NCBI GenBank assembly: GCA_963758295.1 | Contig: CAVWUU010000004.1 | Span: 704,001 to 768,000, forward strand | From: Candidatus Eremiobacteria bacterium | GTDB lineage: Bacteria; Vulcanimicrobiota; Vulcanimicrobiia; Vulcanimicrobiales; Vulcanimicrobiaceae | Reading direction: 5' to 3' | Length of the DNA stretch: 64,000 bases | Part shown: positions 1 to 64,000 of the stretch, piece after piece | How the letters are laid out: every line of letters begins with the position of its first letter | How positions within the stretch are numbered: the stretch's first letter is position 1 | Position numbers and translations under genes: made by a program | Notes under the pieces: generated by a model | What the model was told of the DNA's origin: nothing | Seen by the model: only the letters and a program-made list of their open reading frames with translations | Database searches by the model: none

Positions 1-421
1 GGACGGTCTTGGAGAATAGCTGCTGAAAGCCGTTGATCGGATTCAGTTTGCTGAACTTCGGCACGATGGGCTGCAGGGTGAAAAGGAACCCGAACTGCAG
101 CAGGTTTGCGGCGATCGCCGCGAACATCGCAAGAGCGAAGACCATTAAGAGCGGGAACGCGACGCCCGATGCGGCTTGAACGAATTGAATCCAGATGGAG
201 TGAAACGTCGGATCGCCATGCTGCGCAACGCGCTCGAATAGCGAACCTACGGATGATTGAAGTCCGACAATCATCCGGTTAAGAAATGCGTGCAGCGCGA
301 CGACCGACACGAGAAAAATCACGGCACCCGTTAAGTCTTGACTCTTTGGGACCTGGCCGCGTTCTCGTGCCTCCTCGCGCCGCTTCGGTGTGGCCTTCTC
401 GGTTTGTTCCGGTCTAGCCAT
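1..421 (-). CDS. flhB: Flagellar export protein FlhB, N-terminal part (runs off the window)
   Basis: Manual translation from ATG at 421: MARPEQTEKATPKRREEARERGQVPKSQDL, the typical FlhB N-terminus; lies after fliPQR. Confidence 0.93.
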   Translation of the reverse strand, partial: MARPEQTEKATPKRREEARERGQVPKSQDLTGAVIFLVSVVALHAFLNRMIVGLQSSVGSLFERVAQHGDPTFHSIWIQFVQAASGVAFPLLMVFALAMFAAIAANLLQFGFLFTLQPIVPKFSKLNPINGFQQLFSKTV

Positions 422-566
422 CGATGCAACTCGTGAACACTCTCCAGCTAGTATTCGGCTCAGAACGCCCTTTTCTACAAGCCTCTTCTAAGGAGGCAAG
501 CGGGAAGCAGAGCGCAGTCTGCCAATAAGGGAGGCTGATAAAAATCGAACCCCCAAGGAGACTACA

Positions 567-1580
567 TTGCAACGAACGCTGGGCTTGCTGGCCGGCGCGA
601 TAGCCGCCGTGCTTCTGGCCGCCTGCGGCAACGCAACTCCCATTGGAAGCACCGCGCCGGCAACGCCGACGCCATTTCCTCAGGGCGTATCTAACGAGTA
701 CAAGATCCCGACGGCCGGCTCGAACCCGGGCGGCCTCGTGAAGGGAGGCGACGGCTCGGTCTGGTTTACCGAGATCGCGGCTAACAAGATCGGCCGTCTG
801 TCGTCTTCTGCAACCATAACCGATTACGCCGTGCCTTCGGCCGGGGCCGCGCCGCTCTCGATCACCGTAGGCCCGGACAGTGCACTGTGGTTCACCGAGT
901 CCGGACGTGCCGCCATCGGCCGCCTGGCCATTGCGTCGCTCAGCTTTACGGAAATTTCGCTGCCGGTCGGCACCGCCCGGCCTTGGGGAATCGTCACGGC
1001 GCCCAACGGCTCGCTCTGGGTGACCGACCCGGGCGCAAACTCGATCTGGCAGGTCACGCCCGCCGGCGTCACTTCGCAGTACGCCTTGACCACCGCGAAC
1101 GCCGATCCGACGTCGATCACGATCGGCCCCGATAGCGCCATTTGGTTCGTCGAAGCGAACTCCAACAAAATCGGGAAGCTGCTGCCGAACGCCGCCCCAG
1201 GCACCGCCCCGTCGGAATTCCCGGTAACGGGTACCGGCCTCGGCGTGATCATTTCGGGAAGCGACAACGCCCTGTGGTTCACCGAGACGACGAGCAAGAA
1301 CATTGCCCGCATGCTGACCAACGGCACCGTCTCGAGCGAAAGCCCGCTCACCGGAATGCAGGCGCCCTTCGGCATCGTGCTCGGGGGCGACGGCAACTTT
1401 TACATCGGCGACGAGACCGGCAGTCAAATCGGCCAGTACAATCCGACGAACGCCGCAATCAAACTCTTCCCGACGAAGAGCACGCCGTCCAAGCCGTACA
1501 TGTTCGCACTTGGCCCCGACAACGAAGTCTACTTCGGCGAACAGGCCTCCAACAACATCGGCCAGTTCCGCTACTTCTAA
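567..1580 (+). CDS. Virginiamycin B lyase (Vgb)-like beta-propeller lipoprotein
   Basis: Lipobox LLAAC; repeated 'GPDxALWFTE...IG' blades; AAGGAG SD upstream of TTG. Confidence 0.85.
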   Translation: MQRTLGLLAGAIAAVLLAACGNATPIGSTAPATPTPFPQGVSNEYKIPTAGSNPGGLVKGGDGSVWFTEIAANKIGRLSSSATITDYAVPSAGAAPLSITVGPDSALWFTESGRAAIGRLAIASLSFTEISLPVGTARPWGIVTAPNGSLWVTDPGANSIWQVTPAGVTSQYALTTANADPTSITIGPDSAIWFVEANSNKIGKLLPNAAPGTAPSEFPVTGTGLGVIISGSDNALWFTETTSKNIARMLTNGTVSSESPLTGMQAPFGIVLGGDGNFYIGDETGSQIGQYNPTNAAIKLFPTKSTPSKPYMFALGPDNEVYFGEQASNNIGQFRYF

Positions 1581-1591
1581 CTTCGTACAAT

Positions 1592-1623
1592 AAAAAAGCC
1601 GCGGCGTTTGCCGCGGCCTTTTT
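1592..1623. terminator. Bidirectional intrinsic terminator
   Basis: aaaaaa-gccgcggc-gttt-gccgcggc-ctttttt. Confidence 0.85.
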
Positions 1624-1628
1624 AATTT

Positions 1629-2720
1629 GTCATCCTGAGCTTGTCGAAGGAAAGGCGCATTTCACGACGGCCCCTTCGTCATCCTAAGCTTGTCGAAGGA
1701 CAGGCGCATATCACGACGGCCCCTTCGTCATCCTGAGCTTGTCGAAGGACAGGCGCATTTCACGACGGCCCCTTCGTCATCCTGAGCTTGTCGAAGGACA
1801 GGCGCATTTCACGACGGCCCCTTCGTCATCCTGAGCTTGTCGAAGGACAGGCGCATATCAGCGACGGCCCGGATGCGCCTCTGGTTCGACAAGCTCACCA
1901 TGACGGCATCGCGCCCCTTCGTCATCCTGAGCTTGCCGAAGGACAGGCGCATATCAGCGACGGCCCGGATGCGCTTCTGGTTCGACAAGCTCACCATGAC
2001 GGCATCGCGCCCCTTCGTCATCCTGAGCTTGTCGAAGGACAGGCGCATATCAGCGACGGCCCGGATGCGCCTCTGGTTCGACAAGCTCACCATGACGGCA
2101 TCGCGCCCCTTCGTCATCCTGAGCTTGTCGAAGGACAGGCGCATATCAGCGACGGCCCGGATGCGCCTCTGGTTCGACAAGCTCACCATGACGGCATCGC
2201 GCCCCTTCGTCATCCTGAGCTTGTCGAAGGACAGGCGCATATCAGCGACGGCCCGGATGCGCCTCTGGTTCGACAAGCTCACCATGACGGCATCGCGTCC
2301 CTTCGTCATCCTGAGCTTGTCGAAGGACAGGCGCATATCAGCGACGGCCCGGATGCGCCTCTGGTTCGACAAGCTCACCATGACGGCATCGCGCCCCTTC
2401 GTCATCCTGAGCTTGTCGAAGGACAGGCGCATATCAGCGACGGCCCGGATGCGCCTCTGGTTCGACAAGCTCACCATGACGGCATCGCGCCCCTTCGTCA
2501 TCCTGAGCTTGTCGAAGGACAGGCGCATATCAGCGACGGCCCGGATGCGCCTCTGGCGACAAGCTCACCATGACGGCATCGCGCCCCTTCGTCATCCTGA
2601 GCTTGTCGAAGGACAGGCGCATCTCAGCGACGGCCCGGATGCGCCTTTGGTTCGACAAGCTCACGATGACGGCATCGCGCCCCTTCGTCATCCTGAGCTT
2701 GTCGAAGGACAGGCGCATAT
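1629..2720. repeat. Tandem array of REP-like hairpin elements: 4 x 49-bp units, then 9 x ~96-bp units plus a partial unit
   Basis: cttcgtcatcctgagcttgtcgaagg recurs (few substitutions) at 1674, 1723, 1772, 1821, 1917, 2013, 2109, 2205, 2301, 2397, 2493, 2587, 2683; 96-bp units also carry the inverted copy ttcgacaagctcaccatgac. Confidence 0.97.
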
Positions 2721-2860
2721 GACCATTGCGAATTGCGACCACTCAAGCAGTCCATACCCCGAGCGCACACCGAGCAGAACTGTTTAATTGGCGCGGATAT
2801 TTGGCATAAGAGTAGTGTCAAGTCAGAGCGAGAGGTTTAGTCCAATGGCTTAGCTTGCCA

Positions 2861-2895
2861 GGGCTGGGATTTTATCCCAGCCCAAACTTTTTTCT
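2861..2895. terminator. Hairpin at the fliR 3' end, possible terminator
   Basis: gggctgggat-ttt-atcccagccc followed by aaactttttt. Confidence 0.5.
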
Positions 2896-3674
2896 TAAGT
2901 TCGTAAGCCGCGCATGACGGTGTCCATCTGTTGCGCGATGTTTTGGAAAAGCTGCGGGCCGACGGATCCCAACAGCGGGATCGCGATGGACATCATGATG
3001 AGGCCCACGCCGATTTGCAGCGGCAGGCCGATGACAAACACGTTCATCTGTGGCGCCACGCGCGCGGCGAAAGCCAGGGCGACGTTCGTAAGGAACAGCG
3101 CGAGCACGACCGGCGCAGCGATCTTGAAGACGATGAGAAATGCCTGCGTGAGAAAAATCACGATATTGCCGGCGACGGCCGGGTCCAGGTTGATGAACGG
3201 CAGCGGAACGAGAGTGAACGAGCCGGCGATGCCCTGGATCAGCAAATGGTGCGCGTCGGTCGCAAGGAAAATCAGCGTGGCGATGGCGAGCTCGAATTCG
3301 CCGATGATTGTGACCTGCTGCTGGGTCGCCGGATTTAGAACATTCGCTACGGCGAACCCGATTTGCAAGTCGATGAGTTCGCCGGCAAACTGAATGCCGA
3401 TGAAGACGAGCTGCGCCACGAATCCCACGATCATGCCGAGGACGACCTGACTTACGATGCCAAGCGTCAACCCGTAAAGATCCGTAGAGGCCGGCACGAT
3501 CGGCACGACGCGGAACAGCATGAACGAGATGAACGCCGAGAATCCAAAACGCGCGAGAATCGGCACTTGCGGCGCGGAGAAAATCGGGAAGACGAACAGC
3601 ATCGCCGTCACTCGTACGAAGACGAGCAAAAACGTCTCGAACTGCGCCCCGGTTAGTCCAAAGACGTCTACCAT
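2895..3674 (-). CDS. fliR: Flagellar biosynthesis protein FliR
   Basis: Hydrophobic; 'AGELIDLQIGF', 'RVAPQMNVF' motifs; operon position. Confidence 0.95.
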   Translation of the reverse strand: MVDVFGLTGAQFETFLLVFVRVTAMLFVFPIFSAPQVPILARFGFSAFISFMLFRVVPIVPASTDLYGLTLGIVSQVVLGMIVGFVAQLVFIGIQFAGELIDLQIGFAVANVLNPATQQQVTIIGEFELAIATLIFLATDAHHLLIQGIAGSFTLVPLPFINLDPAVAGNIVIFLTQAFLIVFKIAAPVVLALFLTNVALAFAARVAPQMNVFVIGLPLQIGVGLIMMSIAIPLLGSVGPQLFQNIAQQMDTVMRGLRT

Positions 3675-3681
3675 CGGCCCA

Positions 3682-3951
3682 CTACTTCACGAAGTGGGCC
3701 ATATTGGAAAAGACACGACTCATGAAGTCGGTCAAGACCGCCAAAATGAACGGGCCGAAGAACAGAATCGCGAGCGCCGATATGACGATCTTCGGAATGA
3801 ACGCGAGCGTCGGTTCTTGGATCTGCGTTACAGCTTGAAAGATCGAAATCACGAGACCGATGATCATGCTTAGAATGAGCACCGGGGCGGCGGCGACAAG
3901 GGCCACGAAAATCGCTTCGCGTCCAAGCGAGATGGCATCGCCGAAGCTCAT
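3682..3951 (-). CDS. fliQ: Flagellar biosynthesis protein FliQ
   Basis: 'GLVISIFQAVTQIQEPTLAFIPK'. Confidence 0.96.
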   Translation of the reverse strand: MSFGDAISLGREAIFVALVAAAPVLILSMIIGLVISIFQAVTQIQEPTLAFIPKIVISALAILFFGPFILAVLTDFMSRVFSNMAHFVK

Positions 3952-4763
3952 TGTTTGAAGCTCTGAAAGAGCGCCGCAACGGTTAAGTTCCAGCCGTCGA
4001 CCAGGATAAAGATCAAAATCTTGAACGGCAGCGAGATGATCACCGGCGGAATCATCATCATACCCATAGAGAGCAAGACGCTCGCTACGACCATGTCGAT
4101 GACGATGAATGGAATGTAGATCGCGAACCCGATTTCAAATGCGGTCTTCAGCTCGGAGATGACGAAGGCGGGAACGAGCAAGTACGTCGGAACGTCATTT
4201 TGTTTCGCCGGCCGCGGCTCTTTCGAAATCGAATAGAACAGCTGCAAATCTTTGTCGCGCGTCTGCTTGAACATGAACGCCCGCAGCGGCTTCGCGGCCC
4301 GATCCAGGGCAACCGTTTGCGAAATCTGGTTCTTCATATACGGCTGAACAGCGTTAGCATTTACGTCTTTAATTACCGGGCTCATCACGAAGAACGTGAG
4401 CAGCAGCGCAAGGCCGATCAAAACTTGGTTCGGCGGCACTTGTTGCGTCCCGAGCGCTGTGCGCACAAACGACAAAACCACGACGATGCGCGTGAACGCG
4501 GTAACCATAACGAGCAACGTCGGAGCCAAGGCTAGCACCGTGAGGAGCAGCAGGATTTGAAGCGCCTGAACGACGTCGTGCGGATTCTTCGCTTGCCCGA
4601 CACCGAGATTGATCTGCGGGATCGGCACGGTGGGCGCGACGGGCGCTGTTGCAGCGGTCGCAATCGCCGGAATCACCCACAGCGTCGTGAGTAAAAGCGA
4701 AGCCGCAACGAGAAAGGCGCGGTGGCGCTCCCACACACGCTCGAAGACTCGAAGAATAATCAC
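3948..4763 (-). CDS. fliP: Flagellar biosynthesis protein FliP
   Basis: 'TAFTRIVVVLSFVRTALGTQQVPPNQV', 'LPFKILIFILVDGW'. Confidence 0.97.
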   Translation of the reverse strand: MIILRVFERVWERHRAFLVAASLLLTTLWVIPAIATAATAPVAPTVPIPQINLGVGQAKNPHDVVQALQILLLLTVLALAPTLLVMVTAFTRIVVVLSFVRTALGTQQVPPNQVLIGLALLLTFFVMSPVIKDVNANAVQPYMKNQISQTVALDRAAKPLRAFMFKQTRDKDLQLFYSISKEPRPAKQNDVPTYLLVPAFVISELKTAFEIGFAIYIPFIVIDMVVASVLLSMGMMMIPPVIISLPFKILIFILVDGWNLTVAALFQSFKQ

Positions 4764-5113
4764 TGTTTCCCGCGCAAATATTTGAAAGCGTCGGCCAAAG
4801 AAGCGCGCTGCGCCGAAAAGAGCGAGCGCTGTTCTTGCAGCCAGGTCTCAACGTCCTCGGCAGGCAGTTCGCCCAGTGTCGTTACTCCGCCGTTGCTCGC
4901 GCCGAGGAGCAGATATTTCGTTCCGGCCTTCACGACGTGCACGGCGGCGTGCTGCGAAAGCACTGTCGACTCGAGCACCGAAACCAGGCGCCGGTCCGCC
5001 GAAGCGAGCAATCGCCCGCGAGCAAGACCCCTTACAACGGCATAAAGGCCGCCGAGCATAAGCGCGACGACCAGAAGTGCCAGCAGATACTGCAGCAAAA
5101 ACCCCGAGGTCAT
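4760..5113 (-). CDS. fliO: Flagellar biosynthesis protein FliO
   Basis: Single N-terminal TM, beta-rich 'VHVVKAGTKYLLLG'; between fliN and fliP. Confidence 0.85.
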   Translation of the reverse strand: MTSGFLLQYLLALLVVALMLGGLYAVVRGLARGRLLASADRRLVSVLESTVLSQHAAVHVVKAGTKYLLLGASNGGVTTLGELPAEDVETWLQEQRSLFSAQRASLADAFKYLRGKQ

Positions 5114-5119
5114 GCGACC

Positions 5120-6010
5120 TTATCCCGCCTGAGGATTCAGTTCGCTGATCTTCACCGCGTACTTATCGTCGACGATGACGACCTCGCCGCGCGCGATGAG
5201 AACGTTGTTGACGTAAAGATCGATCGGTTCGGCCGCGAGCTTGTCAAGCTCGAACACGGCACCCGATGCGAGGGAGACCACTTCGCGAAGCGGCATGACG
5301 GTTTTGCCGAGGACGGCACTGATTTGCAGCGGCACGTCGTGGACGAGATCGAGATTCGCCTGGCCCGCCTGCGCCGTGCGCACGGGCGTCGGCTGCATGG
5401 GCGTATAGGCGACGCTCTGAGCGCTAGCCGCGCGGCTGCTGCCGCGCGGTTCGGGATCGGAACGAGCGCGCTACGGCAGGCTCGGCCGCCGCGGGCGTCG
5501 AGGAAATGCCGAGTTTCGAAAGCGTGATCGCGGCGAAGTCGATGCTCATCGTTGGATGCAGCTCCGCGCCGACTTGCACGCCGCCTTCGTATGATTCAAA
5601 CGGCGGAGGCGCAAGCAGCGTTGCGTCGCTGCACAACTCGGCGTGTACGCCGTCGGCGGAAGCGCCAAGTTCGTTTGGCCAGCTCTTCGGCCATTGCGCC
5701 GGCAATTTGCGAAACCGTTTCGGAGGCGATGGACAGTTGCATCGGGCCCATTTCGGCCATATCGTCGCTGCCGCCGAGCATCATGCCGACGACCTGTTGC
5801 ATGTCGGCTTTCGGAAAGCGCACGACGATCTGCGCGCCAAGCGACGGGATTTCGCGCGACGGTTACGAGTTCGCTGCCGTCGGTGCGAATCGAGCCTTCG
5901 TGGTCGTTACGCGATGCGCCGGTCGCTGCCGAAGGCTGTTCGACCAACCGGCCGAGCACGGTGCCGGCCGCGGCCAGCATGGAGTCGGCGAGTTGTTGCA
6001 TATCGGGCAT
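5120..6010 (-). CDS. fliN: Flagellar switch protein FliY/FliN (CheC-like N-terminus + FliN C-terminus), apparently frameshifted
   Basis: C-terminal 'NLDLVHDVPLQISAVLGKT...IARGEVVIVDDKYAVKI'; CheC-like 'QLSIASETVSQIAG' segment in another frame; split across ORFs 5546-6010, 5596-5823, 5424-5705, 5120-5398. Confidence 0.75.
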
Positions 6011-6013
6011 TCG

Positions 6014-7012
6014 TTAATCGTCCTCGTTCTCTAACACTTGTGCGACTTGCACGGCCAAGTGATCTTTGTTGATACCGGGGAAGACCCGGAACTTCTCTTT
6101 GTCGTTCACCGTCGCGCAGAGCGGCTCGGCTCGTCTCCTTATCGAAAACGATGATGTCGCCTTCGCTCAACGCCACCAGATCACGCAGCGAAACCATCGT
6201 CTTGCCTAGTTCGACTTCGACTTCGACGCCTGCGCGCTCGACGTTGCGCGTAAGTTGAGCGACGTCTTCTTCCGTCATGCCGCGTCCGGCCATCACGGTC
6301 GGGCGACCACTGGAAGTCCGTGAGCTGCTGGCTGATGGATTGCAGCACGAGGTACGGCAGGCAGAAGTTCATCACGCCGGCCATGTCGCCGATCTTCAGT
6401 TCCATCGAAACGTACGCCACGTCTGATCGAGCGGAATGATGCGCGGGATGAACTGCGGATTCGAGTCGAGCGCTTCGATCTTCAGCGAGAGCGTCAACAG
6501 GTAGTTCCACGACTCGCGATAGCTATTGAGCATGCGCGCCATGAAGCGCTGCATGAGCGTCCGTTCGATGTCGGTGAGGTCGCGCAGCTTGTTCGGAAAC
6601 CAGCCGGGCCCGCCGAGCAAACGATCGATGATCGAAAACACGAGATTCAGGTCGACCTGGACGATGCCGCTGCCGGGCAGGGGATCCATCGAGAAGTATC
6701 GCCAGAATCGACGGCGATGCCGATCGATGCGATGAAGTCGCCGTAGCTGATCTGCTCGATCGAGATGATGCTCGCTTCGACGCGCGTACGGAGATAAACC
6801 GAGAGCGAGTTGTTCAGCAGGCGCGTGAAGTTCTCGTGCAGCGTGCGAAGCGTCTGCAGCTGGTTATTCGTAAACTTGTCTAAGCGCTTGTTGAAACGGA
6901 AATCGAACGACTTGATCCGGCGGCCGTCAATCGCTTCCTTCGCCGGCGCACCGCCCTGGCCGGAAAGCTGATTGATAAGCGCATCGATTTCTTCTTGCGA
7001 GAGGCTCGACAT
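6014..7012 (-). CDS. fliM: Flagellar motor switch protein FliM, with several frameshifts
   Basis: 'LSQEEIDAL', 'IIDRLLGGPG', 'LTDIER', 'NFCLPY', 'VEVELGKT' in successive frames; shifts near 6720, 6420, 6300, 6130; TAA at 6014-6016. Confidence 0.88.
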
Positions 7013-7024
7013 GCGACCTTTTGT

Positions 7025-7770
7025 CTACTGCCCTTTCTCCGCCTTCGAAATCGTTGCGTTCAGCAACACGATATCGACGCGCCGGTTTTGCTGGCGATCC
7101 TCTTCCGTGCTAGATTTTTATTGCGCGGCTTGAACTCTCCGTAGCCTGCCGCGGACACGCGCATCGGATCGAATCCGTCGTGTTCGATGAGATAACGCGT
7201 TACGTTCACGGCGCGCGCCGTGGACAATTCCCAGTTCGTCGGATACTGCGCCGTATGAATCGGCACATTGTCCGTAAAACCCTCGATGCGGATCAGGTTA
7301 TCGTTCTTCTTCAGAAATAACTGCACGCCGTCGAGAATCTTCAGCGTCTCAGGGCGCATCTCCGCGCTGCCGCTGTCGTAGTAGGACTTGTCCGAGAGCA
7401 ACGTCACGACCAAGCCGCGGTGGTCCATGTGGACCTGGACCCGCTGCTGGAGGTGATTGCGCTCGACGAACTTCTCCAGTTCCTTTTGAATGGCCGGAAT
7501 GCTCGAGCTTGATTCAAAGGACTGCTGCCCGTTCGCTCCGCCGTTTGGCGGCTGGTTAACCGACCAGGTATTATCGAACCCGGCCGACACCTGCTTGGCG
7601 AATTCCTGAACCTTCACTTTGCTGATGTTCGACATGGCAAAGAGAATGATGAAGAGCGCGAGCATGAGCGTGATCATGTCCGCATACGTAAGCAGCCAGC
7701 GCATCATGCCCGCTGTCTCAGCTTCTCTCGCATTTGGGTGCTCGGCTTGCTGCGTTTTGCGAATGGCCAG
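7025..7770 (-). CDS. motB: Flagellar stator protein MotB (frameshift near 7110)
   Basis: 'WLLTYADMITLMLALFIILFAMS', 'NWELSTARA'; 'QQNRRVDIVLL' continues in another frame to TAG at 7025; frame open up to CTG at 7770, start uncertain. Confidence 0.9.
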
Positions 7771-8613
7771 TTATGCGGAAGACGCAGAGTACCCGGCTTC
7801 GCCTGCCATCGCGCCGCCCTCTTCGATATCCGTTTCACGTTCCTTCGGATCGAGGAAAGCCAGCAGCTTCTCTTCGAGCAGACGCGGATTGTCGCCGGCT
7901 TGAATGGCGAGAATGCCTTCGATCATGATCTCGCGCAGCAGCAGCAACTGTCCGTTGCGTTCTTTGATCTTCGTGCCGATCGGCAGCCACAGCAAGTTCG
8001 CGAACAAGATGCCGAAGAACGTTGCGACGAACGCCTGGGCCGTCGCGACGCCGATGGAGCCGGCGATATTCGAGCTGTTGCCCATGTCCGAGAGACCCTT
8101 GAGCATGCCGATGAGGCCCAGCACGGTACCGATGATGCCGAGCGTCGGCGAATACCCGCCGAGCGACATGAATACGGCCTCGGATTTCGCGTTGGCATCG
8201 TGCGCGTTGCTCACTTCGGTTTCGAGCACTTTGCGAATGATGTCCGTGTCGCGGCCGTCGATGACAAGCTGAATGCCTTTGCGCATGAAGTCGTCGTCGA
8301 GCGCGGCGGCCTCGTTTTCGAGAGCCAGCAACCCTTCGCGGCGAGCCTTTTCAGCGAACGAAACGAGCGTCGAAATTACGTCGCGCTCGTGGTAGTTGAC
8401 TTCCGAAAATGCCGTGCGAAGACCGCCGAAAAAGCCGCGTACGAACGTGCGCATGGGGAACGACGTTAGCGTTGCACCGACAGTACCGCCGACGATTAAA
8501 ACAAAGGCTTCCCATCGTCCAAAAATGACGTGGGCATCCGTGCCGCCGACATAGCCGGCTAAGAAAATAGCGCCGAACCCCAATATAAGGCCGGCTATTG
8601 TGGCAAAGTCCAA
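7771..8613 (-). CDS. motA: Flagellar stator protein MotA
   Basis: 'ARREGLLALE', 'PTLGIIGTVLGLI', 'EGILAIQAGDNPR'. Confidence 0.96.
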   Translation of the reverse strand: MDFATIAGLILGFGAIFLAGYVGGTDAHVIFGRWEAFVLIVGGTVGATLTSFPMRTFVRGFFGGLRTAFSEVNYHERDVISTLVSFAEKARREGLLALENEAAALDDDFMRKGIQLVIDGRDTDIIRKVLETEVSNAHDANAKSEAVFMSLGGYSPTLGIIGTVLGLIGMLKGLSDMGNSSNIAGSIGVATAQAFVATFFGILFANLLWLPIGTKIKERNGQLLLLREIMIEGILAIQAGDNPRLLEEKLLAFLDPKERETDIEEGGAMAGEAGYSASSA

Positions 8614-8652
8614 CGATCGCTCTCCGCAATAGGCAACTAGCGTCTATTCCTG

Positions 8653-8679
8653 GTATCGGCCGCGTGCGCCCTAACCTCA
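8653..8679 (-). promoter_or_regulatory. Putative sigma-28 promoter for motAB
   Basis: TGAG-N15-GCCGATAC on the minus strand. Confidence 0.5.
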
Positions 8680-8702
8680 AGTCCCGGGTAACAACCGCTT
8701 GC

Positions 8703-8900
8703 TTAGTCCCCTTCGGACGGCCCGTGGATTCGCCTCTTGAAGTCCACGATCTTCTGCTGGATGTCGCGCATCGAATCGCGCACGATGATGCGGTTGCCCG
8801 ACGTAAGCGTCACGACCGTATCGGGTGTCTCTTCGATTTGTTCGATCAGATCCGAATTGACCATAACGGGGTGGCCGTTCAACCGAGTTAGAGCAATCAC
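8703..8900 (-). CDS. flbD: Flagellar protein FlbD/SwrD
   Basis: 'MIALTRLNG...NSDLIEQIEETPDTVVTLTSG'. Confidence 0.92.
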   Translation of the reverse strand: MIALTRLNGHPVMVNSDLIEQIEETPDTVVTLTSGNRIIVRDSMRDIQQKIVDFKRRIHGPSEGD

Positions 8901-8942
8901 CGTCGTTCCTCACTTCTGTTTGTCGTAGGTGGCCGTAAGAGC

Positions 8943-8978
8943 AAAAAGCGGCCGGACCCTCCGTGGCCCAGGCCGCTC
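8943..8978 (-). terminator. Terminator-like hairpin between flgE and flbD
   Basis: Minus strand agcggcc...ggccgct followed by tttt. Confidence 0.5.
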
Positions 8979-9036
8979 CATTGCACCCGCGTCATCCTTG
9001 TCGCGAGTCACCGTCTAGTTCTTAAAGACTAGCGGT

Positions 9037-10929
9037 TTAGTTTTCGGACGCGCGCAGGTTGATCAGCGTGATCATGTTCTGGTCGGCCGTCGTAATGCCG
9101 CGGCTGTTCGCTTCGAACGCGCGCTGCGCCACGATCAACTTCGTGAACTGATCGGCGAGATTCACGTTCGATTGCTCGAGCGTGCCTGCGGCGATCGTGC
9201 CGTAACGGCCGGTTGCGGCAGTTCCGACCTCCGCCAGACCCGACGCCGACGTCTGCTCGAACTGATTGCTGCCCACGCGCGAGAGACCGTCTTCGTTCTG
9301 AAACGTCGCCAAGGCGATTTGCGCAAGATCCTTCTGCTGCCCGTTCGTGAACGAACCCGTCACCGTGCCGTCTTGACCCACCGTGATGTTCGAAAGAACG
9401 CCGGAGGCATAGCCGTTCTGCGAAAGCACATTGGCCGTATAGTCGCCTGCGAGGCTGGCGTTGCCTGAGTAATCGATCGCGATCGGACCCGGGGTCGGGG
9501 CGCCGCCGCCCGCCGTCGGAGCCGACGCGTTGTTACCGGCGCTCGGTCCCCATTGGGAGACGTTCAGCTGGTTGCCCTGATTGATGTTCGGATTGCCGCC
9601 CGCGGTCGTGTGCAAGTACATTGCGTCGGCCGGTGTAATGCCTTGGCCGGCGGCAACGCCTTCGATAGCCGACGAGTTGATGAACTGGCCGTTCTGATCG
9701 AAGTAGACGTAACCCATCGTTCCCGAACTGGTCGTCGAGTACGTCGGCGCCGTAACCGTGCCGGCCGCGTTGATGGAGCCCGGCGTTGCAATCGACTGGA
9801 ACGTCGTGCCATCGGCGAAGCTCACGCTCACCTTCCAACGCGACGAAACGGTGTGCGCGGAACCGGTCGCATCTTGCACGCTTGTCGGCAGGCCGTTCGT
9901 CGCCGGATTCACCGTGAAGTTTGCGCTCGCGCCCGCGTCCGCGGCGGCGAAGTTTCCGAGCGTGAACGTTGAGCCGCTGAGGGTGACGCTCGATCCGGGG
10001 CTCGCGGTAGCCGAATTGCCGTAGCTGTCCGTCACCGTTGCGGTGCCGCCGCCGGCGTTGACCGTAACGGTCAACGTGTTCGGGCCGGCGCTCGTCGTTT
10101 GCGGAGCAATCGTCGGCGGAACGCTCGCGATGAGGTTGCCGCCGCCGGAAAGCGCGGCGTTCGTCACGCCGGCGCCCGAAAGCGCCGCGGACGTGGAGCC
10201 GGTAGCATCGGGCGTGTAGGTGATCTGCGCTTGGTGCGCGTTTCCGAGCGAGTCGTAGATCGTGGTCGAAATGGTCTTCGGCGTACCCGCATTGATCGAT
10301 GCGCCGATGGTGTTCAGAAACTGCTGCGACCACTGCGTTTGATCGAGATTACCGCCGAGCGACACGTCGAAGACTTTGTCGTTTGCGGTCGGTCCCGTTT
10401 TCACGCCCTGGCCCGTTGCCGTTGCTTGTTCGGTGAGTCCGATCGGAATCGTGATGTTTCCGAGAGTGCCGTTCTGCGTGACTTGGCCGTTTGAATTGGC
10501 CATGTATCCCTGCACGGCGAGACCGGAAGCCGGATCGTAGAGCAAGCCCTGGGAGTTCAGCGAGAATGCACCGTCGCGCGTGTAAACCGGCTGGCTCGAG
10601 CCGTCGGTTGAACGCAGAACGAAGAAGCCGTCGCCGTTGATCGCTAGATCGGTATTGACGCCGGTCGTTTCAAGGCCGCCTTGCGCAAACTGCGTATCGA
10701 CGCTATTGACTTTGACGCCAAGTCCGTTGTCGACGGGATTGACGCCGCCGGTGGATTGCGTCGGGCCCGACGGTGCGCCGGTCTGCTGGTAGAACATATC
10801 TGCGAACGTCATGCGCTGGCCCTTGTAGCCGGTGGTCGCCGTGTTCGCGATGTTGTTCGAGAGCATGTCGATCCAGCTTTGATAAGCGTTGAGACCGCTA
10901 ATGCCCGTGAACAATGAATCGAAAGCCAT
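9037..10929 (-). CDS. flgE: Flagellar hook protein FlgE
   Basis: 'SNNIANTATTGYK', 'DLAINGDGFF', 'LEQSNVNLADQFTKLIVAQRAFEANSR'. Confidence 0.96.
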   Translation of the reverse strand: MAFDSLFTGISGLNAYQSWIDMLSNNIANTATTGYKGQRMTFADMFYQQTGAPSGPTQSTGGVNPVDNGLGVKVNSVDTQFAQGGLETTGVNTDLAINGDGFFVLRSTDGSSQPVYTRDGAFSLNSQGLLYDPASGLAVQGYMANSNGQVTQNGTLGNITIPIGLTEQATATGQGVKTGPTANDKVFDVSLGGNLDQTQWSQQFLNTIGASINAGTPKTISTTIYDSLGNAHQAQITYTPDATGSTSAALSGAGVTNAALSGGGNLIASVPPTIAPQTTSAGPNTLTVTVNAGGGTATVTDSYGNSATASPGSSVTLSGSTFTLGNFAAADAGASANFTVNPATNGLPTSVQDATGSAHTVSSRWKVSVSFADGTTFQSIATPGSINAAGTVTAPTYSTTSSGTMGYVYFDQNGQFINSSAIEGVAAGQGITPADAMYLHTTAGGNPNINQGNQLNVSQWGPSAGNNASAPTAGGGAPTPGPIAIDYSGNASLAGDYTANVLSQNGYASGVLSNITVGQDGTVTGSFTNGQQKDLAQIALATFQNEDGLSRVGSNQFEQTSASGLAEVGTAATGRYGTIAAGTLEQSNVNLADQFTKLIVAQRAFEANSRGITTADQNMITLINLRASEN

Positions 10930-10950
10930 GTATTAACCTCACATGGAGTT

Positions 10951-11008
10951 CCGCGGCGCTTCCATCAGTCGGCGTCGCGGCCGAGGCTCCGCATGCGGTC
11001 CGCCTCGG
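10951..11008 (-). promoter_or_regulatory. Two-hairpin structured element in the flgE 5' leader
   Basis: Abutting stems ccgaggc/gcctcgg and ccgcgacgc/gcgccgcgg just upstream of the flgE SD. Confidence 0.45.
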
Positions 11009-11028
11009 GTTGTGTGTTTAAAGGTTTT

Positions 11029-11439
11029 TTAAATGATTGCCGCCGAGTCGATGTTGGTGAACACGTTCTCCTTCATCGAATCGGAATCGACCGCAGTGAT
11101 CACCGTGCGGTTCTTGATGCTCACCACCATCGCGACGTCGCGCATGATGAACAGCGAGTTTTTCGCACCCTTCGCCGCGGCTTTATCCGCCATCGTGTTC
11201 ATCTTCGCCACGTCTTCAGACGAGAGGCTGATGTTACGCGATTGCAGACGCTGCATGGCGTGCGCCGAGAACTTGAGCGGTTCTGCCGATGTCGGAGCCG
11301 CCGGAGCGGTAACACCTTCGAGAACCGAACGGAAGCTCTGCGAGCCCGTCGGCGGAATCTGCACGGGGCGTCCGATGGGCCGCGCCGCGGGACCCGGAAT
11401 GATCTGCGGTTGTTGAACCTTGCTGACGTCCTTGTCCAT
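11029..11439 (-). CDS. Flagellar operon protein (TIGR02530 type)
   Basis: 'LKFSAHAMQRLQSRNI', 'KNRTVITAVD...ENVFTNIDSA'; between flgD and flgE. Confidence 0.88.
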   Translation of the reverse strand: MDKDVSKVQQPQIIPGPAARPIGRPVQIPPTGSQSFRSVLEGVTAPAAPTSAEPLKFSAHAMQRLQSRNISLSSEDVAKMNTMADKAAAKGAKNSLFIMRDVAMVVSIKNRTVITAVDSDSMKENVFTNIDSAAII

Positions 11440-11443
11440 CAGG

Positions 11444-11986
11444 TTATTGTCCGGACGACGTCGAGGAACCCGACGTCGCAGTTGCAGCAGCGGACCCGAT
11501 GCCGACGATATTCGTCGTCGCAAAGAGCAGCGCGTTGCCGTTGCTATCGCTGATGGTCTTCCCGCTTGAATCCGTCATCGTGAAGTACGGCGTGCCGTTT
11601 TGCACGTTAATGGACGACACGGTGCCCGTGACGGTATTGGAACTTCCGGTCGTGGTGCTGGTTTGGACGACCGTAGCCTGCTTGCCGATCAGCGATGCGG
11701 CTTGCATGACTCCAAAGGTGCTTTGGAAATTTGAGAACGACGACGCCAGCTGTTGTTGATACTGAAGCGCCGAGAATTGCGCGAGCTGCGTTACCGACTG
11801 CGTCGGGTCTTGCGGCTGCGTGGGATCTTGGTTCTGCAGTTCGGTCGTGAGCAGCGTCAAAAACTCGTTCGGATCGACGGCGAGGCCGCTCGAATTCGAC
11901 GAGGACGACGACGTCGTCTGCTGGTTGACGCCGATGAGCTGGTCGATCGGCTGAGCCGTCGTGCCAGCAACTGATGCCGATGGCAT
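11444..11986 (-). CDS. flgD: Flagellar hook capping protein FlgD
   Basis: 'FLTLLTTELQNQDPTQP...QLAQFSALQ'. Confidence 0.93.
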   Translation of the reverse strand: MPSASVAGTTAQPIDQLIGVNQQTTSSSSSNSSGLAVDPNEFLTLLTTELQNQDPTQPQDPTQSVTQLAQFSALQYQQQLASSFSNFQSTFGVMQAASLIGKQATVVQTSTTTGSSNTVTGTVSSINVQNGTPYFTMTDSSGKTISDSNGNALLFATTNIVGIGSAAATATSGSSTSSGQ

Positions 11987-12001
11987 GTTCTTCCTTCCTA
12001 A

Positions 12002-13531
12002 CTACGCGAGGTAGTTAAAGAGCTCGAGGCTCGAACTTGGCAGTAGCGCCGGTCCGGTACTCGAGGATTGCGCGACTTCGGAACCGTCTTCGCTGACGCC
12101 GATTTCATGGACGACGTAGCGACGGCCGAAACCGCCCGTGCGATCGCGGTTTTGATCGCGTCCCGCATCGCCGCCCGACACGTCGACGGAGAAACCCGTG
12201 AGGGTTAAACCGGCTTCGCTTAGCGACTGCGCGAGATGTTGGTGATTGGAGAGCAGGGCGTTACGCACTTCGCCGTTGGAGGCGACGACGTTCGCGCTGA
12301 TCGACGATCCGCTTACCGTAAGCTTCATCGTCACCTCACCGAGATTGTCGGGATTGAGCCGCAGCCGAATTTCCGACGAACCGGATTCGTTCGTACGCAT
12401 GACCATCGATTTCACAACCTGTTCGACGACGGCGTTTGCGTCGACGGAAGGTTGCGCGTGCGCTTGGACTTGCGTGGTGAATGAAGCGTTGCTGGTTTGC
12501 GTGTTTGCGGCAGCCGCGATGCCGAGTTGCGACGGATCCGTTGAGGACGACGTCTTGGAATCGGGCTGTTGCGAGAGATCGCGCTCGGCATTCGAACCGC
12601 TCGAATTACCTTGCGTGTTGGAATCGGAGCCGTGCGTGAGTGCCGCAAGCGCGTTCTGGAAACGCGCGGCGAGCGCCGACGGAGTGCTGTCCGTTCCAAG
12701 CGACACGGTCTGCTGGCCGCCTTGCGCTGCAGTGCCGTTCACGCGCGCATCGACTCCGGCCGCGCGTACTAACATACGTGCGAGGAGATCGGGTGCGTTC
12801 GCTTGGGTGATCTGCGTTGCCGGCGCGCTGCTTTGCGCGGATTGCGCTGAAGCCCCGGCCGATGGGGCCGGTGCATTTGCCGAGCCGGAGGGGTTCACCA
12901 CAGAGCCGAGCAGCGCGCGCGCTAACGCATCCGCATCGACTTGCGTCGCGGTGGATTCGGTTTTGCGCTGGGCCGGGATGTCTTTCGCCGAGTTGGCGTC
13001 CAAGATTTTTCCCGCGATATCGTTCTGCTGCCCTGCGGTGTTTTGCGTGTCCCCCGCGATTGTTGCGATTAGCTTTCGTAATCGCTGCGCGAGGGCCGCT
13101 GCTTGTTCTGCAGCCGTTCCTGGCGGAGCGTTTCCGGGTGGAGCAAGCGCATTCGCGATGGAGTCCACGAGTGAGGATTTCAATCGAGCGCTCGTGCTTG
13201 CACCCGTTTGCGACGGCAGCTGTTGCTGCACGGCGCTCGCGAGTTGTTGCGCGAGACGATCGATGATGGTTGACATTGGGGTACCGCTTTTTAGCAGAGC
13301 CGTTAGTTGCGCGAGCGGGTCGCCGGCTGTTCCGGAGCCGTTCGTCGCGCTGGAAAACAGCGAGGCGAAAGTCGTTCCGTTCGACTGCGATGAGGGGAGC
13401 AAGTCCGGCATCAACCCGAACCAGTTCACGTTCAGCGATCCGTCGGTCATTGAAGCGTGTTTCGTCCCTTCGAACGATAGCGGCTTTGCGTTGGAGCCCA
13501 ATGCATTAATGGAATTCACTTCTGTTCTCAC
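12002..13531 (-). CDS. fliK: Flagellar hook-length control protein FliK
   Basis: Low-complexity N-terminus; C-terminal 'IRLRLNPDNLGEVTMKL...LAQSLSEAGL'; true start may be GTG at 13519. Confidence 0.88.
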   Translation of the reverse strand: MRTEVNSINALGSNAKPLSFEGTKHASMTDGSLNVNWFGLMPDLLPSSQSNGTTFASLFSSATNGSGTAGDPLAQLTALLKSGTPMSTIIDRLAQQLASAVQQQLPSQTGASTSARLKSSLVDSIANALAPPGNAPPGTAAEQAAALAQRLRKLIATIAGDTQNTAGQQNDIAGKILDANSAKDIPAQRKTESTATQVDADALARALLGSVVNPSGSANAPAPSAGASAQSAQSSAPATQITQANAPDLLARMLVRAAGVDARVNGTAAQGGQQTVSLGTDSTPSALAARFQNALAALTHGSDSNTQGNSSGSNAERDLSQQPDSKTSSSTDPSQLGIAAAANTQTSNASFTTQVQAHAQPSVDANAVVEQVVKSMVMRTNESGSSEIRLRLNPDNLGEVTMKLTVSGSSISANVVASNGEVRNALLSNHQHLAQSLSEAGLTLTGFSVDVSGGDAGRDQNRDRTGGFGRRYVVHEIGVSEDGSEVAQSSSTGPALLPSSSLELFNYLA

Positions 13532-13585
13532 CTCCTTTCCACCAAAGTCAAATGGGAGACCATGGATTGGTCTCTCATAATTACG

Positions 13586-13613
13586 TCATCGGCACTCTGC
13601 GCTAGCTACCTTA
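13586..13613 (-). promoter_or_regulatory. Putative sigma-28 promoter for the fliK-flgD block, inside the aroF 3' end
   Basis: TAAG-N16-GCCGATGA. Confidence 0.55.
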
Positions 13614-14404
13614 GAGGCAGTGAAGGGCGCCAGCCGGCGCATCATTTGGGCGAAGTCCGCCAAGTCGAGCGCTTGTTCCTTATCCGACAGCGCGCGGCTG
13701 GGGTCGGGATGGACCTCGACGATGGCGCCGTCCAGGCCGGCGGCCGCCGCGGCTGCCACGAGAGGAGCGACTAAGCTTCGGCGCCCGGTCGCGTGGCTCG
13801 GATCGACGATAACCGGCAAGTGCGTCAGTTCCTTGAGGCGCAGCGCGCCGGCTAGATCGAAGAGGTTGCGCGTCTCCGGATCGAAGCCGCGGACGCCGCG
13901 TTCGCAGAGGACGACGTTCCGGTTTCCGTCGAGCAACAGGTATTCCGCGGCACACAACACCTCGTCGAGGGTCGCCGCGGGGCCACGCTTGAGCAGCACA
14001 GGCCGCCCCGTTCTCGCGGCGGCCCGCAAGAGCGCGAAGTTTTGCATGTTCCGGGCGCCGACTTGGATCATCGCCACTCGCCGTGCAAGAAGGGCGAGCT
14101 GCTCCTCCGAGGTGGCTTCGACCACCGCCGGCAGGCCGTGCCGCTCCGAGACCTGCGCGATCAGCTCCACTCCGCGTTCGCCCAACCCCTGGAATGAGTA
14201 CGGAGACGTGCGCGGCTTGAAGGCGCCGCCGCGCAACATCGCGGCGCCGCTCGCTGCTACGCCTCGCGTGACGGCTTCCATCTGCAACTCGTCTTCGATC
14301 GCGCACGGCCCGGCGATCATCGTGAATCCGTCGCCGAAGCGAACCCCGTCCACCTCGACGATCGACCCTTGCTCGGAACGGCGGCGCGCCAACTCGTACA
14401 TCAT
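13586..14404 (-). CDS. aroF: DAHP synthase, type I-beta, no N-terminal regulatory domain
   Basis: 'IAGPCAIE', 'RGGAFKPRTSPYSFQG', 'GARNMQNF', 'DPSHATG'. Confidence 0.93.
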   Translation of the reverse strand: MMYELARRRSEQGSIVEVDGVRFGDGFTMIAGPCAIEDELQMEAVTRGVAASGAAMLRGGAFKPRTSPYSFQGLGERGVELIAQVSERHGLPAVVEATSEEQLALLARRVAMIQVGARNMQNFALLRAAARTGRPVLLKRGPAATLDEVLCAAEYLLLDGNRNVVLCERGVRGFDPETRNLFDLAGALRLKELTHLPVIVDPSHATGRRSLVAPLVAAAAAAGLDGAIVEVHPDPSRALSDKEQALDLADFAQMMRRLAPFTASKVASAECR

Positions 14405-14425
14405 TTCTCTTCACCTTGCGTCGCG

Positions 14426-14462
14426 AAAAAATAAAAACCGCCCGGTGATCCGGACGGCCTTC
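14426..14462 (-). terminator. Attenuator terminator upstream of aroF
   Basis: ggccgtccgg-atca-ccgggcggtt followed by tttatttttt on the minus strand. Confidence 0.85.
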
Positions 14463-14486
14463 TTGACTAGCTAAAACTCGTACGTG

Positions 14487-14570
14487 CTACGTCATGACAA
14501 AGGCGCGCGCCTCACCGGCAAATGCTGCGGAGAGATGCCACCACCATGCGAACGTACGGAGCGTCGTCAT
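14487..14570 (-). CDS. Trp leader peptide MTTLRTFAWWWHLSAAFAGEARAFVMT
   Basis: Three consecutive TGG codons; ATGA overlap with the trpG stop; followed by a terminator. Confidence 0.82.
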   Translation of the reverse strand: MTTLRTFAWWWHLSAAFAGEARAFVMT

Positions 14571-15190
14571 TGCGCGGAGCTTACCACGCCGGCTCCGCAC
14601 GCGTCAACACCGGCAATAGCCAGCATATTTTTCACGATGCGGCCGCCGTGTTCGCTGAGCACCGACTCGGGATGAAATTGCACGCCGTGCACCGGTAGCG
14701 TGCGATGCTGCACACCTTGGATTGCGCCGTCACTGCTGCGCGCGGTTACGAGCAATTCCGACGGGAGCGAATACGGATCCAAACACAACGAGTGGTAACG
14801 CGTCGCCGTGAACGGTGAGGGGATCCCCGCAAAGATGCCGGTGCCGGTATGAGCGATGGCCGAAGTCTTTCCATGCATCTGTGACGGCGCGTGCGTGACG
14901 ATGGCGCCGAAAGTCTCGCCGATCGCTTGCAATCCAAGGCAAACGCCGAAGACGGCCATCTGCCGCTCGATCGCGCTTTTGAGTACCGTCATCGTGCGCG
15001 GCTGCTGCGATGGATTGCCGGGCCCGGGGCCGACCACGAGCAGCGCGTACTCATTCAAAAGCGACGGAACGAGCGCCGGGTCGTCGTTCAATAGAACATC
15101 GGGAGCAGCGCCTGCCGATGCCAGCAAGTGCACGACGTTGTACGTGAAGCTGTCGTAATTATCGATAAAGAGCAGACGGCTCGGTTGCAT
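14567..15190 (-). CDS. trpG: Anthranilate/aminodeoxychorismate synthase glutamine amidotransferase subunit
   Basis: 'IDNYDSFTYN', 'GPGPG', 'GVCLG', 'GVQFHPES'. Confidence 0.9.
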   Translation of the reverse strand: MQPSRLLFIDNYDSFTYNVVHLLASAGAAPDVLLNDDPALVPSLLNEYALLVVGPGPGNPSQQPRTMTVLKSAIERQMAVFGVCLGLQAIGETFGAIVTHAPSQMHGKTSAIAHTGTGIFAGIPSPFTATRYHSLCLDPYSLPSELLVTARSSDGAIQGVQHRTLPVHGVQFHPESVLSEHGGRIVKNMLAIAGVDACGAGVVSSAQ

Positions 15191-15262
15191 CGTCTTTGGG
15201 CCTACAACGATTGAGTCGGGAGTCCCTGGGCGCGAAAACTCCGCGACGGGTATTTAAGGGTC

Positions 15263-16028
15263 ATGAATCGTCCGCTTACACCGCTATTCCAGCTCGGCGC
15301 CTTGGGATTACTCTTCGCCCTGTCCGCTTGCGGCGGAGGCTCCTCTTCCTCGACGGCGTTGCCTTCGATGAACGCCTCACCGTCGATGGACGCGCACGAT
15401 CTGCTGGCGCAGGCGGCGGCAACGCCGATGCCGTCAACGTTGAGCCTCTACTCGGGCGCAACGTTCGGAATCGACAACAGTTTCACGCCCAGCGACGGCG
15501 ACAGCTCAACCGGCGGCAACGGCCAAACGATCGACGGCATTACATGTGCTACGTCGATGGTCGAAAATAAGTATCACGTTCATCTATTTGTCGGGCTGCT
15601 CGTGAACGGCGTACAATACGCTATTCCCGATGGTGTGGGCATGGATGTGCCCGGCGCTGATTCGAACGGTTTCACAAACAGCGCGAAGTGCTTCTATTCC
15701 ATTCACACGCACGACGCTTCGGGCATGATTCACATCGAATCAGCTTCCACCGCAGCGCTTTCTTCGTCGATTTTCAAACTCGGCAATTTGCTCGACGTTT
15801 GGGGGCAAAGCATCTCGGCGAATAACTTCGGCCGTTTCACCGGACCCGTGCACATTTTCTATTCAACCGTTCCGCTGCGTTCGACGTACAGCAGCACGTA
15901 TAAAGCCTACACCGCCGATCCCGGGACGCTCCCGTTCTACTCGCACGAAGCGATCTGGATCGAAGTCGGCTCAACGTACCGTACGGCTACGCAACTTCCC
16001 GCGCATCCGTTTCTATACGGAGTATTAA
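15263..16028 (+). CDS. Lipoprotein with HxH / HTHDxSGxIHIE motifs (probable +1 frameshift near 16000)
   Basis: Lipobox LSAC; 'YHVHL', 'IHTHDASGMIHIES'; removing one base gives ...LPRIRFYTEY* at 16028 and removes the overlap with the next gene. Confidence 0.7.
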
Positions 16029-16121
16029 CGGCGCGTTCCAACAGAGACCGACGTTTTGACGGCCGTCCGCTTGATGCGGCGGCCGTTTTTAAAGAGTACG
16101 ATCGGTCGGGGGAGGATTGCC

Positions 16122-17276
16122 ATGCGACGCTTCCCGATGTTTCTGTTGTTTGCTTTGGCTTTCGCCTCGTGCAGTTCGCAGCACGCAACGCCGGTAATTC
16201 CCGATGCCGCCTCCGGTTTGATCAAGCAATCGCTCGCCGCCGGGGCGACCCAGTGCGTCCTGGATGCGGCAAGTCTAAGCCCCGTAAGCGCCACGCAATA
16301 TGTCGTCAACGGGATTTCTGCGAGTGACGCGTGGGCTAGCGCTTCGTCAAATTTCACCCCAACGCCAGACCAGCAAGTACACCTGTCGCACTTCAATGGA
16401 TCCGTTTGGAGCCCGGTTCCCGTTCCGGTTCTCACGCACAGTTGGGTCTTCGTAAGAGTAGACTCAATTTATTCGATTGCTACCAACGATGTGTGGGCCG
16501 TAGGTGAGGCGTTTGATCACAACGACAGCACGACGCCGTTCGTTTTGCACTGGAATGGCACGCGCTGGCTTTTCTTCCGGAATCCCCCCAGTTTCGCGAG
16601 CGGACATGGATTCGATTTCCTCCGGGTCGCAGCCGACGCGCCGAACGACGTATGGATCGCGGCCGATAGCGCGGATTCTCCGAATCTTCATCTCGCACGC
16701 TGGAACGGTTCTTCATGGTTCGAAACGACGGCGACAGGCGGAAACGAGGTTACAGGGCTTCTTGCCATTTCGCCAACGAACGTGTGGATGTCGGTCTTCG
16801 AATCTCCAACCGGCGTGTTCCATTGGAACGGCACCGGTTTGACTTCACAACTCCTGCCGCCGTCCAACGGTAGGCCGCCGGAGAATTTACGATCGCTAGT
16901 CGGCACCGGACAGTACGACCTCTGGACAAGCGGTGAAAGCCAATACATCGCGCATCGATCGGCGGGATGGTCGCCCTTCGTCGTAAACGCGGGAACAGAC
17001 GACGTGCACGAGATTGTCGCGTTTCGTTACGGCTACGCCGTCGCGATGACCGCTAACACGAGTAACACCGGGGGTCTATTGGTATACAACAACGTCGATC
17101 GTTGGCGTCCTACGACGAGCCCGTTCGGAAAATATACCGCATGGGCTGGAACTAGCGTGGTTCGGGGAACGACGAGTTTTTGGACCAATCTGCTCGACAG
17201 GACCGATCCGTCGGAGCCATCGCGCGTCGGCCTTGTGGTTTGTCCACCTAATCCGCCGGCACCGTTGAATCCTTGA
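16122..17276 (+). CDS. Secreted/lipoprotein with 'DVWAVG...HWNGxxW' repeats (beta-propeller-like)
   Basis: GGAGG SD before ATG 16122; FASC lipobox; repeated WNG motifs. Confidence 0.75.
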   Translation: MRRFPMFLLFALAFASCSSQHATPVIPDAASGLIKQSLAAGATQCVLDAASLSPVSATQYVVNGISASDAWASASSNFTPTPDQQVHLSHFNGSVWSPVPVPVLTHSWVFVRVDSIYSIATNDVWAVGEAFDHNDSTTPFVLHWNGTRWLFFRNPPSFASGHGFDFLRVAADAPNDVWIAADSADSPNLHLARWNGSSWFETTATGGNEVTGLLAISPTNVWMSVFESPTGVFHWNGTGLTSQLLPPSNGRPPENLRSLVGTGQYDLWTSGESQYIAHRSAGWSPFVVNAGTDDVHEIVAFRYGYAVAMTANTSNTGGLLVYNNVDRWRPTTSPFGKYTAWAGTSVVRGTTSFWTNLLDRTDPSEPSRVGLVVCPPNPPAPLNP

Positions 17277-17299
17277 ACGAGCCGATAACAATCGCAAGC

Positions 17300-17332
17300 A
17301 AGCGGTTTGTGAAAACAAACCGCTTTTTGTTT
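17300..17332 (+). terminator. Intrinsic terminator
   Basis: aagcggtttgt-gaaa-acaaaccgctt followed by tttgtttt. Confidence 0.8.
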
Positions 17333-17357
17333 TCGTTGCTGGGTATTGGAGGCACTC

Positions 17358-17897
17358 ATGAAAAAGCTACTTCTCATCCCGGCGCTCGCCGGTTTCCTCT
17401 TCGCACTTTTTCCCGCCGCAGCCAACGCGGCACTTTACTGTCCGCTCCGTTCGAGCATCTTCGGCACGATCGTCGGCGTGCGTTCGAACGAACTCACGCT
17501 TTCTTCAGTCCCCGGTGAATTCGGACGCATGGGCTACATCCACATCGTTTCTAACGGCGCGCGGGTCAATGCGAAGGGCCTGCAACTTCGCCGCGGCGTT
17601 TTTGCCGGCGTTTACGGCTGCTTGACGCCGGACCGCCGTCAGTTCAACGCCGAGGACGTGACGTTGGCTCCCAACGAATCGGCGTACGAATCGTATCCGC
17701 GACGTACGGCTTCGCTCGAGGGCCGGGTTACCGCCGTTCAGAGCGGACGATTCTTACTTAACTCGAGCGGTGGTCACGGCAACGTTTGGGTTTACACGAG
17801 CCAACCGGTTCGCAACGGCGAGCTTGTCGCGGTAACCGGATCGTTTGCCCCGCGCAACGCTTCCTTCGAAGCTTCGTCGGTCAGCCGCCAGCGATAA
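17358..17897 (+). CDS. Secreted protein with two probable OB-fold (DUF5666-like) repeats
   Basis: GGAGG SD, signal peptide MKKLLL..ANA; 'GTIVGV', 'LEGRVTAV...VAVTG...FEAS'. Confidence 0.65.
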   Translation: MKKLLLIPALAGFLFALFPAAANAALYCPLRSSIFGTIVGVRSNELTLSSVPGEFGRMGYIHIVSNGARVNAKGLQLRRGVFAGVYGCLTPDRRQFNAEDVTLAPNESAYESYPRRTASLEGRVTAVQSGRFLLNSSGGHGNVWVYTSQPVRNGELVAVTGSFAPRNASFEASSVSRQR

Positions 17898-17987
17898 TTC
17901 ATCCTTCTCTCATTGCTCGCACCTGCGGCGAGGACTCCTCGCCGCTTTCGCTTAGGTAAAAGAGTTTGCGCAAGATGCAGTACTGAC

Positions 17988-18046
17988 ATGCGCCTGTCCC
18001 TCGACAAGCCAGGATGACGGGTCCTTCGACAAGCTCACGGTGACGG
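17988..18046 (-). repeat. Solo degenerate copies of the array REP-like element
   Basis: atgcgcctgtccctcgacaagccaggatgac and ccttcgacaagctcacggtgac. Confidence 0.85.
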
Positions 18047-18067
18047 GGTGTCGAAACGCGCAGAGAA

Positions 18068-19006
18068 ATGCTTGATTTTCCCACGCGCGCTTTTATGACG
18101 CTGGTACGATTGTCGGGACGCGGGTTTCACGACAACCTGAGCGTCGGGCAGGTTCGCGCGGATTACGCGCAGTTGAACCGGCGCTTGGGGTTCATCCGCC
18201 GTCGTGAGTTAGACGTTACGGACCTGACGATCCCGTCGTTTGACGGCACGCCGCTCTTCGCACGGTTATATCGCCCGCGCGACGTCCAACACCCGTTGCC
18301 GGTGATGCTGTATTTCCACGGGGGCGGATGGGTGATCGGCGACGTTGATTCCTTCGATCACCTCACGCGCTTTATCGCGCACGAGGGATCCATCGCGGTT
18401 CTTTCCGTGGACTACCGTCTCGCACCCGAGCATCGTTTTCCGGCCGCTTTCGAAGACGGCTTTGCCGCGTATGCATGGCTGCAGCAGCACGCTCGTGGCT
18501 TGCGTTTCGACCAACGCCGGATCGCCGTCAGCGGCGATAGCGCGGGCGCCGGTATCGCTGCCGCCATTTCAACGTACGGTGCCGGACGCGGACTCCCGCG
18601 TCCAGCGTATCAATTCCTCATCTATCCGCCGGTCGACGGCACTGGACGTTTTGAATCGCGCAGCGCATTCGTGCGCGGCTTGCCGCTCACGGCGCAAGTC
18701 GTCGACTGGTTCGGCCGCCATTATTTAACCCGCCCGGAAGACGCCGCTGCGCCCTTCATGACGTTGATCGACGCACCGAATCTCGAACGATTACCGAAGA
18801 CCTACATCCTTGCGGCGGGGTACGACCCGCTTGTCGATGAAGGCCGCGCGTATGCCGAACGGTTACAAAGCGCCGGCGTCGACGTCGCGTACGATTTGCG
18901 TCCCGCTCAGGCGCACGGCTTCGTTAGTTTTCCCCGCATCGCTCCGGCGGGCGGACGCGCCGTACGCGAAGCGGTGCATGCTGTCGCCAAGGAGCTTCAC
19001 CGTTAA
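18068..19006 (+). CDS. Alpha/beta hydrolase, HSL-family esterase
   Basis: 'HGGGW', 'DYRLAPEH', 'GDSAG', 'DPL', 'HGF'. Confidence 0.93.
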   Translation: MLDFPTRAFMTLVRLSGRGFHDNLSVGQVRADYAQLNRRLGFIRRRELDVTDLTIPSFDGTPLFARLYRPRDVQHPLPVMLYFHGGGWVIGDVDSFDHLTRFIAHEGSIAVLSVDYRLAPEHRFPAAFEDGFAAYAWLQQHARGLRFDQRRIAVSGDSAGAGIAAAISTYGAGRGLPRPAYQFLIYPPVDGTGRFESRSAFVRGLPLTAQVVDWFGRHYLTRPEDAAAPFMTLIDAPNLERLPKTYILAAGYDPLVDEGRAYAERLQSAGVDVAYDLRPAQAHGFVSFPRIAPAGGRAVREAVHAVAKELHR

Positions 19007-19018
19007 GAGTTTTCCTAG

Positions 19019-19861
19019 GTGAAGAAATTTCGCGGAAAGCGCGCCGTCATCACGGGAGCGGCCTCCGGCATCGGACGCGCGCTCGCGGTTGCGCTTTCCC
19101 GGCACGGCGCCAACCTCGAACTCGTCGATCGGGATGCGCAAGGCCTCGCGCAAACCGCCGCCCTTGCGCAACGCGACGGCATCGTCGCAAACACGCACGT
19201 TGTTGATGTCGGCGACAGTTCCGCGATGGGTTCGCTTTCCGCTGCCGTCGACACCCACGGCGGTGCCGACCTCGTGATCAATAATGCCGGCGTCGGGTTA
19301 TACGGCAGCGTGATGGAAATGTCGAATGAAGAGTTCGCGTGGCTTATGAACGTCAACTTCTGGGGCGTGGTCAACGGCGTGCGCGCGTTTCTCCCGCAAT
19401 TGCTTCTACGCCCGGAAGCGTGCATTGTGAACGTTTCGAGTCTGTTCGGTTTGTGGGCGCCGCCGGGACAAGCGGCGTACGCTGCAAGCAAGTTTGCCGT
19501 TCGCGGCTACTCCGAAGCCCTCCGCGCCGAATTGGCCGGCACAAACGTCGCCGTTTTTACCGTACATCCGGCCGGCGTCGCAACCGCGATCGCCAAACGG
19601 TCCCGGATTGCAGCAGCGGCAGACCAGGCTCGCGCAGCTTCAGAGTCAGAGAAGTTCGACCGCCGGTTCCTCACGATGCCGCCCGAGCGCGCCGCCGAAA
19701 TCATTCTCAACGGGATCCAACGCAATCACGGTCGCATTCTCGTGGGCAAAGAAGCGCACCGAGTCGAGCTTCTTCTTCGAATCCTCGGTTCGCGAGCCGC
19801 GACTTTGCTGAACCGTCGTGTGCCGTTCGATTCGCGTCGCAATGGCAAGACTGATGCTTGA
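19019..19861 (+). CDS. Short-chain dehydrogenase/reductase
   Basis: 'TGAASGIG', 'NNAG', 'YAASK'. Confidence 0.94.
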   Translation: MKKFRGKRAVITGAASGIGRALAVALSRHGANLELVDRDAQGLAQTAALAQRDGIVANTHVVDVGDSSAMGSLSAAVDTHGGADLVINNAGVGLYGSVMEMSNEEFAWLMNVNFWGVVNGVRAFLPQLLLRPEACIVNVSSLFGLWAPPGQAAYAASKFAVRGYSEALRAELAGTNVAVFTVHPAGVATAIAKRSRIAAAADQARAASESEKFDRRFLTMPPERAAEIILNGIQRNHGRILVGKEAHRVELLLRILGSRAATLLNRRVPFDSRRNGKTDA

Positions 19862-21303
19862 CGTAGCGATCGTCGGAACGGGATTCGCCGGCATCGGGAT
19901 GGCCATTGCTTTGCGACGTGAGGGAACGTATTCATTTGCAATATTCGAGCGCGCATCGGACCTCGGCGGTACCTGGCGAGCAGACCGTATCCCGGCTGCG
20001 CGTGCGACATTCCGTCGATGCTGTACTCTTATTCATTCGAGAGCGGGACCGGCTGGTCACGGCGTTATCCCGGTCAGCAAGAAATCTGGTCCTACCTGCG
20101 CCATTGCGCGCGCAAGTATGGTGTGCAAGACGCCATCCGCTTCAACTCCGAGATCGTCGAGCGCGCTGGAACGACGCCGATTGTTCTGCGCTCTGCAGAT
20201 GCGCAGCGGCGAAACGTTCGACGCTCGGGTCGTCGTTTTCGGACTTGGCGGCTTAAGCAATCCCGCCCATTCCAAACCTCTCCGGCATCGAACGATTCAG
20301 CGGTCCCGCATTTCATTCGGCCACGTGGGATCATTCCGTCGACTTAACCGGAAAGCGCGTCGCCGTGATCGGCACCGGCGCAAGCGCCGTTCAATTCGTT
20401 CCGGAACTTGCCCAACAAGCCGGCCACCTCACGGTCTTCCAACGCACCCCGCCCTGGATCGTCCCGCGCGGCGATGCTGCCGTATCGGGTTTCAAACAAT
20501 GGCTCCGTCGCAGAGTCCCGGGCTACTCGTGGCTGGTACGGAAGCTCATCTACTGGACACTGGAATTACGCGCATATGCGTTCACCGTCAATCCACGCGT
20601 ACTGCAGTTTAACGAACGTTTCGCGCTCAAGCATTTGCACCATCAAGTTCCCGAGCCGGATCTGCGCAAAAAACTCACACCCGACTACCGAATGGGCTGC
20701 AAACGCGTCCTCTTGTCGGACGATTACTACCCCGCGTTACGGCGCTCGAACGTTACGCTCGAAACTACGGAAATCGCAGAAGTCCGCGAACGCTCGATCG
20801 TCACAAAAGATGGCACCGAATATCCCGTTGATGCAATTGTGTTCGGCACCGGCTTCCGCGCCCAACAATTCATCACACCCCTACGAGTCGTAGGCCGCAA
20901 CGGCGCCACACTCGACGAAGCGTGGCAAGACGGACCGAAAACCTATCTAGGAATCAATACCGCCGGCTTCCCAAACTTGTTCTTCCTGGCCGGCCCGAAC
21001 ACGGGACTCGGTCACAACTCCATGATCCTCATGATCGAAGCGCAAATCCGCTACGTGATGAGCGCCCTGCAAACCATGCGCAATCGCAAGCTTACCGCCC
21101 TAGACGTTCGCGAAGAAACGCAAACACAGTTTCAACATGGCCTCGCCAGACGTAACGCGCAAACCGTGTGGTCGTCCGGCTGTCGCAGCTGGTATCTCGA
21201 CTCTTCCGGCCACAACACCGCATTGTGGCCCGGCTTCACTTTCGCTTACCGCTTTTTAACTCGCCGCCTTAAGTTGCCGGATTACCAAGCTGCGAAGGAA
21301 TAG
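19854..21303 (+). CDS. Baeyer-Villiger monooxygenase / flavin-containing monooxygenase, frameshifted in the 5' third
   Basis: 'GTGFAG', 'GGTW', 'YPGCACDIPS', fingerprint FSGPAFHSATWD, 'GTGASA' spread over frames; shifts near 19980, 20160, 20270. Confidence 0.85.
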
Positions 21304-21748
21304 GTGCCCTTGGGTTAAGCCAGACGGGTGCGCCATCTTGGCACCTGCCGAACTCCATCAACGGCCGTGCCTCCCAGCTCTGGGTGTCGAACCCTTCGCC
21401 ACAATCATGAATGCACGATGACGCCGGCGGAGTGTGGCACGAGCTCAATACAAAATCGTAGGGTATCGATCGATTTACGTACCCAAGGTCTACAACGAAG
21501 ACGCCATTTGAGTCGACCGTGTATCGAATACCTCTACGGTAATCCTCTTTTATCAGCGCGGCCAGACTGATAATCTCAGATCGCCTGGCGAGCGAAAGAT
21601 CCGTCATCTTGGGTATTCCGCCTACAAAGGCGGAAGAAAAGGCATGCGATGACGGCGGGGCCGTTGCATTCGACTTCGCAGACTGATGTGCAACTGTGCA
21701 CTGGTTCAAGACAAACACCATTGCGAGCACGGCGCATTGAAGAGCCAC
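21269..21748 (-). CDS. Hypothetical exported, Cys-containing protein
   Basis: Open frame from GTG 21748 with a hydrophobic N-terminus (MALQCAVLAMVFVLNQC); no recognised motif. Confidence 0.35.
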   Translation of the reverse strand: MALQCAVLAMVFVLNQCTVAHQSAKSNATAPPSSHAFSSAFVGGIPKMTDLSLARRSEIISLAALIKEDYRRGIRYTVDSNGVFVVDLGYVNRSIPYDFVLSSCHTPPASSCIHDCGEGFDTQSWEARPLMEFGRCQDGAPVWLNPRAPIPSQLGNPAT

Positions 21749-21980
21749 TGGATCAGGACGACGTCTTGTCTTATTCAGACAGTTGCGGCACAGCATTGAT
21801 GCATCCGTTGCGCGTCGTGCAGCCCCCTGGAGGGCCGCCCGGCTTGCTCGTGGGTTCAGGACTGCTTGGAGCAAACCCACCGTTACCACCAGGCGGAAGA
21901 GGCTGCAGTGTAGCAAAGGAACCGCTCGCAGCAGCTGCGCGCGGTGCCGTGGCTGATACTCACACGGCGACAAACGCTGC

Positions 21981-23348
21981 CTATTTGAAGGCGATTCCAA
22001 GCACTTCGCGTGCGATGCGTGTCTTGTGGAGGACTTCGGCGTATTCGGCTTCCGGATCGCTATCGGCGACGATGCCGGCCGAGGCTTGCCAATAGGCGCG
22101 GCCGTCCTGAACGTGGATGCTGCGCAGCGTAATGCATGAGTCGAAATCGCCGTTGAAAGCCCAGCGGCCGATGCTTCCGGCGTAGAAGCCGCGGGTGACC
22201 GGTTCCAGTTCCTCGATGAGTTGCATGGCTCGGGCCTTCGGCGTACCGGTGACGGTGCCGGCGGGGAAGCCGGCTTTGAAAAGGTCGAGTCCGTCGCATT
22301 CGGGATTCAATTCGCCGACAACATCAGAAACAATGTGCATTACGTGGCTGAAGCGTTCGATTTGCAGCAGTTCGTCGACGACGACGGAGCCATACGTGCA
22401 CACCATGCCGAGATCGTTGCGCCCGAGGTCGACGAGCATTACGTGCTCGGCGCGTTCTTTTTCGTTTTCGAGCAGCTCTTTGGCGATTGCAACGTCCTCG
22501 GCGTCTGAAGGACCGCGCGAGCGAGTACCGGCTAAGGGACGAATACGCGCCTTGCGGCCCTCGAGGCGTACCAGAAACTCGGGCGATGCGCCGAGGAGCT
22601 GGCCGAACGGCGTGTCCACGTAAAACATATACGGCGACGGATTGCGGCGGCGCAGGGCGCGATACAGATCGAGCGGCGTGCCGTCCAAATCGACGCTGAA
22701 GCGAATCCCGATTTGCAGTTGGTAAACGTCGCCGTCGTAGATATGCTGCTTCACTCTGGCGACATGCCGGAGGTAAGTTTCCCGGTCCATCGACGTTGCG
22801 AGCGGACCGCTGCCGAAGACTTCGGCGGCAATTTCCGGTGCACGCGAGAGCATCTGCTGGAGGTACCGCTCCAGGCGCACGTCGATTTCCAGCGCGTCAA
22901 CACCGCTGCCCCACAGCACGAGCGTGTGTGACAGGTGATCGAAAACCAGCCACGTCGCCGGAACCGCGACGTACGCCGCCGGCATTGCGGGCGCGTCGAC
23001 GCGGCGTCGCGGCAAGTGCGCCATCGGCCGCGCTGCGTCGTAGCCGAAGACGACCAGCGCCCCGCCGAGACCCGTTGAATCTTCCGGCGGCCGATGCGCC
23101 GCGAGCGCTTCACGAATGCGATCGTAGAGATCCGGCGTTGCATCGAATGATTGCACGAATGCATAATCCAAGCCAATGAACGAATACCGCGAAAGACGGC
23201 CGCCGTGTTCGACGCTTTCAAGCAAACACGAAGCACCCGGAACGCCGAGCGCGAGAAAAGCGCCGATCGGCGTGATCACGTCCGCAACGATCGTGCGCGT
23301 TCTAACGAGCAAAGGCCGCCCGATCGGGCGGCCTCCTTGCGCAATCAT
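21981..23348 (-). CDS. trpE: Anthranilate synthase component I
   Basis: Trp-site motifs 'LLES' and 'NPSPYMF'; 'PLAGT', 'EHVMLVDLGRND', 'GTPK'. Confidence 0.9.
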   Translation of the reverse strand: MIAQGGRPIGRPLLVRTRTIVADVITPIGAFLALGVPGASCLLESVEHGGRLSRYSFIGLDYAFVQSFDATPDLYDRIREALAAHRPPEDSTGLGGALVVFGYDAARPMAHLPRRRVDAPAMPAAYVAVPATWLVFDHLSHTLVLWGSGVDALEIDVRLERYLQQMLSRAPEIAAEVFGSGPLATSMDRETYLRHVARVKQHIYDGDVYQLQIGIRFSVDLDGTPLDLYRALRRRNPSPYMFYVDTPFGQLLGASPEFLVRLEGRKARIRPLAGTRSRGPSDAEDVAIAKELLENEKERAEHVMLVDLGRNDLGMVCTYGSVVVDELLQIERFSHVMHIVSDVVGELNPECDGLDLFKAGFPAGTVTGTPKARAMQLIEELEPVTRGFYAGSIGRWAFNGDFDSCITLRSIHVQDGRAYWQASAGIVADSDPEAEYAEVLHKTRIAREVLGIAFK

Positions 23349-23358
23349 GGGGTCCGGG

Positions 23359-24024
23359 CTACCGCTTGAGTTCGGGATGTTCCTGCGTTAGCGAAGCGAC
23401 GTACGTTGGCGGTAGTGCGTCCATAATAGACGACACCGAATCCGCCGGCATCTGCGCGAACACCCGCGCAACATACACGACCGGCAGTCTTTGCACGACC
23501 TTCGCCGCGTTCTCCGGTTCCATGTTGGCCCAGTACTGCGCGGTACGCCGGATATCAGGAGTGGCATTCGCGGACAAATCGCTCGCACTACCGGAGGCGT
23601 CACTTGCGCTCGACGCGGCCGCGCCGAAAGGCCCCGCGCTCGCGGCCGGCTTTGCTGCTGCTTGTGCCGGCGCACTGGCCGATGCGGCTTGCGCCTGCAA
23701 CTGTCCCACTTCTCCCTGCAGCGAACCGATCTGCTTGTCTTTTGCCGCCGACTTCGTTTGAAGATCGGCGACCTGCGCTTGCAATTGCACGATCTGCTTG
23801 TTGCGCTCGGTCAACAGCTGATTTTGCGCGGCGAAATGGAACGGCGTGGCGACTCCGGCAAACGCGTTGTTCAGCGAACGCCATGCGGGCGCGGCCGGGC
23901 CGTTCGCGATGACGTTGCGCGACGGCTGCCACGACAAGGCAACAATCAGCAGCGCGATGGCAATGAGCGGCAAAATCAACCGTTTCCACGGAAAGGGCTT
24001 GCGCCGTTGGCGCGTGACGATCAC
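23359..24024 (-). CDS. MotE/YlxF-like flagellar protein
   Basis: N-terminal TM, coiled coil, C-terminal 'YWANMEPENAAKV'; follows fliJ. Confidence 0.75.
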   Translation of the reverse strand: MIVTRQRRKPFPWKRLILPLIAIALLIVALSWQPSRNVIANGPAAPAWRSLNNAFAGVATPFHFAAQNQLLTERNKQIVQLQAQVADLQTKSAAKDKQIGSLQGEVGQLQAQAASASAPAQAAAKPAASAGPFGAAASSASDASGSASDLSANATPDIRRTAQYWANMEPENAAKVVQRLPVVYVARVFAQMPADSVSSIMDALPPTYVASLTQEHPELKR

Positions 24025-24482
24025 GGCATACCTCCTACACCTGCGGCACGCCCGAATCTGCGGGCGTTACCGTCGTCGAGCTCGTTTTGCTCGACACGAA
24101 GTTCTTCAGCAAGGAACGCCTGGCGGCGGCGCTCCTTGAGCTTCTCGACGACCTTGCGCTCTTTACTCGCTTCGAGGAGATCTAGGCGCGCGCGATCGAC
24201 CGCGACCCGGCGTTCCGCAACGACGCGGATTTGCGCGGTGATGGCGCGATCGAGAAATTGTAAATGCGCGTAGTGCAAGCGCAACGACTCACCGTCGAAC
24301 GCGCGGTGGCTGGTGCGCAAACTCTCCGAGCCGGCGCGAAACTCATCGTTCAAGCGCTTCAACTCCGCTTCAGAAAAGTCGAGCTCGCGCTGCCGTTGCG
24401 CGACAACGTGTTGCTTTTCTTCTTCTACGCGCTTACGCTGTTCCAGCACCGGCTGCAGCGAGAACTTAAAGCGCTTCCCCAT
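24021..24482 (-). CDS. fliJ: Flagellar export protein FliJ
   Basis: 'FKFSLQPVL', 'ERKVVEKLKE...EQNELD'. Confidence 0.92.
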   Translation of the reverse strand: MGKRFKFSLQPVLEQRKRVEEEKQHVVAQRQRELDFSEAELKRLNDEFRAGSESLRTSHRAFDGESLRLHYAHLQFLDRAITAQIRVVAERRVAVDRARLDLLEASKERKVVEKLKERRRQAFLAEELRVEQNELDDGNARRFGRAAGVGGMP

Positions 24483-25798
24483 TAAGTCAGACTCATCAGC
24501 GACGCGAGGGTATGCTCGTAGGAACTCGTTTCATAGATGCCTTGCTTCAGGAAGTGCCGCACGGCTTCAACCTTCGAAATCGCGAAGTCTACGCGCGGAT
24601 TACTTCCCGGCACGTAAGCACCGATGTTGATGAGGTCTTCGGCTTCACGATACGTGGCGAGCACATCGCGCAACGCGGATGCTGCGGAGTAATGGTTTTG
24701 ATCCGCGACTTCCGGCATAACGCGGCTGACGCTTTGCAAGACGTCGATCGCGGGGTAGTGATTGGCACCGGCGAGTTGCCGTGACAACACGATGTGGCCG
24801 TCGAGAATCGAACGAACGGCGTCGGCAACGGGCTCGTTCATATCGTCACCGTCGACGAGGACCGAGAAGAGCCCCGTGATAGTTCCTCGTTCCGACGTAC
24901 CGGCGCGTTCGAGCAACTTCGGCAACGTCGCAAAAACCGACGGCGTGTATCCGCGCGTCGTGGTCGGTTCGCCGATCGCAAGGCCGACTTCGCGTTGCGC
25001 CATTGCAAACCGCGTCACGGAATCCATCATAAACATCACGTCCAGCCCCTGATCGCGGAAGTACTCCGCAATCGTCATCGCCACAAACGCCGCTTTGATT
25101 CGCACGAGGGCGGGCTGATCGCTGGTAGAAACGACGACGACGCTGCGGCGTAAGCCTTCTTCGCCGAGATCGCGTTCGATGAAGTCGCGGACTTCTTTGC
25201 CGCGTTCGCCGACCAGGGCAATGACGTTAACGTCGGCCGTAGTGTTGCGCGCGATCATGCCGAGGACCGTCGACTTGCCGACGCCCGAGCCCGCGAAAAT
25301 ACCGACACGCTGTCCTTTTCCGCACGTCAACAATCCGTCAATAGCCCGGATGCCCAGCGAGAGCGGTTCGGTAACGCGTTTGCGCGAGAGCGGGGGCGGA
25401 GGCGCGGCCGTTACGACGGCGCGATTGTCCGCAACGATCGTGCCTTTGCCGTCGATGGGACGGCCAAGACCGTTTAGCACGCGGCCCAAGAGATGATCGG
25501 TTACGCCGATTTCAAGCGGTGCCCCGTGCGCGACAACGTCGCTGCCTGCGCCGATGCCCATCTGCTCGCCGAGCGGCATGATAAGCACCTTGTTATCGCG
25601 GAATCCGACGACTTCGGCAAGCACCGGTTCAGCCGTGCGCTTATAGCTGATCTCGCACGTTTCGCCGACGGCCATGTTTGGGCCAAGGCTCTCGATGACC
25701 ACGCCGATGACTTGGCGCACTTTGCCATACTGCCGCATCAGGTCGGTTCCGCGCAGTTGCTCGAGGTATGATTCAGCCGAAAAAACCGGCAATTCCAT
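24482..25798 (-). CDS. fliI: Flagellar export ATPase FliI
   Basis: 'GSGVGKS', 'DSVTRFAMAQRE', 'YPAIDVLQSVSR'. Confidence 0.97.
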   Translation of the reverse strand: MELPVFSAESYLEQLRGTDLMRQYGKVRQVIGVVIESLGPNMAVGETCEISYKRTAEPVLAEVVGFRDNKVLIMPLGEQMGIGAGSDVVAHGAPLEIGVTDHLLGRVLNGLGRPIDGKGTIVADNRAVVTAAPPPPLSRKRVTEPLSLGIRAIDGLLTCGKGQRVGIFAGSGVGKSTVLGMIARNTTADVNVIALVGERGKEVRDFIERDLGEEGLRRSVVVVSTSDQPALVRIKAAFVAMTIAEYFRDQGLDVMFMMDSVTRFAMAQREVGLAIGEPTTTRGYTPSVFATLPKLLERAGTSERGTITGLFSVLVDGDDMNEPVADAVRSILDGHIVLSRQLAGANHYPAIDVLQSVSRVMPEVADQNHYSAASALRDVLATYREAEDLINIGAYVPGSNPRVDFAISKVEAVRHFLKQGIYETSSYEHTLASLMSLT

Positions 25799-25801
25799 TC
25801 G

Positions 25802-26692
25802 TCAGCTCGCTTGCGCCGAGGGGTGGAGAAGTTCTTCGCCAACGACGTGGCCGAGCGCGACGCTATCGTCCGCCCGAAGCACGCGGCGGGCTTCACGCAG
25901 TTGCGTCGTGACCTTTGCGTCGATGGTGCCGGCGTCGGTTTCCATGACAACGCCGCCGCGATCTACGCGCTTATCTTCAACGATGCGAAGCTGCTCGATG
26001 TCGCTGACTGAAACGATGGCATCCCGATGTTGGCGCATCGTTTCCAGGTCGGCCGGATTCACGCGCAACGTGACTACTTCGCGGCTCACCAGGCGCGTAA
26101 GCGCGCTGCGCACGTTCTCGACGACGACGTTGGGATCGATCGTTATTTGCTCGTGCACGATGCGCTCTGCAATCGCCATCGCCAAGCGAACGAGTTCCGG
26201 CTCCGCTGATTCAAAGACGTAACGGCGATTATCGCGCGTTTCAACCAGCAGGCCGTGCAACGTCCCGATCATTTCGCTCATCTGCGCGTCGGCCGCATTC
26301 TTTCCAACGTCGAAACCCGCATCGTACCCGCGGGTCCGCGCTTGCGCTTCGAGCGACTGCGCACGCGCTTCGGCTTGTTCGATGAGTTCCGTCGCGGAGC
26401 GCTGAGCTTGTTCGATCATCCGCTGAGCGTCGGCGGCCGCACGGTCGACGATTGCTTCGGCATCGGCGCGAACCTGATCCCAGTCGATTTGCGGTTCGGC
26501 AACCGGAAGCGGCTCGGGCGCAGCCGGCGCGAAGCTCGAAGCGAATGCCGCGTCTTCGTCAAAAGCCAACGGCGCAGCAAAGCGACCGTCGAGCTCGCCG
26601 GGAAATGCCGGCGGCTCTATGCCGTTTTCAACGCGCGGAACGGCGACCACGTATTTGCCGCCGACGTTTCCGCTTTTGACTATTTTACCCAA
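25802..26692 (-). CDS. fliH: Flagellar assembly protein FliH
   Basis: GxxxG repeat; 'VNPAD', 'GGVVMETDAGTIDA'. Confidence 0.92.
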   Translation of the reverse strand: MGKIVKSGNVGGKYVVAVPRVENGIEPPAFPGELDGRFAAPLAFDEDAAFASSFAPAAPEPLPVAEPQIDWDQVRADAEAIVDRAAADAQRMIEQAQRSATELIEQAEARAQSLEAQARTRGYDAGFDVGKNAADAQMSEMIGTLHGLLVETRDNRRYVFESAEPELVRLAMAIAERIVHEQITIDPNVVVENVRSALTRLVSREVVTLRVNPADLETMRQHRDAIVSVSDIEQLRIVEDKRVDRGGVVMETDAGTIDAKVTTQLREARRVLRADDSVALGHVVGEELLHPSAQAS

Positions 26693-26695
26693 GCG

Positions 26696-27787
26696 CTAGA
26701 CCAGCCGTTCGTCTTTCGCACCGCGAGCAATGACGATCTGGCCATTCTCTTCGAGCGTGCGAATGACGTCGACGATCTGCTGCTGCGATTTTCCGACATC
26801 ACGCATGCGCGTCGGACCGAGCAACTCGATCTCTTCCTTGAGCGTAGCACCGGCGCGCGACGACATGTTCTTGTAGATGCGCGCAAGCAGTTCTTCGTTG
26901 GCAACCTTGAGGGCGAGCGCCAGATCCTTGCCTTCCACTTCCTTGAGGATGCGCTGGATCGAACGGTCGTCGAGATTGATGATGTCTTCGAAGACGAAGA
27001 GCAGGTTCTTGACGTCTTGCGCGAGTTCGGGGTCGCGCTTGGTCAAGCCGTCGAGAATGTTCTTCTCCGTTTCGCGATCGACGAAGTTCATCACGTTCGC
27101 CAGCGATTGCACGCCGCCGGCCTTCGCGAAGTCCGCGCCGCTCACGAGCAGGCGGCGCCCAAGCAATTCGTCGAGCTGTTCCAAAACTTCGGGAGCCGTC
27201 TTCTGCAGAATGGCGATACGCATAGCGACTTCCGCCTGCAGATCCGGAGGCAGCGCGGAAAGCACGGCACCGGCCTGTTCGGCGGCCATGTACACGAGAA
27301 TCAGCGCGATCGTCTGCGGATGTTCGTCTTGAATGAACTGCAGCAGTTGCGCCGGCTCGGTCTTTTTGATGAGTTCGAGCGGATTACCGTGCTTGAGCGC
27401 GGCGAAGAGCCGGCTCGTCATGTCGTCGGCCTGCCCCGCGCCGAAGCTACGCTCCAGGATCTCCTTCGCGTATTCGATTCCGCCTTCGTTGATGTACTTC
27501 AGCGCGATAGCGCGCTGGTACGCTTCTTGAATGACGGAGTCGCGCTTTTCGATCGGAACCGTCGTGATCTTGGCGATCTCGAGGACGATGCGTTCGACTT
27601 CATCTTGACGCAAGAACTTGAAGATCGTCGCCGAGAGCTCCAGTCCAAGCGTGATTAGGAGAATCGCTGCTTTTTCGGGACCGGAAATCTCGATTTGCGG
27701 CGACTCCGGCAGCATGCCGAACGGCGGTTCGGGCATGCCCATGCCCAGTTCGCCGAACGAGGAAAGGTTTACGATAGGTGATTCCAT
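26696..27787 (-). CDS. fliG: Flagellar motor switch protein FliG
   Basis: 'KAAILL', 'EHPQTIAL', 'LFVFED', 'NMSSRA'. Confidence 0.96.
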   Translation of the reverse strand: MESPIVNLSSFGELGMGMPEPPFGMLPESPQIEISGPEKAAILLITLGLELSATIFKFLRQDEVERIVLEIAKITTVPIEKRDSVIQEAYQRAIALKYINEGGIEYAKEILERSFGAGQADDMTSRLFAALKHGNPLELIKKTEPAQLLQFIQDEHPQTIALILVYMAAEQAGAVLSALPPDLQAEVAMRIAILQKTAPEVLEQLDELLGRRLLVSGADFAKAGGVQSLANVMNFVDRETEKNILDGLTKRDPELAQDVKNLLFVFEDIINLDDRSIQRILKEVEGKDLALALKVANEELLARIYKNMSSRAGATLKEEIELLGPTRMRDVGKSQQQIVDVIRTLEENGQIVIARGAKDERLV

Positions 27788-27799
27788 GTCGCGCCTCTC

Positions 27800-29534
27800 C
27801 TATTCAGCGAGCCAAAGTTTGACGAGTTTTGCGATGCTGTCCGGATTCTCTTGAGCGACGGTCGTTACGTATTCGATCATCTGCTCGCGCGTCAGATCGG
27901 CTGCGGAACGAATCGGCGCGGCGATTCCCGGAGCCCCATCGAGAATTGGATGTTCTTCGAAGGGCGGAAGCTCTTCCGCGAGCGACGTGTCGAACGACGG
28001 CAGGTCGCTGGTTGGCGCGAACCGCGAACGGCGGGTGCGCATCGCCAGGAAGCCGACGCCGGCGAGTAAGCCGATGCCACCGAGCGCGATCAGTGCCCAA
28101 AGCGGAACGCCCAGGACGGTCGTCGTGTTCGACGACGTTGCGCTTACCGGCAGAACCGCGGGATTGAAGGGCACGGCTTCGACGGAAACTTGGTCGCCCT
28201 GCGCCAGATTCAAGCCGGCAGCGGCAATCACGACGTTCCGGATCTGCTGCACGTTTGCCGGCGTTAACTGATATGCGGCCGCGGCCGGGGCATTGGTGCC
28301 TGCCGGCGTGCCGGGCGGTGCAGTCCACGAGCACGGCGACGCTGGTTTGCAACACTTTGCCCGGCGCGTCGATGTGCTTGATGTTCTGCTCGGAGATATC
28401 GTAGTTCGTCGTCGATTTCGACTTGTTGTAGCGGCCGTTCGCCGTTTGCTGCTGCGCCGCTTGATACGTGCCGATGTTGCTTGTCGTTCCGGGCACACCG
28501 ATTGCCGGCTGGCGCACGGGCTGCGTTCCGTTATACGACTCGCGTTCGGATTGCGACGAAAGCACGGTGCCTTGCGGCGCGTAAACTTTGCTCTCCGTCG
28601 AGTTCGCGTCGAAATCCATTTTCGTGGAAACGCGCGCAACGGCACGCCTCTTCCCGAGCGTGTCATCGAGCATCGACTGGATGCTTTGCTGTAGCGTTGA
28701 TTCGTAACGCTGCTTCGCAAGGAGCTGTTCTTGCGTCATCTTCAGCGCGTCGGGCTGCAAGGGATCGTTGCCGTCGCCCGTTGCGCCGGCGCCGGGAAGA
28801 AGAATCTGGCCGTCTTGATTGACGATCGTGACGTTTTCCGGTTTGAGGCCGTCGACCGCGTTAGCGACGAGCGCGGTGATGCCTTTGACCTGCGAGGGCG
28901 AAAGCGCTTGGCCGACTTTCGTTTTGACCGCGACCGAAGCGGTGGTCGGTTCTTGCGTGGACGAGTAGAGCGCCTGTTCCGGCGTCGCAATTGCAACGCG
29001 GGAACTTTCGACCGGATCGAGTCCGTCGATGGTGCGTTGCAGCTCGCCTTCGATGGCCCGCGTCTTATCGAGTTTCTCTTGGAACTCCGTCATGCCGAAG
29101 TTCGTCTTGTCGAAAAGCTCGAAGCCCGTGCTGCCGCCTTTGAGCAAATTCGAACCGGCGATTGCTACGCGTTCATCGCTGACGTTCGCCGCCGGCACGT
29201 ACACCGTTTTTCCGTCAGTTGAAAGCTTGTACGGAACCTTGTCGTCTTTGAGGCGCTGCGTTACGGACGCCGCATCCTCCGACGAGAGATTTGAAAACAG
29301 CGTTGCGTAGCTGGGTTGACGGCCGAAGTAAAGCCACGCCATCGCCAGAAGACCCAGGAGAACAGCAGAAATTCCCGCCATCGCTAAGATGCGACTTTGA
29401 CGGTTCTGCGATTCCCACATCGCCTGAAGGCGGCCAGCAAGACCGGACCAGATCGATTGAAGACGATCCACGCCTATGTTTATCCAATTCTCTCCACGCC
29501 GGCCATGGCTGCAACGTTGGACTTCCTTGCCCAA
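27800..29534 (-). CDS. fliF: Flagellar M-ring protein FliF (frameshift near 28325; start uncertain, alternative GTG 29471)
   Basis: 'GFELFDK..FGMTEF', 'RAIEGELQRTI', 'TASV'; second TM and C-terminus in ORF 27800-28720. Confidence 0.92.
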
Positions 29535-29579
29535 CGCGGGAGTGGTCCCGTTCTTAGAACGACAGACTACTTATCCCGA

Positions 29580-29606
29580 ATATCGGTCGCGTTTCAGTTG
29601 GCTTTA
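29580..29606 (-). promoter_or_regulatory. Putative sigma-28 promoter upstream of fliF
   Basis: TAAA-N15-ACCGATAT, close to the consensus TAAA-N15-GCCGATAA/T. Confidence 0.65.
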
Positions 29607-29651
29607 ATATGGCTAGCTTGGGTTAAGAAAAAGTTCACGCAAGCTGCTTGC

Positions 29652-30905
29652 TTAGCGAGCCAATTGCGAACGCTCCCGTCCTACGCTCACCAATTCGACC
29701 GGGACGCTTAGTAACTCTTCTAGGCGGGCGACATAACGCTGGGCCGCTTCAGGCAACGCTTCAATGGTGCGCACGTCACCGATCGGCTCGCTCCAGCCTT
29801 CCATTTCTTCCACGACCACTTCCAGATCGGGCGCCCCCGCCGCCGAAAAATCGACGTCCGCGCCGCGCAATTTATATCCCGTGACGATACCGATTCGCTC
29901 GAACCCCGAAAGCACGTCTAACTTCGTGATGGCGAGGCCCGTGAGCCCGTTGACGCGCACCGCATACCGCCCGGCGACGGCGTCGAACCATCCGCAGCGG
30001 CGCGGACGGCCGGTAACGGTGCCGAACTCGCCCCCGCTGCGCCGCAGCGCTTCGCCACGCTCGTCATGCAATTCCGACGGGAACGGACCTGCGCCGACGC
30101 GCGTACAGTACGCTTTCACGACGCCCGTCACGCGGTCCACTTGCGTGGGCCCAATGCCAAGGCCGATGCATGCGCCGCCGGCTATCGTGTGCGAGCTGGT
30201 TACATACGGATACGTTCCGAAACCGACGTCGAGCAGCGATCCTTGCGCGCCCTCGACGAGGATCCTTTTGCCGCCCTCGAGCCGTTCGTGAATCCAGTCC
30301 ACTCCATCAACGATGTGCGGACGAAGGCGTTCCGCCGCATCGAGCGTCGCGCCAATGACGTCGGCTTCGCTCGGAACGGACTCGCCGTCGAGCGCGCGCA
30401 CGCGCGTTAAATTCATACGGACGCGCTCGGCAAGCGCTTCACGCCGTGCAAGATCGCCGAACGTGATGCCGCTGCGGGCAACTTTGTCCACGTAGGCCGG
30501 TCCGATTCCACGTCCCGTCGTACCGATCGCCTGCGAACCGCGGGCGCGTTCGTTCGCGCGATCCTGCGCCGCATGGTAGGGAAAAACGATGTGAGCCCGG
30601 TCAGAAATCTTCACGCGCGATGTGTCGACGCCGATTTGGCTCAAGCGGTCGAGTTCATCGAGCAGTCCCTGCAAGCTGACGACGGTGCCCCCGCCGATGA
30701 ACAGCTCGACGTGCGGATTGAGCACGCCCGACGGAACGATGCGCAACGCTACGTCCGTTTCGCCGACTTTGATCTGATGGCCGGCGTTGTCACCGCCGCC
30801 GAAACGCGCAACGACGTCGTAGTCGGCAGCATACAGATCGACGATGCGTCCTTTGCCTTCATCGCCCCACTGAATGCCTACGATGATATCCGCTTTACTG
30901 CTCAC
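29652..30905 (-). CDS. purA: Adenylosuccinate synthetase
   Basis: 'QWGDEGKG', 'IGTTGRGIGP', 'GTYPYVTSS', 'TGRPRRCGW'; GTG start at 30905. Confidence 0.97.
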   Translation of the reverse strand: MSSKADIIVGIQWGDEGKGRIVDLYAADYDVVARFGGGDNAGHQIKVGETDVALRIVPSGVLNPHVELFIGGGTVVSLQGLLDELDRLSQIGVDTSRVKISDRAHIVFPYHAAQDRANERARGSQAIGTTGRGIGPAYVDKVARSGITFGDLARREALAERVRMNLTRVRALDGESVPSEADVIGATLDAAERLRPHIVDGVDWIHERLEGGKRILVEGAQGSLLDVGFGTYPYVTSSHTIAGGACIGLGIGPTQVDRVTGVVKAYCTRVGAGPFPSELHDERGEALRRSGGEFGTVTGRPRRCGWFDAVAGRYAVRVNGLTGLAITKLDVLSGFERIGIVTGYKLRGADVDFSAAGAPDLEVVVEEMEGWSEPIGDVRTIEALPEAAQRYVARLEELLSVPVELVSVGRERSQLAR

Positions 30906-31014
30906 GACGGGGGTGGTTTGGCGGCGATGTTCTCCCAGCCTCTCGAAGGGCGGGGCGTCGAACCTTGCGGGCGACAAACCGAAACCTCGGGGTCCGTCCG
31001 GCGTACCTGGCAAT

Positions 31015-32259
31015 ATGATGGGCTTCGTTCTCGCCGGCGTTGTTGCTGCAGCGGCTACTGCTTCCTCGCCGGCACCGGCAGACCGTTTAGCCGCCGCCCG
31101 CACAAATATCACGGTTAATTCGACACTCGGGGGACCGGGAGCAGCGCTTCTTACTCGAGCCGCGCGAACCGCGCGCTACGTGATGCTTGGGGAAGAACAC
31201 GGGACCCGTGAAATCGCGCGTTTAGCCGACGCAATGGACGCGATTCTTCAGCCGTTGGGCTACGATACCGTCGCGGTCGAAACGGGACCGCTTGCGACCT
31301 CACACCTCCAGCGCTTCGTCTCAGAACCTAATGGCGCAAACGATCTGGCTGCGTTCGAACGACGTTTTCCGGGAACGACCGCATTCTATACGTGGCAAGA
31401 TGAGTTCACGTTTCTCCAACATGCGGCAGCGCGCTCCGGCTCACACTTCGCGCTTTGGGGCCTCGATCAAGAGTTGATGGGTTCGCCGGGCTTCATTCTC
31501 AATTCCATTCTCCAAACGCATCCCGGCCCAAATTCGACGGCACTCGTTCGTTCGATGCTTGGCGAGAACGAACGCGACTGGAAGAGAGCCGCGCAAACAG
31601 GAGCGCCGCCCGATACGTATTTGATGCAAGCACAAGAGTCGACGTTTGCGGGGTTGCTCGCGAGCCTTAGGCATGACGGAAACCCGAAGGCGATCGCGAT
31701 GGCGCAAGCGCTGCTCGATACGTACCGGATCTACGTGAACTGCTGCAACGAGAACGCTCGCACGTCGAATCGCGATCGTGCAATTCTCATGAAGCAAACT
31801 TACGTGTCGTACGCCCGAAGCCAAGGGGACGCGAACCGGCACATTTTTTTCAAGTTCGGCGAAGAGCACCTATACCGCGGAATCAACCCGCTCGATAATA
31901 ACGATCTCGGCAACTTCATGACGGAGACGGCCGATGCGCTGGGCACGACCGACCTGCACGTGCTTGCGCTGGGAATCTCGGGCCGGCAAACGGCATTCGC
32001 CGGCATCGGCAAACCATGGATGGAGCGCACGTACTCGCTCATGGACGAAGATCATGCCCGCTTTCACTTCCTCAAACCATTCATCGATGCGGCGTATCCC
32101 ACCGGATACACGCTCTACGATTTGCGGCCGTTCCGCTCCCATTTCAAAGCCATGGGCGTCTCGGACATTGGATTTCGCCAACTCGTCTACGGCTACGACT
32201 TCTTAATCCTGGTCCAAAGCACGACGCCCGATCCTGGAATCGCACCGGACATCTTTTGA
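31015..32259 (+). CDS. Secreted EreA/ChaN-like (erythromycin esterase fold) protein
   Basis: Signal peptide; 'VMLGEEHG', 'AVETG', 'RDRAILM', 'KFGEEH'. Confidence 0.6.
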   Translation: MMGFVLAGVVAAAATASSPAPADRLAAARTNITVNSTLGGPGAALLTRAARTARYVMLGEEHGTREIARLADAMDAILQPLGYDTVAVETGPLATSHLQRFVSEPNGANDLAAFERRFPGTTAFYTWQDEFTFLQHAAARSGSHFALWGLDQELMGSPGFILNSILQTHPGPNSTALVRSMLGENERDWKRAAQTGAPPDTYLMQAQESTFAGLLASLRHDGNPKAIAMAQALLDTYRIYVNCCNENARTSNRDRAILMKQTYVSYARSQGDANRHIFFKFGEEHLYRGINPLDNNDLGNFMTETADALGTTDLHVLALGISGRQTAFAGIGKPWMERTYSLMDEDHARFHFLKPFIDAAYPTGYTLYDLRPFRSHFKAMGVSDIGFRQLVYGYDFLILVQSTTPDPGIAPDIF

Positions 32260-32299
32260 ACGTAAGCAGGAAGCCTTACTCGGAAGGTTTTTGCGCCTG

Positions 32300-32379
32300 G
32301 TCACCCTGAGCCCGCCGAAGGGCCGGCGCATATCAGCAATGTTCTATATGCGCCTATAGTTCGACAGGCTGATCGTGAC
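32300..32379. repeat. Solo full-length degenerate copy of the 96-bp hairpin element
   Basis: gtcaccctgagcccgccgaagggccggcgcatat...atatgcgcctatagttcgacaggctgatcgtgac, between convergent genes. Confidence 0.8.
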
Positions 32380-32384
32380 GGGCG

Positions 32385-33704
32385 TCACTCGGAGCGGAAC
32401 TCTAAATCCGAGGTGTCACCCATCGGGATTTCGTTGACGCCCTGGAGTTGCGTCATGACGAATTCGGAGAATAGCGCGTTGGGCCAACCGAAGTCCTGGC
32501 GCGTGAACCGCTTGGGATCGTTTGGATCGAACGATTCGTGCAGCAGATGATCGCCGGGATCGCTCGCCAGAATTTGCTTGAGCACGTCTTGCTTCTCGGT
32601 ATCTGCAGTAGCGGTAAGGCCCTGCATGATCAGCGCGAGCGGCCAGATCCAATGATCGGGCGTGTGCAAGCTGCCGATGCCGCGGGCGACTTGGCCCTGA
32701 TAGAACAACGGGTTGTCTTGCGAGAGCAAGAAGCGGCGGGTGTTCTGATAGTAGCGGTCGTCGGGCGTGGTGTAGCCCATGTACGGCGCTGAGAGTAAGC
32801 TCGGAACGTTCGCATCGTCGGTGAGGATGGCGTGGCCGAGTCCGTCCACTTCGTAAGCGTAGATGTAGCCGTACTTTGGAACGAGCACGAGGCCGTACGT
32901 CTGAATGCCGCGCTGCACTTCGTCGCGCAACGCCTTGGCTTCGTTGGCCTTCACGACGTTGTGATACACGTCGCGTTCGATCTCGGCCATATCCCCGAGC
33001 GCCACGACGGCGAACATTTCCGACGGGATCAAGAAATTGTAGTAACACGCATCATCGGACGGACGGAATCCGGTCCAGATCATGCCCGTATAACCCACGT
33101 CGCGTCCCTTGCCGTTGTTCGTGAGCTCTTTGTGCGAATAGCGCGAGTTGCGCGGATGATCTTGCTCGCGCTGAAGCGTCGCGAGAATCGAGTCCAACGC
33201 CTTTTGGTAGTCGCTGTTGAAGATTGACGTGTCGCCCGTCGTCTTCCAATAGCTCCACGCCAGCGTTACCGGGTAAGCGAGCGAGTCGAGTTCGAACTTC
33301 TGCTCCCACACGCGATAGTCGATGGTAAAGGCGTTGGCATACGGGTCGACGGTCAAGTACTTCGTCATGCGGCCGATGATGGCGCGAAGTAGCGAACGTA
33401 CGTCTGGATCGTCCTTCGCGAAGAACAAATATGGGCGTGCCTGCGCGCTGGCATCGCGAAGCCACTCGGCCGGGATGTCGCCGGTCTTGATGTAAGCCGT
33501 CCCGTCAGGCGCGTACTGCGCGAGCTTCCCTGTGTCCAGCAACGCCGAGCGGAACATCTGTTGAAGGTGTTCGTTCGGATTATTGTAATTGGCGGCTGCC
33601 CGCTCGATCGATTGGAGTTCGAGCGAGGAGCCGGTAAGCGGCGAAACGGCGACGAGCAGCGCGCTGATAAGCGCCAAAACGTTCGTCAGTTTATTCAAGG
33701 CCAC
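32385..33704 (-). CDS. Glycoside hydrolase family 125 (exo-alpha-1,6-mannosidase-like), secreted
   Basis: 'TGDIPAEWLRD', 'EQKFELDSL', 'FRPSDDAC', 'YAYEVDG', 'DDANVPSLL'. Confidence 0.9.
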   Translation of the reverse strand: MALNKLTNVLALISALLVAVSPLTGSSLELQSIERAAANYNNPNEHLQQMFRSALLDTGKLAQYAPDGTAYIKTGDIPAEWLRDASAQARPYLFFAKDDPDVRSLLRAIIGRMTKYLTVDPYANAFTIDYRVWEQKFELDSLAYPVTLAWSYWKTTGDTSIFNSDYQKALDSILATLQREQDHPRNSRYSHKELTNNGKGRDVGYTGMIWTGFRPSDDACYYNFLIPSEMFAVVALGDMAEIERDVYHNVVKANEAKALRDEVQRGIQTYGLVLVPKYGYIYAYEVDGLGHAILTDDANVPSLLSAPYMGYTTPDDRYYQNTRRFLLSQDNPLFYQGQVARGIGSLHTPDHWIWPLALIMQGLTATADTEKQDVLKQILASDPGDHLLHESFDPNDPKRFTRQDFGWPNALFSEFVMTQLQGVNEIPMGDTSDLEFRSE

Positions 33705-34228
33705 GTCCCATGTGCATATAAGGCGTCGAGTTCCCGGTAGCGGCCCTCGTAATCGAGTCCATAGCCCACGACGTAGACTTCCGGAATCTCGAATCCGCGG
33801 TACCTGATATTAATATCGGCAGTTCTTCTGCCGGGTCTATCCAGCAAGGCGCAGACAGCAAACGAAGCGGGTGCTCGAGAAGCGAGCGTCCTAGCGACAT
33901 ACTGGAGCGTTTGTCCGGTGTCGACCGAGTCGTCCACTAGAATAACGTGGCGACCCTCAACAGATGCTGAGGTGTCCTTATTAAAACGAATGCCCTCGGC
34001 ATCGCTAAACTTCGTGACGGAGATGACGTCGTATTCGCACGGAATATCGATCGCGCGCGTGAGGTCGGCTAAAAAAGGAGCGGCGCCGTTTAAGACGCCG
34101 ACTAAAAGCGGAGTTTTTCCAGCGTAGTCTCGCGAGATCTCTAGCGCGAGTTCGCCGACGCGATGCGAGATCGTCGAAGCGTCGTATAAAACGCTCCCGA
34201 TTTGTCCTTGAGTCCGTGACGATGCCAC
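33695..34228 (-). CDS. hpt: Hypoxanthine phosphoribosyltransferase
   Basis: 'VILVDDSVDTGQT', 'VVGYGLDY..RYREL'. Confidence 0.88.
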   Translation of the reverse strand: MASSRTQGQIGSVLYDASTISHRVGELALEISRDYAGKTPLLVGVLNGAAPFLADLTRAIDIPCEYDVISVTKFSDAEGIRFNKDTSASVEGRHVILVDDSVDTGQTLQYVARTLASRAPASFAVCALLDRPGRRTADINIRYRGFEIPEVYVVGYGLDYEGRYRELDALYAHGTWP

Positions 34229-34250
34229 GGGCTAATTTCTACGACATTCC

Positions 34251-35405
34251 CTACACGGATTCCGCCTTCGACGCGCGCGTCGCGGCGAAAATTTGGAATG
34301 TGAATCTCGCTCCGCCGAGCGGCGACTTTTCCGCCCACACCCGGCCGCCGGCGCGTTCCGCAATCGTCTGCACGATTGCAAGCCCGAGCCCCCGGCCCGA
34401 GCGGCTCGCTACCGACGTACCTCTCGCGCGCAACGCAAAAATCGCCGCTGCATCTTCTTCGGCAACGCCGGGACCGTCGTCGTCGACGTTCAGGAAGATA
34501 TGCGGGTCGGAGCGTTCCGCGCTCACGCGCACCAGGCCGCCGCGCTCGCCGTACTTCACCGCGTTCTCAACGAGGTTTAGGACAGCGTGCATGCACGCGT
34601 CCGAATCGATTCTGCCGAAAAGCCGTTGCGGTACGCACTGTTCGAGGCGAATTCCATTGGTTTGCGCGACCGGCGCCAGTGCATCGAGCGCCTCCCGCAC
34701 AATCGTTGACACGTCGCTCGCGCGACGCGAGTCGGCGACCGAGGAAAGATCCAGCAACGAAAAGTCGAGCATTCCGTCGACAAGGCGTCCCAAGCGCAAC
34801 GCTTCGTTCCTCGCCGTTTGCAAGAAGCGCCGGCTTTGCGGACCGTCAACGCCCTCGTCAAGCAACGTTTCGATGTAGCCGCGAATCGATGTGAGAGGCG
34901 TCCTCAGCTCATGCCCGATCGTCGCGAGGAATTCGTATCGTTCGCGTTCTCGCGCGCCGCGCTCCAACGCGCTCTCCACGCTGCGGCTGAATTCTACGAG
35001 TTCGCTGCGCAACCGTAGGGGATGCCACCCGGTCTCCATGCGCCTTCCGGTAACGAGCCGAACGCCCGCGGCAATGCGTTCGAGCGCCGCGCGAGCATCG
35101 AGCGTCATGAAGCTCGCACCATCGCGCGCCGGCGCCAACATCGCGATTGCGAACCAATCGCTTCCGGGATCGTGCGCGAGCAAATCTTCCTGCCGGACCA
35201 CTTCGCGCGCGCTGGCTCGAAACGCGGCGCTCGTGGCACGTTCCAATCGCCGCGCGGCCGCTTTACCATCCCTCCAGGCCGCCTCGGAGAACTCGGGAAG
35301 CCGAAAGACCAGAAGCGGGACCGTTCTTCCGTCATCGAGCAGCGGCGCCACGAGCGATGAAAGCTGCTGCGAGGAGAGCAGCGCGCGCTCGAGCATCCGC
35401 TTCAT
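34251..35405 (-). CDS. Cytoplasmic sensor histidine kinase with a GGDEF-like N-terminal region
   Basis: 'HELRTPLTSI', 'NLVENAVKY', 'DDGPG', 'GLGL'; no TM segments. Confidence 0.9.
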   Translation of the reverse strand: MKRMLERALLSSQQLSSLVAPLLDDGRTVPLLVFRLPEFSEAAWRDGKAAARRLERATSAAFRASAREVVRQEDLLAHDPGSDWFAIAMLAPARDGASFMTLDARAALERIAAGVRLVTGRRMETGWHPLRLRSELVEFSRSVESALERGARERERYEFLATIGHELRTPLTSIRGYIETLLDEGVDGPQSRRFLQTARNEALRLGRLVDGMLDFSLLDLSSVADSRRASDVSTIVREALDALAPVAQTNGIRLEQCVPQRLFGRIDSDACMHAVLNLVENAVKYGERGGLVRVSAERSDPHIFLNVDDDGPGVAEEDAAAIFALRARGTSVASRSGRGLGLAIVQTIAERAGGRVWAEKSPLGGARFTFQIFAATRASKAESV

Positions 35406-36091
35406 GCGCGCGCGAATTTATAGCCGAAGCCGTGAATGGTCTGCACGTAGTCGGGGAGGTTGGCGTACTCTTCCATCTTTGCGCGCAAACGCCGCACATG
35501 CACGTCGACCGTCCGTTCGTCTCCGTCGAAATCGAAGCCCCAAACCCGCTCGAGCAGTCGTTCCCGGGATAACGCAACGCCCGCATTCACGCCAAGCTCG
35601 AGGAGTAACGCGAATTCGCGCGGCTTTAGATGGAGGTCGGTGCCGTCGATGCGTGCTTCTCGGGCCGCCTCGTCGATTTCGAGCCGTCCGAATTGCAACA
35701 CTGCGCCGGCCGGCTCGATATTGCGGCCGCTGCGCCGGAGAATGGCGCGGACGCGCGCCAGTAATTCGCGTGGTGAAAAAGGCTTCGTTACATAGTCGTC
35801 TGCGCCAAGTTCAAAGCCGACAACGCGGTCGACTTCGTCGGCGCGCGCGGTGAGCATCACGATTGGAATTTCTCGTTCTTCGCGACGAAGCGTGCGCGCG
35901 ACGTCGAATCCGTCGATGCCCGGCAAGCCGACGTCGAGAATAAGCAGATCGGCAGCGTGCCGGGCGCACCGTAGCGCGGCATGACCGTCCGGCACAGCGA
36001 CAACGCTGAATCCGTCGCCCTCCAAATGGTGCTTCAGCAAGTCACGGATTGCCGCATCGTCTTCCGCGACTACGATGGTAGGAGACGCCAT
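35402..36091 (-). CDS. OmpR/PhoB-family response regulator
   Basis: 'EDD', 'LDVGLP', 'GADDYVTKPF', 'RTVDVHVRRLR'. Confidence 0.95.
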   Translation of the reverse strand: MASPTIVVAEDDAAIRDLLKHHLEGDGFSVVAVPDGHAALRCARHAADLLILDVGLPGIDGFDVARTLRREEREIPIVMLTARADEVDRVVGFELGADDYVTKPFSPRELLARVRAILRRSGRNIEPAGAVLQFGRLEIDEAAREARIDGTDLHLKPREFALLLELGVNAGVALSRERLLERVWGFDFDGDERTVDVHVRRLRAKMEEYANLPDYVQTIHGFGYKFARA

Positions 36092-36166
36092 ACTACGTGG
36101 AGTGCCCCTCGCATACCGCGCTCGGACATTTGCGTAAGGCCGCCGGCCTCGGGGTACGATTCGCGC

Positions 36167-37069
36167 GTGGACGAAAAGACCGCCGCCAAAGAAACAACTA
36201 CAAGCGAAGAGCGCGAGGAATCCGACAAATCCTCAGAAGGCACAACCGCATCGCAACTTAGCCAACGAGAAGTACGTGAGGCGGTCAGCCGCGTCAGTCC
36301 CCGGGCCGCGGTCGTCTTTGAAACGGTACGCCGCGAAGGCCAACAAGAACTCGAACGTTCTAACGCTGCGCTGGCATTTTCAGGACTCGCCGCCGGGCTC
36401 TCCATGGGGTTCTCTCTTATAGCCACCGGGCTGCTGCGATCGGTCTTACCGCCGAATGCTCCATGGTCTGCCGTTGTCTCGCAGGCCGGCTACACGCTGG
36501 GATTTCTCATCGTCGTCCTTGGACGCCAGCAACTGTTCACGGAGAACACCGTTACCGCCATCATTCCGCTTCTCGATAACAGAGATCGATTGAAGACTTT
36601 CGGAAACGTCGTGCGCTTGTGGGCGATCGTGCTTGTAACAAATTTGATTGGAGCGCTGATTTTTGCGTTGCTCGTCTATCACAGCGGCGCGTTCGATTCG
36701 AATGTAAAGCGCGCGTTCTTCGAGCTCGGCACCACCACGCTTTCGTACGATTTCGGCACGACGCTCATCAAAGGAATCTTTGCCGGCTGGCTAATCGCGC
36801 TGATGGTTTGGCTTCTTCCGGCCGCACAGTATCAGCGGCTGTGGGTGATTATGATCATCACGTTCGTCGTTGGCGCCGCCGGTTTATCGCATATTATCGC
36901 CGGTTCCGTCGAAGCGCTCTACGCCGTGGTCGCCGGCGGTGCGTCTTGGTCGCGATACTTCATTGACTTCTTGATTCCGGTCTTCATCGGCAACTCGATC
37001 GGCGGCGTGTTGCTGGTATCCATCCTCAATTACGGTCAGGTCGCGCCCGAGAACGAGCAGTCATCGTGA
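36167..37069 (+). CDS. Formate/nitrite transporter family protein (YfdC-like)
   Basis: 'EGQQELER...AGLSMGFS', 'QQLFTENT', 'GWLIALMVW', 'GNSIGG'. Confidence 0.9.
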
Positions 37070-37527
37070 GCGCGCTCGTCGGCTAAAGGGCCGTGCAAAG
37101 CGGCGTGGTCGCGCAGAATGGAGTAGATCGTCGAAGCGGGGAAACCCAGGCGTTCCAAGCCGCGAGCGGCAGAGGGATAGCTCAGCGTAGGTTTTTTGCG
37201 CAATAGCATGTCCAGTGCGCGCATGCAGCGCGACCGTTCGTCGTCTTCGAGGACGGCAACGGCCGCATGAGCAGCGTCTCGATCGATGCCCTTGCGAACC
37301 AATTCGCCGATAAGCCGCGAGTTGCCGATGGCCTTGCGTTTGCTTTCGACGTAGAGCTGCGCGAAGAGTTTATCGTCTAAAAAGTGCTCTTCCCGACAAC
37401 GAACGACGACGCCACGAATGGCGTCGTCGTCGTAGCCTCGCCGCTCCAGCTTCTGCCAGAGCTGTGCTTCGGTCAATCGTTGTCGGGCGAGCAACCCCAA
37501 TGCCGCGGCATAGGCGCTCTTCGCCAC
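37036..37527 (-). CDS. recX: Regulatory protein RecX
   Basis: '[15 protein letters not shown]', 'LDDKLFA', 'ELVRKGI'; downstream of recA. Confidence 0.88.
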
Positions 37528-37529
37528 GA

Positions 37530-38582
<1,053 letters not shown>

Positions 38583-38681
38583 TGTTTCTCCTCGTTGCTT
38601 TGCGTTTCGCTTTTCCAATACGTTTGCAGTCATCCCGATCACGCTCTCACGGGCAAATGCCAAGTGTATGGCACTTTGGAT

Positions 38682-39608
38682 TTACACGCTGAGAGAATCG
38701 GGAGCATCCTCGAATAGGGCTTGAGTGAACTCGGTTGCGACGAACGGACGAAGCGCGTCCGCGCTTTCGCCGAGTCCGACGAACTTGATGGGAATTTCCA
38801 ACTCATCGACGATTGCGACCAGCACGCCGCCCTTTGCGCTCGAGTCGAGCTTCGTTACGACCACGCCGGTGAGTTGAGCGGTTTCATTGAAGAGCTTCGC
38901 CTGCGAGATCGCGTTCTGTCCCGTCGTCCCGTCGACGACGAGCAGCGTCTCTTCCGGCGGACGGCCGAGTTCGCGCTCGATGATGCGCCGGATCTTCTTT
39001 AACTCTTCCATGAGATTTGTTTTGGTTTGAAGGCGGCCGGCGGTATCGATCAAGATCACGTCGGCATTGCGCGCCACGCCGGCTTTCACGCCGTCGAACA
39101 CGACCGACGCCGGATCGGCGCCCTCGGCGCCACGAATGATTTCGCTTCCGCTGCGCTCGGCCCAGATTTGTAACTGTTCGGCGGCGGCCGCGCGGAACGT
39201 GTCGCCTGCTACGAGCATCACGCGTTTGCCTTCCTTACGAAAGCGTGTCGCGAGTTTGCCGATTGTCGTGGTCTTCCCGCTACCGTTCACGCCGACGACG
39301 AGAATCACCGACGGCCGGTTCGAAAGCGGCATCGCCGAGGGCAGATCCAAGAACCGTTCGACGTCTTTGTGGAACCGCGCGACGGGCTGATCGCTGGTTT
39401 TCCAGGCCTCTTGTTTGGCAACGGTTCGAAGACCGTCGACGATCTTCGTGGTCGTCGGCACGCCGAAGTCCGCAAGGATCAGCAACTCTTCGAGATCGTC
39501 CCAAAATTCGGGCGTAAGCGGCTTCTTCTCGCGGCCCAAGGTTTGGACGGCCGCCAGCGATTCTCGCGCCTTGCCCAGGGAACTCCGGAGTCTTTGGAAC
39601 CAGCTCAC
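38682..39608 (-). CDS. ftsY: SRP receptor FtsY
   Basis: 'GVNGSGKTTT', 'DTFRAAA', 'DTAGR', 'TKLDSSAKGG'. Confidence 0.97.
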   Translation of the reverse strand: MSWFQRLRSSLGKARESLAAVQTLGREKKPLTPEFWDDLEELLILADFGVPTTTKIVDGLRTVAKQEAWKTSDQPVARFHKDVERFLDLPSAMPLSNRPSVILVVGVNGSGKTTTIGKLATRFRKEGKRVMLVAGDTFRAAAAEQLQIWAERSGSEIIRGAEGADPASVVFDGVKAGVARNADVILIDTAGRLQTKTNLMEELKKIRRIIERELGRPPEETLLVVDGTTGQNAISQAKLFNETAQLTGVVVTKLDSSAKGGVLVAIVDELEIPIKFVGLGESADALRPFVATEFTQALFEDAPDSLSV

Positions 39609-39697
39609 GGGAGTCTCTCTTTGGCTTGCTTTTATCGAACTCCTGTTCGATTTCGCAACGGCTGCGCCTCTGCGAAATCCGGCACGTGACGCCGCCC

Positions 39698-39781
39698 GGG
39701 GGGCGGCTCCGTTGCCGGTCGGGCGGAATGTGAGGGGGGCGGGGGGGCGGCTCCGTTGCCGGTCGGGCGGAATGTGAGGGG
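39698..39781. repeat. G-rich ~40-bp direct duplication (period 44)
   Basis: ggggggcggctccgttgccggtcgggcggaatgtgagggg twice. Confidence 0.9.
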
Positions 39782-39835
39782 CGGCGGAGGGTGACGAGGG
39801 TGTCGAAGGAGAGGCGCATACGGGGTAGTGCGGAT

Positions 39836-40174
39836 ATGGGTGAGCTAGCCAAAAGAGTATGCGTGCCGTGTAGAGGCGGCGTTCCGCCGATGGAGGCGGA
39901 TGAGATTGAACGGATGCGCGAACAGCTCGGTGAGGGGTGGGAAGTGGTAGAGAATCACCACCTGCGCAAAAAGTACAAGTTCAAGAACTTTAGAGAAGCG
40001 CTCGCGTTTACGAATAGAGTCGGCGCGTTAGCGGAAGAGATCGGACATCATCCGGATATCGAGCTTGGATGGGGCCGGGTTGCGCTCGAGATTTGGACGC
40101 ACAAAATCAACGGCTTAGCGGAGAGCGACTTCATCTTTGCGGCGAAGTGCGACGAGTTGGAGAAAACGGCTTAG
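39836..40174 (+). CDS. Pterin-4-alpha-carbinolamine dehydratase
   Basis: 'CVPCRGG', 'AEEIGHHPDI', 'WTHKINGLAESDFIFAAK'. Confidence 0.92.
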   Translation: MGELAKRVCVPCRGGVPPMEADEIERMREQLGEGWEVVENHHLRKKYKFKNFREALAFTNRVGALAEEIGHHPDIELGWGRVALEIWTHKINGLAESDFIFAAKCDELEKTA

Positions 40175-40467
40175 CGGCGATCGCCTGCGGCGGAATCGAC
40201 GCGATAAACGTACGCCAATACTTCGGCGACGACGGCGTAAAGTTCGCGCGGAATGTAATCCGCCACGTCCAAGCGCGCGAGCGCCTCGACCAATCCCGGA
40301 TCTTCGTAAAGCGGAATGTTGCGCTCTTTTGCAATGCGCACGATTTCATCCGCGCTCACGCCGCGTCCAACGGCAAGTACCTGTGGCGGATCGTTCTTTT
40401 GCGGGTCGTACTGCAGCGCCGCGGCTGCCGGCCGGCGGGCGTTTTTGCGAAAATCGAAGAAGTTCAT
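40171..40467 (-). CDS. Stand-alone FlhB C-terminal-like protein (FlhX/YlqH type)
   Basis: 'AAALQY...PQVLAVGRG..ADEIV', 'IPRELYAVVAEVLAYVY'. Confidence 0.9.
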   Translation of the reverse strand: MNFFDFRKNARRPAAAALQYDPQKNDPPQVLAVGRGVSADEIVRIAKERNIPLYEDPGLVEALARLDVADYIPRELYAVVAEVLAYVYRVDSAAGDRR

Positions 40468-42155
40468 GCGCGCATATCTACGTTATTTTTGGAGGCGTCT
40501 CGTTTTGCGGATGGCGGCGTAATCGCGGCCGACGCTTGATTTGCGGGCGCGGTTGCTACGCCCGCGGCCATGGAGGCGACGCGATAGCGCAAACCTTCCA
40601 AACGTCCGCGCAAATCCGAAAGCGAATTGCGAAAGCGCGAAGCCGACGATTGCCGCTCGGTTTTTACGTTTAAGCTTACGCTGCGGCCAACGGTTTGCAA
40701 ATCGATGGCGACGGTTCCCATCGTCTTCGTGTCCAGCACAAACGACACGTGGAAGTTGTCGCCGTCCATCTTTTTGCGGCCGTCGGGCGCATCGCGCGAA
40801 ATCGAGAGTTGCGCGGGCTTCCCGCCGTCGTAAAAATAGGCGGGCAATGGGATGGCGATCGAGCTGGGGTCGTTGGACTGCGCGGAAAGCACGTTCAACT
40901 GAAGCGCCGTTGTGGAACCGAGCGCGCTGCTCAAGGCCTGCGTTACTTGCGGCGTCGTCTCGCGCGGCGGGTTCTGCACCAAGGCCATGATTGCCGATTT
41001 TACGTCGTGATCTAAGGCTACCGTTCGTTCAGCGACGCGCGCTGCTACCGACGGCGGCAAATCCGCGGCCTTTGACGTAAGCGCGGTTTGGGCCGGCGCG
41101 GATAGAGCCGTTTGTTCGGCTTCTTCCGCGACCGTGGTGAGCGCGCGTACGATTTGCGCCACTTTATTTTCGGCACCGTCGACGACATGCGAAACGAACG
41201 CGGCGATTTGTTCGGGAAGCGCGTGAGCATTTCGTAGATCGAGCTTCCCGACGAATGCGAGCAACGAGCGCAACGATCCGACGCGTTGATCGTTTGTTTG
41301 GAGCTTGCCCAACGCTTGATCGAGACGCTGATACGAAGACGTAACGTGGCGCGCCGCGTCGTCGGCAAGGCGCACGGCCACGAGCGTTGATGCGGAAATC
41401 GGAACGCGCAGACGCCCGAGCAACGAAGCTTGCGGTGTTTGGGGCGCCGGGCCCGGAACGCCGCGCGAAATTACCGGCGGGACGTTTCGCAAGGTTGCCG
41501 ATGCGGAAGCCGGACCGGGACGAGCCGGCTGAGCGGGCAACGGTTGCGGCGCGCGCGGCGTGGTCGCCGTGCGATTGACCGCAAGTCGCACTTCCACTTC
41601 GCCGTCTTGTTTCGAGACAGCGACGCGCGGTTGAACCGGAGCGCCGCCGTTGGGGTTGGGCCGGACCGACGCAGCTACAAACACTTCACGGGGCGGCGCA
41701 ATCGTCGGCGGCGGCGCAACGGCCGCCGGCGCCGCCGGCGGCGCCATAGCGCCCTGTGGCGTTGGATCGTTCGTCAGAATTGCGGAGACCACCGCGCCTT
41801 CGGGCGGCGGTTCGAACTCCACGTTCACCACCGCCGGCGGGTTTTCGGGATCGATCGTGCCGAGATTGCGAACGAAAATCTGCTGACCTTGAAATCCCGT
41901 GACCTGCAACAGCATCGATTCGCCCGGGTCGATCCCGGGCGGCAACTGCGCCGCGATAGTCTGACCCAGCAGCGAAATGCGGTCGACGCCGTTTTGCGGA
42001 GGCAACACAAGCGCATCGAGAAGGTCGCCGACGTTGATCTGCGCCTGCAGAACCTCTGCCGATACACCAAGATCGACGGCCGTATCCGCCGTAAAATTCT
42101 GTGCCGCAAGCGCCGCGCGGGCTGCAATGGCGGTTAGCGGATCGAGATTCGACAC
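40464..42155 (-). CDS. Second FliK-like protein
   Basis: Pro-rich middle; C-terminal 'FVLDTKTMGTVAIDL...LRGRLEGL' resembles a FliK C domain; next to the FlhB-C-like gene. Confidence 0.6.
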   Translation of the reverse strand: MSNLDPLTAIAARAALAAQNFTADTAVDLGVSAEVLQAQINVGDLLDALVLPPQNGVDRISLLGQTIAAQLPPGIDPGESMLLQVTGFQGQQIFVRNLGTIDPENPPAVVNVEFEPPPEGAVVSAILTNDPTPQGAMAPPAAPAAVAPPPTIAPPREVFVAASVRPNPNGGAPVQPRVAVSKQDGEVEVRLAVNRTATTPRAPQPLPAQPARPGPASASATLRNVPPVISRGVPGPAPQTPQASLLGRLRVPISASTLVAVRLADDAARHVTSSYQRLDQALGKLQTNDQRVGSLRSLLAFVGKLDLRNAHALPEQIAAFVSHVVDGAENKVAQIVRALTTVAEEAEQTALSAPAQTALTSKAADLPPSVAARVAERTVALDHDVKSAIMALVQNPPRETTPQVTQALSSALGSTTALQLNVLSAQSNDPSSIAIPLPAYFYDGGKPAQLSISRDAPDGRKKMDGDNFHVSFVLDTKTMGTVAIDLQTVGRSVSLNVKTERQSSASRFRNSLSDLRGRLEGLRYRVASMAAGVATAPANQASAAITPPSAKRDASKNNVDMRA

Positions 42156-42167
42156 GCGGCTAAGGCT

Positions 42168-42491
42168 CTAAACGGTGACGTCGATGAAGTGCTCGCCGTC
42201 GCCGGCCAGCCCGAGGGCGTTGCCTTCATCTTCGTAAGGGCCGCGACGCTGCCGTTGCTGCGGGGTATATCCCTGTCCGCCCTGATGGCCGTCGGCGTTC
42301 GTCTGAATCAGCGAACCGTGCGCAGACTGCGTCTGTTCGACAGTCTCTTCGCGCTTTTCGAGTTCGGCGGCGAAGGTTGCCTGGGCCGCCTGTTGAGCCG
42401 CTTGCGGAGCGTTCTGGGCGCTGTTAACCTGGGCCGCGCTCTGTGGAGCGGCCATATAAGCCAGTTGAAGATCCACTGGGCGAATCGCCAT
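42168..42491 (-). CDS. Conserved hypothetical protein of flagellar loci
   Basis: 'MAIRPVDLQ...GEHFIDVTV' termini. Confidence 0.7.
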   Translation of the reverse strand: MAIRPVDLQLAYMAAPQSAAQVNSAQNAPQAAQQAAQATFAAELEKREETVEQTQSAHGSLIQTNADGHQGGQGYTPQQRQRRGPYEDEGNALGLAGDGEHFIDVTV

Positions 42492-43359
42492 TGCCCGTTA
42501 CTTCCCCCCGCAACGTGCGTTCTACTTTACTATCGGCCTCTTCGGCCGGCGGCTGAGGCTTCCGGAGGTACTTTTGCTTGATGTTCGGGTCGCCTTCGCG
42601 ATAGCCCAGGTCCTCGCGCAGCTCACGCAACCGTTGACGCAGATGGATAACGGCTTGGGCGTGGATTTGCGAAACGCGTGACTCCGACACCCCGAGTGCG
42701 CCCTTGATCTCTTTGAGCGTCTGCCCCTCGAAGTAATAGAGTCTGATAACGGTGCGCTCTTGCGGCGGCAGATTTTCGACCGCTTGCACGAGTTCGGTGC
42801 GGACTTCACGAGATTCGACTTCGCTTGTGACGTCGTTGCCCTCGTCGCGCAGCGTATCGACGAGCGGGATTTCGTAGCCCTTTTCGTTCGGCAGAAACTC
42901 TTCAAGCGAAAGCACGGCGGTGCCGCGCACGCGCTGGACAACTTGATCGAACTCCTTGCGCGTCAGGTTCATCCGAGCCGCAACTTCGTCGTCGGTTGGA
43001 ACCCGGCCGAGTTCGGTCTCCAATTCATGATGCGTCCGCTCCAGTTCGCGGGCCCGCTGGCGAACGGCACGCGGCACCCAGTCGAGCGAACGAAGCGCGT
43101 CGAGAATAGCCCCGTTGATACGGGTGATCGCGTAGGTTTCGAACTTCACCCCGCGCGCGTCATCGTACTTTTCGATCGCGTCGATCAAACCCAAAATGCC
43201 GTCGTTTATGAGATCGTTGATCTCAACGTTCGGCGGAAGATTGACGGAGATTCGACCGGCCACGTACTTCACCAAGTGCAAGTACTTGTGAACGATCTCT
43301 TCTCTCGAAAGCTCGATGCCGCCGATGACGTAGCGACGGGGACTACGGCTCAGCTTCAT
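42424..43359 (-). CDS. fliA: RNA polymerase sigma-28 factor (FliA/SigD/WhiG family)
   Basis: 'GLIDAIEKYD..RGVKFETYA..RINGAILDALRSLDWVPR', 'GVSESRVSQIH'. Confidence 0.95.
   Translation of the reverse strand: MKLSRSPRRYVIGGIELSREEIVHKYLHLVKYVAGRISVNLPPNVEINDLINDGILGLIDAIEKYDDARGVKFETYAITRINGAILDALRSLDWVPRAVRQRARELERTHHELETELGRVPTDDEVAARMNLTRKEFDQVVQRVRGTAVLSLEEFLPNEKGYEIPLVDTLRDEGNDVTSEVESREVRTELVQAVENLPPQERTVIRLYYFEGQTLKEIKGALGVSESRVSQIHAQAVIHLRQRLRELREDLGYREGDPNIKQKYLRKPQPPAEEADSKVERTLRGEVTGNGDSPSGSSTGLYGRSTERGPG
42530..42556 (-). promoter_or_regulatory. Putative sigma-28 promoter inside the fliA 3' end
   Basis: TCAG-N15-GCCGATAG. Confidence 0.45.
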
Positions 43360-43457
43360 GCAACCCCGAGTGCCATGCGTCCGCGCATGACCGAGCAGAT
43401 ATTCACAGATTCCACAAAGCCTCCTACCCTACGAAACATGTCCATGACGCCTGGGCG

Positions 43458-44531
43458 TTAAGTCTTTGCTACGGAAGTCAGATCCGTGATGATGGCAGCG
43501 ATTTCGTTCAAAGGTGCAACGCGATCTACGAGGCCTTCTTTGGCGACTGCGCGGGGCATACCGTACACGACGCACGTTGCTTCATCTTGTCCGATGACGT
43601 AACCGCCGCGCTCCTTAAGCCTGCGCAAACCTCTAACCCCATCTTGCCCCATTCCAGTCAAGATAACGCCGAGCGCCGCGGGGCCAAAAACGTCCGCGAC
43701 TTCTTCGGTCATCGAATCGACGCTCGGGACATGCAGCGACGAACCGTCGTCGTCTACTAGCCGCACCTCGGTTTCGCCGGGCGACCGCCGGCGAAGCGAT
43801 ACTTGCTTGCCTGAAGGGACGACGAGCGCGGTACCGGCTTCCAGAACCATGCCGTTGGCAGCTTCATGCACCGTTATTTTGCTTTGCGAGTTCAAACGGT
43901 CTGCAAGCGGACGCGTGAAGCCGAGCGGCATGTGTTGCACGATGAGGATGGGCACGGGAAAGTTTGCCGGGAGTCGCGGGATGACGTGAGAGAGTGCGAC
44001 CGGGCCGCCGGTCGAAGTGCCGATGGCGACACATTGGAATCGCGCATCGCTCGGCACGCGCGGAACCGACAGGCGTAGCGGCGGAACGAAGCCGCGTTCG
44101 GCAACCGGCGCCGGTTGCGGCCGCGGTGAGGCACCGCGGCGCACGACTGCGCGAATTTTACTGATGAGGTCGCGCGCAACGTCGGTGATGTTCACGTAGG
44201 CCGCGTCGGGTTTCGGGATAAAATCGACGGCGCCCAGCTCGAGCGCGCGGAACGTCGTTTCGGCGCCCTCTCGCGTGAGCGAGCTGCACATGATGATCGG
44301 AATGCGGTGATCGGCGACGATCTGCCGGACCGCTTCGAGGCCGCCCATGCCGGGCATCTCAACGTCCATCGTAATGACGTCCGGGCCGAACTGCTGCACC
44401 TTGCCGATCGCCTCTTCGCCGCTGCGCGCGGTCGCGACGACGCGAATGTCGGCTTCGTTTTCCAACATTTTCGTAATGGCGCGGCGCATGAACGCGGAGT
44501 CGTCGGTTACAAGAACGTTGATCGAATCCAT
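43458..44531 (-). CDS. cheB: Chemotaxis methylesterase CheB (REC + methylesterase)
   Basis: 'DDSAFMR', 'GTSTGGP', 'VQHMP', 'ILTGMGQDG', 'VVYGMP'. Confidence 0.97.
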
Positions 44532-44535
44532 GTCG

Positions 44536-45357
44536 TCATTTCCGTTGGTAGTAAATCGCCTTAGGCGAGATGACCGGTTCGTAGAGATCCGTTAAGCGCA
44601 TTATCGATTCGGCATGACCCAGAAACAAATACCCACCGGGTCGCAGCGCGTTGGCAAACGCCTCAACGACGCGTTTTTGCGTCGGTTTATCAAAATAGAT
44701 AAGCACGTTGCGGCAAAAGATCGCGTCGAAGGTTCCCATGCTTGCCACCGCCCGGGATTCGAGCAGGTTCAAACGCGAGAACTCGACCATTCGCTTGATG
44801 TCGTCATTGATGAAGAAACCGCCTTCAAAAGGGCGGAAGTACTTCTGGACCATCTCGGGCGCGGTCGCCCGGAAAGAGAGCTCGCGATAGAACCCGGTGT
44901 TGGCTTTCTCCAGGGCGCGGGGCGAGAGGTCTGTCGCACGAATCGTCAGGGCGCTCGAGGCAAGCTTTCGCGTTTGCGCGAGCATCATCGCAATCGTGAA
45001 GGGTTCTTCGCCGGTCGAGCATGCCGAAGACCAGATGCGAAGCCTCCCGCCCGTTTTCGCCGCTTCGTCGACGACTTGAGTCGCCAGCACGTCGAGCTGC
45101 GCGCGTTCGCGGAAGAAATACGTTTCGTTGTTGCTCAGGACCGATGCCAGCTCAGCCCACTCTTTCTCGCGCTCGAGCGACGTCGTGAGATAAGTAAAGT
45201 ACGCGCCGAAATCGTTCAGACGGCATTTCAACAACCGCGTCTGCAAGCGGCTCTGCAACAAGAACTGCTTCGTATCGTCGTAATAAATGCCGAACCGTTC
45301 GCGAATGATATCGCGAAGCGCTTGGAACTCCGTTTCCGTAATAGCTATCGTCGACAC
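44536..45357 (-). CDS. cheR: Chemotaxis methyltransferase CheR
   Basis: 'NETYFFRE', '[11 protein letters not shown]', 'CRNVLIYFD', 'GHAES'. Confidence 0.97.
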
Positions 45358-45406
45358 GCGTCAGTTGATCCGGTGGCGCAGGGTTCTTGCCTCTGAGCCC
45401 TTTAGC

Positions 45407-46612
45407 CTATGCCAGCAGGGAACGCGCGCCGAAACGCAGCGCCTGCACGTATAAGCAAAGCCGGTCGAACGGTGTCCGCTCGTGGTCTTCGCGCTGCAAA
45501 GCGTCTGCAAAACGCGGCGAGGCCGCGAGCTGCTCGAACAGGAAGCCGTAACGCACGGGCCGCTCTTCCAGGAACCGCATCAGCTTCACCCGGTGCGCAA
45601 GCCGTCGCGCAAAACGCTTGGTCAGCCGGGCGGCATAGCGTTCGGCGCTCTTTGCCGCGTCATTGCGATGTTCCCCAACCGCGTCGCTCGCAAATCGCCC
45701 GCTCATCGCGGCTTCGAAAATCCCTTCGCCGTTCGTCGCGTCCACCAGCCCGGCGGCCGTGCCGCCGATCATTACACCGTCCGATCCGACCTCCGCTCGC
45801 GGCAAACCGCCGTACAGCAAATGACCCTCTTCTTTGACCCGCATCACCCTCGCGTCGGGATAAAGCCGCGTTCGCACACGCTCGGTAAATTCATCGAGTT
45901 CCTCGCGCAGGACGCTGCCTTCCAATTTCCCTATCAAACCGAGACCTATCGCGAGATGATCGCGTTTGGGAAACATCCATGCTACGATTTGGCGTCCGTC
46001 GCGCGCCGGGTAGTAATGCAGTTCCAGCGTTTGGTAAGCAATGGCAGCGGCCGGACGATCGAGGTACACGCGGTACTGCAAGGTCGTCATCAAACCGTCG
46101 CGCCAACGCTCGTCGACGAAATGGCGAGCTGCGCTCAGCGATTCGAAACGAGCGGTTGCGCCTTGCGCCAGGAAGACATGACGCGCACGAATGCGCTGGC
46201 GCGTACCGCGTTGCAAGTCCGCGTATTCGACGATCGTCGAGCCGGCGTCACGTTCGAACGAGCGAAGCAACGATTGCGTTCGTATTTCTGCGCCCGCGGC
46301 ACTCGCAAGCCGCGCCATCGTTCCGTCGAGCTCCTCGCGCGTTGACGTGTGTCCGGGACCGAAGAACACTTCGTGCTCGCGGGCATTCGTGTCGAAGAGC
46401 GCTAAGCGCGGCGTATCACAGTGCACGATTTCGCGCGGCAAGTCGAACGTCTCGCAAAAGCGCGGGCGCAATCCCGCGGCGCAAACGCGTTTCGCACCGA
46501 CCACGGCGTCTTTTTCCAGCACGACGGTATGAATGCCGCGGGAAGCCGCCTCACGCGCGGCCTGCGCACCGGCCGGCCCGCATCCCGCCACTAGAAACTC
46601 GACGTTTTCCAT
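45407..46612 (-). CDS. FAD-dependent oxidoreductase, geranylgeranyl reductase family
   Basis: 'GCGPAG', 'KRVCAAG', 'WMFPK', 'AAGLVDATNGEGIFEA'. Confidence 0.8.
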   Translation of the reverse strand: MENVEFLVAGCGPAGAQAAREAASRGIHTVVLEKDAVVGAKRVCAAGLRPRFCETFDLPREIVHCDTPRLALFDTNAREHEVFFGPGHTSTREELDGTMARLASAAGAEIRTQSLLRSFERDAGSTIVEYADLQRGTRQRIRARHVFLAQGATARFESLSAARHFVDERWRDGLMTTLQYRVYLDRPAAAIAYQTLELHYYPARDGRQIVAWMFPKRDHLAIGLGLIGKLEGSVLREELDEFTERVRTRLYPDARVMRVKEEGHLLYGGLPRAEVGSDGVMIGGTAAGLVDATNGEGIFEAAMSGRFASDAVGEHRNDAAKSAERYAARLTKRFARRLAHRVKLMRFLEERPVRYGFLFEQLAASPRFADALQREDHERTPFDRLCLYVQALRFGARSLLA

Positions 46613-46666
46613 TGCTTCCTCTGTTGCGACTTAAAGCGTCGAGGTCCCGTCTAAAAGCGGCGCGAA

Positions 46667-47224
46667 ATGCAAATCCCCGTAATGAAAGAGCATAGTCCCC
46701 GCAACTACTTGAATCTTCCGCTGGGCGAGAATCAACCCGACGAAATCAACGTCATCGTTGAAATCCCGGAGAAGTCGCGGAACAAGTATGAATACGACAA
46801 AACGCTTGATATCTTCCGTTTGGACCGCGCACTCCATTCGGCAATTCACTATCCGGGCGACTATGGTTTTGCGCCGCAAACGCTGGCATTGGACGACGAT
46901 CCGCTCGACGTCCTCGTCCTCGTAATCGAACCGACGTTCCCAGGCTGCCTCGAAGCCGCGCGCCCGATCGGCTTGCTGGAAATGATCGACGGCGGCAAAG
47001 AAGACGACAAGATTCTCGCGGTTCCGGTCGGTGAACCGGCATTCGAAGAGATTTACAACTACACGCAGATTTTTCCGCACCTTTTGCGCAAAGTCTCGCA
47101 CTTCTTCGAAACCTACAAAGCGCTCGAAGGCAAGAAGACGCAAGTGGGCGAGTGGCGTGACGCCGCACACGCGCGCCGCGTGATCGCTGAATCGCACGAA
47201 CGTTTCCGCCAGCAAGGAAAGTAG
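46667..47224 (+). CDS. ppa: Soluble inorganic pyrophosphatase (family I)
   Basis: 'KYEYD', 'YPGDYGF', 'DDDPLDVL', 'FFETYKALE'. Confidence 0.95.
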   Translation: MQIPVMKEHSPRNYLNLPLGENQPDEINVIVEIPEKSRNKYEYDKTLDIFRLDRALHSAIHYPGDYGFAPQTLALDDDPLDVLVLVIEPTFPGCLEAARPIGLLEMIDGGKEDDKILAVPVGEPAFEEIYNYTQIFPHLLRKVSHFFETYKALEGKKTQVGEWRDAAHARRVIAESHERFRQQGK

Positions 47225-47371
47225 GCGGCAGCTCAAACGCTTCCGCTAAAAGTCGCATCGCGGAAAAAGTCGCATAAGCGACAAAGGACTCACTACTCCT
47301 ATCGCAGTACGCACGGCGTGAAGCGGCGCTCTTAGGGCGCCTCTATGCTGCTACTACTATAAGGAAAATAC

Positions 47372-49486
47372 GTGACGTCTCAATCCGCGATATTGGCCGG
47401 GTTGGTCGGTGGCGCGCTCGCCGTAATTTACGGAATTGTCTTGACCTTCTGGGTCTTGAGACAACCGGACGGCAACGAGCGCATGAAGCAGATCGCCGCG
47501 GCTATCCAAGAAGGCGCGATGGCCTTCCTCCAACGTCAGTACACCACGATCGGGATCGTAGCCATTGTGCTCGCGATCCTGATTTTTATCGCGCCCGGCC
47601 TTGGCTGGCAAGCGGCGCTCGGGTTCCTGGTCGGCGCGATCTTGTCGGGAGCCGCCGGCTTCATCGGCATGATCGTTTCGGTTCGGGCCAACGTGCGCAC
47701 CGCCGAGGCGGCGCGCGGCGGCCTCGGGCCGGCGCTCAATGTAGCCTTCCGCGGTGGTACGGTGACGGGCATGCTAGTCGTTGGCCTGGGCTTACTGGCG
47801 GTGTCGGGCTACTATGCCTTCCTGCTTCAGGTGAATCATGGCGACGCGACGCGATCGCTCGCGGCGATGGTCGGATTGGCCTTCGGCTGCTCGCTGATCT
47901 CGGTCTTCGCTCGTCTCGGCGGCGGCATTTATACGAAGGCGGCGGACGTCGGTGCGGATTTGGTCGGCAAAGTGGAGGCCGGCATTCCCGAAGACGACCC
48001 GCGCAATCCGGCCGTAATCGCGGATAACGTCGGTGACAACGTAGGCGACTGCGCCGGCATGGCGGCCGATCTCTTCGAGACGTATTGCGTAACGACGGTC
48101 GCGGCAATGCTGCTTGGAAATCTCGTCTTCGGCGATAAATGGCCGAACGCGACGACATTTCCGCTACTGCTCGGCGCTTTCTCGATCGTGGCGTCGATTA
48201 TCGGTTCTTGGCTCGTCGGAATCGGCAAGGTCGACCGTGCGCGGATCATGAGTTCGCTGTACACCGGCATGATCGTCGCCGGCATCCTCGCGCTTATCGC
48301 ATTCTTCTTCCTCTCCAAAGCCGTATTCACCGACGCTTCGGGAGTCAGCGGCACTTCGATCTTTATCTGCGCGCTCGTCGGCGTTTTAATCACCGGTGCT
48401 ATTACGTACATCACGGAGTATTACACCGGCACGCAGTTCTCGCCGGTGCAACGCATCGCGAAAGCTTCGATCACGGGACACGCAACGAACATGATCGCGG
48501 GACTTGCCGTTTCCATGCAAGGAACGGCGTTGCCGGCCATCGTCATCGTCATCGGCATTCTCGTCAGCTATACGCTCGACGGAACGTACGGCGTCGGCAT
48601 CGCCGTCATGGCAATGCTTTCCCTTGCCGGCATCGTTGTCGCGATCGACTCGTTCGGCCCGATCACCGATAACGCGGGCGGCATCGCGGAAATGGCCGAA
48701 ATGCCGGAGGACGTTCGCAACGTCACCGATCCGCTCGACGCCGTCGGCAATACAACGAAGGCGGTAACCAAAGGTTATGCGATTGGTTCGGCTGCTCTCG
48801 CCGCCGTCGTCTTGTTTGCATCGTTCTTACAAGAGCTGATCAAAGCCAAATGCGGCGGAGGGGCTTCAAATCCGACCGCGTGCGCGGCAAGCGTTACGAA
48901 TCTTTTCGCGATCGGCAATCCCTATGTGCTTGCCGGACTCTTCATCGGCGGCTTGCTGCCGTATCTGTTCGCCTCGCTTGCAATGGAAGCCGTGGGACGC
49001 GCGGCGGGATCCGTCGTCGAGGAAGTGCGCCGTCAGTTCCGCGAGATTCCGGGCATCATGGAGGGCACCGCGAAACCCAACTACGGGACCACCGTAGGTA
49101 TCGTTACGTCGGCTGCGCTCAAAGAAATGATCGTTCCAGCGCTGATTCCGGTCGGCGTTCCCGTCGTCGTGGTGCTCTTGAGCGTTTTCAACATCCTCAA
49201 AGGCGACACGGCTGCACAAATGATGGGCGGCATTCTCGTAGGCTCCATCGTCACCGGCCTTTTCGTCGCCATCTCGATGACAACGGGCGGCGGTGCGTGG
49301 GACAACGCCAAGAAGTACATCGAAGACGGCCACTACGGCGGCAAGGGTTCTACCGCCCATCAGGCGGCCGTCACCGGCGACACGGTCGGCGATCCGTACA
49401 AAGACACGGCGGGTCCGGCCATCAACCCGATGATCAAGGTCTTGAACATCGTAGCGCTGCTGCTGGTGGGCTTCTTAGTCCATTAG
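47372..49486 (+). CDS. hppA: Membrane H+-translocating pyrophosphatase, K+-independent type
   Basis: '[11 protein letters not shown]', 'DNVGDNVGD', 'GNTTKA' (Lys variant), '[10 protein letters not shown]'. Confidence 0.95.
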
Positions 49487-49526
49487 AGGATTAGGCCGAG
49501 GGCCTGATCCACGGTTGGTGTGAAAA

Positions 49527-49565
49527 CAAAAGCGGGCTTCCCATGCGAGGCCCGCTTCGTTTTTG
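49527..49565 (+). terminator. Intrinsic terminator
   Basis: aagcgggcttc...gaggcccgctt followed by cgttttt. Confidence 0.7.
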
Positions 49566-49600
49566 GAACGAGATCGGCCGGGCGACACGTTTAGTAGAAT

Positions 49601-50392
49601 GTGGGAAGAAATCAATTGATGCGTACGATTGCTCGGCTAGGTCTCGGGACTGCCGTTTCTCTGAGTCTGCTTCTTAGCGCCATGGCGCCGGCTTCGGCGC
49701 TAAACGACCAGCAGCAATGGGAGATGCAGATCGGTCAGCAAGAGTATCAGCAACTGCAGCAGCAGGGCGTGATCGTCCAATCCTCGCCGTACTACAAGGT
49801 TTTGGAGCCGATTGCCAAGCGAATTTCCGCCGTTGCAGATCAAAAATACTTCACACCGTTCCATTTCATCTTGGTCAAAGACAGCCAGCCCAACGCTTTT
49901 GCGGTTCCCGGCGGCAACGTGTACGTGACGACCGCCATGATGACGTTCGCGCAAAATCAGGAAGAGCTGGCCGGCGTTCTGTGTCACGAAACGTCGCACG
50001 ACATTCACCACGACGTTTACAACCTGGCGCAAAAAGACCAAAACTTGCAGATCGGAGCAACGCTCATCGGGCTGCTGGTGGGTCGCAGCCAGATGGGCAA
50101 TCTGGCGGTGAACTTCCTCGCAAACGCGCAGGCGATGAACTTCTCCCGCGCCGTAGAAAGTAACGCAGATCATCTCGGCGCGTACACGTGCGCCCAGGCC
50201 GGCTACAACCCGTGGGGCATGGTGTGGCTGTTCAAACGCTTTGAAACAAAGCCGAGCGGCGTGCCGCTGGAGATGCTTTCCGACCACCCGCGCGATGACC
50301 ACCGCGTAAGCGACCTCCAGAACGAGTTCCACGACAACCCGGGAACGTTCGGACGCTTTAGTTCCAACGAGAATACGGCGCACAAACTCTAG
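49601..50392 (+). CDS. M48 family metallopeptidase, secreted
   Basis: 'PNAFAVPGG', 'HETSH', 'FSRAVESNAD', 'SDHP'. Confidence 0.9.
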   Translation: MGRNQLMRTIARLGLGTAVSLSLLLSAMAPASALNDQQQWEMQIGQQEYQQLQQQGVIVQSSPYYKVLEPIAKRISAVADQKYFTPFHFILVKDSQPNAFAVPGGNVYVTTAMMTFAQNQEELAGVLCHETSHDIHHDVYNLAQKDQNLQIGATLIGLLVGRSQMGNLAVNFLANAQAMNFSRAVESNADHLGAYTCAQAGYNPWGMVWLFKRFETKPSGVPLEMLSDHPRDDHRVSDLQNEFHDNPGTFGRFSSNENTAHKL

Positions 50393-50426
50393 CGGGAGTG
50401 CGGGAGCAGCTCGCGTACTTACTCGC

Positions 50427-52478
50427 ATGCACTTTACGAAATCGACCGCGCTGCGTTTTGCAGCCGTGGTCGCTGCCGTTACGTTGCTCTTTACTGACGG
50501 TACCGTTCGTGCCGCGGTCAGTAAAGCGACGAGCGGCATCGACCTCAGTTCCTTCGATCGCACGTGTAAACCGTGCACGGACTTCTATCAATTCGCCAAC
50601 GGCGGATGGCTCAAGAAAACCCCGATTCCAAGCGCGTACCCCTCGTGGGGCTCGTTCAACATCCTCGCGGACCACAACAACGACGTCCTTCATTCGTTAT
50701 TGAATCAAGCATCGGAAGCTAACGCCGCTGCAGGCAGCAACGAACAGAAGATCGGCGACTACTATTCCAGCTGCATGGATACCGCGCAAATCGAGAAAGC
50801 GGGAACTGCTCCGCTCGATCCGCTCATGCAGTCGATCGACAAACTCTCCAGCACCAAAGATCTCGCACCGCTCGTTGCGTCGCTGCAGATGGACGGCGTC
50901 GACGCGTTCTTCGGTTTCGGCTCGGGCGCCGATTTCAAGAACAGCTCGCTGAACATCGCGCAACTCGGACAATCCGGTCTGGGCATGCCGGATCGCGACT
51001 ACTATCTGAAGACAGACGCGAAGAGCAAGGCGATCCAACAAGCCTACGTCGGACACGTGACGCAGATGTTCACGCTGCTCGGCGAGTCGCAACCTCAAGC
51101 GGCCGCGGATGCGCAAACCGTCATGGACATGGAAACGACGATGGCGAAAGCGCAAAAATCGCGAGTTGAAGATCGCGACCCGCAAGCGGTGTACAACAAG
51201 ACCGATCTCGCCGGCGTACAAAAGATGACGCCGAACTTCGACTGGGCATCGTTCATGCAAACCTCCGGCGTCCAGCCGGCGGCTATCAATGTTGCGCAGC
51301 CGACGTACTTTGCGGCGTTGAACACGGATTTCGCAACGTGGACGCCCACGCAAATCAAGACGTACTTGCGCTGGCAGACGATCCACGCGTTCGCGCGCAC
51401 GCTTCCCCAGCGTTTCGTAGACGCGAACTTCGATTTCTACTCCAAGACGCTTTCCGGAACGACGACCCAACTCGATCGCTGGAAGCGTTGCGTTCGCGCA
51501 ACGGACGGCGCTCTCGGCGAAGCGCTCGGTCAAGCCTACGTGCAAAAAGAGTTCCCAGCCGCCGCCAAAGCGCGCGCGCTCGAACTCGTGAAGTACGTAA
51601 AGGGAACGCTACGTGAAGACATCCCGACGCTCTCGTGGATGTCGCCGGCCACAAAATCGAAGGCGGTTGAAAAACTCGACGCGTTCGGCATCAAAATCGG
51701 CTACCCGGACAAGTGGCGCGACTACAGCTCGCTTGCGGTTAGCAAAGGCCCGTACGTTTCGAACGTTATGGCCGCGAATGTCTACGCGACGAAGTACGAT
51801 TTCGCAAAGATCGGCAAGCCCGTCGATCTCTCGGAGTGGGAAATGACGCCGCCGACGGTCAACGCCTACTACGACCCAACGCAGAATAACATCAACTTCC
51901 CCGCAGGCATCCTGCAGCCGCCGTTCTTTGACGCAAAAGCCGATATGGCGGTGAACTTCGGCGCCATCGGCGCCGTTATCGGACACGAATCGACGCACGG
52001 CTTCGACGATCAAGGCCGTCAGTTCGACAAGGCCGGAAACCTGACCGATTGGTGGACGGCAAGCGATGCAGCAAACTTCACGAAGCGCTCTAACTGCATC
52101 GTGAACCAGTTCGACGCCTTGCAGCCGGTGCCGGGCGTGCACGAGCAAGGCAAACTCGTCGAAGGCGAAGCGATCGCCGATCTCGGCGGTTTGACGATCG
52201 CCTACAAAGCGTTCGAAAAATGGCAGGCTTCACATCCGCGTCAGGTACTCGACGGCTTCACGCCGGAACAGCGCTTCTTCATCGGTTGGGCGCGCGTTTG
52301 GGCCAGCAACGAACGTCCGCAGTACGCATCGATGCTTGCAACCGTCGATCCGCATCCGTACGACAAGTTCCGCGTGAATGCGACGCTGTCGAACATGCCG
52401 GAATTCGCCAAGGCATGGGGCTGCAAACTTCCCGACGCAATGGTTCGCACGGCGAAAGATCGCTGCCAGATTTGGTAA
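50427..52478 (+). CDS. M13 family metallopeptidase (PepO/neprilysin-like), secreted
   Basis: 'PCTDFYQFANGGW', 'VNAYY', 'GHESTHGFD', 'EAIADLGG'. Confidence 0.95.
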   Translation: MHFTKSTALRFAAVVAAVTLLFTDGTVRAAVSKATSGIDLSSFDRTCKPCTDFYQFANGGWLKKTPIPSAYPSWGSFNILADHNNDVLHSLLNQASEANAAAGSNEQKIGDYYSSCMDTAQIEKAGTAPLDPLMQSIDKLSSTKDLAPLVASLQMDGVDAFFGFGSGADFKNSSLNIAQLGQSGLGMPDRDYYLKTDAKSKAIQQAYVGHVTQMFTLLGESQPQAAADAQTVMDMETTMAKAQKSRVEDRDPQAVYNKTDLAGVQKMTPNFDWASFMQTSGVQPAAINVAQPTYFAALNTDFATWTPTQIKTYLRWQTIHAFARTLPQRFVDANFDFYSKTLSGTTTQLDRWKRCVRATDGALGEALGQAYVQKEFPAAAKARALELVKYVKGTLREDIPTLSWMSPATKSKAVEKLDAFGIKIGYPDKWRDYSSLAVSKGPYVSNVMAANVYATKYDFAKIGKPVDLSEWEMTPPTVNAYYDPTQNNINFPAGILQPPFFDAKADMAVNFGAIGAVIGHESTHGFDDQGRQFDKAGNLTDWWTASDAANFTKRSNCIVNQFDALQPVPGVHEQGKLVEGEAIADLGGLTIAYKAFEKWQASHPRQVLDGFTPEQRFFIGWARVWASNERPQYASMLATVDPHPYDKFRVNATLSNMPEFAKAWGCKLPDAMVRTAKDRCQIW

Positions 52479-52496
52479 CGATCGCGATCGAGCGAT

Positions 52497-52531
52497 AAAA
52501 AAGGCTCCGCATATGCGGAGCCTTTTCTTTT
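52497..52531. terminator. Bidirectional terminator
   Basis: aaaaaaggctccgca-ta-tgcggagccttttcttt. Confidence 0.85.
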
Positions 52532-52532
52532 G

Positions 52533-53813
52533 TTATTCCGGGACCGGCGCTACGTCGCCTAGCTGGGCTTCTTCGAGGACTTCACCGGTGGGCACACGTT
52601 CGTGAACGTCGTCGGCACGATTCGTAACTCGGACAGCTACGATCATCGATGCGCCCAGTAACACGGCGCCGATGATCCAGGCGGCACTCGGCATCCTCCA
52701 CCCATGCGTATTGGCGATCGAGTAAGCGAAGGCGCCCGTAAAAATCGGTGGTCCGACGATCATGCCGATGCTGCGCAGCATCTGAATTGCGCCCTGCAGC
52801 TCGCCTTGCTCGTTCTTTCCCACCCGGCGCGTCATTAGCGCTTGCGATGCCGATGAGGCAATCATCCACAACATGCTGACCGGGATAGCGATCCAGAACA
52901 GCAGCTGGTTTCCACCGTACAACAAAAAGCCCACCGTTCCGGCTGCGAGCCCGATTAGCAACGCCCGCCGCTCGCCGACCCGGTCCACCACCGGTTGGAT
53001 GACGAAGGCTGAAACAAGAATCGTGGCGACTCCCACGATAGCAAGCGAAATGCCGATCGTACGCATAGTCCAGGCGTACGCGAACATCGTGTAGAGCACG
53101 AAGAGTTGTGGCAACGCTTCATGTGCGATGTATCCGAGCGCGTTGACTGTTGCAAGTCCGGAAAGCTCGGGGTGGCGGCGCAGCATTCTCACCGAGCCGA
53201 GCGGGTTCGCGCGCTTCCAGGAAAACGCGTTGCGATGATCCCGGCCGAGCGACTCCGGAAGAACTAGCAAACCGTAGAAGAAGTTTGCCAAGCTCAATCC
53301 GCCGGCGACCCAGAAAGGCAACCGCGGATCGTGCGCGCCCAAAAAACCGCCGAGGGCCGGTCCAAGCACGAAACCAATGCCGAACGCCGCGCTGATCATG
53401 CCGATAGCGCCGGCGCGTTTGTCTTCCGGGGTTACATCGGCAACATACGCGCTTGCGACGATGATGCTTGCGGTGGTCGCGCCGGAAAGCACGCGCCCGA
53501 TGAAAAGCCACTGGAGATTCGGCGCAAGGGCGAGAATTGCGTAATCGATGCTTGTGCCGATGTTTGACAACAGGACCACCGGACGGCGTCCCACCTTGTC
53601 CGACCACGTGCCGAGTACGGGCGCGGCAAAGAATTGCACGATGGCAAAGATCGTTGCGAAAACGCCGCTGTAAAGCGATGCGTTGGCGTAATTGCCGTGC
53701 GCAAAGCTCAAGATCAGGGGCTGGAAAACCGGAATGATGATGCCCAAGGCGAGCATGTCGAGCAACACGGTTATAAAGATGAACGACATGGCCGCATTTC
53801 GCTTATTGAGCAT
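52533..53813 (-). CDS. TetA-like MFS (DHA1) efflux transporter
   Basis: 'DMLALGIIIPV', 'GTWSDKVGRRPV', 'GFVLGPALGG', 'EQGELQG'. Confidence 0.92.
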   Translation of the reverse strand: MLNKRNAAMSFIFITVLLDMLALGIIIPVFQPLILSFAHGNYANASLYSGVFATIFAIVQFFAAPVLGTWSDKVGRRPVVLLSNIGTSIDYAILALAPNLQWLFIGRVLSGATTASIIVASAYVADVTPEDKRAGAIGMISAAFGIGFVLGPALGGFLGAHDPRLPFWVAGGLSLANFFYGLLVLPESLGRDHRNAFSWKRANPLGSVRMLRRHPELSGLATVNALGYIAHEALPQLFVLYTMFAYAWTMRTIGISLAIVGVATILVSAFVIQPVVDRVGERRALLIGLAAGTVGFLLYGGNQLLFWIAIPVSMLWMIASSASQALMTRRVGKNEQGELQGAIQMLRSIGMIVGPPIFTGAFAYSIANTHGWRMPSAAWIIGAVLLGASMIVAVRVTNRADDVHERVPTGEVLEEAQLGDVAPVPE

Positions 53814-53836
53814 TACGTGGCTCCTATTTACGTTTG

Positions 53837-54403
53837 CTAAAAATCCGTGGAGCGAATCCAGATCTCAAAGGCACGATCGATGCGCTCCCGCTCGCGCGTC
53901 GCGCACAAATCCATCACTAATCCGCGAAAGCCGGCAAGAATCACGGTAGCATACGCATATGCGTCTTCTTGCGTGACGCCCGCTTCTAGGTAGGGATGGG
54001 CCAGGAAATCGAGCCAGTCCTTAACGGCCCCCTGCAAAAAGTTTCCGAAGCGTTTGCGATCCTGAAGCGCCATGCCGAAGACTTCGAAGAAAAACCGGAA
54101 CAACGCTTCGTTTTTCGGATCCCGAACGATGTGCCACACCGCGCGGCACGCCTCGGCCGGCGTTTCGAAATTCGCTTCGCGCAATCGTGCAAAACCGGCG
54201 AATTGCCGCGACCGCACGCCGGCGAGAATCTCTTCGATTAACGCCTCTTTCGATTTGAAGTAATACAGCAAAACGCGCGGGCTTATACCGACCGCCGCGC
54301 CCAACGGGCGTAACGACAAATCGGCAAGGCCATTGGCGAAGGCATAGTCCACGATCGAATCGAGGAGCTCGGCCCGCCGCTGCGCGTCAGCGGTACGGGT
54401 CAT
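53837..54403 (-). CDS. TetR/AcrR family regulator
   Basis: HTH 'LSLRPLGAAVGISPRVLLYYFKSKEAL'. Confidence 0.93.
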   Translation of the reverse strand: MTRTADAQRRAELLDSIVDYAFANGLADLSLRPLGAAVGISPRVLLYYFKSKEALIEEILAGVRSRQFAGFARLREANFETPAEACRAVWHIVRDPKNEALFRFFFEVFGMALQDRKRFGNFLQGAVKDWLDFLAHPYLEAGVTQEDAYAYATVILAGFRGLVMDLCATRERERIDRAFEIWIRSTDF

Positions 54404-54409
54404 GCCTGC

Positions 54410-54438
54410 AGTCTACCAAATTGAAACAGTCGTTTCAA
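54410..54438 (-). promoter_or_regulatory. Sigma-70 promoter (leaderless) with an overlapping palindromic operator
   Basis: TTGAAA-N17-TAGACT-N6-ATG; palindrome TTGAAAC-N4-GTTTCAA at 54421-54438. Confidence 0.75.
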
Positions 54439-54496
54439 GTATGTTTTAGCGACTTGAGCTTTCCCAGCCGGTCCCGAAGCGACTCATCGAAAAACG

Positions 54497-55012
54497 CTAC
54501 GTTTGCGACACGGGCAGGGGAGCGCGATCTAAAGCTTCATACTTTCGGTACACCGTGTAATAGGTCGTCGCGACGATCGCAATAGCGAAGACCAGCACGC
54601 CGTCTCCGACTACCGTCCCCAGTGGACTGTTCGCAGGAACGATGAAACGAATCAAGGCGCGCACGGCGAATGCACCGAGATAAATTGCCGCCGTCGCCCA
54701 CGAAGGGCCGAGTTGCATCACCCCATGACGGTCCGTTGCGCTGACCTGCATGTGATGGCCGCGTAACGTTCCGACGGGGATGCCGGCCGCAATTCCGAGC
54801 ATGACGGCGATTGCAATTTGCCATACCGGTGCCGGGAAGAGCCTCTCGGCCGAATAAATCGCGAAAGCGGCGACCAGCATAAGAATGCCGGCCATCACCC
54901 ACATGCGCGTTACACTAATACGCTGCGCCCGCGAAGAGCGAATTAATACCAAACCAACGATGACGATCCAAACAAGAAGCGTTCCGATAACATCCGATCC
55001 CGGTTGATTCAC
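54497..55012 (-). CDS. CcdC/DUF1453-like membrane protein
   Basis: About five TM segments, 'GIPVGTLRG', 'FAVRALIR'. Confidence 0.6.
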   Translation of the reverse strand: MNQPGSDVIGTLLVWIVIVGLVLIRSSRAQRISVTRMWVMAGILMLVAAFAIYSAERLFPAPVWQIAIAVMLGIAAGIPVGTLRGHHMQVSATDRHGVMQLGPSWATAAIYLGAFAVRALIRFIVPANSPLGTVVGDGVLVFAIAIVATTYYTVYRKYEALDRAPLPVSQT

Positions 55013-55186
55013 GCATCCCTCCGCAGAAAAGTCCGTTCGATTTGCTCGTCACTTCTGTTGCGAGCGCGCCGGCGCCCGCAAGAAAACGGAAGCTCGCTCG
55101 AGTGGTTCGCAGCGATTACTACTCCGTGTACGCAAATAAAAACGGGAGCGTTTTCACGCTCCCATTCATTTCGTCGAAACGAAGGA

Positions 55187-55558
55187 TTACTTGATCTCGA
55201 CCTTGGCGCCGGCTTCTTCGAGCTTCTTTTTGACGCTCTCGGCTTCGTCTTTGGTGACGCCTTCTTTGACGGCCTTGGGCGCGCTTTCAACGAACGCCTT
55301 GGCTTCGGTGAGGCCCAGGCTCGTGAGTTCGCGCACGGCCTTGATGACCTTGATCTTCTCCGCGCCCGCTTCCGCGAGGATCACGTCGAATTCGGTCTTC
55401 TCGGCAGCCGGAGCGGCTGCGCCGGCGGCCGGGCCGGCCATCATCGCAACCGGAGCGGCCGCGCTGACGCCGTACTTCTCTTCGAGCTGCTTGACGAGGT
55501 CCGCGAGCTCGAGAACGGTGAGTTTATCGATCTGGTCGATGAGTTCGGCAACTGCCAT
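55187..55558 (-). CDS. rplL: 50S ribosomal protein L7/L12
   Basis: 'EKTEFDVIL', 'KIKVIKAVR', '[11 protein letters not shown]'. Confidence 0.98.
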
Positions 55559-55576
55559 GATAATTCAGGATCTCCC

Positions 55577-56110
55577 TTAAGCGTTCGAACCCGCGGCATC
55601 TTTTTGCTCGCGGATCTGGTTGAGCACACGGACAAGGCCGCTCTGATTCCCCGAGAGCACGGTAACGAGACCGCGCAGGGGGCTTGCGAGCGAACCAACG
55701 AGTTTTGCAACGAGCTCGGATTTCGACGGCAACGACGCGAGGACGTTGACTTGCGCTGCATCGACGTACTTGCCGTCGACGTAGGCTGCCTTGATGCCGA
55801 GTTTCTTGCTGTCATCTGCGAACTTCTTAATCGCCTTCGCGGGAGCGACCGGATCGTTTCCAGCGAAAACGACACCGGTAGGACCGTGCAAATGCGATTC
55901 GAGCAACGCGGCGATGTCTTCGCCCGCTGCGCGTTTGAAAAGCGTGTTCTTGACGACTGCATACGTGCTGCCGTCTTTACGAAGCTCGCCGCGAAGTTTA
56001 GTAATCTCTTCGACGGAGAGGCCCGCAAAGTCGGTCAGGAACAAGTTTTGCGAACCGGCGAGCCGGTTGCGCAGTTCTTGTACCGCGGCTTCTTTACGTG
56101 CGGTTGGCAT
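55577..56110 (-). CDS. rplJ: 50S ribosomal protein L10
   Basis: 'GLSVEEITKLR', 'VVKNTL', 'LASLPSKSEL'. Confidence 0.98.
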   Translation of the reverse strand: MPTARKEAAVQELRNRLAGSQNLFLTDFAGLSVEEITKLRGELRKDGSTYAVVKNTLFKRAAGEDIAALLESHLHGPTGVVFAGNDPVAPAKAIKKFADDSKKLGIKAAYVDGKYVDAAQVNVLASLPSKSELVAKLVGSLASPLRGLVTVLSGNQSGLVRVLNQIREQKDAAGSNA

Positions 56111-56151
56111 GACGTTTAGTGTCGCTTTCGTTTACGAGTCCCTCAAGGGGA

Positions 56152-56360
56152 CTAAAAAAGCGCTCCATCCGTCCGGAGGGCGCTTAAGAAGATCCAAACG
56201 TCGTTTGCCACTTGCGGGCAATGACGAAAATCTCTTATTTACGCACCTCGGTAGAGTTTATGCTGACGCTCCAACTCGTGCGGCTGCTGACGCGCTCGCA
56301 CAAACGGTGGCGAAGCTTAAGATTAAGTCCTGGCGGACCTCTACGGTCTTCGGAGCCGTC
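56152..56360 (-). ncRNA. L10 leader with a downstream terminator hairpin
   Basis: ccgaagaccgtagag...ttaa...ctctaccgagg core; terminator gcgccctcc...ggagcgctttttt. Confidence 0.75.
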
Positions 56361-56443
56361 GCAGAGAATACCATAAGAGCGGGGTTCGACGCAAGGCCGA
56401 AAAGGGCCGAGGGCCTCGTTCTGCTGATGGCCAAGCGGGCATC

Positions 56444-57118
56444 ATGAGCTACGATCGCCGCACTTTCCTCGCTGGGGCAGGTCTCAGCCTCGCAACCTTA
56501 ACCGCCGCCGGCTTTCCCGTTGCCGGGGCGGCCGCCGAACCAAAAGGTCCCCTCGCGACGCTTCTTGACGGGAACGCCCGGTTCGTCGCCGACAAGGCCG
56601 CCTGTCCGCCCCTCACGGCCCGCCGCCTGGAGCTGGCGGAAGGCCAAAGCCCGTTCGCGATTATTCTCAGCTGCTCGGATTCGCGAGTCCCTGTCGAGAC
56701 GGTCTTCGATCAGATTCCCGGAAACATATTCGGCGTTCGACTCGCCGGAAATTTCGTCGACGACGCCGGCATGGGGTCGATCGAGTACTCAATCGCCGTT
56801 TTGAAATCGTCGCTAATCCTCGTGCTCGGTCATTCGCAATGCGGAGCCATAAAGGCCGCTCTCGAGTACGTAAAAAACGGAACGTCCCAACCCGGCAGCA
56901 TCCAAACGTTGGTGAAGGCTCTCGCTCCCGCAGCCAAGGCCACAAAGGGTTCACCAGGAGATTGGGCCACCAACGCCATCGAGCGCAACGTGCACGACAA
57001 TATGGCAGCGCTGACCGCGCGCTCGTCCATCGTTGCCGACGCAGTCAAAGCCGGATCGCTCAAGATCGCGGGCGGCGTCTACGATCTGCACTCCGGGAAG
57101 GTTTCGATCGTTCGTTAA
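56444..57118 (+). CDS. Beta-carbonic anhydrase with a Tat signal peptide
   Basis: 'DRRTFL' twin-Arg; 'CSDSRV', 'HSQCG'. Confidence 0.93.
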   Translation: MSYDRRTFLAGAGLSLATLTAAGFPVAGAAAEPKGPLATLLDGNARFVADKAACPPLTARRLELAEGQSPFAIILSCSDSRVPVETVFDQIPGNIFGVRLAGNFVDDAGMGSIEYSIAVLKSSLILVLGHSQCGAIKAALEYVKNGTSQPGSIQTLVKALAPAAKATKGSPGDWATNAIERNVHDNMAALTARSSIVADAVKAGSLKIAGGVYDLHSGKVSIVR

Positions 57119-57127
57119 CCTGAATGT

Positions 57128-57718
57128 GTGCGGGTGCCCATCGAAACCAATTCCGACATGCAACGCCTGCTCGACGGCAATCAGCGGTTCGTCGAAGGCC
57201 GCTCGCTCCTTCATGAAATGACCGCTTTCGGCGTGGAAGTTGCTGCCGGGCAAAAGCCGTTCGCCGTCGTGCTCGGGTGTTCCGATTCACGCGTTCCGAT
57301 CGAAACAATCTTCGATCAGGAGCCCGGGAACGTGTTCGTCGTGCGCGTCGCGGGCAATCTTGTCAACGACGACGGCTTGGGGTCGATGGAATATTCCTTT
57401 GAAATGCTCAAGTCGACGCTGATCTTGGTGTTGGGACATTCGGGTTGCGGCGCAGTCGCTGCGGCGATGCAGCAGGTCAACGACGGCTCGGAATTTCGAG
57501 GGCACATCGCGCGCCTCGTTTCTTCTATCGCTCCCGCAGCCGTAGCGACGCGCGGAGCCGCGGATCACTATCGCGCGGCGGTGGAAGAGAATGTGCGGCG
57601 CAACGCATCGGCAATCACGGAACGCTCTCCGATGTTGGCAAAGGCCGTTCGTGAAGGCTGCCTCGCGATTGCGGGGGCCGTTTACGATTTAAGTACCGGC
57701 AGAGTTACGCCGGTCTAA
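57128..57718 (+). CDS. Beta-carbonic anhydrase, cytoplasmic
   Basis: 'CSDSRV', 'RVAGN', 'HSGCG'. Confidence 0.93.
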   Translation: MRVPIETNSDMQRLLDGNQRFVEGRSLLHEMTAFGVEVAAGQKPFAVVLGCSDSRVPIETIFDQEPGNVFVVRVAGNLVNDDGLGSMEYSFEMLKSTLILVLGHSGCGAVAAAMQQVNDGSEFRGHIARLVSSIAPAAVATRGAADHYRAAVEENVRRNASAITERSPMLAKAVREGCLAIAGAVYDLSTGRVTPV

Positions 57719-57725
57719 GAGCACG

Positions 57726-58136
57726 TTACGGTCGAGGCAGCGTTGCGCCCATCGCCGTAGCGGCGCTGTCGGTGTCCTCAACGATCTGAAGGATTTTCTC
57801 GAGCCCGACAATTCTTAAAATGCGTCGGATCGGGCTATTCTGCGGGACGACGAGCGTGAAACGCGGTCCGAGCTCTTTAGAAGCGCGCACGAATACCGTG
57901 AGAATCGTCGAATCCAGATAGTTGCATGCGGTCAAATTGGCAGCGACCGCCGGTTCATGCTCCTGCGACGAAAGCTCGACAAGCATAGATTCGAGTTCTT
58001 GCGCGCACGCCAGATCCAAATCGCCGAAAACGTGGAGCACTTCCAAATCGTCGGAGTAGTCGCGCACGAAAACGTGCGTGGTTCCGCGATTCAAACGGGA
58101 CAACGTTTGTAAGGGGATGACCTTCGCTTCGTTCAT
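57726..58136 (-). CDS. STAS-domain protein (anti-sigma factor antagonist)
   Basis: 'GDLDL', 'YLDST', 'RILRIVGL'. Confidence 0.85.
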   Translation of the reverse strand: MNEAKVIPLQTLSRLNRGTTHVFVRDYSDDLEVLHVFGDLDLACAQELESMLVELSSQEHEPAVAANLTACNYLDSTILTVFVRASKELGPRFTLVVPQNSPIRRILRIVGLEKILQIVEDTDSAATAMGATLPRP

Positions 58137-58274
58137 GATGCGAGCTGCCTCCGGCTTTCAACGGTACCCTTCAACGCGATGACGTACAAGTTGTGATCCG
58201 CCTAAGGAATTGGCGCGTACAAAGCGGCATTCAGCCTTCCGTCATTGCGCGAGCGCTCGGGTTTCGAGGCGGGA

Positions 58275-58694
58275 TTACCGCGCCGCGAACGATCGCGCGG
58301 CGGCCATCAGCGCCGGCTGAATTTCAGCGAGCGGCTCAGTCCGCAACATAATGGCCGGAACCCGATCACCCAAATGCGGATTGCTCCCCTGGAACCAAGC
58401 GCGCGCAACGTTCGGATCCGCTGCGTTTGCGACCATCTGCGCTAACTGCAGCGTGAAACGCAGCACGTGAGGCCGTTGGGGCTCGCGCCCGGCCATCCAT
58501 TGCGCCACGGCGCGCGTTTCGCTTACATTGCCTATGGCAGCGACGGTGCCGGCACCTAGAATGTCGACCAGTTCCTGGACGACCCGATCCATCGGAATCG
58601 ACATTGCGTGATCGTGGGCCTCAAAATCACCCCGCTCGCCGCGTGGGCCGAGCGGACGGTCGCCGTTGCTTTCGTTAACTTCTTTCTTGAACAT
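58275..58694 (-). CDS. Xre/MbcA/ParS-like antitoxin-type protein
   Basis: HTH-like 'TVAAIGNVSETRAVAQW'; C-terminal 'ARAWFQGSNPHLGDRVP'. Confidence 0.65.
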   Translation of the reverse strand: MFKKEVNESNGDRPLGPRGERGDFEAHDHAMSIPMDRVVQELVDILGAGTVAAIGNVSETRAVAQWMAGREPQRPHVLRFTLQLAQMVANAADPNVARAWFQGSNPHLGDRVPAIMLRTEPLAEIQPALMAAARSFAAR

Positions 58695-58791
58695 ATCCCA
58701 GCCTAAATCACAGGTTAAATCCCTGATCATAATAAGGCTACAGCCGAAAAATCGCAAGCCTCCCGGGCCGTAAAGTTTATTCAGATCACTA

Positions 58792-58834
58792 AAGGCCAAG
58801 GCCCGGTCTCTTCTCTGAGACCGGGCCTTCGCCT
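58792..58834. terminator. Strong hairpin after the duplicated rplA 3' end
   Basis: aaggc-c-aaggcccggtctc-ttctct-gagaccgggcctt-c-gcctt. Confidence 0.7.
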
Positions 58835-58859
58835 TGCTAGCTAGCTGGGTGAGTGGGTC

Positions 58860-58901
58860 TTAAGCCGTCGTGCGGATCCGGTTCGGGTCGACCTTGACGC
58901 C
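58860..58901 (-). repeat. Duplicated rplA 3' end (att-like site)
   Basis: Encodes [13 protein letters not shown]; 23 bp (58879-58901) identical to 59955-59977 within rplA. Confidence 0.9.
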
Positions 58902-58964
58902 CCCGGCACCTTTCGCATATCTTGTCCTGCTCTTGGTCGTAGTGGCCGCCGCCGCAATCAGCGG

Positions 58965-59831
58965 CTACATTACATCGTTCGCGCTCCGCCGAGACACCGG
59001 GGACGCCGGCGATTGCGTCGCCCTGACGTGCGCATCCCACTGCGACCGTTCGAATAGATAGTCCGGCTCCTGCTGCGCCCAGGCGACATTAGAGAATGTG
59101 CCATCGGATACGGCCGCAAAGGTTCCGATCAGGAAATGAAGCTGCACGAACGAGTGCCATGACGTGATCAAACCGCGTTCATCGAGCGATGCGGTGTCGA
59201 TCGTCGGATACGGCGTTCCCTGACCGTCGTCCTGATAGAGCCGCGATGCAAAGGTCGCCTTGCAAAGACGATTGTCGGTGCGCCGCACCCACATCTCGCG
59301 CACGTTGTAACGCTGCGGATCGTGCAGAGGCCGCAAGCGCAGGTGCGCAACGTCCCCGCAGCCCTCGAGTGATTCATTTGCCACGAGGCTGACGTCGTAG
59401 CTGATGGCGGACCGGACGGTCGCGATCGTTTTGATGCCCTGCGGATCCGGAGTGTCGAACGTAGGTAGCACGCCCTGCGGCGCACTTTCATTGCGATACG
59501 GCAGAAAGGCGTCCGGAATGAGGTAATGCCGTCCGATCTTCACGTCGCGCAGCGAAAACATCGTTCCGGCGGTCACGCGATTCCACGAACGCCGGTCCGC
59601 GCGGCGCTCCACGACGTCTTCCGTCAGCGTTCCGAGAACGCGTCCCCTTCGAGAACCGGTCTGATCCATCACGTAGGCGATGTAGGGCCTCTGCGGCAGC
59701 GATGAAAGCCACGCGGCCGCCGCGCGATACCGGTCGGCGGCCGCGAGATCCGTCGGCTGCGCTCGCACCACGCTCGGCAGACAGGACGCAGCGGCAAGCA
59801 GAACCACGGCAATTGTTTTCACGACACTCAT
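58965..59831 (-). CDS. Hypothetical secreted protein (cargo between the rplA repeats)
   Basis: Signal peptide; beta-rich 'YDVSLV...HLRLRP...REMWV' resembling LolA/LolB-like folds (weak). Confidence 0.7.
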   Translation of the reverse strand: MSVVKTIAVVLLAAASCLPSVVRAQPTDLAAADRYRAAAAWLSSLPQRPYIAYVMDQTGSRRGRVLGTLTEDVVERRADRRSWNRVTAGTMFSLRDVKIGRHYLIPDAFLPYRNESAPQGVLPTFDTPDPQGIKTIATVRSAISYDVSLVANESLEGCGDVAHLRLRPLHDPQRYNVREMWVRRTDNRLCKATFASRLYQDDGQGTPYPTIDTASLDERGLITSWHSFVQLHFLIGTFAAVSDGTFSNVAWAQQEPDYLFERSQWDAHVRATQSPASPVSRRSANDVM

Positions 59832-59869
59832 ACGATGCCGGACTACTCGGTGTTTCGGCTTCGGAAACG

Positions 59870-59908
59870 AAAGCGGCCGGCTGCCATCAATGGCGCCGGC
59901 CGCTTTCA
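59870..59908 (-). terminator. Terminator after rplA
   Basis: gaaagcggccggc...gccggccgctttc. Confidence 0.7.
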
Positions 59909-59935
59909 GTTCTGCCGATTTCGCGGCTGCCCGCT

Positions 59936-60637
59936 CTAGGCGGTGGTTTTCACGCGGTTCGGGTCGACCTTGACGCCAGGGCCCATCGTACTCGTGAAAG
60001 TTACGCTCTTGAGGTACGTTCCCTTCGCGGCCGCGGGCTTCGCGCGCACAATGGCGTCGAGCAGGGCGTTGACGTTCTCGAGCAGCTGATTCTCATCGAA
60101 GCCGGCCTTGCCGACGATCGTGTGAATGATGCCGGTCTTGTCGAGGCGATATTCGACCTTACCGGCTTTGATGTCGCGGATCGCGCCCGCGATATTCGCC
60201 GAAACGGTGCCGGCCTTCGGGTTCGGCATCTTCTGCGCGAGGATACGGCCGAGTTCCTTACCGACTTGCGCCATCATGTCCGGCGTTGCAACGGCAACGT
60301 CGAAGTCGGCGAAGCCGCCCTTGAGGCGGTCGATCAGATCTTGGTCGCCGACGATATCGGCGCCCGCTTCTTGCGCGGCCTTGGCGTTGTCGCCCTTGGC
60401 GAACGCAATGACGCGGACCGTACGTCCCGTGCCGTTCGGCAGCAGAACCGTACCGCGAACGTTCTGATCGCTCTTCTTCGGATCGACGCCGAGGCGCACG
60501 TGCACTTCGACGGTTTCGTTGAACTTCGCCGTGGCGTTCTTCTTGACGATCGAGATGGCTTCGGACGCCGAGTACAGCGTCTTCTTGTCGAAATTCGAAA
60601 CGAGGTTGCGGAAACGCTTACCGTGATGTTGCGGCAT
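59936..60637 (-). CDS. rplA: 50S ribosomal protein L1
   Basis: 'KFNETVE', 'MPNPKAGTV', 'STMGPGVKV'. Confidence 0.98.
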
Positions 60638-61062
60638 TAGGCTTCCACCTCCACACCCATCGAACGCGCGGTGCCGGCGATGATTTTTTTCGCGGCATCG
60701 ATGTCGTTGGCGTTGATGTCGGGCATCTTCACCTTCGCGATCTCTTCGAGTTGCGAGTTCGTGAGTTTGCCGACTTTGTTGCGATTCGGTTCTTTGGAAC
60801 CCGAGTCGAGTTTCAAAGCCTGCTTGATCAGGAAAGACGCCGGCGGCGTCTTCGTGATGAACGTGAACGTGCGGTCTTCGAAAACGGTGATCTCGACCGG
60901 AATGATCATGCCGGCCTGCGAGGCAGTACGTTCGTTGTACTGCTTGCAGAAATCCATGATATTCAGGGAGTACGGTCCGAGAGCCGGACCGATCGGCGGC
61001 GCAGGCGTTGCCTTGCCGGCCGGAATTTGCAGGCCGATTTTGCCTACAACTTTCTTAGCCAT
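60637..61062 (-). CDS. rplK: 50S ribosomal protein L11
   Basis: '[15 protein letters not shown]', 'IAGTARSMG'. Confidence 0.98.
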
Positions 61063-61288
61063 GGTTACTCCTTATTGAGGCGTCGCCGCGGGCGGCCAGC
61101 CTCTGCCCCTCAGCAATCTCGCACCCCGGGGTCACTGGTACGAGAATCTTGATTTACCGCCGCCGCAACTCGTCTTTGAAACGTCTGCAAGCGTGCAGCA
61201 TTTTCGTTCGTAGTTAGGCGCCGTCGGGTGAAGTGGACTATGGTCCACGAGCCCCGCGGCAACGACACTACGGACGAAAAGGCAAACG

Positions 61289-62020
61289 CTAGACCTTCTC
61301 CACCTGAAAGAACTCCAGCTCAACGGGCGTTTCGCGCCCGAAGATGGAGATGAGCGCGCGAAGGCGTTCTTTCTCGGGTTGGATTTCGTCGACGACACCG
61401 GTGAAGTCGAAGAACGGGCCCGACGTGACCTTGATGCGGTCGCCCTTCTTGAAGTCGATCTTGAGCTTCGGAGCTTCGATGCCCATCTGCTTGAGGATCG
61501 TCTTCACTTCTTTGTCTTGAAGCGGAACCGGTTTTTCACCCGGGCCCGGACTTCCGACGAATCCGGTGACGCCTTGCGTGTTGCGCACGACGTACCACGA
61601 TTGATCGTCCATGATCATCTCGACCAGGACGTAACCCGGGAAAACTTTCTTCGGCGTGATTTTGCGCTTGCCGTCTTTGAATTCTACTTCGTCTTCCATC
61701 GGGACAAGCACGCGGAAGATCTTGTCCTGCATGCCCATCGAATGGATGCGGCGTTCGAGATTCGCCTTCACTTTGTTCTCGTAACCCGAGTACGTGTGAA
61801 TGACGAACCAATTGCGGTTGTCTTTCTTGCCCTGGCGCGCAGCGCGCTCTTCCGGCTGCTCCGCCGTTTCCTCGGAAACCTCAGCAGCGTCGGAAACATC
61901 GAAGGCGCTCGCGAACGGTCCGCCGGACTGCGTCGAATCACCCGTGTCGATTTCACTCGTCGCAGGATCAACTTCGGTGTGCACGGCGCCGCCGTCGTAC
62001 TCGCGTTCGGATTCAGACAT
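61289..62020 (-). CDS. nusG: Transcription factor NusG with an acidic N-terminal extension
   Basis: 'WFVIHTYSGYENKV', 'FPGYV', 'IFGRETPVEL'. Confidence 0.97.
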   Translation of the reverse strand: MSESEREYDGGAVHTEVDPATSEIDTGDSTQSGGPFASAFDVSDAAEVSEETAEQPEERAARQGKKDNRNWFVIHTYSGYENKVKANLERRIHSMGMQDKIFRVLVPMEDEVEFKDGKRKITPKKVFPGYVLVEMIMDDQSWYVVRNTQGVTGFVGSPGPGEKPVPLQDKEVKTILKQMGIEAPKLKIDFKKGDRIKVTSGPFFDFTGVVDEIQPEKERLRALISIFGRETPVELEFFQVEKV

Positions 62021-62028
62021 AGATATCG

Positions 62029-62283
62029 TTAAACGTTCAACAAGTGGATCTGGCTGAAGAGCCAGCCGAAGAGTTGGTCGGCAGCGTACGTGAACAGGCC
62101 GATTCCAACCACGAGCACCACGGTAAGCACGGTCGCGCTAACCCACTCGTCGCGAGTCGGCCACGTAACGCGCTTGAGCTCGGTGATTACACCTTGCGCG
62201 AAGTTGTTGCCGCGCATGGACTGAGTCTGGCGCTGCGCCGTCGAGGCGCCTCGCGTCACCGCACTCTTCTTTTGCTCGTTCAC
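62029..62283 (-). CDS. secE: Preprotein translocase subunit SecE
   Basis: 'ELKRVTWPTRDE' plus one TM. Confidence 0.94.
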   Translation of the reverse strand: MNEQKKSAVTRGASTAQRQTQSMRGNNFAQGVITELKRVTWPTRDEWVSATVLTVVLVVGIGLFTYAADQLFGWLFSQIHLLNV

Positions 62284-62313
62284 TTTGAAACGTGTCTCCC
62301 GGGAAATATGACT

Positions 62314-62389
62314 TGGCAGGGCGGACAGGACTCGAACCTGCAACCGGCGATTTTGGAGACCGCTACTCTACCAATTGAGCTACCGCCCT
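62314..62389 (-). tRNA. tRNA-Trp(CCA)
   Basis: 76-nt cloverleaf, anticodon loop CT-CCA-AA, encoded 3' CCA; canonical position before secE. Confidence 0.97.
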
Positions 62390-62420
62390 ACGCGTTCGGA
62401 GCGCCCTGCGGCGCCCCTAA

Positions 62421-62585
62421 TTATTTGGTCTCGCGGTGGGAACGGTGACACCGGCAGAAGCGGCAATACTTGCTAAGCTCCAACCGATCCGTCGTCTTCT
62501 GTTTATTTTTTTGAGTATTGTAGTTGCGTCGCTTGCACTCCGTGCACGCCATCACAACCATCACACGATTTTCTTTTTTTGCCAC
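62421..62585 (-). CDS. rpmG: 50S ribosomal protein L33, zinc-ribbon (C+) form; absent from the ORF track
   Basis: [54 protein letters not shown]. Confidence 0.96.
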
Positions 62586-62847
62586 TTTTCAGTCTACCAC
62601 GAACATGAAATAAACGGACTCGGAGGTCCGTTCAGCAACCCATGCTACCACGGCCGCCCGCCTACATGCAACCCGCCCCGACAATTTCTCTCTCGCGACC
62701 TTTGTCGCCACTCTGCCCGGCCCGCTTGCACCCCAAAGCACACATAGTCACGACTGGAGCGAAAGTGCGCCCGGGGGAGGCTCGGCCGCCCGCGGCCTAC
62801 GCCTGGCCGGGCGCAAACAGTTGCGGCGCTTTCGCTCGGCAAATTCT

Positions 62848-62922
62848 TGCGCCCGGCCAGAATCGAACTGGCAACCTCGGCCTTAGGAGTGCCTTGCTCT
62901 ATCCAAATTGAGCTACGGGCGC
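62848..62922 (-). tRNA. tRNA-Arg(CCT), weak anticodon stem, no encoded CCA
   Basis: Perfect acceptor, D and T arms; loop CT-CCT-AA. Confidence 0.85.
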
Positions 62923-62940
62923 ATGCCTGCAAGTGACCGC

Positions 62941-64000
62941 TTAGGCCAGGGGAGGCGGGGAACCCTCCTCGCGCCAGAGCACGAATCGCTCGACCAGATC
63001 CGGGTCGAACTGCGTTCCCGAGTTCCGAAGCAGCTCCGCCAAGGCCGCCGTCTCGCTGATGCCTCGGTGGTATGGGCGATCCGAAACCATCGCGGAGAAC
63101 GCGTCGAGGATGGCGACCGCCCGAGCCAATGGATGAATTTGGTCGCCTTTCAAGCCCAACGGGTAACCGAAGCCGTCCCACCGCTCGTGATGTTGTCCGA
63201 CGATCTCCGCGACTTCTTGATACCCCGGTTGATGCTCCAGAATGTGCTTGCCGAATGCGGAGTGCTGCTGCATCGCTTCGTACTCGTCTCGAGTCAGGCG
63301 GCCGGGCTTGATCAGAATCCGGTCGGAAACCAAAAGCTTCCCGACGTCGTGCAATAAGCTGGCTTGCAGTAATTGCGCGAGCATGTCGCCATCCAGCTCC
63401 AGGTTGTATTCGGACCACAGCTTCGCCATCGCGTTGACTTGTAACAGATGAACGCGCGTGTAAGGATCCCGATCCAGCAGTCCTTCGACGATCGTTTCGA
63501 CGCCGGTAAAATTTCCGTGCGTCGTGTAGGCGTCGAGGTCGTCGGGACCGACCGGTACACCGCCCTGTTTGCGGCTTAAACGCGTACGGTGAACGCACAA
63601 AGCCGTTACGTCGCCACGCGTTCCGGCTTCCAGTGGAGCGATCACGTAACCGCATGCAACGGAGATCGGCAGCGTTTGATCGGGCGATACGTACGCAAGG
63701 CCGGCCAAGCGCGTCGCGAGACGCTCCACCAAATGGTCTATCAGGTCGGGCGACGCGTCGCTGACCAACGCCATGAAGACATCACCGCCAAACCGCCCGA
63801 CCGTTAGATGATCGTGCGCTTCTTCGAATTCGCGCAACTCACGAGCAACACGACGCAACACTTCGTCGCCCTCGGCATACCCGTAAATTTCGTTGAACAT
63901 GCCGAAATTGACGAGGTTTAGCATCACTGCTACGCACGGACGCGTCGACGTTGAACCCGCGAGCGCACGATCGAGATCGCGCGAGAGCTTCGAATGGTTT
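62941..64000 (-). CDS. GGDEF (GGDVF variant) + HD-GYP c-di-GMP protein, 5' end outside the window
   Basis: 'FNEIYGYAEGD', 'RFGGDVF', 'LHDVGK', 'HHERWDGFGYP'. Confidence 0.92.
   Translation of the reverse strand, partial: NHSKLSRDLDRALAGSTSTRPCVAVMLNLVNFGMFNEIYGYAEGDEVLRRVARELREFEEAHDHLTVGRFGGDVFMALVSDASPDLIDHLVERLATRLAGLAYVSPDQTLPISVACGYVIAPLEAGTRGDVTALCVHRTRLSRKQGGVPVGPDDLDAYTTHGNFTGVETIVEGLLDRDPYTRVHLLQVNAMAKLWSEYNLELDGDMLAQLLQASLLHDVGKLLVSDRILIKPGRLTRDEYEAMQQHSAFGKHILEHQPGYQEVAEIVGQHHERWDGFGYPLGLKGDQIHPLARAVAILDAFSAMVSDRPYHRGISETAALAELLRNSGTQFDPDLVERFVLWREEGSPPPLA

Follow-up and report, generated by a model that had tools for sequence, protein, structure and literature searches.

A duplicated rplA 3' end, probably the scar of recombination with DNA from a related bacterium and not of a mobile element

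Introduction

Homology-facilitated illegitimate recombination, as known from the laboratory, is rare and usually deletes about as much DNA as it inserts (PMC3240628, in part). It is recognized by a microhomology of 3-10 bp at the joint, with RecA dependence and DNA uptake as further criteria. The same mechanism, a recombination with a single anchor, was proposed by the authors of PMC5361080 (in part) for the orphaned 3' ends of T6SS/Rhs loci, and illegitimate recombination is mentioned in passing in PMC12359135. Site-specific elements are also known to use ribosomal-protein genes, with rplL, rpmE, rpmG, and rpsI serving at their 3' ends as attB for IMEs and ICEs (PMC5704250, in part). The name rplA is absent from the main text of that review, and in a literature search with most subscription papers outside its scope, rplA, attB, and "integration site" were not found together; one MRSA paper, in its excerpt, combines rplA, genomic island, integrase, and insertion site.

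Here we describe a bacterial rplA gene behind which a second rplA 3' end is stranded. Overall, this scar is real and fairly ordinary, and recombination with the DNA of a related bacterium, not a mobile element, is its likely source.

Results and Discussion

Layout of the rplA Locus

The source assembly comprises 3.03 Mb in six contigs and is 82% complete. The window, that is, the whole stretch of 64,000 nucleotides that was analyzed (G000:C4:704001-768000), contains the locus, which sits within a 1.4-Mb contig. On the minus strand, the order is rplK, rplA, a hairpin, the cargo gene, a 63-bp spacer, an orphan rplA end, a second hairpin, an xre-type gene, and a STAS gene, followed further on by two convergent carbonic anhydrase genes, rplJ, and rplL (Table 1).

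Table 1. Features of the rplA scar, in coordinates of the window.
Feature	Position	Strand	Basis
rplA (ribosomal protein L1, 233 aa), intact, with incoming VKTTA* tail (asterisk, stop)	59936..60637	-	PF00687, E 6e-66
23-bp block, proximal copy (codons for GVKVDPNR), within rplA	59955..59977	-	Repeat search
Incoming replacement tail VKTTA*, differing from R[VI]R[AT]TA* of G002, G003, and G005	59936..59954	-	Comparison with relatives
Incoming hairpin 3' of the rplA stop, probably the terminator of rplA in the donor	59864..59912	-	Folding and shuffles
Cargo: 288-aa predicted secreted protein, predicted LolA-superfamily fold	58965..59831	-	PF17131 below cut-off; predicted structure
63-bp spacer, + strand readable as a membrane helix; joint at 58901/58902	58902..58964	+	Hydrophobicity
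Orphan original rplA end, 42 bp	58860..58901	-	rplA ends of relatives
Distal copy of the 23-bp block, within the orphan rplA end	58879..58901	-	Repeat search
Original rplA hairpin, near-identical in G003 directly behind rplA	58792..58835	-	Folding and comparison
xre/MbcA/ParS-type antitoxin-domain gene	58275..58694	-	Domain search; directly behind rplA in 15/122 related loci

The initial annotation had described an exact 23-bp direct repeat, a divergence beyond it that preserves the protein, a hairpin behind each stop, and a single secreted-protein gene between the copies, and each of these was recovered. The two copies are spaced 1,076 bp apart, the 19-nt tails beyond them differ at 10 of 19 positions with TTA* kept in both, and the interval holds one ORF of 288 aa with an N-terminal hydrophobic leader. 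Folding confirmed both hairpins (proximal arms 59864-59881/59895-59912, z = -6.0; distal arms 58792-58810/58817-58835, z = -6.5), and none of 200 shuffles folded equally well. A simple terminator scan listed neither hairpin, and their terminator role is therefore one that we infer. The region of the orphan L1 end (58860-58964) is in frame with the cargo, with 21 open codons past its TAG stop; this shared frame is probably a matter of chance (1 in 3).

Original and Incoming rplA Ends

Relatives were compared in a set of 122 rplA loci from 120 genomes, including two loci with frameshifted rplA ends and some short ones. The predicted empty site was found in G003, a member of the same genus and the nearest relative at L1 (95%), where rplA ends in R-V-R-A-T-A* and leads directly into a hairpin closely resembling the one at 58792 and then the xre promoter region; this sequence aligns to the distal copy at a score of 160 and to the proximal copy at 49. 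In G002 and G005, rplA runs straight to xre, with the ends RIRATA* and RIRTTA*, respectively, and xre lies 151-230 bp behind rplA in 15 of the 122 loci, which represent three genera. Because these relatives without the insert run from rplA into xre, the distal copy is the original rplA end. The VKTTA* tail, the first hairpin, the cargo, and the spacer are the added part, and the claim that an insertion had supplied a replacement rplA 3' end gains support from the G003 empty site. Relative to G003, no host sequence is missing, i.e., the insertion is purely additive.

VKTTA* is the native L1 end in G011 and G123, both of which are published, so no conclusion hangs on the unpublished G004 and G024 that were counted among the loci. 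The tail nearest to the incoming one is that of G045 (2 of 19 nt different), and the incoming hairpin had no match among the fetched relatives. The pattern of change between the two tails, in which more than half of the bases are replaced and TTA* is kept, points to two ends that may each have arisen as a functional L1 tail in a lineage of its own.

The duplication is beyond chance, because the local alignment of the rplA tail to its own downstream interval scores 23 at this locus, whereas none of 122 other loci exceeds 14. The 23-mer itself occurs only as these two copies in the 3.03-Mb genome, even at three mismatches. It is also the commonest spelling of its peptide, present in 10 of 112 rplA sequences including the source (9 of the 111 others, G003 among them), and for this reason the exact match gives no more than modest evidence of a crossover core. 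This serves as a warning that codon preference alone can give a conserved gene end a short exact repeat that mimics an att site.

The Variable rplA-rplJ Slot and Its Cargo Gene

The rplA-rplJ interval is highly variable, ranging from 164 to 9,342 bp in the 97 of 122 loci where rplJ was reached. The GC content of the insert (0.61-0.66) is similar to that of its flanks. L10 (rplJ, 55577-56110 of the window) is 86% identical to that of G003 and 93-95% identical to those of G002 and G005, although G003 is nearest at rplA/L1, which suggests that the far flank of the slot may have recombined as well. In a sister genus (g30, loci L085-L094), the slot behind xre-STAS is long, with no rplJ reached inside about 10 kb in nine of ten loci, and includes malonate decarboxylase genes.

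Cargo matches, mostly distant paralogues, are present in 331 of the 348 genomes of the family, and the cargo family is found mostly in Vulcanimicrobiota. Close orthologues number four (G002, 65%; G005, 53%; G275, 44%; G235, 42%), and those of G002 and G275 lie in the rplA-rplJ interval, beside a carbonic anhydrase gene and without the repeat. The cargo looks like a chromosomal gene of the variable slot rather than the cargo of an element. Its structure model, built with five sequences (pLDDT 67.8), matches LolA-superfamily structures (best E 7e-8, at low TM-scores), and for the product a periplasmic location and a lipid-binding-type fold are likely. Scans with the cargo returned four metagenome, three genome, and no viral loci, none of them in the donor arrangement, and an rplA match was present in none of the four metagenome loci. 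Cargo fragments at 100% identity were detected in three soil runs from two studies, one of which also contained a near-identical piece of the carbonic anhydrase gene, a weak observation; a run may also be the source sample.

The Spacer and the Joint

Similarity to rplA ends abruptly at the border of the orphan end and the spacer. Read on the + strand, the spacer encodes a 19-residue hydrophobic stretch that was equalled by 20 of 5,000 random genome stretches and by none of 5,000 shuffles, and it probably represents the severed tail of a convergent donor gene for a membrane protein. The spacer peptide has no credible homologue: it gave five weak non-self matches (E 0.003-0.01), four of which were rejected as hydrophobic stretches in unrelated proteins and the fifth as antisense of the G002 cargo. 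By its sequence, a short G run at the joint leaves room for up to about 3 bp of microhomology.

Probable Integrase-Free Capture of Chromosomal DNA

We consider it reasonably probable that the scar records an integrase-free capture of a piece of a relative's chromosome, with homologous recombination in rplA at one end and illegitimate joining at the other. The donor would likely be a related bacterium with the same rplA-rplJ slot, and the 1,076-bp insert a piece of its chromosome. Its DNA, carrying the rplA end, the hairpin, the cargo, and the tail of the next, convergent gene, would have entered probably by natural transformation and crossed over homologously within rplA; its other end would have been joined illegitimately in the host rplA, 42 bp before the stop, by homology-facilitated illegitimate recombination. 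In a variant of this scheme, the fragment would first have been circularized and then integrated by one crossover in the 23-bp block. L1 is left intact, with a conservative tail swap and no downstream loss, and the unit lacks predicted means of self-movement. Selection for an intact rplA could favor such loss-free products.

Capture is supported by an incoming tail of a type normal for L1 in the family, a cargo native to the lineage, and a GC content like that of the surroundings. The features of an illegitimate joint are present, namely the abrupt end of similarity, a spacer that reads as a cut coding frame, and no att features. That homologous DNA entered is shown by the donor-type L1 end, with the upstream anchor in rplA being putative. 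Against the linear version stands the fact that identity starts precisely at the joint, which is predicted by a crossover in the block and would be chance in the linear model. In addition, comEC and dprA both extend across two frames in the source assembly, which counts against capture; in its favor, comEC is in one frame in all five relatives tested. No donor with the cargo directly behind rplA was found in the genome, metagenome, and viral cargo scans or among the 122 loci.

If an upstream crossover anchor exists, rplA should be donor-like before the 23-bp block. Divergence from G003 is 0.20 over the last 90 nt before the block vs. 0.089 elsewhere. Private changes, scanned without G005 and G057 (frameshifts), are in excess over about 130 nt (p <0.001 to 0.029), as they also are in controls (G002, p 0.002 and 0.041; G249, p 0.010). 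One trio gave a Fisher p of 0.005-0.008 with controls that were not significant, in a window picked after the data had been seen, and the upstream tract ranks 2/45, 4/50, and 5/46 among close pairs. In a tree test without G004, grouping with G003 was not rejected (AU p 0.285). Given significant controls in other trios and a tree test short of significance, the upstream donor tract is not counted as support.

Is rplA an Attachment Site?

It is also conceivable, though unlikely, that the scar is a decayed or trans-mobilized site-specific element resembling a CIME, for which a recombinase would have made the crossover at the 23-bp block, with the rplA end supplied by the element and the integrase lost or never carried. 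Such an element would account for the exact start of identity at the joint and for the purely additive insertion. Elements of this kind insert into ribosomal-protein genes at the 3' end, and CIMEs that lack an integrase are known (PMC5704250, in part); large serine recombinases are present in 113 of the 348 family genomes.

However, the scar is a singleton. A codon-degenerate rplA motif matched in 170 of the 348 family genomes and twice in four of them; the two-copy matches other than the source (G111, G252, and G253) were rejected as orphans, being whole or overlapping rplA genes on separate contigs. A second orphan rplA end was found neither among the 170 motif-matching genomes, of which the source is one, nor in the 122 fetched loci, which partly cover the 178 genomes without a motif match, and in neither set was repeated use of the site with other cargo seen.

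Also at odds with a CIME-like element, no recombinase was detected behind rplA in the loci read. The rplA-rplJ intervals of the 122 loci (rplJ reached in 97) contain no Xer-like match and no orphan end, and 29 large serine recombinase queries, searched independently of ORF calling, gave no match in 1.27 Mb downstream of 123 rplA loci (29 of 30 found in the control). A Pfam scan of 173 proteins downstream of rplA, for the most part single representatives of the 278 clusters that a crude ORF caller had yielded, returned metabolic and regulatory genes, with IS-type transposases in three loci, and no site-specific recombinase family. Searching the 82%-complete source genome for tyrosine and serine integrases had a divided outcome: an XerC/D-like gene and one frameshifted integrase occur elsewhere in it, and no serine recombinase was found. 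The frameshifted gene, a tyrosine integrase at G000:C1:650761-651293, is the only non-Xer one found in that genome.

The searches for att-like features gave a similar picture. No viral contig carries an rplA end, and the single viral match to the rplA motif was rejected as an unrelated sequence. Symmetry at the would-be attP and attB is not above random (458/500 and 335/500 random stretches, respectively, score equally), although the test is crude and weak tyrosine-integrase sites might not pass it. No flank motif is common to the spacer and four other scars. Furthermore, the cargo is a chromosomal resident of the slot in relatives. The proposal of the initial annotation that rplA acts as attB for a site-specific system is thus left unsupported, for want of recurrence, a recombinase, a viral copy, symmetry, or a shared flank motif.

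Other Scars in the Same Genome

A related structure lies at G000:C1:188717-191598 (L171), where purH and a propeller gene are followed by an orphan purH end, 1.25 kb of lower-GC DNA, an orphan end of the propeller gene (43 bp), and a glyoxalase gene. The orphan purH end is recoded (109 bp aligned, 84%) and ends in RYFLH*. G003 has purH, the propeller gene, and the glyoxalase gene without orphans, and G050 and G056 have purH beside the glyoxalase gene. The orphan and full purH copies differ right at the joint, and their exact 23-bp run is internal; since this scar lacks an identical core at the joint, such scars form in the source genome without one.

Further candidates were noted. About 2 kb downstream of G000:C2:54088 (-) lies an orphan end of a flgG-type gene, a recoded copy of its final 20 codons (63 bp, 76% identical), and a diverged 48-codon copy of a gene 3' end occurs 907 bp downstream of G000:C3:107800 (-). 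At G000:C4:573549, a 16-residue match to the gene's C-terminus 3,474 bp downstream is either an orphan end or a paralogue. Tandem arrays of 165-270-bp units at G000:C4:1131098-1132570 and C6:132015-133400 have in common a short palindromic repeat that is found elsewhere in the genome too.

We regard it as quite improbable that the phylum possesses a dedicated, integrase-less route for the capture of individual genes behind housekeeping genes via 3'-end replacement, driven by an unrecognized trans-acting factor or an unusually efficient one-anchor pathway. If it did, the scars at rplA, purH, flgG, and C3, all within a single 3-Mb genome, would be footprints of that route. No new system is revealed by the single rplA locus. 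Scar counts across genomes would gauge natural gene gain by one-anchor recombination, which is rare in the laboratory.

Order of Events and Integrity of the Locus

A very improbable alternative reverses the polarity: a cargo-bearing allele would have been swapped in first through ordinary recombination, and a second event would have returned the xre-STAS allele together with 42 bp of the rplA end. The final structure would be the same, the purH locus needs two such steps, and the rplJ identities given above make the far flank look recombined. Nevertheless, this history invokes two events where one is enough, and xre behind rplA, being common to three genera, is likely ancestral.

Hardly credible is a local tandem-duplication remnant or an assembly artefact, even though no reads or contigs bridge the joints (public runs contain at most a tenth of the words) and other genes of the assembly have apparent frameshifts: a decaying copy would not alter so many tail bases yet keep TTA*, the two hairpins are unrelated, G003 has no cargo here, the locus is inside a long contig, and, as weak evidence, identical cargo pieces occur in the soil runs.

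Comparison with Known Systems

The rplA scar is a well-resolved natural case of an accessory gene added behind an essential gene without mobile-element machinery. Like CIMEs, it has a direct repeat containing the terminal part of the targeted gene, an undisrupted gene, and no integrase, whereas in our 122-locus sample no parent element, recurrence, or att arms of the kind seen for IMEs, ICEs, and CIMEs were found at rplA (PMC5704250, in part). It resembles integrase-less hotspots in being a variable slot with high turnover between conserved genes (rplA and rplJ) and without an integrase; under their model of double homologous recombination, however, no gene end is orphaned (PMC5635113, in part). 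As in the displacement arrays of T6SS/Rhs loci, a new 3' end with a downstream gene has pushed the old 3' end back, although here an essential housekeeping gene serves as the anchor, the swapped tail looks neutral, and a single unit is present instead of an array (PMC5361080, in part).

The likeness to homology-facilitated illegitimate recombination consists in a single homologous anchor, putative here on the upstream side, together with one illegitimate joint, foreign DNA of about 1 kb, and no integrase (PMC3240628, in part). Unlike the usual events of that type, which are paired with a deletion of similar size (PMC3240628, in part), the event at rplA involved no host loss, and both this and the stranding of the old rplA end follow from the position of the joint inside the anchor gene.
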